This document shows, piece after piece, positions 1 through 24,554 of a DNA stretch of 24,554 nucleotides (its first letter is position 1; the number at the start of each line of letters is the position of its first letter). The notes under the pieces are model-generated. The model was given only the letters and a program-made list of their open reading frames with translations. It was not told the DNA's origin and did no database searches. Source of the DNA: a virus (lineage: Duplodnaviria; Caudoviricetes). The position numbers and the translations under genes were made by a program. The stretch covers positions 1 through 24,554 of the IMG/VR virus record IMGVR_UViG_3300017902_000260; one strand, 5' to 3'.

Positions 1-38
1 ATATTGTCCAGAAGCAAACCGAATTAGGAGTCTACTAA
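1..38 (+). CDS. 3' end of an upstream gene (partial, ...IVQKQTELGVY*)
   Basis: Open frame ends in TAA (36-38), overlapping the next ATG (TAATG), as in translational coupling. Confidence 0.4.
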   Translation, partial: IVQKQTELGVY

Positions 39-157
39 TGTCTAGTAGATTTTGCCCAGTTTGCGAAGAAGATTTAGAACTACAACCAGAGGAGCGTGAT
101 GTAGGCATAGAAGGCCTATATTATTGTCCGGATTGTGAATACACAGAGGAGATATAA
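38..157 (+). CDS. 39-aa zinc-ribbon micro-protein (MSSRFCPVCEED...YYCPDCEYTEEI)
   Basis: Translated by hand, absent from the ORF track. AGGAG SD at 26-30, CPVC and CPDC pairs, stop 2 nt before the next ATG. Confidence 0.75.
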   Translation: MSSRFCPVCEEDLELQPEERDVGIEGLYYCPDCEYTEEI

Positions 158-159
158 AT

Positions 160-360
160 ATGAGTATTACATTTAGCAGAGAATCAATTCACGACGTTCA
201 GGACGTGATTGTTAAGCGTAGATCGGTAGAGGCCGTAGGCACTACTTGGGATACTTTCGACGTGGAAATAATAGACACTGACGGCAATAGAAAAGCTTTG
301 ATGCTGTTTGCCGCTGAAGGTAAAACCATGAGGTTTCAGAGGCAGGACGATGAAAGTTAG
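160..360 (+). CDS. hypothetical early protein, 66 aa
   Basis: GAGGAG SD upstream and tight packing with neighbours. Confidence 0.75.
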   Translation: MSITFSRESIHDVQDVIVKRRSVEAVGTTWDTFDVEIIDTDGNRKALMLFAAEGKTMRFQRQDDES

Positions 361-508
361 GTGTTCTAGCTGTAAATCAGAGGACTCTGTGGTATTCCTT
401 AGGGACTACACAGAGCCTCTATGCGCTAACTGTTACCTAGACTTGAAGGATGTAACCAGACAACGAAAAAACAGGAGAAAACGCAATGAGCGACGAATAC
501 AGCCATGA
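350..508 (+). CDS. 52-aa zinc-finger micro-protein with Arg/Lys-rich tail (MKVRCSSCK...LCANCY...RQRKNRRKRNERR)
   Basis: Translated by hand. CSSC and CANC pairs, GAGG/AGGA upstream, fills the gap between ORFs 160-360 and 486-734. Confidence 0.7.
   Translation: MKVRCSSCKSEDSVVFLRDYTEPLCANCYLDLKDVTRQRKNRRKRNERRIQP
379..420 (+). other. imperfect inverted repeat / long RNA hairpin
   Basis: AGAGG(A)CTCTGTG(G)TA..TCC pairs with GGA..TACACAGAGCCTCT. Confidence 0.55.
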
Positions 509-734
509 TGCGGACGTAACCGACGACGCTGGGGAGGACTTTGTAGAGAGAAAGATAAAGACTCAGGACTTGATTGAGTACCATATGAATATCATTAGGA
601 TGGTGGACTTGATAAGCTTGGCTAAGGATCAAATGGAGTCAGTCTATAACAATATGACCACCACGGAGCTAGACAAGGAACACAATTTAGTTTTTAATAG
701 GGATCTAATGGACTTACAAACGGAGATACACTAA
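486..734 (+). CDS. hypothetical acidic early protein, 82 aa
   Basis: AGGAG SD upstream; TAATG overlap with the next gene. Confidence 0.75.
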   Translation: MSDEYSHDADVTDDAGEDFVERKIKTQDLIEYHMNIIRMVDLISLAKDQMESVYNNMTTTELDKEHNLVFNRDLMDLQTEIH

Positions 735-916
735 TGAGATGCAAAGCATGTAACAAACTGCTAGAGGAAACGGAGCTATCTAGAAAGGATAAACTAACAG
801 GCCAGTTTCTAGACTTATGTAACACTTGTTACAAAGTTAGTAATGAAACTCTGATTGAGTATGATTCAGAGATACCTAACGAGGCAGATAGTATAAACTT
901 AGATGACTTTCTGTAA
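734..916 (+). CDS. 60-aa CxxC..CxxC zinc-finger protein with acidic tail
   Basis: MRCKAC...DLCNTC; GGAG SD upstream; last ORF before the noncoding gap. Confidence 0.8.
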   Translation: MRCKACNKLLEETELSRKDKLTGQFLDLCNTCYKVSNETLIEYDSEIPNEADSINLDDFL

Positions 917-975
917 CAATTTGTAACAATTTAGTTAGTTTCTGTCATAATTCTGTAACATTTATGCCTTATACT
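911..975 (+). promoter_or_regulatory. Pho-box-like activator site plus -10 element (candidate PhoB/OmpR-family-dependent promoter)
   Basis: CTGTCAT-AATT-CTGTAAC at 942-959, 10-bp spacer, TATACT at 970-975. Extra half-sites CTGTAAC (911) and TTGTAAC (921). Confidence 0.65.
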
Positions 976-976
976 A

Positions 977-1150
977 TTCTATAGTATACTAAAGATACTT
1001 AATATAACCATAATCATCATAATAAGTATTCTTTAGTATTCTATAGAAAGAGAGATAATAGGAGTTAGGGTTGATCTCCTAACAACTATAGGAGAAGGCA
1101 CTAGAAATAGTGTGTTCATTTGCGGAGGAAGACCGTTATCTCTCTTTTTA
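977..1150 (+). ncRNA. structured 5' leader or small RNA candidate upstream of ssb
   Basis: ~25-bp imperfect stem 977-1001/1023-1048; 12-bp perfect stem 1047-1058/1136-1147 enclosing short hairpins including GCACTA-GAAA-TAGTGT; ends in a T run. Confidence 0.5.
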
Positions 1151-1183
1151 AACTTAAAATGGTAACATATAGGAGAACCACAT

Positions 1184-1558
1184 ATGCCATTACTAGAAGG
1201 AACTGTAGCGTTTCAAAACCTACAGAAAACGGAAGTCTATCAGGGGCAGGACACTGGTAGATACACTTTAACCTTATCACTGGAGGAAGACATGGCAGAA
1301 AAGCTATCCTCCGAGGGTGTTAAAGTTAAAGACTACGAAGGGACTTCACAGCGAAAGTTTGCTAGCAAGTTTCCGGTTAGGATTGTTGACAACGAAGATG
1401 AACCATTTATGGGTAACATCCCAAAAGGTTCTAAGGTTAGAGTGCAGTACAAACTAGGAGACTCGCACCCTGTTCACGCCACACCAACGTACCTTAATGC
1501 GGTTAGGGTATTGGAGCTAGGCGAAGAATCCGGGGATGGAATTGAAGAAGGATTCTAA
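1184..1558 (+). CDS. ssb: single-stranded DNA-binding protein, T7 gp2.5-like
   Basis: Lies before the primase-helicase; GSKVRV and YLNAVRVLEL motifs; acidic tail ending in Phe (ESGDGIEEGF); AGGAG SD. Confidence 0.8.
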   Translation: MPLLEGTVAFQNLQKTEVYQGQDTGRYTLTLSLEEDMAEKLSSEGVKVKDYEGTSQRKFASKFPVRIVDNEDEPFMGNIPKGSKVRVQYKLGDSHPVHATPTYLNAVRVLELGEESGDGIEEGF

Positions 1559-3209
1559 GTTTGTCAGGCATGAACCATGCCCGTCCTGCGGATCTAGTGA
1601 CGCTCTGGCTCGTTATAGCAACGGGTCAGGGCATTGCTTCGCGGCAGGATGTACACACCATGAACCTAGCACCGAATTTGCCTCTTTTCGTAATAAAATA
1701 GAGCAGGAATCGGACAATGCGTGGGGTTATATGAAAAATGAAAAACTAACTACTGAGGACGAACTGGGAGTCATAGCAGCCATACCGGACAGAAGATTAT
1801 CAAAAGATACCTGCCGAAAGTTTGGTGTTACAGTCCAGTACGATGCCTCAGGGACGATAAATAATCACTTTTATCCGTACAAAGACCTTGACACTGGAGA
1901 AGTCAAGGGTCATAAGAAAAAAAGTGTTAAAAATAAGTCCTTTTCTTATTCAGGGTCCGCAGAAAACGTGGGTTTGTTTGGGCAGGACACTTGTAAAGGA
2001 TCAGGAAAGTTTATCACAGTCACAGAAGGAGAGTTAGACTGTCTAGCTGTCTCTGAGATGTTTGATAACAGGTGGGACGTAGTGAGCCTTAGGTCCGGAG
2101 CTGGTGGAGCAGTCAGGGAAGTCAAGGAACAACTAGAGTTTCTAGAGAACTACGACAACGTGGTGTTATGTTTCGACAGTGACAAAGCTGGTCAGACTGC
2201 GGTGGATTCCGTCAAGGACATATTTAGCCCTAACAAGCTAAAGATATGCAAGCTGCCCATGAAGGACGCTGGAGAAATGCTACAGGCCGGTAAGGTTAAG
2301 GACTTTACTAGCTCATGGTGGAACTCAAAATGCTATCAACCTGACGGTATCATTGCAGGTACTGACACATGGGAAGCCATTACAGGTAAGATGAAAGTTA
2401 AATCCATACCTTATCCGTGGCATGGGCTCAATGACTACACTAAAGGTTTCAGGCCTTATGAGTTAGTCACCATAACGTCAGGATCTGGTATGGGTAAGTC
2501 CCAGATAGTCAGGGAGCTGGAGTACTACCTTCTTAACGCTACGGACGACAACATAGGAGTCCTAGCACTGGAGGAGGACATCAGCAGGACTGCTCTGGGC
2601 ATTATGTCCATAGCTGCGGACTGTCCATTACATTTAGAGGAGGAAATTGATGAGGAGATGGTTAAACCTTACTGGCAAGCCACTATGGGAACTGGAAGAT
2701 ACTTCCTGTTTGACCATTGGGGATCAACGTCGGAGGATAACCTACTTTCCAGAGTCCGATTCATGGCTAAGGCTTTGGATTGCAAATGGATCATACTGGA
2801 CCACCTATCTATAGTTGTCAGTAGTCAGGAGTCGGACGATGAGCGCAGAGCCATTGACGCTATTATGACTAAACTTAGAACACTAGTTCAGGAGTTAGGT
2901 GTAGGTTTGTTTTTAGTTTCTCACTTAAAGAGGACACAAGGCAAACCACATGAGGACGGAGGAAGGATTAGTTTGAGTGAACTCCGGGGTTCTCAGGCTA
3001 TAGCCCAACTTTCCGACATGGTGATCGGCTTGGAGCGTAACCAGCAGGACGAAGACGAAGCAAACAGGAATACCACTACGGTAAGAATCCTGAAGAATCG
3101 TTATGCAGGTCTAACTGGTGCTGCCTGTTATCTGAAGTACGACAGGTTTACAGGCCGAATGTCGGAGGTTGGTCCTCCCTCCAATAACGACATGGAGACT
3201 CAGTTTTGA
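1536..3209 (+). CDS. bifunctional primase-helicase, T7 gp4-like
   Basis: Cys4 zinc finger (CPSC..CFAAGC), TOPRIM motifs (VTEGELD, FDSD), Walker A GSGMGKS, ILDHLSI, SHLKR, LRGSQAIAQLSD. Confidence 0.96.
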   Translation: MELKKDSKFVRHEPCPSCGSSDALARYSNGSGHCFAAGCTHHEPSTEFASFRNKIEQESDNAWGYMKNEKLTTEDELGVIAAIPDRRLSKDTCRKFGVTVQYDASGTINNHFYPYKDLDTGEVKGHKKKSVKNKSFSYSGSAENVGLFGQDTCKGSGKFITVTEGELDCLAVSEMFDNRWDVVSLRSGAGGAVREVKEQLEFLENYDNVVLCFDSDKAGQTAVDSVKDIFSPNKLKICKLPMKDAGEMLQAGKVKDFTSSWWNSKCYQPDGIIAGTDTWEAITGKMKVKSIPYPWHGLNDYTKGFRPYELVTITSGSGMGKSQIVRELEYYLLNATDDNIGVLALEEDISRTALGIMSIAADCPLHLEEEIDEEMVKPYWQATMGTGRYFLFDHWGSTSEDNLLSRVRFMAKALDCKWIILDHLSIVVSSQESDDERRAIDAIMTKLRTLVQELGVGLFLVSHLKRTQGKPHEDGGRISLSELRGSQAIAQLSDMVIGLERNQQDEDEANRNTTTVRILKNRYAGLTGAACYLKYDRFTGRMSEVGPPSNNDMETQF

Positions 3210-4921
3210 TTTATCTGGACATAGAAACTAACGGTTTAAATGCCAGTAAAATCTGGATGGCCGTAACAAGGCAGGACGGAGGTGTTTTAGTGCACTATAC
3301 TCCGGATACCCTTCAGGAAGTCCTACAAGGCTCAGAGAAGGTGATTGGGCATAACCTAATAGGATATGACCTCCCGGTCTTAGAATCGCTCTGGGGCGTT
3401 TCTGTGGCTCCTGAGAGGGTAGTTGACACTTTGGTACTTTCCAGACTAGCTAACCCACAGAGGGACAAGGGACATTCCCTGCGCTCTTGGGGAGAGAGAT
3501 TAGGATTTCCCAAAGGGGACTACAACGATTGGACACAGTGTTCTCAGGAGATGGTGGACTATTGTATTCAGGACACAGCGGTAACTGAGAGAGTGTATCT
3601 GGAAGTTTACGACGAACTACTAGGATTTTCTCAGGAATCCATAGACTTAGAACACAAAGTTCAATTTATTATACAAGAGCAGGTACGTAATGGATGGCTG
3701 TTGGACGAAGAGAAAGCCTACATGTTACTTGCGGAACTAAAGGAGAAAAAACTTGCGATTGAAGATGAAGTTCAAAAGACTTTTTTACCGTTACCAGTAT
3801 TTGTTAAGGAGGTGCAACCAAAGATTAAAAAGGACGGTTCTCTTTCAATAGTAGGACTCAAGTTTCTAGGAGATTCTTGGGACTCTGTTGAGGGACCGTT
3901 CAGCAGGATAGAGTTTCCTCCGTTTAACTTAGGGTCCAGACAGCAGATAGGTAGGTACTTACAGTACTTTGGGTGGAAGCCCTGTAGCTTCACTGAAACT
4001 GGTCAACCGATAGTTGACGAAGGAACTCTGTCAAAGATAAACGACATACCGGAGGCTAAATTAATTTCAGAGTACCTGATGGTACAGAAACGAACTGCAC
4101 AGGTTCAAAGCTGGATTGATGCAGTCTCACCAACTACAGGCAGGGTTCACGGTAAGGTTAACAGTAATGGAGCGGTAACGGGACGTATGACTCATAACAG
4201 TCCTAACCTAGCTCAAGTACCTGCGTCCTACAGTCCTTATGGTAAGGATTGCAGGGAGTGCTGGTCCGTCCGTGAAGGCTACAAACTAGTGGGTTTTGAT
4301 GCGAGTGGTCTTGAGTTACGCATGTTGGCTCACTACATGAATGACAAGGAATACATAAATGAAGTGGTCAATGGAGACATACATTCAACAAACCAAAGAC
4401 TTGCTGGCCTTGAATCACGAGATACAGCAAAAACTTTTATCTACGCCCTTCTATACGGGGCAGGAGATGCGAAGCTTGGATCAGTGGTTGGGGGCAACCA
4501 AAGGGCAGGTAAAAGCCTTAGAGAGCGTTTTAGCAGCAATCTCCGCTCATTTGGAGTACTTAGAGAAAGAATACAAAGCAAAATCTCTTATGGACCACAA
4601 ATGGTAACTGGATTGGACGGTAGGTTGGTACACGTTAGGTCACAGCACAGCGCATTAAATACCCTGCTGCAAAGTGCCGGGGCCATAGTTATGAAACAGG
4701 CTTTACTACTCTTGGACGACTACGCTAAACAGTGGAAACTGGACTATAGGTTCGTAGGTAACATCCATGACGAAGTACAGACGGAGGTGAAGACGGATCA
4801 AGCTGAGAAGTTTGGTAGGCTGGCGGTTAGCTGTATTGAGGCTGCTGGTAATCACTTTAAATTAAACTGTCCCTTAGCAGGGGAATACAAAGTAGGGAAC
4901 AACTGGTATGAAACACATTAG
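3206..4921 (+). CDS. polA: family A DNA polymerase with 3'-5' exonuclease, T7 gp5-like
   Basis: ExoI LDIET, ExoII HNLIGYD, ExoIII YCIQD; motif A DASGLELR, motif B RDTAKTFIYALLYG, motif C IHDE; TTG start overlaps the upstream TGA. Confidence 0.97.
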   Translation: MIYLDIETNGLNASKIWMAVTRQDGGVLVHYTPDTLQEVLQGSEKVIGHNLIGYDLPVLESLWGVSVAPERVVDTLVLSRLANPQRDKGHSLRSWGERLGFPKGDYNDWTQCSQEMVDYCIQDTAVTERVYLEVYDELLGFSQESIDLEHKVQFIIQEQVRNGWLLDEEKAYMLLAELKEKKLAIEDEVQKTFLPLPVFVKEVQPKIKKDGSLSIVGLKFLGDSWDSVEGPFSRIEFPPFNLGSRQQIGRYLQYFGWKPCSFTETGQPIVDEGTLSKINDIPEAKLISEYLMVQKRTAQVQSWIDAVSPTTGRVHGKVNSNGAVTGRMTHNSPNLAQVPASYSPYGKDCRECWSVREGYKLVGFDASGLELRMLAHYMNDKEYINEVVNGDIHSTNQRLAGLESRDTAKTFIYALLYGAGDAKLGSVVGGNQRAGKSLRERFSSNLRSFGVLRERIQSKISYGPQMVTGLDGRLVHVRSQHSALNTLLQSAGAIVMKQALLLLDDYAKQWKLDYRFVGNIHDEVQTEVKTDQAEKFGRLAVSCIEAAGNHFKLNCPLAGEYKVGNNWYETH

Positions 4922-5780
4922 TACACTAGTTCCGGACATATATAAATTAGTTAAGACTAAACGTGTTGACAGTGAAGTGGACGCTGAAGCGGAGATAGAA
5001 CGCTTTGGTGAAGCCATGAAGGACTTGATGCGTAAGGAGTTCGTAAACAAAGGTTTTGACGCTCGAAAGCTACGCTTGTCCAACATAGGTAGGGACGACC
5101 GATACCTGTGGAACCATTTCCGGGGAGTAGCCAAGGAAGCTATAGAACCGCATACGTTGGTTAAGTTTCTGTACGGTCACTTAATAGAGGAGATGTTGTT
5201 GTTCCTGACTAGGATGGCAGGACACACAGTTACCGACGAACAAAAGGAATGTGAGGTTGAAGGAATCAAGGGTCACATGGACTGTAAGATTGACGGAATA
5301 GTAACTGACGTTAAGTCAACTAGCTCCTACGGTTTTAAGAAGTTCAAGGACGGATCACTGGCCTTTGACGATCCCTTTGGTTACATAGACCAGATAAAGG
5401 CATACGCCTACTCTGAGAATGAAACCAAGTTTGGTTGGCTTGCCATGGACAAACAGAACGGACATTTGACTTTTCTCCAGTACGACTTGGAGGACACTCA
5501 GGCTCCTGTTTATGAAGTCTTGAAGGAGGACATAGCTGAGAGGATACGGCACGTAAAAAAGCTGGTAGGGGTAGAAGAGCGGCCTTTACCCTGTTACGAG
5601 CCATTGCCAGATGGAAAGAGTGGGAACCTGAAACTCGCCGTAGGCTGCTCTTACTGTCAGTTCAAAAGATCATGCTATCCGGACTTGCGAGTATTCGCTT
5701 ACTCTACAGGTCCACGTTTTTTAATAGAGGTAAAAAATGAACCGAAAGTTCCTGAGATCAAAGAAAAAAGTTCCGTTTAA
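4908..5780 (+). CDS. PD-(D/E)XK nuclease, Cas4/RecB-like exonuclease
   Basis: GHMDCKIDG..DVKS core, YIDQIKAY motif, C-terminal CSYCQFKRSC. Confidence 0.8.
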   Translation: MKHISTLVPDIYKLVKTKRVDSEVDAEAEIERFGEAMKDLMRKEFVNKGFDARKLRLSNIGRDDRYLWNHFRGVAKEAIEPHTLVKFLYGHLIEEMLLFLTRMAGHTVTDEQKECEVEGIKGHMDCKIDGIVTDVKSTSSYGFKKFKDGSLAFDDPFGYIDQIKAYAYSENETKFGWLAMDKQNGHLTFLQYDLEDTQAPVYEVLKEDIAERIRHVKKLVGVEERPLPCYEPLPDGKSGNLKLAVGCSYCQFKRSCYPDLRVFAYSTGPRFLIEVKNEPKVPEIKEKSSV

Positions 5781-6144
5781 GGAGATGTTTAGATCCGGAC
5801 TTGAAAAGACGTTTGCCACTCTTTATCCAAAGAAGGATTTTGTTTACGAACCTTATGACGTTCCGTACATAACCAAAAGGACTTATAAGCCTGACTTCGT
5901 ACACAAGCCAACTGGCAAAATGATTGAGTGCAAAGGTTATTTTAGACAGGGGGACACACTAAAGTACAAAGCAATTAGGGACTGTTGCGACGACGAATTA
6001 ATATTTGTTTTGTCGGACCCCTTTAAAAAAGTACGAAAAGGTGCTAAAATAACTATGTCTCAATGGTGCGACAAGGAAGGGTTTAAATACTTCACAGTAC
6101 AACAAAAAGATGAGCTAATGGATTATGTCACTAACAATGAATGA
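5737..6144 (+). CDS. Holliday junction endonuclease I, T7 gp3-like
   Basis: FRSGLE, YKPDF, IECKGYF and WCDKEGF motifs. Confidence 0.9.
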   Translation: MNRKFLRSKKKVPFKEMFRSGLEKTFATLYPKKDFVYEPYDVPYITKRTYKPDFVHKPTGKMIECKGYFRQGDTLKYKAIRDCCDDELIFVLSDPFKKVRKGAKITMSQWCDKEGFKYFTVQQKDELMDYVTNNE

Positions 6145-6322
6145 AATTAAGGAGAAACTACTTGAGCGGTATGAAGTGGACGACTTGGTGGAAGCTTTGG
6201 CAGTAACCAGTGAAGAACTTTTAGATCGCTTTGAGGACAAACTAATTAACAGGTTGGACGGATTTGAGGAAGACCTAAAGGAAGAAACAACAGAGGAGAC
6301 TTATGTAGATGAGCAGCATTGA
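6125..6322 (+). CDS. hypothetical acidic protein, 65 aa
   Basis: Overlaps both neighbours in the operon. Confidence 0.7.
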   Translation: MSLTMNEIKEKLLERYEVDDLVEALAVTSEELLDRFEDKLINRLDGFEEDLKEETTEETYVDEQH

Positions 6323-6662
6323 CGACGCAACACCACAGGAATGGGACAGAATTAACAAAAACAGGATAGGGGAAAAGTTAGGCGAGAAATACGCAGAAAT
6401 TATTAACATGGCACATGCACCGACTAAAAACTTTGATCCAGTACATAAACCTATCCATTATAACAATGGGGACATAGAAGCCATAGCGTACATTAGGCAG
6501 CAGCTAGGGCATGAGTTTCAAGCTTACTGTTACGGAGCAGTCTTGAAGTACATGCACAGGTTTAAGTACAAGGACGGACTACAGGACTTAAAGAAGGCCA
6601 AGTGGTACTTGAAGGAAATGATTAAGGACTTAGAACAGCAGGAGAATGAAGAGGATGATTGA
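6309..6662 (+). CDS. DUF3310-family protein (T7 gp1.7 nucleotide kinase / SaV-like)
   Basis: DPVHKPIHYN..IEAI..LKYMHRFKYKDGLQDLKKAKWYL signature. Confidence 0.85.
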   Translation: MSSIDDATPQEWDRINKNRIGEKLGEKYAEIINMAHAPTKNFDPVHKPIHYNNGDIEAIAYIRQQLGHEFQAYCYGAVLKYMHRFKYKDGLQDLKKAKWYLKEMIKDLEQQENEEDD

Positions 6663-8526
6663 GGACTACCTTGGTATTCAAATAGACTACGCCAAGGAGG
6701 AAAATTTAAGTGATTTCTCCTTGGACACATTGAAGGACAGATACTTCTGGAAGGAGGAAAAATATGCTCAACAGGCTTTGGCTAGGGCTTCTGTATACTG
6801 TGCAACTTATCAAGGAGTTGTTGACTACGATCTTGCACAGCGACTTTATAACTACTCAAGTTCGCATTGGTTCAGTTATAGCACTCCTATCCTTAGCAAC
6901 GCAGGAACGAGCCGTGGTTTACCTATCTCATGTTTTCTTAATCATGTTCCTGACTCAAGGACTGGTTTATCTGCTCACTACGATGAGAACATATGGCTCG
7001 CAAGTGGAGGTGGAGGCTTGGGTGGATGTTGGAGTAGTGTTAGAAGCAATGGTGTTCCTACTTCTAACGGCAGTGAATCTACTGGTAGCATACCATTTAT
7101 GCATATAGTTGACTCACAGATGCTGGCCTTTAACCAAGGCGTAACCAGAAGAGGTTCCTACGCTGCCTACATGGACATTAGCCATCCTGAGATAGAAGAG
7201 TTTGTAGCTATGCGTAAGAGTACTGGAGGAGACTTAAACCGTAAGTGTCTTAACCTACACAACGCAGTAACAATAACGGACTCATTCTTGGACGCAGTTA
7301 AGGAGGACTCGTTATGGAGACTAATAGATCCTAAGTCCAAGGAAGCAGTTAAAACTGTGTCCGCTAGGGATCTTTGGTGGTCTTTGATACACACCAGAGC
7401 GGAGACAGGTGAGCCGTACATTGTTAACATTGACAGGTGTAATGAAGCATTGCCTGAACAACAAAAGAAATTAGGGTTGGAGATTACTCAGTCCAACCTG
7501 TGTTCAGAAATAACCTTACCAACCAACGAAGAGAGAACCGCTGTTTGTTGCTTGTCAAGTGTTAACCTAGAATACTTTGACGAATGGAAGGACGAAGAAC
7601 TGTTTATTAGTGACCTTATAACCATGCTGGACAACGTACTGGAGCATTTTATTGGTCATGCAGTAGGAGACACTAGTAAGCTTAAAACTAACAATATGAA
7701 CTTTGAGAGGTTTAGCAGTTATGTTAAAGAATCCGCTAAAGGGTTTGCTAAGTCAGCTTATTCAGCTTACAGAGAACGCGCTGTTGGACTTGGCGCGATG
7801 GGGTTTCACGCTTATCTACAGCGCAACGGAATTCCTTTTGAAGGAATGTACGCCTCAAGTTTTAACAACAGATCGTTTTCTCATATTAAGGAGAGAGCCA
7901 CAGCAGCTAGTGAAGCTCTGGCTCAAAGCCGTGGGGAGTCTCCTGATATGGTGGGTTCTAATCGTCGTAATAGTTGTCTTCTCGCTGTTGCTCCTAATGC
8001 TTCTTCTAGCATTATTTGTGGTCAGACTTCTCCTAGTATTGAGCCAATCCGCGCTAATGTTTTTACGCACAAGACTCTTACCGGAAGCTACCAAGTCAGG
8101 AACAAGTATCTCCAAGCTCTTCTTCAAGAAAAAGGATTAGACAATGAAAAAACTTGGAAGGACATTGCGGCTGCTGAAGGCTCTGTACAGAATATTGAGG
8201 GACTCAGCGAAGAAGAAAAGGAAATATTTAAGACTGCTCCTGAGATAAACCAGTTGTGGGTCATTGAACATGCACATCACAGACAGAAGTACATTTGTCA
8301 GAGTCAGTCAGTTAACCTGTTCTTTGCTCCTCCTAAGGCTACTGAGCCACAGGAGGTACATGACGAATACCTAGAGTACGTTAACAGTGTGCACTGGATT
8401 GGTGCAAGAAGATTAAAGTCCATGTACTACCTGAGATCCAATGCAGCTAGGAACTCTGAAAATGTCAACATAAAAATACCAAGAATTAACCTAGAGGACG
8501 TGGAGTGTTTGGCCTGTGAAGGATAA
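6646..8526 (+). CDS. nrdA: ribonucleotide reductase class Ia alpha subunit, no ATP cone
   Basis: PISCF, QSNLCSEI, CCLSS, APNASSS, SQSVN, MYYLR and C-terminal CLAC redox pair. Confidence 0.96.
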   Translation: MKRMIEDYLGIQIDYAKEENLSDFSLDTLKDRYFWKEEKYAQQALARASVYCATYQGVVDYDLAQRLYNYSSSHWFSYSTPILSNAGTSRGLPISCFLNHVPDSRTGLSAHYDENIWLASGGGGLGGCWSSVRSNGVPTSNGSESTGSIPFMHIVDSQMLAFNQGVTRRGSYAAYMDISHPEIEEFVAMRKSTGGDLNRKCLNLHNAVTITDSFLDAVKEDSLWRLIDPKSKEAVKTVSARDLWWSLIHTRAETGEPYIVNIDRCNEALPEQQKKLGLEITQSNLCSEITLPTNEERTAVCCLSSVNLEYFDEWKDEELFISDLITMLDNVLEHFIGHAVGDTSKLKTNNMNFERFSSYVKESAKGFAKSAYSAYRERAVGLGAMGFHAYLQRNGIPFEGMYASSFNNRSFSHIKERATAASEALAQSRGESPDMVGSNRRNSCLLAVAPNASSSIICGQTSPSIEPIRANVFTHKTLTGSYQVRNKYLQALLQEKGLDNEKTWKDIAAAEGSVQNIEGLSEEEKEIFKTAPEINQLWVIEHAHHRQKYICQSQSVNLFFAPPKATEPQEVHDEYLEYVNSVHWIGARRLKSMYYLRSNAARNSENVNIKIPRINLEDVECLACEG

Positions 8527-8701
8527 GATATTTGAACATAAACTACAGGAAGTGGTAAAAAAGTACGACATGTTGGAAGAAGAAAAAAGATTGGAGTTAA
8601 GGATATACAAAGCCAGATGGGTGTGGTATCATACTATACTTGCAGCGGAGTTAGGTTTAGTAGTTTATTTATTATGGGAAATTAGTAACAAACTAGGATA
8701 A
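8516..8701 (+). CDS. small protein with one C-terminal transmembrane segment, 61 aa
   Basis: Hydrophobic stretch TILAAELGLVVYLLW; GTG start overlapping the end of nrdA. Confidence 0.6.
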   Translation: MKDKIFEHKLQEVVKKYDMLEEEKRLELRIYKARWVWYHTILAAELGLVVYLLWEISNKLG

Positions 8702-8703
8702 CA

Positions 8704-9027
8704 ATGGTTTTAAAACAAAAAGATTTTTCAAACATAAGTCAAAAAGAGTTAGCTAATTCTAAAAAAATATTTAAAAGTGAAACTCCTAAACATGATTTGT
8801 CTTGGTACATTAAATGGGCTAGTTCAATTTTAATTATTGCAGCAATACTGGTTAGATCCGCTGGAATTAGTCCCTTAACTGATTTATCACTATCATTTTT
8901 AGGTTGTCTTGGTTGGTTAGTAGTAGGGCTTTTGTGGAAGGACAGAGCTTTACTAATTCTTAATTCTGTGTGCTGTTCAATACTAGCTACTGGAATACTT
9001 AATTACATTGTGGAGAACTATATATGA
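8704..9027 (+). CDS. three-TM membrane protein, DUF6552-like
   Basis: Three hydrophobic helices; KWASS and GWLVVGLLWKDRALLILN motifs (family recalled from memory). Confidence 0.65.
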   Translation: MVLKQKDFSNISQKELANSKKIFKSETPKHDLSWYIKWASSILIIAAILVRSAGISPLTDLSLSFLGCLGWLVVGLLWKDRALLILNSVCCSILATGILNYIVENYI

Positions 9028-9173
9028 GCATTAAAGACGCTAAGTACTACATAAGCGAAACCAAGGAGTTTGTCAGTTACGATGAGTTAATGTCAAATGA
9101 CTATGAGCTAATAGATTCTACAGGGTGGAGAACTCACTTTGATAATCTTAGTCCTTACGACATTAATCTTTAG
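9024..9173 (+). CDS. 49-aa hypothetical protein (MSIKDAKYYISETKEFVSYDELM...)
   Basis: Translated by hand. GGAG SD, ATGA overlap with the previous stop, fills the gap to nrdB. Confidence 0.6.
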   Translation: MSIKDAKYYISETKEFVSYDELMSNDYELIDSTGWRTHFDNLSPYDINL

Positions 9174-9194
9174 AATAAAGTAGGAGACAATAAA

Positions 9195-10172
9195 TTGAGC
9201 TTAACTGGAACTAGGGACTACTATAAACCCTTTGACCATCCTTGGATGTTTGACTACTACGTGCAACAGAACCAGATGCACTGGTTTCCTGAGGACGTAC
9301 CGCTACACAACGACGTTAAGGATTGGCAAGACTTAGAGGAACATGAGAAGAACTTGTTGACTCAGATCTTCAGACTGTTTACTCAGTCCGACGTGGACGT
9401 TAGTACAGGCTATGTTGATAGGTACATGCGTATCTTTAAGAAGCCTGAGGCACGTATGATGATGGGTGCGTTTAACAACATGGAATCTATACATCAACAC
9501 GCCTACAGTCTGCTACTGGACACTGTGGGCATGCCTGAGATTGAGTACAAGGCTTTCTCAGAGTACACTTCCATGGCAGACAAGCATGAGTACGTTAACA
9601 ACATTAAAGTGTCCAACAGGGACAGGAAAAGCATAGCCAAGGCTCTGGCTGTTTACTCTGGGTTTACTGAGGGTCTACAGTTATTCTCCAGCTTCATTAT
9701 TCTGCTTAACTTCCCTAGATTTGGACGTATGAAGGGTATGGGTCAGATAATAACGTACAGCATACGTGATGAGTCTTTGCACGTAGAAGCCATGACTAGG
9801 TTATTTAGGGAGTACATACAGGAAAACATAGACCTCTGGACTGACGACTTTAAGAAAGAAATCTATCAGGCCTGTAGGGACATGGTTGACCTAGAGGACA
9901 GATTCCTTAGCCTAGTGTTTCAGATGGGTAACATAGAAGGATTGACCAAGAGGGAAATGCAGCAGTACATCAGGTACATAGCGGACAGGAGGTTGCTACA
10001 GTTAGGACTGAAACCTAACTACAAGGTTAAGGACAATCCTTTGGAGTGGCTTGACACAGTGTTGGGAGTAGAACACCAGAACTTCTTTGAAGGTAGATCC
10101 ACGTCCTACATGAAGGCAGGACTCAGGGGTAACATGGACAAAGTAAACTTTATGGAGGTGATAGCAGAATGA
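9195..10172 (+). CDS. nrdB: ribonucleotide reductase class Ia beta subunit
   Basis: Di-metal ligands in QSDVDV, ESIH, TEG and DESLH; radical Tyr in HAYS; NFFE motif; AGGAG SD with TTG start. Confidence 0.96.
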   Translation: MSLTGTRDYYKPFDHPWMFDYYVQQNQMHWFPEDVPLHNDVKDWQDLEEHEKNLLTQIFRLFTQSDVDVSTGYVDRYMRIFKKPEARMMMGAFNNMESIHQHAYSLLLDTVGMPEIEYKAFSEYTSMADKHEYVNNIKVSNRDRKSIAKALAVYSGFTEGLQLFSSFIILLNFPRFGRMKGMGQIITYSIRDESLHVEAMTRLFREYIQENIDLWTDDFKKEIYQACRDMVDLEDRFLSLVFQMGNIEGLTKREMQQYIRYIADRRLLQLGLKPNYKVKDNPLEWLDTVLGVEHQNFFEGRSTSYMKAGLRGNMDKVNFMEVIAE

Positions 10173-10450
10173 GTAACGTAACCAGACTAAACGGTAACGG
10201 TTCTAACTTTAGGGACGACATTATCAAGGCACTACGCAATGAGATTTTGTCAGGACTTGAGAAACATAGGATGAACGTGGAGGTAATGCTTAAAAATCCT
10301 ACCGCTCTTCCAGATCACACTTCCTTTACTGACGCTGTTAAAGAAGAGTTAAAGTACATTGGGGAGTTTGGCGATCTCCTAAGCGCACTGGAATACTGTG
10401 AGGTGGATGAGTCTCAGCAGGGGAAAAATGGGGGTAACACAGAAGACTAG
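10169..10450 (+). CDS. hypothetical protein, 93 aa, last gene of the + arm
   Basis: GGAGGT SD; ATGA overlap with the nrdB stop. Confidence 0.75.
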   Translation: MSNVTRLNGNGSNFRDDIIKALRNEILSGLEKHRMNVEVMLKNPTALPDHTSFTDAVKEELKYIGEFGDLLSALEYCEVDESQQGKNGGNTED

Positions 10451-11015
10451 CCAAGTACTTTTTTATCTTTGTGATGTATCTGTGCGCTGCCTTTAGATGT
10501 TGATTGTACAGTCCAACATTATAGGCTTTCAGAGCGCACAGGAGGCTCCCTAAGCAACGATCCTTGAAGTAGGCTAACACCATAGCTCCACAGTGTACAT
10601 TAGCCTCAGGATCGCTTAGGAGGGCTTCCGTCATACCACAGTACTCAGACCAATACTCAGGCCTAACCTGTGCAGGACCAACCGCACCAACATGAGACAC
10701 TACATGTTTTCTAAAGGAGCTTTCAGTGATTAAAAGACTAGCTAAAACTTCCGGGTGGATCTTCTGGCGTTCAGAAGCTTCCAATATCCAACCAGAGAAC
10801 TCAGACGCTACTTTAGGTTTAACACCAAAGCCTTTAACCAGACGATCACTAAAGTGGTTTGTCAAGGTTTCATTGGTTGCTCTGGTTGTTATCTTGGGTA
10901 GCTGGAGTTCCGAACTAATGTAGGTTTCCGAATATTTACCAATGTCAAGCGTTATTAACCCTAAAGTTAACGTGCAGGAAACCGCTAGTGCTTGTACACC
11001 AGATAGGATTTTCAT
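10338..11015 (-). CDS. lytic transglycosylase (SLT domain) with hydrophobic N-terminus
   Basis: ITESSF (catalytic Glu), GAVGPAQV, NVHCGAMVL and ALKAYNVG motifs. Confidence 0.88.
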   Translation of the reverse strand: MKILSGVQALAVSCTLTLGLITLDIGKYSETYISSELQLPKITTRATNETLTNHFSDRLVKGFGVKPKVASEFSGWILEASERQKIHPEVLASLLITESSFRKHVVSHVGAVGPAQVRPEYWSEYCGMTEALLSDPEANVHCGAMVLAYFKDRCLGSLLCALKAYNVGLYNQHLKAAHRYITKIKKYLASLLCYPHFSPAETHPPHSIPVRLGDRQTPQCTLTLL

Positions 11016-11048
11016 GGGGGTAGGGGGAAAGTTAGGAGGGGTAAAGAG

Positions 11049-13016
11049 CTAGTAGTTTTGCTCTTCTTGTTCCGCGCCTAGAGTGGATTGAGCAGCACCT
11101 GTTAACATACCTGTCCTCCTTCCTACAGTTAAGTAGTCTTTCATATTAGCTTTAGGATCTATTTTACCTAATGCTCTCATATGGTAAGTTACTGGATCTT
11201 CTATGGAAATAAGTTCGCCTTGTTTGTTGTATTCTCTTTTTCTTTCAATACCATATTTTTTTTCAAATTTATTTGCAGCTTCTTCAGTTTTCTTTTGTAT
11301 TTTTTCTTTGTTTAAATTATCAGTTTTATCAAAAACTGTATATTTATTTTTTGTGTTGTTAACTTGAGTTTTAAATCTTTTCTTAGCTGATTCTTTATTT
11401 TTTATTTCAGTTAAAAGTTTTTTGTTTTCTTTTTCCCATTCTTTATATTTTTTTGTATTTTTACCAACTTTATTTCCTTCTGAAGTTTTAGGAACTGGAG
11501 TTAATTCTTTGTTTAACTCAGTTATTTTATTGTCAATATTTTTAATTTGTTTTTCTAAATTATTTACTTTTTTTCTAAGAGGAGCGTCTTCAGCATGTTT
11601 TTTAAAATTAGATCTTTGAGTAGGGGATACAGCAATTAATCCTTTGCCTCCTAATGGATTAATTCCAAACATATCATGTTGATCGCTAATAGTGGTAAAT
11701 ACATCTCCAGTTTCAGGATTAATAGAAATTATGTTATTAACGCCACCTAACTCTTTTTCTCTGGAACCATGACTGTCACTTATATGTAAAAAGCCATCAT
11801 TGTCGTCTGTTAGGTTGTATCTTTTATTTTCTCCTGCTTTTTCTAATACTCCATTTAAATAACTGTAGTAAGCTTTAATGTCGTTTTTATTTAATTTAGC
11901 AACGTCTTTTTTAGACCATGCAGATAAACCTTTTGCTACTACATTATCTTTAGAATCTTTTTTAGAAGCTAAAGTAACTTTATCTTGATCCAAAGCTTTT
12001 AGCGCAGTTGTTCTAGGAACTGCTGAAGATTGCCCTAATTTAGCTTCATAACCTAAACCTGAAGTTTTTCCTTCAGGATTTTTTATTTTTATATCAGTAT
12101 TGTCTTTGTTAAATTTCCAAACTTTTGGATTATAGATATGTCTTAAATGTTTGTTTTTTACTGCGTCAGGAACGTCATAACCTATGTTAACACCTTTGGA
12201 AAATAACTGTCTGGATACTTCCGCTGTATTGTTTGCTTTCACAACAGCTAATTCGTCGGCTACTCCTAATGGTCCTTCTCCTATAGCAGTCGTTCCCGGT
12301 TTAGCTCCTCTTTGTTGAGCTATAGATTCAGCAGTAAATGCTGCTCCTATCCTATCTCCTCTAGGTCTTTCTGTTAAATTTCCTTTTGAATCATATTGTT
12401 TTGTTTCTGAAATATCTTTAATTTTTCCTTGAGGCAAACCTGTTGTTCTTTCATATGCAATAGCTTTGGGATTAAAAGTATTTTTAATTGAAGTAGGAAA
12501 AGATTCTAAAAATCCTTTAGCTCCTACAAAACCTTTACTAGCTTTTCCAACTCCCGGTCCGTAAAAACCCTCAAGCAAAGTTTTTACTTCAGCAGCAGGT
12601 CTATTTGCTGCTTCTTTAACAATTCTAGCTATGGGAATAACACCAGCTACGTCTACAGCAGCCATTACGTTTTCAGCAGCCCTTGGGTTTTCCTGTATGT
12701 ATTGTGCTACTGCTTGTCCTGCATCAGTTTCAGAAAGATATGCTCCTACGTCCCGAAGGCCTTCCCCTACTGCACCGCTAAACAAAGCTTCGTCCGTTGC
12801 TGATAGTGCCGCACCTGCTGCGTCTGAAAATGGTGTAAAAGCTAAATTTACGTGACCAGCTACATTTCTAATTCCTCTTTCCCAATCAGTTATTTCACCA
12901 GCTTCAAATTGTTCCTGTGTTTTAGTTCTATCGTCGTACCACTTATCACCAATGTTAGAAACATATTCTTTAGCTTTCTTAACTCTATTAAGTATATTTT
13001 GTTCTATTGAAGACAT
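11049..13016 (-). CDS. large putative internal virion/ejection-associated protein, 655 aa
   Basis: Last of the post-tail cluster, TAATG-coupled to the upstream gene; its N-terminus resembles part of the 541-aa neighbour. Confidence 0.55.
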   Translation of the reverse strand: MSSIEQNILNRVKKAKEYVSNIGDKWYDDRTKTQEQFEAGEITDWERGIRNVAGHVNLAFTPFSDAAGAALSATDEALFSGAVGEGLRDVGAYLSETDAGQAVAQYIQENPRAAENVMAAVDVAGVIPIARIVKEAANRPAAEVKTLLEGFYGPGVGKASKGFVGAKGFLESFPTSIKNTFNPKAIAYERTTGLPQGKIKDISETKQYDSKGNLTERPRGDRIGAAFTAESIAQQRGAKPGTTAIGEGPLGVADELAVVKANNTAEVSRQLFSKGVNIGYDVPDAVKNKHLRHIYNPKVWKFNKDNTDIKIKNPEGKTSGLGYEAKLGQSSAVPRTTALKALDQDKVTLASKKDSKDNVVAKGLSAWSKKDVAKLNKNDIKAYYSYLNGVLEKAGENKRYNLTDDNDGFLHISDSHGSREKELGGVNNIISINPETGDVFTTISDQHDMFGINPLGGKGLIAVSPTQRSNFKKHAEDAPLRKKVNNLEKQIKNIDNKITELNKELTPVPKTSEGNKVGKNTKKYKEWEKENKKLLTEIKNKESAKKRFKTQVNNTKNKYTVFDKTDNLNKEKIQKKTEEAANKFEKKYGIERKREYNKQGELISIEDPVTYHMRALGKIDPKANMKDYLTVGRRTGMLTGAAQSTLGAEQEEQNY

Positions 13017-14641
13017 TATTCTTTTTCTTCTTCTACTGGAGATTCGTTAAGTATAGAAAGTAAAACTAACCTGTCCGCTTTTATCTGTTCAGCTACGTCG
13101 TCCATACCTCTTTTACCAGCTTCCTTTATTGCTGCTCCAGAATCTTTAATCATGTTGTACACTAAAGCTCTGGCTGGTTTTGACATAGCAATTTTACCAG
13201 CACTAAAAACAGTACCAACTACCGCTGCTGTTGTTAATAAAGGCCAGAACTGGTAAATAGCGTACCCTGCTGCACCTGCTGTTGCTGCTTGTGCTAACGC
13301 TGTTTTAGGTACAAACTGTCCAATATTTTCATGGAATCTAGAAAGAATTGTTCGTCCTTCTGAATTTCTTTTTTTAGTTAATATTTCATCAGCTTGAAAC
13401 AATGCAGATTGTTTTCTTAAACTTTCCTTTACGTCTACATTGGTTGCATTTTTATCTATAATATCATTTATAGTTTTACCTATAGCTTTTCTAGCTAATT
13501 CTGTAGCTCCTAATTCAGAAGGTTCTAATATTGTTTTTTGTTCACCTATAAATTTATCTAAAGATTTTCTTGCTTGTAATAAAGAAACTAAAGAACCATC
13601 TCCTTCTTGTATTAACCTAACTGCTTCAGAAAAAACTTTTTCCATTGTTTTAGCAGGGTTACCTTTTAACAACCTTTGAGTGTCTAGTATACTTTGAGCA
13701 GCAGTGTCTAATTGTCTAATAACATTAGCTTTATCTAAAACTACAGTTTCTCCTGCTAGCCTAGACTGAAGAAAAGAACCTTCTCTTTCAATAGCTTCCT
13801 GTACTTTTTTAGCGTTCCAAGTATACGTTTTACTAGGATCAATATCTTTACCTTCAGTTAGTATATCTATTGTTTCTATAGTATAAGGATTTTTTGGATT
13901 GTAAGTAACTTTTTGAGTAAGATCAGTAACGTCCAAATCTTTTATGTCTATTTTAGTTTCAGGATCTAACATAGCAGTAATTTTATCTCTACGTTCTCCT
14001 TTAATTTTAGCTCTTACTCCTTTGGATAAGTTACCCCCTGTAGTTTCCAGTGTTGTTCCTGCTTTAGTAATTACACCTTTAGGTCCGGGTGCTGCTATAA
14101 TTCCAATGTTAAAATAAGCTTCTAATAATTCCGCTGTGTCTTCATTTTCCTGAGAAGAATTTTTCCACTTTTCGTATTCTTCCATACTTTCCGATGCAAG
14201 CCTTAGTCCTATTCTTCCTGCTTCACTGTTTGCTAACCATTGTCCAGCGTCTTCAACTGCTGCAACCATAGCGTCAGGAGTAATTGCTTCTAGACCAGTA
14301 AGTATTGCATCTCCTGCTATTTCTCCTGCTCCCCCAACTATGTCACCAGTTACTCTAATTAGTTTTGCACTTAACGATAATTTATCGTCTTCTATACCAA
14401 AACTAGGCCTTTCTAAAGTTTCTCGAATACTGCTTGTTCTGCTTTCAAGAACATCTCCACTTCGTTGGAGTAAAGTGCTTTGTGGTTCTAAATTAGCAGC
14501 AGGGTCTGGAACAGGAGTTACAGAAGATGATGGGGGATAAAGTCTTTCTAATTCGTCAGCCAACTCGTTAGCTGCACTTATATCTCCAGCAGTATTAGCT
14601 TTGTTTATAGCGTCAATAAATTGTTCTTTAGTGTAATTCAT
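13016..14641 (-). CDS. putative ejection (internal virion) protein, 541 aa
   Basis: Helical Ala-rich composition, N-terminal AGDISAANELA helix pair, C-terminal hydrophobic segment, synteny. Confidence 0.6.
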   Translation of the reverse strand: MNYTKEQFIDAINKANTAGDISAANELADELERLYPPSSSVTPVPDPAANLEPQSTLLQRSGDVLESRTSSIRETLERPSFGIEDDKLSLSAKLIRVTGDIVGGAGEIAGDAILTGLEAITPDAMVAAVEDAGQWLANSEAGRIGLRLASESMEEYEKWKNSSQENEDTAELLEAYFNIGIIAAPGPKGVITKAGTTLETTGGNLSKGVRAKIKGERRDKITAMLDPETKIDIKDLDVTDLTQKVTYNPKNPYTIETIDILTEGKDIDPSKTYTWNAKKVQEAIEREGSFLQSRLAGETVVLDKANVIRQLDTAAQSILDTQRLLKGNPAKTMEKVFSEAVRLIQEGDGSLVSLLQARKSLDKFIGEQKTILEPSELGATELARKAIGKTINDIIDKNATNVDVKESLRKQSALFQADEILTKKRNSEGRTILSRFHENIGQFVPKTALAQAATAGAAGYAIYQFWPLLTTAAVVGTVFSAGKIAMSKPARALVYNMIKDSGAAIKEAGKRGMDDVAEQIKADRLVLLSILNESPVEEEKE

Positions 14642-15978
14642 TGTAAATATTTTTGTGCTCTTTCAGATAATTGTGTAGGAACAACAGAATCTACTTTAAA
14701 AGTTATTAAAGCCTGTCCTCCGACTCCTTCTTTGGCATATGAATCATATACTTTTTTATGAACTTCTATTTTTCTTTTAGCAGCTTCGTCTCCAATTTCC
14801 ATTAATCTTTTAAGATTTTCTACAGTTAATCCCATTTCTCCTGCTGCGGCTTTTGCAGCTAACGCAGCGTCTTTATCCGAAAGACCTGTACCTGCACCAA
14901 ACATTTGTATTTGGTTTCCAATTTCTCTTACTCTAGTAGCCATAAATGCTTGAATATTTTCAGTACTTTCTATAGCTGAACCGGTAGCTCCAAATGACTC
15001 AGCCAATAATAAAAGGTTTGATTTTAAATCAGCTAAAGGACCACCTACAATATCAAACTCATTGGAAGCTAAAAGTTCTCTACCTTTTTCGTTAAGCACT
15101 AATGTTTCTACTGCTTGTCTAGCTTGTTTTGTTAACTCACTAAATTCAGTTACAGATTGTTTTGTTAGTTGAGAAGTTAAATCGTTTGCATTATTGTATG
15201 TTTCAGTAACTGTAGGAGCTTCCACTAAATTTTTTTCTTTAGGTTCTATCCATGTTGTAACACCGTCAGCATTTGTATCCGCAATCATTCCATATTTATT
15301 TTCTCTGTAAATTTCTACTTTTCCTTGAGCGTCTTGATAAGCTACTGAATCTGCTTCTTCTCCGGATAAAACTTTAGCAAATGTGTCGTCATCTAAATTA
15401 CTGTATTGTTTAACCTGTTCTTTTGTTAGTCCAGCTTGCCTTCCTAAAGCAATCCTTCCTGCTTTTCCTTCATTTTTAGCAATAGCTGCAATTTCTTCCG
15501 CTCTTATTTCCTTACGTATGTCTACTAACATTTCTCCTGTAGCGTTGGCTATACTGTCGTTTCTTTCTTTTGGGCCACCTATTGCTTTATTTCTTTCAAT
15601 TAAAGAAGTTCTTAAAGATTGATCTCTAGTTTGTTCAGCTACTTTAGTTTTTCGTTGTTCATCCAAAGCATCAATTTTTATTTGAGCTTCTAAAGCTCCA
15701 GCGGTGTCTCCTCTGGATCTGGCATAATCTCTTTGAACAACTAATATTTCTCTTGTTCCAGTAGCAGATTTAAGATTATCTTTGTAAACTTCAAAATCAC
15801 TTCTAAAGTCCGCTCCCGGCATTACAGCACCAAGCATTTTTTTAATGCCTCTACCAGCACCACTACCAAACTGTTGTGCAGGAGTAACTGGAGCCATTCC
15901 TTGCCCAGATCCAGTTAACATTCCTTCTTTGCCAAAGTTTCTTATGGCTTCCAATGTTGAAGAACTTAATTTAGCCAT
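14638..15978 (-). CDS. putative ejection (internal virion) protein, 446 aa
   Basis: Helical composition, FGAGTGLSDKD motif, synteny. Confidence 0.6.
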   Translation of the reverse strand: MAKLSSSTLEAIRNFGKEGMLTGSGQGMAPVTPAQQFGSGAGRGIKKMLGAVMPGADFRSDFEVYKDNLKSATGTREILVVQRDYARSRGDTAGALEAQIKIDALDEQRKTKVAEQTRDQSLRTSLIERNKAIGGPKERNDSIANATGEMLVDIRKEIRAEEIAAIAKNEGKAGRIALGRQAGLTKEQVKQYSNLDDDTFAKVLSGEEADSVAYQDAQGKVEIYRENKYGMIADTNADGVTTWIEPKEKNLVEAPTVTETYNNANDLTSQLTKQSVTEFSELTKQARQAVETLVLNEKGRELLASNEFDIVGGPLADLKSNLLLLAESFGATGSAIESTENIQAFMATRVREIGNQIQMFGAGTGLSDKDAALAAKAAAGEMGLTVENLKRLMEIGDEAAKRKIEVHKKVYDSYAKEGVGGQALITFKVDSVVPTQLSERAQKYLQ

Positions 15979-15983
15979 TTGTT

Positions 15984-17021
15984 TTAATCCTCGCCAAATA
16001 TACCACTAATTATATCACCAAACCAACTACCACCACTTTCAGTACCGCCTCCACCAAGAGCGTTAGCGTAAATAGATTTTAAGAAATCAGCTTTAGCTAG
16101 TTCAGTATTCATTAATCCTTCAAGACCTGCACCTGCTGATTCATCAAACAAACCAGCACCATAACGTCTACCCATGTCTGCTATTGAAGCTAAGTTAGTT
16201 CCTGCTCCAAGCTGTTCCAACATCATTTGTTCAGGCATGTACTGTAAACCCATCATCTGAGCTAAATTCTGACCTTGCATACCTTGTAGTTGTAAAGGTA
16301 ATTGAGAACCTTGTGCACCTAACCCAAACAACCCTGTAGCTGTAGCTAAGTCTTGCGCTCTTTCCTGTCCTGCTTGACTCATAGCAGCCAAAGAAGCTTG
16401 GTTCATTGCTTCCGCTCTAGCTTTTTCCTGTGCAAACTGTTCAGGGGAACCTCCAAACATTGCTGTAGACAACCCTAATCTACCTTGGCTTAACAACTGA
16501 TCGTTAAGCAGTTGTCTTTGTCTGTTTTCTTCAGGAGTCTGTGTAGCTCTTATGCGATCGTATATTTGTTGTTCTCTAGTTCCTCTGTCCCCTGTTACTG
16601 AACTTAACAAATTACCAACACCACCAAATGCTTGGCTTCCAATAGTTCCAGCCATGCCGCCTGTAGGATCTGCACTATAACCTGATCCTAACATTCCTGA
16701 AAGAATGTTTTGCACTCCTGTTGTTTGTGCTGCTGCTGGTCCACTTAAAGTATTACTAACGCCACTAAATTCTCCAGTTTCCGGATCAACTAGTGCACTT
16801 GTAGTTCCTGTTCCACTGGTAATAGTAAATGGTTTAAACTGAGATTTTTCAAAAGCTTCTTCACCAATTTTAGGAAAACCTTCAGCTAATGTACCACCAA
16901 CTTTAGACAAACGGTCCATAACGTCTTGAGCAGCAGCGTAGTTAGCTCCTGTTTCAAACAAACCCCCAAGAAAGTCAGATACACCTTCTGGTAGTCCTAA
17001 TTTATCAGTTAAAAATCCCAT
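15984..17021 (-). CDS. putative DNA transfer/pilot protein, Gly/Gln/Ala-rich, 345 aa
   Basis: Composition and position first in the ejection cluster. Confidence 0.6.
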   Translation of the reverse strand: MGFLTDKLGLPEGVSDFLGGLFETGANYAAAQDVMDRLSKVGGTLAEGFPKIGEEAFEKSQFKPFTITSGTGTTSALVDPETGEFSGVSNTLSGPAAAQTTGVQNILSGMLGSGYSADPTGGMAGTIGSQAFGGVGNLLSSVTGDRGTREQQIYDRIRATQTPEENRQRQLLNDQLLSQGRLGLSTAMFGGSPEQFAQEKARAEAMNQASLAAMSQAGQERAQDLATATGLFGLGAQGSQLPLQLQGMQGQNLAQMMGLQYMPEQMMLEQLGAGTNLASIADMGRRYGAGLFDESAGAGLEGLMNTELAKADFLKSIYANALGGGGTESGGSWFGDIISGIFGED

Positions 17022-17025
17022 TTTT

Positions 17026-17301
17026 CTATCCTACCTTATTCCCAAACACCAGTTCCCTGCTAACTGTGTAGCAATAACTTCCCGGTGTAGGTCTGATTTC
17101 AAAACCATTTGATCTAAAAAAACTATATTCTATTCTGCTCATTGTATAACCAAAGTAATCAGGATTGACTAAACATTCCTTGTGTATTTTAAACCGTTCT
17201 TCTTCCAAAGGATGCTGAAAATAATTTAAAGGTTCAACTGTCGTAGCACAGCCAATTATAAACAATGCTAAAAGTAAACTAAGTATTATCCTCATTTTCA
17301 T
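17026..17301 (-). CDS. lipoprotein, 91 aa
   Basis: Basic N-terminus, hydrophobic core, lipobox IIGC; two further Cys. Confidence 0.75.
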   Translation of the reverse strand: MKMRIILSLLLALFIIGCATTVEPLNYFQHPLEEERFKIHKECLVNPDYFGYTMSRIEYSFFRSNGFEIRPTPGSYCYTVSRELVFGNKVG

Positions 17302-17470
17302 CTTTTTTCAAAAAACTCCTTATAGTTTGTGTTTCATATATACGGATACAAGTCCATACTAATGTTGCTAAAGCTGCCAAAGGAGGCAACCATCCCATTA
17401 ACGCTGAAGCAGTAGTAGAGACTGCTAATACGTCCACCCCTGACTTAACTGCTTCAGTATCTAATGACAT
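17279..17470 (-). CDS. small membrane protein, holin-like, 63 aa
   Basis: Hydrophobic core (LMGWLPPLAALATLVWTCI) and charged tail; follows the tail fibre genes. Confidence 0.55.
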   Translation of the reverse strand: MSLDTEAVKSGVDVLAVSTTASALMGWLPPLAALATLVWTCIRIYETQTIRSFLKKDENEDNT

Positions 17471-17737
17471 TTATCCTAGTCCTCCTGCTTGAGCATCAAC
17501 AAAAGCTTTGTGTGCTGCCTTGGCCTCGTCAGTAAAATAAATCTCAGCCAGCTTCTTTACCTCATCAGTTTGGCCGCTGACATCTGAATTTGGATCAAGA
17601 ACGTGTCTATGAAAATTTCGAGACAATTCGACTCCATCGTCAGTTACAATCGTTGCTGTACGCACCTGAATGTTTGTCCAAGTTTGTACTGCAAGAAGCT
17701 CAATTTTATCTTCTCTTGTTGTTTTTTCTAAAGCCAT
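17471..17737 (-). CDS. small tail-fibre partner/chaperone-like protein, 88 aa
   Basis: DKIE..IQVRTAT..DGVELSRNFHRHVL pattern; AAGGAG SD; directly downstream of the second fibre. Confidence 0.6.
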   Translation of the reverse strand: MALEKTTREDKIELLAVQTWTNIQVRTATIVTDDGVELSRNFHRHVLDPNSDVSGQTDEVKKLAEIYFTDEAKAAHKAFVDAQAGGLG

Positions 17738-17758
17738 AGTTTTCTCCTTTTGTGTCTG

Positions 17759-17778
17759 TGCCTACCGTCCAGTAGACA
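17759..17778 (-). promoter_or_regulatory. RNA hairpin upstream of the RBS of the 88-aa gene
   Basis: UGUCUAC-UGGACG-GUAGGCA on the - strand (7 bp, one G-U pair). Confidence 0.4.
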
Positions 17779-17792
17779 TAAGTTTGAAAGTT

Positions 17793-18923
17793 TTATGAAT
17801 CTGTAGTTAACATTCCCATAACCATTATGTACTGAAGACTGCCACCGTTATAAGTAGCAAGAGAAACGGCTCCATCATCTACAAAAACTGCATTTGTATT
17901 ACTAACATTTACATATCCACCTCTACTATTACCATCTACCGCATTACCATGAACATAATGAAACAATGTATATCCAGTGCTATTTGAAGTAAAAGGTAGC
18001 TGCGTTAATGTAGCGTTGCCAGAAGCAGAATTAATTGTTAGTCCTCCTGAGTACCAATACCACCAAACCATCTGTCCTACTTTGACGTAGTAGGCAGTAG
18101 TGTTTCCAGCCGCGATTGTACCACCATCTATACCTATGGTAAATGAGCCTTCTTCATAGTCATCAAGGGCGTTGGCTGCTGCGGTGTCTGTTCCAAAACA
18201 AAGACCATTAGTATTAAATTGTCCCGCTGTAGTCCACGCAATATCAGTGCCGCCAGTTGTGGCTGCTGCGGATCTAAAAACGTGCGCTCCATTATGCTGA
18301 TAATAATTAGAAGCTTCATCTGTTGCTATTGCTTCCCAAGAACCGTCTGTATCAAGGTGAGCATTTTGTGATATGTGTAATGATCTTCCTGCTGAACTGG
18401 CTGTTTCAGCGGCAAAACCAGCTAATCCTCCTATACTTAATTGAGCATAGCCAGTATAAAAATCTTGAGGAGAACCTCCAATACCTACAGCGTTTTTTCC
18501 TGCATCTACAACAAGCATATTAGCATTGCCATCAGACTCAACACGGAAATCCCTATCTATACTATCTTCATTAATAACAATTTCAGTTGGATTAATTTCT
18601 AATGCGTTTCTAACTGTTCCAGCAGTTAAAACATAGGTGGTTAACTTAGCATCTTCAGTACCGTCTGAGGCATCAACAATTTGTCCTAGTATTGAAACAT
18701 GGTCTAAAACTTCACCAGCATCATTGTCTGCTTGAAGTTTAATATTTCCAATATAATCATTATCTGCTGGAGAACCTGAATCTCTTTGTAAATTTAAAAC
18801 AGGGCCAGTATTTGCATCAGCGTCAGTGCTTTTTAAAGTTAACTGAGTTGTGTTATCTGCTGTGCTAATAGTTATACCAGCATCAAAGTCTACTACGCTT
18901 GGTGAGATTTTAGTTATTGCCAT
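17793..18923 (-). CDS. secondary tail fibre / receptor-binding protein, 376 aa
   Basis: DFRVESDGNANML, ANALDDYEEG, YVKVGQMV and LPF fibre-type motifs; no virion anchor domain. Confidence 0.75.
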   Translation of the reverse strand: MAITKISPSVVDFDAGITISTADNTTQLTLKSTDADANTGPVLNLQRDSGSPADNDYIGNIKLQADNDAGEVLDHVSILGQIVDASDGTEDAKLTTYVLTAGTVRNALEINPTEIVINEDSIDRDFRVESDGNANMLVVDAGKNAVGIGGSPQDFYTGYAQLSIGGLAGFAAETASSAGRSLHISQNAHLDTDGSWEAIATDEASNYYQHNGAHVFRSAAATTGGTDIAWTTAGQFNTNGLCFGTDTAAANALDDYEEGSFTIGIDGGTIAAGNTTAYYVKVGQMVWWYWYSGGLTINSASGNATLTQLPFTSNSTGYTLFHYVHGNAVDGNSRGGYVNVSNTNAVFVDDGAVSLATYNGGSLQYIMVMGMLTTDS

Positions 18924-18939
18924 TTATGTTTTCTCCCTG

Positions 18940-19215
18940 TTAAAGGCCCTCAGCCTCGTCACGCTCTTTGCGTGTTTTATAATCATCTCTGCCAGTTACC
19001 AAGGTTACAAAGTCTGCTTGGTTGCTTGGGATAGGATCTGTAAAGCTATCGTCATTCATTAGCTTGGTAGTCCATTCTGTTTGCATACGCTTCCAGCAAT
19101 TATTTTGTTTGCCAGTTACTGCATCCTCTATCCATGTTTTAATGTCTAACAAATCATTGTTCATGATTGCTTGCATTGTGTCGTTCACTGTTATTTCTAC
19201 TTTTAAATCTGCCAT
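18940..19215 (-). CDS. small tail-fibre partner protein, 91 aa
   Basis: AAGGAG SD; directly downstream of the C1q-tipped fibre. Confidence 0.6.
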   Translation of the reverse strand: MADLKVEITVNDTMQAIMNNDLLDIKTWIEDAVTGKQNNCWKRMQTEWTTKLMNDDSFTDPIPSNQADFVTLVTGRDDYKTRKERDEAEGL

Positions 19216-19248
19216 GTTTTATCTCCTTTAAGATAGGTTATTTCGCCT

Positions 19249-22200
19249 TTAGTGTAATAATGAAATTGATGCGTAAGACTGACCATCAAAGTCAGTTTGT
19301 TGTGATCCACCTGATTGATTCATTTGAAAATAAACAGTGTCCCCAGCATCCATGTCTATCACTGCTGACCATTGCATATCCCAATAATCTGCATCTGCAC
19401 TTAAATTTGGATCAAAAATTGAATAGTATGTTTTATTAGTAGATACGATATAAAGCTGGTAATAACCTGCCGCATTATCAATATCTTTCATATATAAATT
19501 GACACAAACTAAATATCTTCCAGTTACAGGAGCACTAAAAGTATTAGTGCCTGTGTTGAAATCACCATTTTGGTCGAATCTCACAGTATCAAAATCTAAT
19601 GTTGTGGCATTAGTAGCCATATTATTTTGGTCACTTAATTGAACACCAACACTAGATTGTGCTGGCATAGTAACGTGGCCAGAATTATCAATAGTCATTC
19701 TGATTGTGTCATTGGTTGCAAAAGTCATTGCACCGTTTTGAGTGTTTTCAATATTTAAATCAGCAGCGGTTCCGCTTTGATTGGCGTAACCAATTAAACC
19801 TAAAGCAGTAGCACTACTTGAAACAGTGCCTCTAAAAGACAGATAGGCAAACTCATCATCACCTTCAAGTCTTAGTGTTTCAGCACTAGTACCATAAACA
19901 TGAAGCTTTGCGGCTGGATCTATGCCGATGCCTAATTGGCCACCGCTGTCCAACGTCATATTAGGCGTATCACCCTCATAGCCAGAACGACCAGCGGCAA
20001 AGTGAAGATCCTGAGAACCGTTTGTAGAGGACACTTTGCCCCACAGACCGACAAAGTGATCTTCCGTTCCATCGGTGTCTGAGTTTCCAATTAGAAATGC
20101 ACCAGTTTTATCGTTTACTGCGACTGAAGTATCTGCTCTAAAAGCAATAATTTCAGAACCAGTTGCGCTGCTGCTTACAAGTTGATTGCCTAAAAGAACT
20201 CCTGTGGGGACAGTTGAAGTTCCATGAAGTAACTTACCAGCGGAGTCAATAACCAACCGCTCAGTACCAGCAATATCAAAGCGTATCTTGTCTTCATCGC
20301 TGGACTCTTCTACCTGTATCTTAGTATCACTGTCAGCATCAAGTAGCTGATTAGCAGTAGTGCTAGAGGTTGAAACTAAAGTTATACATTCAACCGCAAC
20401 ACCAGTGGGAGGTGCTGTGCTAAATGTTAAAGTAGAGCCAGAAACAGAGTAAGTTGACTTGTGCTGCATAACTCCATCGAACGTCACAAAAGTAGCATTT
20501 TCATTTAAAGGAGCAGAACTTAAAGCAAGAGTTGTGTCTGAGTTATCTCCTGTCATCGTATCAATTACAGGTGCAGAACCACCTCCACCACCAATAGCTC
20601 CCCAAGAATCTGTGTACCCTTCAAATTGACCAGTAGTACTATTGTACCTAAAGTATCCTGCGGCTCCTGTGGGCCTCTGTGCTGTTGTACCTACAGGTAC
20701 GTGTACAGCATCTGTAGCACTTCCAATGTCAAGAGAGACATCAGGAGAAGCATTTAGAATACCTACTCTATTTTCAGATGAATCAACTACTAATGTATTT
20801 GAATCCCAATTAAAGTCTCCTGTTCCACCTGTTAGTGCAGTAAGAGTTCCTAAGCTTGTAATGTTTGGCTGTGCAGCAGTTTGTAATGTACCTGTGAGAT
20901 TGCCTGAGAAGCCTGTAGCAGTCAAAAGACCTGTAGAGGGGTTATAAGTAAGCCCTGTGTCTGTTTCCGCTCCCTGTGAGCCTGTAGCTCCGTCTACGAA
21001 TACAGGGTATACTGTTTCATCAGTTGAATTATTTGCGGAGACTGTAAAGTTATCCGCTGTACCTGTAGTATCTTGGTTAAGAGTACCTACTGTAAAGTCT
21101 AATGTATTGTCTGAGTCATCGTATGCTACTGTAATACCGCTTTCTGTATTTGAGCTAACCATAGCTCCTACAGTATCTGCAATAGTTTCTGCTAAAGTAA
21201 CTCCATCAACAGTAATAGCGTCTGCTTCTAAAGTTCCATCAACATCTACATTTCCAGATATGTCTAAAGTTGCAGCAGCAAGCTGACCACCTATTGTTAA
21301 GTTACCAGAACTAGGATTATAGGTTAACCCTGTGTCACTTTCTGCTCCTTGAGAACCTGTTGCTCCGTCCACAAAAATAGGATATACAGTCTCATCTGTA
21401 CTATTGTTTGCAGAAACTGTAATATTATCTGCTGTTCCTGTAGTGTCCTGATTAAGCGTTCCAATTACAAAGTCTAAAGTATTGTCACCGTCTTCGTATG
21501 TAACTGTAATATTTGTTTCTGTGTTAGAACTAACCATAGCTCCAACTGTATCAGCTATGTATTCACTTAAAGCTGTGCCGTCTACAGTTATTGCGTCAGC
21601 TTCAAGTGTTCCGTCTATGTCTGCATTACCACTTATGTCCAGTGTGGCTGCGTCTAGCTCACCTGTTAATGTAATGTTTCTAAAACTACCAATGTCTTTA
21701 TTACTGTCTACAACTACTGCTTTACTAGCTGTAACTGTACCAGCAGTTAAATCGTCTATTTGTTCTATGTCAGCTTCTGAAATTGCAGCACTACCCATTG
21801 TAAGAGTTCCTGACAAATCTAAATTGCCATTCATGTCTATGGTAGTAGCGTTTATTTCTATTTCAGTGTCCGATACAAGATCAAGTACACCGTCTGCGCT
21901 TTGATGTATGTAAGTACCTGAGTCACCAAACTGTAGTTGTCTGGTTGAATTAATTAATAAGCCTGTGTCAGCAACGTGGGTAATAGTTGTGTCTTGGTCT
22001 GCACCAAAATAAATAATGGAACCGTCAGCTAGGAAAAGATCGCTAAATTCTAGGGAAGTAGTACCTAAGGCTGCACCGTCAGCAGCGTCAGGAACAAATG
22101 CAGTCGTAGCTACAATAGTAGGGCCAGTAACTGTACCAGTAAAAGTAGGAGAAGCTATGTTTGACTTAGTTGCTACCGAAGTAGCAATATTATCAAATTC

Positions 22201-22296
22201 GTCGTCAATCTCTGACCCTTTAACAATTTTATTAGCATTACCAGAAGGCAATGAATCTTTTGCGGTAAAGTTAGTAGTTTTTGTATAGTCCGTCAT
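19249..22296 (-). CDS. long tail fibre with internal duplication and C-terminal C1q/TNF-like domain, 1015 aa
   Basis: N-terminal anchor (YTKTTNFTAKDSLPSG..EIDDEFDNI), Thr/Asp/Gly-rich shaft, tip FDTVRFDQNGDFN..FSAPVTGRY..MDAGDTV. Confidence 0.88.
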   Translation of the reverse strand: MTDYTKTTNFTAKDSLPSGNANKIVKGSEIDDEFDNIATSVATKSNIASPTFTGTVTGPTIVATTAFVPDAADGAALGTTSLEFSDLFLADGSIIYFGADQDTTITHVADTGLLINSTRQLQFGDSGTYIHQSADGVLDLVSDTEIEINATTIDMNGNLDLSGTLTMGSAAISEADIEQIDDLTAGTVTASKAVVVDSNKDIGSFRNITLTGELDAATLDISGNADIDGTLEADAITVDGTALSEYIADTVGAMVSSNTETNITVTYEDGDNTLDFVIGTLNQDTTGTADNITVSANNSTDETVYPIFVDGATGSQGAESDTGLTYNPSSGNLTIGGQLAAATLDISGNVDVDGTLEADAITVDGVTLAETIADTVGAMVSSNTESGITVAYDDSDNTLDFTVGTLNQDTTGTADNFTVSANNSTDETVYPVFVDGATGSQGAETDTGLTYNPSTGLLTATGFSGNLTGTLQTAAQPNITSLGTLTALTGGTGDFNWDSNTLVVDSSENRVGILNASPDVSLDIGSATDAVHVPVGTTAQRPTGAAGYFRYNSTTGQFEGYTDSWGAIGGGGGSAPVIDTMTGDNSDTTLALSSAPLNENATFVTFDGVMQHKSTYSVSGSTLTFSTAPPTGVAVECITLVSTSSTTANQLLDADSDTKIQVEESSDEDKIRFDIAGTERLVIDSAGKLLHGTSTVPTGVLLGNQLVSSSATGSEIIAFRADTSVAVNDKTGAFLIGNSDTDGTEDHFVGLWGKVSSTNGSQDLHFAAGRSGYEGDTPNMTLDSGGQLGIGIDPAAKLHVYGTSAETLRLEGDDEFAYLSFRGTVSSSATALGLIGYANQSGTAADLNIENTQNGAMTFATNDTIRMTIDNSGHVTMPAQSSVGVQLSDQNNMATNATTLDFDTVRFDQNGDFNTGTNTFSAPVTGRYLVCVNLYMKDIDNAAGYYQLYIVSTNKTYYSIFDPNLSADADYWDMQWSAVIDMDAGDTVYFQMNQSGGSQQTDFDGQSYASISLLH
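20920..21657 (-). repeat. two tandem copies of a 125-aa (375-nt) module in the tail fibre
   Basis: LDAATLDISGNAD...YNPSSGNLT versus LAAATLDISGNVD...YNPSTGLLT, offset 375 nt. Confidence 0.95.
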
Positions 22297-23816
22297 ATTA
22301 ATCTACCTATCAAAGCTTCGGTATTAAGTTCCTGTATGGACATACCGTTTGCGTTAATTGTTGCGTCCATGCCTATTGTAACAACTGATCCTGTTCCTGT
22401 TGGTTTTACTTTTAACGTGTCTACTCCAATATTAGAACTATATTCTGAAGTACTGACGTTGTATTCAGCTACTCCATATTCAGCAATATTAGTAGCGTCT
22501 ACCGTTAATGCTTGTTTTCTGTACCCTTCAGTGTAGTCATAGCCCCAGTTTAAAACTACTTGGTTTTCAGAACCTCCAATAATTTTAAAAGATATTTCTT
22601 TTAGTATCTTTAACCTAGAAGCGTCACCAAATGACATTGGATTAGTGTAGTACCTCATTAAGTAAGTACTAGTATCGTCCAAAAAGTTATGATACTTGTT
22701 TACACCTACTTTGTTACCTATGTACAAAGTTCCATCACTGGCTCTAATAGCTGACAATAGTTTAGTTCCCGGCCAAGTAGTTGCTCTATGTGATCCGTCC
22801 TCTAAAGGTGTCCTCATGTCAAAACAATAGACAGTAGAGTTAGAAGGAAAAAACAATAAATAAAAAGCTTCCTCAGGGCTGTAAACTGACTTAATGTTTC
22901 CAGTTTCTATGTTAGCCAAAGTCATTAAATCGTCCCTAACATTCTTGGAAATGTCTCTCATAGGGGCTGATTTTTCTTGTATTGTTCTACCTAAACTTCT
23001 AACTCCTGTAGAGGAAAGAAAAATTAAGTCAGTACCAATGTCCTGTACTGAGTCTCTAGCTATACAACCTACGTTAGTTATTGTGTCTTCCAAAGCCATG
23101 CTGGAAGGAGTACTAGCTCCGCTGTACAATAAAATAGAATTCTTACCAAATATAACTAATCTACCATTGTAGGCAGCTAGAGCAGTTATTTCGTCGTAGC
23201 CAGTAGGCCAAACAGTTCTTACGTTTAATGACCCAGAAGAACCTGAGTTCCAATCCGTACCGTCCAAAGAATCTGAAAACTGTAATGTATTTTTATCTCC
23301 AGTAAAGTCTGCAACCCACATTCTACCAAAAGCTGCTAATGCTTCGTTAGCTTGTGGTGGTGTGCCTGACGCTCCAGCATGCGCGGACATTTTCTGTAAT
23401 GTACCACCGTCCTCATAAATTAACGGTTCATGCGCTCTTTGGAAAAAATACATGTGGTTATTAAAATTAACCATTTTCCAGTTGTTAGCTGATATAGTGT
23501 AGCTGCCGGGAGTTTCGTCAGTTAATGTGGAAGTTCCACTAAATATTTTATTGTTACCTGCGGAGTATATTTTAGTATCTCCATCTAAAGCAACAAACTC
23601 ACCTATTGATTCCGCTCCGTCACTACTTCCTAAAGCCGTTGCGTCACTAGTAAGTTTATTAATTCCTTTTCTTGAACCTATTCTACCGTAGTTGTCTACT
23701 ACTGCATTTTCAGCTACGGAAGCAAATGCAGGGTCTATGTTTACCGGAGAATCCTGAGTGTTTAACCCTTTAAATCCCGGTGCACCAATATGTATGTTTT
23801 GTAGTTGTTGTGCCAT
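22293..23816 (-). CDS. tail tubular/nozzle (head-closure) protein, 507 aa
   Basis: Beta-rich sequence, GLNTQDSP and VGCIARDSVQ motifs, between adaptor and fibre. Confidence 0.75.
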   Translation of the reverse strand: MAQQLQNIHIGAPGFKGLNTQDSPVNIDPAFASVAENAVVDNYGRIGSRKGINKLTSDATALGSSDGAESIGEFVALDGDTKIYSAGNNKIFSGTSTLTDETPGSYTISANNWKMVNFNNHMYFFQRAHEPLIYEDGGTLQKMSAHAGASGTPPQANEALAAFGRMWVADFTGDKNTLQFSDSLDGTDWNSGSSGSLNVRTVWPTGYDEITALAAYNGRLVIFGKNSILLYSGASTPSSMALEDTITNVGCIARDSVQDIGTDLIFLSSTGVRSLGRTIQEKSAPMRDISKNVRDDLMTLANIETGNIKSVYSPEEAFYLLFFPSNSTVYCFDMRTPLEDGSHRATTWPGTKLLSAIRASDGTLYIGNKVGVNKYHNFLDDTSTYLMRYYTNPMSFGDASRLKILKEISFKIIGGSENQVVLNWGYDYTEGYRKQALTVDATNIAEYGVAEYNVSTSEYSSNIGVDTLKVKPTGTGSVVTIGMDATINANGMSIQELNTEALIGRLI

Positions 23817-24469
23817 TATACTACAGTATAAGTAAATTCTTCCGGATGCTGGTAAGCGTCATGTGCTATTGCGTCCGATAAATATTTGTTTGCTATTGCA
23901 AAGTACTCCGCTGAAGAAGTACCGCCAGTTTCTCCACGCTCTCTAGCTAACAGAGCAATAGTTTGATGAACTATAGGAAGATAAGGTATTGTTACTTCGT
24001 CCGTGTTAGCTGACAACTCCGCTGGCCTAATAACTAAGTTAAACCTAAGTGAGTACGTTGCGTCCGGTGTAGGATACAGTTTAATCTTAACGTCACCATT
24101 GGAATCAATACCATTAAACGTATAAGTATCAGGTGCACCGCTAGGAGCGTCAGTATTAAAATAAGCGTTGTCCATCCACACAGGAGTTTGATAAGTCAAA
24201 AACAAATTTTGTGTGTCGTTAATAGCACTTATTATTTTAGGGTCTTCCTTACTGCCTGTTATGGAGTATTCACTAGTTCCTGAGGAAGTACTAACTGTTA
24301 CTACGCTTCTTAATGCAGACCAATCATGTGCATTTTGTACTTCCTTTTTAGCGTCGTTAACAAAGTCCCCTACCATTTTAGAATAAGTAGTGTCTGCAAT
24401 ATTTGTTATTTCGTCCTCACGCAAACGTCTAAGAACGTGGTTAACTATTGTTAAATATGTTGTACTCAT
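23816..24469 (-). CDS. tail adaptor / tail tubular protein A-like, 217 aa
   Basis: TYLTIVNHVLRRLRE, FVNDAK..HDW and LYPTPD motifs; synteny. Confidence 0.75.
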   Translation of the reverse strand: MSTTYLTIVNHVLRRLREDEITNIADTTYSKMVGDFVNDAKKEVQNAHDWSALRSVVTVSTSSGTSEYSITGSKEDPKIISAINDTQNLFLTYQTPVWMDNAYFNTDAPSGAPDTYTFNGIDSNGDVKIKLYPTPDATYSLRFNLVIRPAELSANTDEVTIPYLPIVHQTIALLARERGETGGTSSAEYFAIANKYLSDAIAHDAYQHPEEFTYTVV

Positions 24470-24554
24470 TATTTAAAATACTCACTAAAAAGACTTTTGG
24501 TTATGTATTGTGGTCTTCTGTACATGTCTGCTGCTGATACAGGAGCTACTGGAT
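24469..24554 (-). CDS. 3' end of an upstream structural-arm gene (partial, ...PQYITKSLFSEYFK*)
   Basis: Open frame from the window edge to TAA overlapping the adaptor ATG (TAATG). Confidence 0.55.
   Translation of the reverse strand, partial: PVAPVSAADMYRRPQYITKSLFSEYFK

Follow-up and report, generated by a model that had tools for sequence, protein, structure and literature searches.

Comparison with close relatives showed that bases 1047-1157 of the window (by which we mean the whole 24,554-nt stretch analysed, positions 1-24,554 of IMG/VR record IMGVR_UViG_3300017902_000260) are an optional insert at one fixed slot, which runs from a conserved leader hairpin to the start region of the ssb gene. 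As judged from its modelled fold, its absence in relatives and a diverged copy, the segment 1047-1147 (+ strand), hereafter cassette A, is a real, uncatalogued, optional structured RNA cassette with a predicted closed four-way junction; a switch acting on ssb translation, which a first-pass annotation of the same DNA had proposed, was not demonstrated. The record is linear (24.5 kb, 65% complete) and comes from a T7-like podovirus whose nearest isolated phages share ~45% identity in the primase and 57% in NrdA; runs containing the region were nearly all marine. Its replication run begins with ssb (1184-1558, + strand), which encodes a gp2.5-like ssDNA-binding protein (PHROG 112, E 2e-7), and continues with primase/helicase, DNA polymerase A, a Cas4-like exonuclease, endonuclease I and NrdA/B, the virion genes lying on the opposite strand.

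We compared the slot in all fetched loci with an ssb 90-100% identical and with upstream DNA (n = 24), a set that leaves out one locus starting inside ssb (L010) and four loci at 39-40% identity. Conservation of cassette A upstream of ssb was not found in this set: 22 of the 24 loci were empty, the leader hairpin lying just 33-37 nt from the ATG, a count that is biased and is not an allele frequency, since the set excludes records very close to the window. The two others carried a 212-nt spacer with a different insert (insert B), and none of the 24 carried cassette A. Several close loci have identical upstream sequence, and after removal of two evident duplicate records 20 of 22 were empty. 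Two related genomes, G001 (98% complete) and G004, matched the window at 92-97% identity on both sides of the slot, and the BLAST alignments broke at 1046 and 1158, so that 111 nt (1047-1157) in the window replace 7 nt; the replaced segment thereby includes an A/U tail (1148-1157, + strand), and the Shine-Dalgarno (SD) sequence of ssb, TAGGAG at 1170-1175 (+ strand), is common to the empty alleles. Since empty alleles were present in the 100%, 91% and 90% ssb lineages and no cassette A homologue was found upstream of ssb in the distant relatives fetched, insertion would be more parsimonious than repeated loss. Contigs spanned the whole of cassette A in all six DNA runs, from six studies (X2, X3, X4, X6, X10 and X14), which shows that it is not an assembly error; these runs were chosen for containing the stretch, and X14 and X3 were near-identical to the window. 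Copies at the ssb site were almost invariant across runs.

Other length differences were seen elsewhere in the genome. A DUF6552 gene between nrdA and nrdB (8704-9027) is missing from G001 and G004 and is an ordinary optional protein-coding module. Both genomes have ~360 extra nt at window positions 147-169, and G001 has ~300 extra nt at the polymerase/exonuclease junction (4906-4920); short overlaps at these two breakpoints suggest deletion or insertion at direct repeats. A stable hairpin (379-421) lies in the gap that precedes a small gene at 486; on the minus strand, the 101-nt segment at 347 had z -5.1. The long minus-strand gene run at 11049-22296 is mostly unannotated, and conservation is poor even in the close relative G001, which is 98% complete. 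Among its products are a protein of 1015 aa with a C1q domain and a transglycosylase, and the run is likely a host-range variable region.

The predicted fold of the region was exceptionally stable, which bore out the earlier proposal of a multi-branch structured element in the predicted ssb leader. The segment 1044-1183 folded at -43.6 kcal/mol (z -5.7) and 1047-1147 at -38.1 kcal/mol (z -6.2), values equalled by none of 200 shuffles in either case. The opposite strand of 1047-1147 reached -29.6 kcal/mol versus -38.1 on the + strand, and three G-U pairs in cassette A likewise favour the + strand. Cassette A ranked first among 490 101-nt windows of the contig, in a ranking whose grid was in register with it and used 12 shuffles each, a design that favours cassette A. 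The motifs listed in the first-pass annotation were all confirmed at their positions, namely two 12-nt complementary arms (1047-1058/1136-1147), TAGGAG at 1059, 1089 and 1170, CTCCTA at 1076-1081, a GAAA hairpin at 1098-1113 and a CGG/CCG hairpin at 1123-1135. TAGGAG is over-represented genome-wide (31 copies versus 13 expected), so three copies near cassette A are unremarkable by themselves.

In the predicted fold (all elements on the + strand), the arms pair as a closing stem, P1 (1047-1057 with 1137-1147), as had been proposed, except for A1058, which joins the first inner helix and pairs with 1136 at p 0.056. The terminal inverted repeat that underlies this stem is perfect over 12 nt and 93% identical over 15 nt. 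Arm P2 (1058-1089) consists of 4 bp, a 2x2 purine internal loop, 7 bp (1064-1070/1077-1083) and a 6-nt loop, and contains the proposed anti-SD CTCCTA; P3 (1094-1117) is capped by a GAAA (GNRA) tetraloop at 1104-1107; and P4 (1122-1136) has three G-C pairs, one G-U pair and a 7-nt purine loop holding the sole loop-exposed GGA in cassette A. When the predicted full leader (982-1213) was folded, the P1 pairs of 1047-1054 kept p >= 0.995, and the energy needed to open the SD was 2.35 kcal/mol versus 0.94-2.91 kcal/mol in five empty alleles, with 1.18 and 2.37 kcal/mol in two insert-B alleles. The paired ends together with an SD opening energy like that of empty alleles argue for a self-contained structure. 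The P2 segment also holds a possible 3-codon mini-ORF (1059-1082: TAGGAG, 6 nt, TTG plus two codons, stop), which may be due to chance; its start sits in the P2 loop.

A diverged copy was found in a 1544-nt contig of run X2 (record 7), whose alignment to the window is confined to 1049-1146 (10 substitutions and 4 gap bases), the sequence to either side being unrelated. The alignment ends coincide with the closing stem P1, and a copy in unrelated flanks argues that cassette A is portable. As read from the alignment, the pair 1100/1111 is replaced on both sides, A-U becoming G-C, and 2 bp are lost at the tip of P3, whose loop is still a GNRA tetraloop; a change at position 1093 removes both the TAGGAG at 1089 and the GGA of the junction. 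The other six of the 10 substitutions lie nearer the ends, at positions that were not listed, and may keep or break pairs. The T run following the closing stem is absent from the tail of this copy. On a weak reading of its flanks (30 loose letters on each side), an apparent stop codon shortly precedes it and an A/T-rich tail follows. In run X10, a C1078T change keeps its P2 pair as G-U, although this was seen in one contig at depth 2.8 and could be an error. The two variant contigs together gave one compensatory pair, one 2-bp stem shortening with the GNRA loop retained and one G-C to G-U change, a set of sequences too small for statistics. In RNA runs, one contig covered 998-1232 (X16, depth 2.3) and a low-depth contig covered 1133-1364 (X17); contigs of this kind cannot show strand, ends or transcription.

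Insert B, the alternative occupant of the slot, is ~180 nt long (L128:896-1077 and L124:973-1154), unrelated to cassette A, and uses the same two junctions. The copies in L124 and L128, one in a 90%-type and the other in a 100%-type ssb background, share 96% identity, which suggests exchange between lineages. Several hairpins make up the fold of insert B, in which the two sequences show one compensatory pair; alternative or pseudoknot-like pairings were also noted by eye. Its 5' end carries an SD and a 4-codon mini-ORF, which the possible mini-ORF in P2 parallels, and run X10 also contained the 3' end of the insert. Searches with insert B returned no Rfam match at E <= 1 in the insert-B loci, no match to an 18-mer pattern, no hit of a covariance model in 50 related virus records, and nothing meaningful by BLAST in phages.

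The 5' boundary of the slot is H0, a long A/U-rich leader hairpin (977-1046, + strand; z -7.1), and both inserts begin at its 3' base. H0 was kept in all nine aligned close alleles, where both partners had changed in 4 of its 21 pairs, and in a second group (n = 12), where this was so for 2 of 20; the two groups were folded separately, as their joint alignment was out of register and gave no consensus. Judging from these alignments, H0 is the conserved part of the leader, unlike cassette A. More broadly, 45 of 69 non-redundant ssb leaders folded at z <= -2, versus 8 of 69 coding controls. H0 is a candidate RNase III site, SSB-feedback element or DNA cruciform, and the phage encodes endonuclease I (5737-6144).

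Upstream of H0, a repeat search found direct repeats 10-11 bp apart (911-959, + strand), among them two heptamers separated by 4 nt in the manner of a Pho box (942-959, + strand), a candidate site for PhoB or another OmpR-type activator. In Pho-regulon promoters, a pair of direct 7-nt repeats spaced 4 nt apart (box layout as in PMC4415409) precedes a -10 element, and 942-959 together with the downstream -10-like hexamer TATACT (970-975, + strand), 10 nt past the box, has this Pho-regulon promoter layout. With a pattern written after viewing the sequence, and hence post hoc, 942-959 had no mismatch, 14 of the 24 close loci had at most one, and no distant locus matched. According to PMC10976474, PhoB binds upstream of a cyanophage DNA polymerase gene, and Pho boxes predicted in phages cannot be relied on unless binding is tested. 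TATACT is kept in close relatives, and by eye a -10-like hexamer lies ~100 nt before ssb in many distant ones; a standard sigma-70 scan did not call a promoter at TATACT. From this arrangement we infer a transcription start near 982. The Pho-like repeats are doubled in two loci (L120 and L121), and five others (L006, L009 and L124-L126) have a different repeat pattern; the operator itself seems variable among strains.

Searches for relatives of cassette A were in line with the first-pass annotation, which had matched it to no riboswitch: the window gave no Rfam 15 hit at the gathering threshold, and at E <= 10 the interval 900-1250 gave only two hits, both at chance level (E 0.68 and 9.4). Pattern scans of viral contigs returned 19 matches to the terminal repeat, none homologous, no match to an internal 22-mer, and none to the flank motif of the second context. 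An 18-mer common to both known copies matched three viral and 15 GTDB sequences, all unrelated, with no structured copy among the 15; a 15-mer from P4 matched 64, with a best model E of 0.05, all judged to be chance. A single-sequence covariance model, with the window's own record as positive control, hit none of 50 related virus records (drawn from roughly 90 viral loci, 7 of the 50 being >= 90% complete). BLAST of cassette A in phages and plasmids gave nothing meaningful. ARAGORN found no tRNA or tmRNA gene in the window, and resemblances to pistol, twister and hairpin ribozymes, SRP and SAM-I were dropped, as none had an Rfam match.

We lean towards reading cassette A, at a little less than an even chance, as an accessory RNA that is non-coding and portable, a kind of RNA "moron" that probably binds a host or phage protein and leaves the ssb ribosome site free. 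Transcription would start from the Pho-box-like promoter near 982, and cassette A would be co-transcribed in the leader of the replication operon, where it would fold on itself with both ends paired and the SD untouched. Recombination in the flanking DNA may exchange cassettes between phages. A stable ~100-nt RNA could possibly be released by a cut next to the closed stem, and a protein-binding or decoy role might fall to P3 with its GNRA loop, the purine internal loop of P2 and the 7-nt loop of P4. Covariation in favour of this reading comes from one diverged copy and thus allows no statistical test.

Phage morons are optional units between conserved neighbours, exchanged among close relatives. 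Cassette A shares their optional character, of which the DUF6552 gene is a protein-coding example in the same genome; unlike them, it is non-coding, ~110 nt long, without its own promoter or terminator, and placed inside the predicted leader of an essential operon. It also resembles the ~100-nt intergenic ncRNA between PHIKZ298 and PHIKZ297 (PMC8545117) and the viral structured RNA candidates of PMC10690425, being, like them, a ~100-nt structured RNA from a phage intergenic region with no assigned function. In contrast to those RNAs, cassette A, whose expression is here a prediction, is insertion-polymorphic within a single phage population, where an unrelated RNA insert can occupy the same slot. 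We found no sequence link to the PHIKZ RNA or, in the part of its supplements covered, to the PMC10690425 candidates. A published description of cassette A was not found either; its motifs were absent from that part of the supplements and may be listed in the remainder.

Near-neutral hitch-hiking is a serious rival to the accessory-RNA reading, and the near-invariant copies at the ssb site fit a recent neutral insertion equally well. On this view, cassette A would be a near-neutral or selfish mobile mini-element of the MITE or REP kind, retained because the paired ends conceal it from the ribosome site, its fold aiding movement or just rendering it harmless; we consider this unlikely, though well worth weighing. 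Bacterial MITEs, ERIC/IRU, REP and RUP elements are short and non-coding, with a terminal inverted repeat, a stable fold and presence/absence polymorphism. Cassette A is insertion-polymorphic, has an 11-12-bp terminal inverted repeat of the type that defines MITEs, occurs in two unrelated flanks, and has no predicted effect on the ribosome-binding site (RBS); moreover, GNRA-like loops are also stable in single-stranded DNA. Unlike these elements, it showed no target-site duplication, either in the 24 close loci or in the flanks of the diverged copy, and duplication of a TA target was excluded by G1046, which is kept in all 24 close loci. It is present once in its own 65%-complete record, in none of the 50 related records, and in no bacterial genome as a structured copy (15 GTDB matches to one pattern), and no transposase was found among the 28 ORFs scanned. 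An unrelated insert at the same junctions also points to recombination in the flanks rather than to end-specific transposition.

A portable cis-acting leader module that tunes the replication operon, by stabilising the mRNA, by terminating part of transcription at the T run or by binding protein on the intact mRNA, appears rather unlikely to us. Such a role is consistent with the position of cassette A in the predicted 5' UTR, where it ends 22 nt before the ssb SD, and with the A/T-rich tail of the second copy, which may run into an RBS as read from 30 loose letters. The T run noted in the first-pass annotation does exist, as five T at 1145-1149, and follows or overlaps the closing stem; three of the five are paired in that stem, however, and a terminator scan made no call. 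An intrinsic terminator, in which a GC-rich hairpin runs straight into a U tract, was rejected on that scan and on the loss of the T run in the diverged copy. Against a cis role in general, the operon works without cassette A in most relatives, and the predicted opening of the RBS is unchanged.

The repeated GGA motifs had also been put forward as CsrA/RsmA sites, and a CsrA/RsmA decoy or a CsrA-controlled leader now looks very doubtful. Cassette A contains four GGA, with one more in the SD, and in having several GGA in a short structured RNA it resembles the CsrB, RsmY and RsmZ decoys (PMC4005645 and PMC8545117). The high-affinity CsrA/RsmE site is an ANGGAX hexaloop on a stem, and a missing N, extra loop bases or pairing lower affinity (PMC4005645). 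One of the four internal GGA lies in a hairpin loop, that of P4, in the A-GGA-X form that binds RsmE weakly (same source); none fits the ANGGAX hexaloop, two show at least partial pairing, and the diverged copy lacks the junction GGA. Thus, unlike CsrB, RsmY and RsmZ, cassette A has a single loop GGA, none in a high-affinity hexaloop, and no Rfam match.

The first-pass model had CTCCTA toggling between an internal TAGGAG and the ssb SD, and thereby shutting off ssb translation. The complementarity behind it is real and extends over ~12 nt (1070-1081 with 1170-1181; duplex -10.1 kcal/mol), and a 10-nt repeat is common to 1087-1096 and the ssb RBS. In the equilibrium fold, computed without pseudoknots, proteins or ligands, CTCCTA nevertheless paired with 1064-1070 (p 0.996) rather than with the TAGGAG at 1059 (p 0.0015); in the predicted leader 982-1213, C1079 paired with G1068 at p 0.996 and with the 1089 copy at 0.0001. 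Pairing of CTCCTA with the ssb RBS had p < 1e-6, cost 16.4 kcal/mol at 37 °C and 21.1 kcal/mol at 20 °C, and, when forced, dismantled the whole junction. During simulated transcription a local register shift was predicted, the 1059 register being dominant (0.75) only with the transcript ending at 1083 and shifted by 1095, ~75 nt before the SD appears; the inner hairpin was predicted to have closed with ~90 nt still to be transcribed before the SD. When 1047-1070 was kept from pairing, CTCCTA still preferred the 1089 copy (0.57) over the SD (0.02).

The variants point the same way: the diverged element, which lies away from ssb, has an altered 1089 copy, and C1078T weakens the anti-SD yet keeps the local pair. 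Translational riboswitches have a multi-helix junction in the 5' UTR and an SD-complementary sequence that sequesters the SD; unlike them, cassette A has no Rfam match, an alternative fold 16-21 kcal/mol worse, and no conservation at ssb. A CTCCTA switch on ssb translation is thus disfavoured by the computed folds and not supported, and we regard it as highly improbable.

Phage accessory content is nearly always counted as protein genes, and rare optional RNAs would tend to escape covariation surveys. On a broader proposal, which we advance as a speculation and think distinctly unlikely as a whole, this widespread group of uncultured marine T7-like phages would keep a dedicated expression slot from the leader hairpin to the ssb start, into which unrelated structured RNAs (a four-way junction and a pseudoknot-like RNA of 180 nt) are swapped. 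Made from a phosphate-responsive promoter when replication begins, these RNAs would be interchangeable decoys or mimics able to disarm the host's RNA-binding regulators or its defence systems, amounting to an RNA-only accessory gene pool. The three natural alleles (empty, A and B), found among phages 92-97% identical over the replication module, offer a ready comparison for an optional phage RNA. Should the cassettes bind host proteins, the few phage RNAs that act on the host would gain further members; if the cassettes are neutral, a striking leader fold need not regulate the downstream gene.
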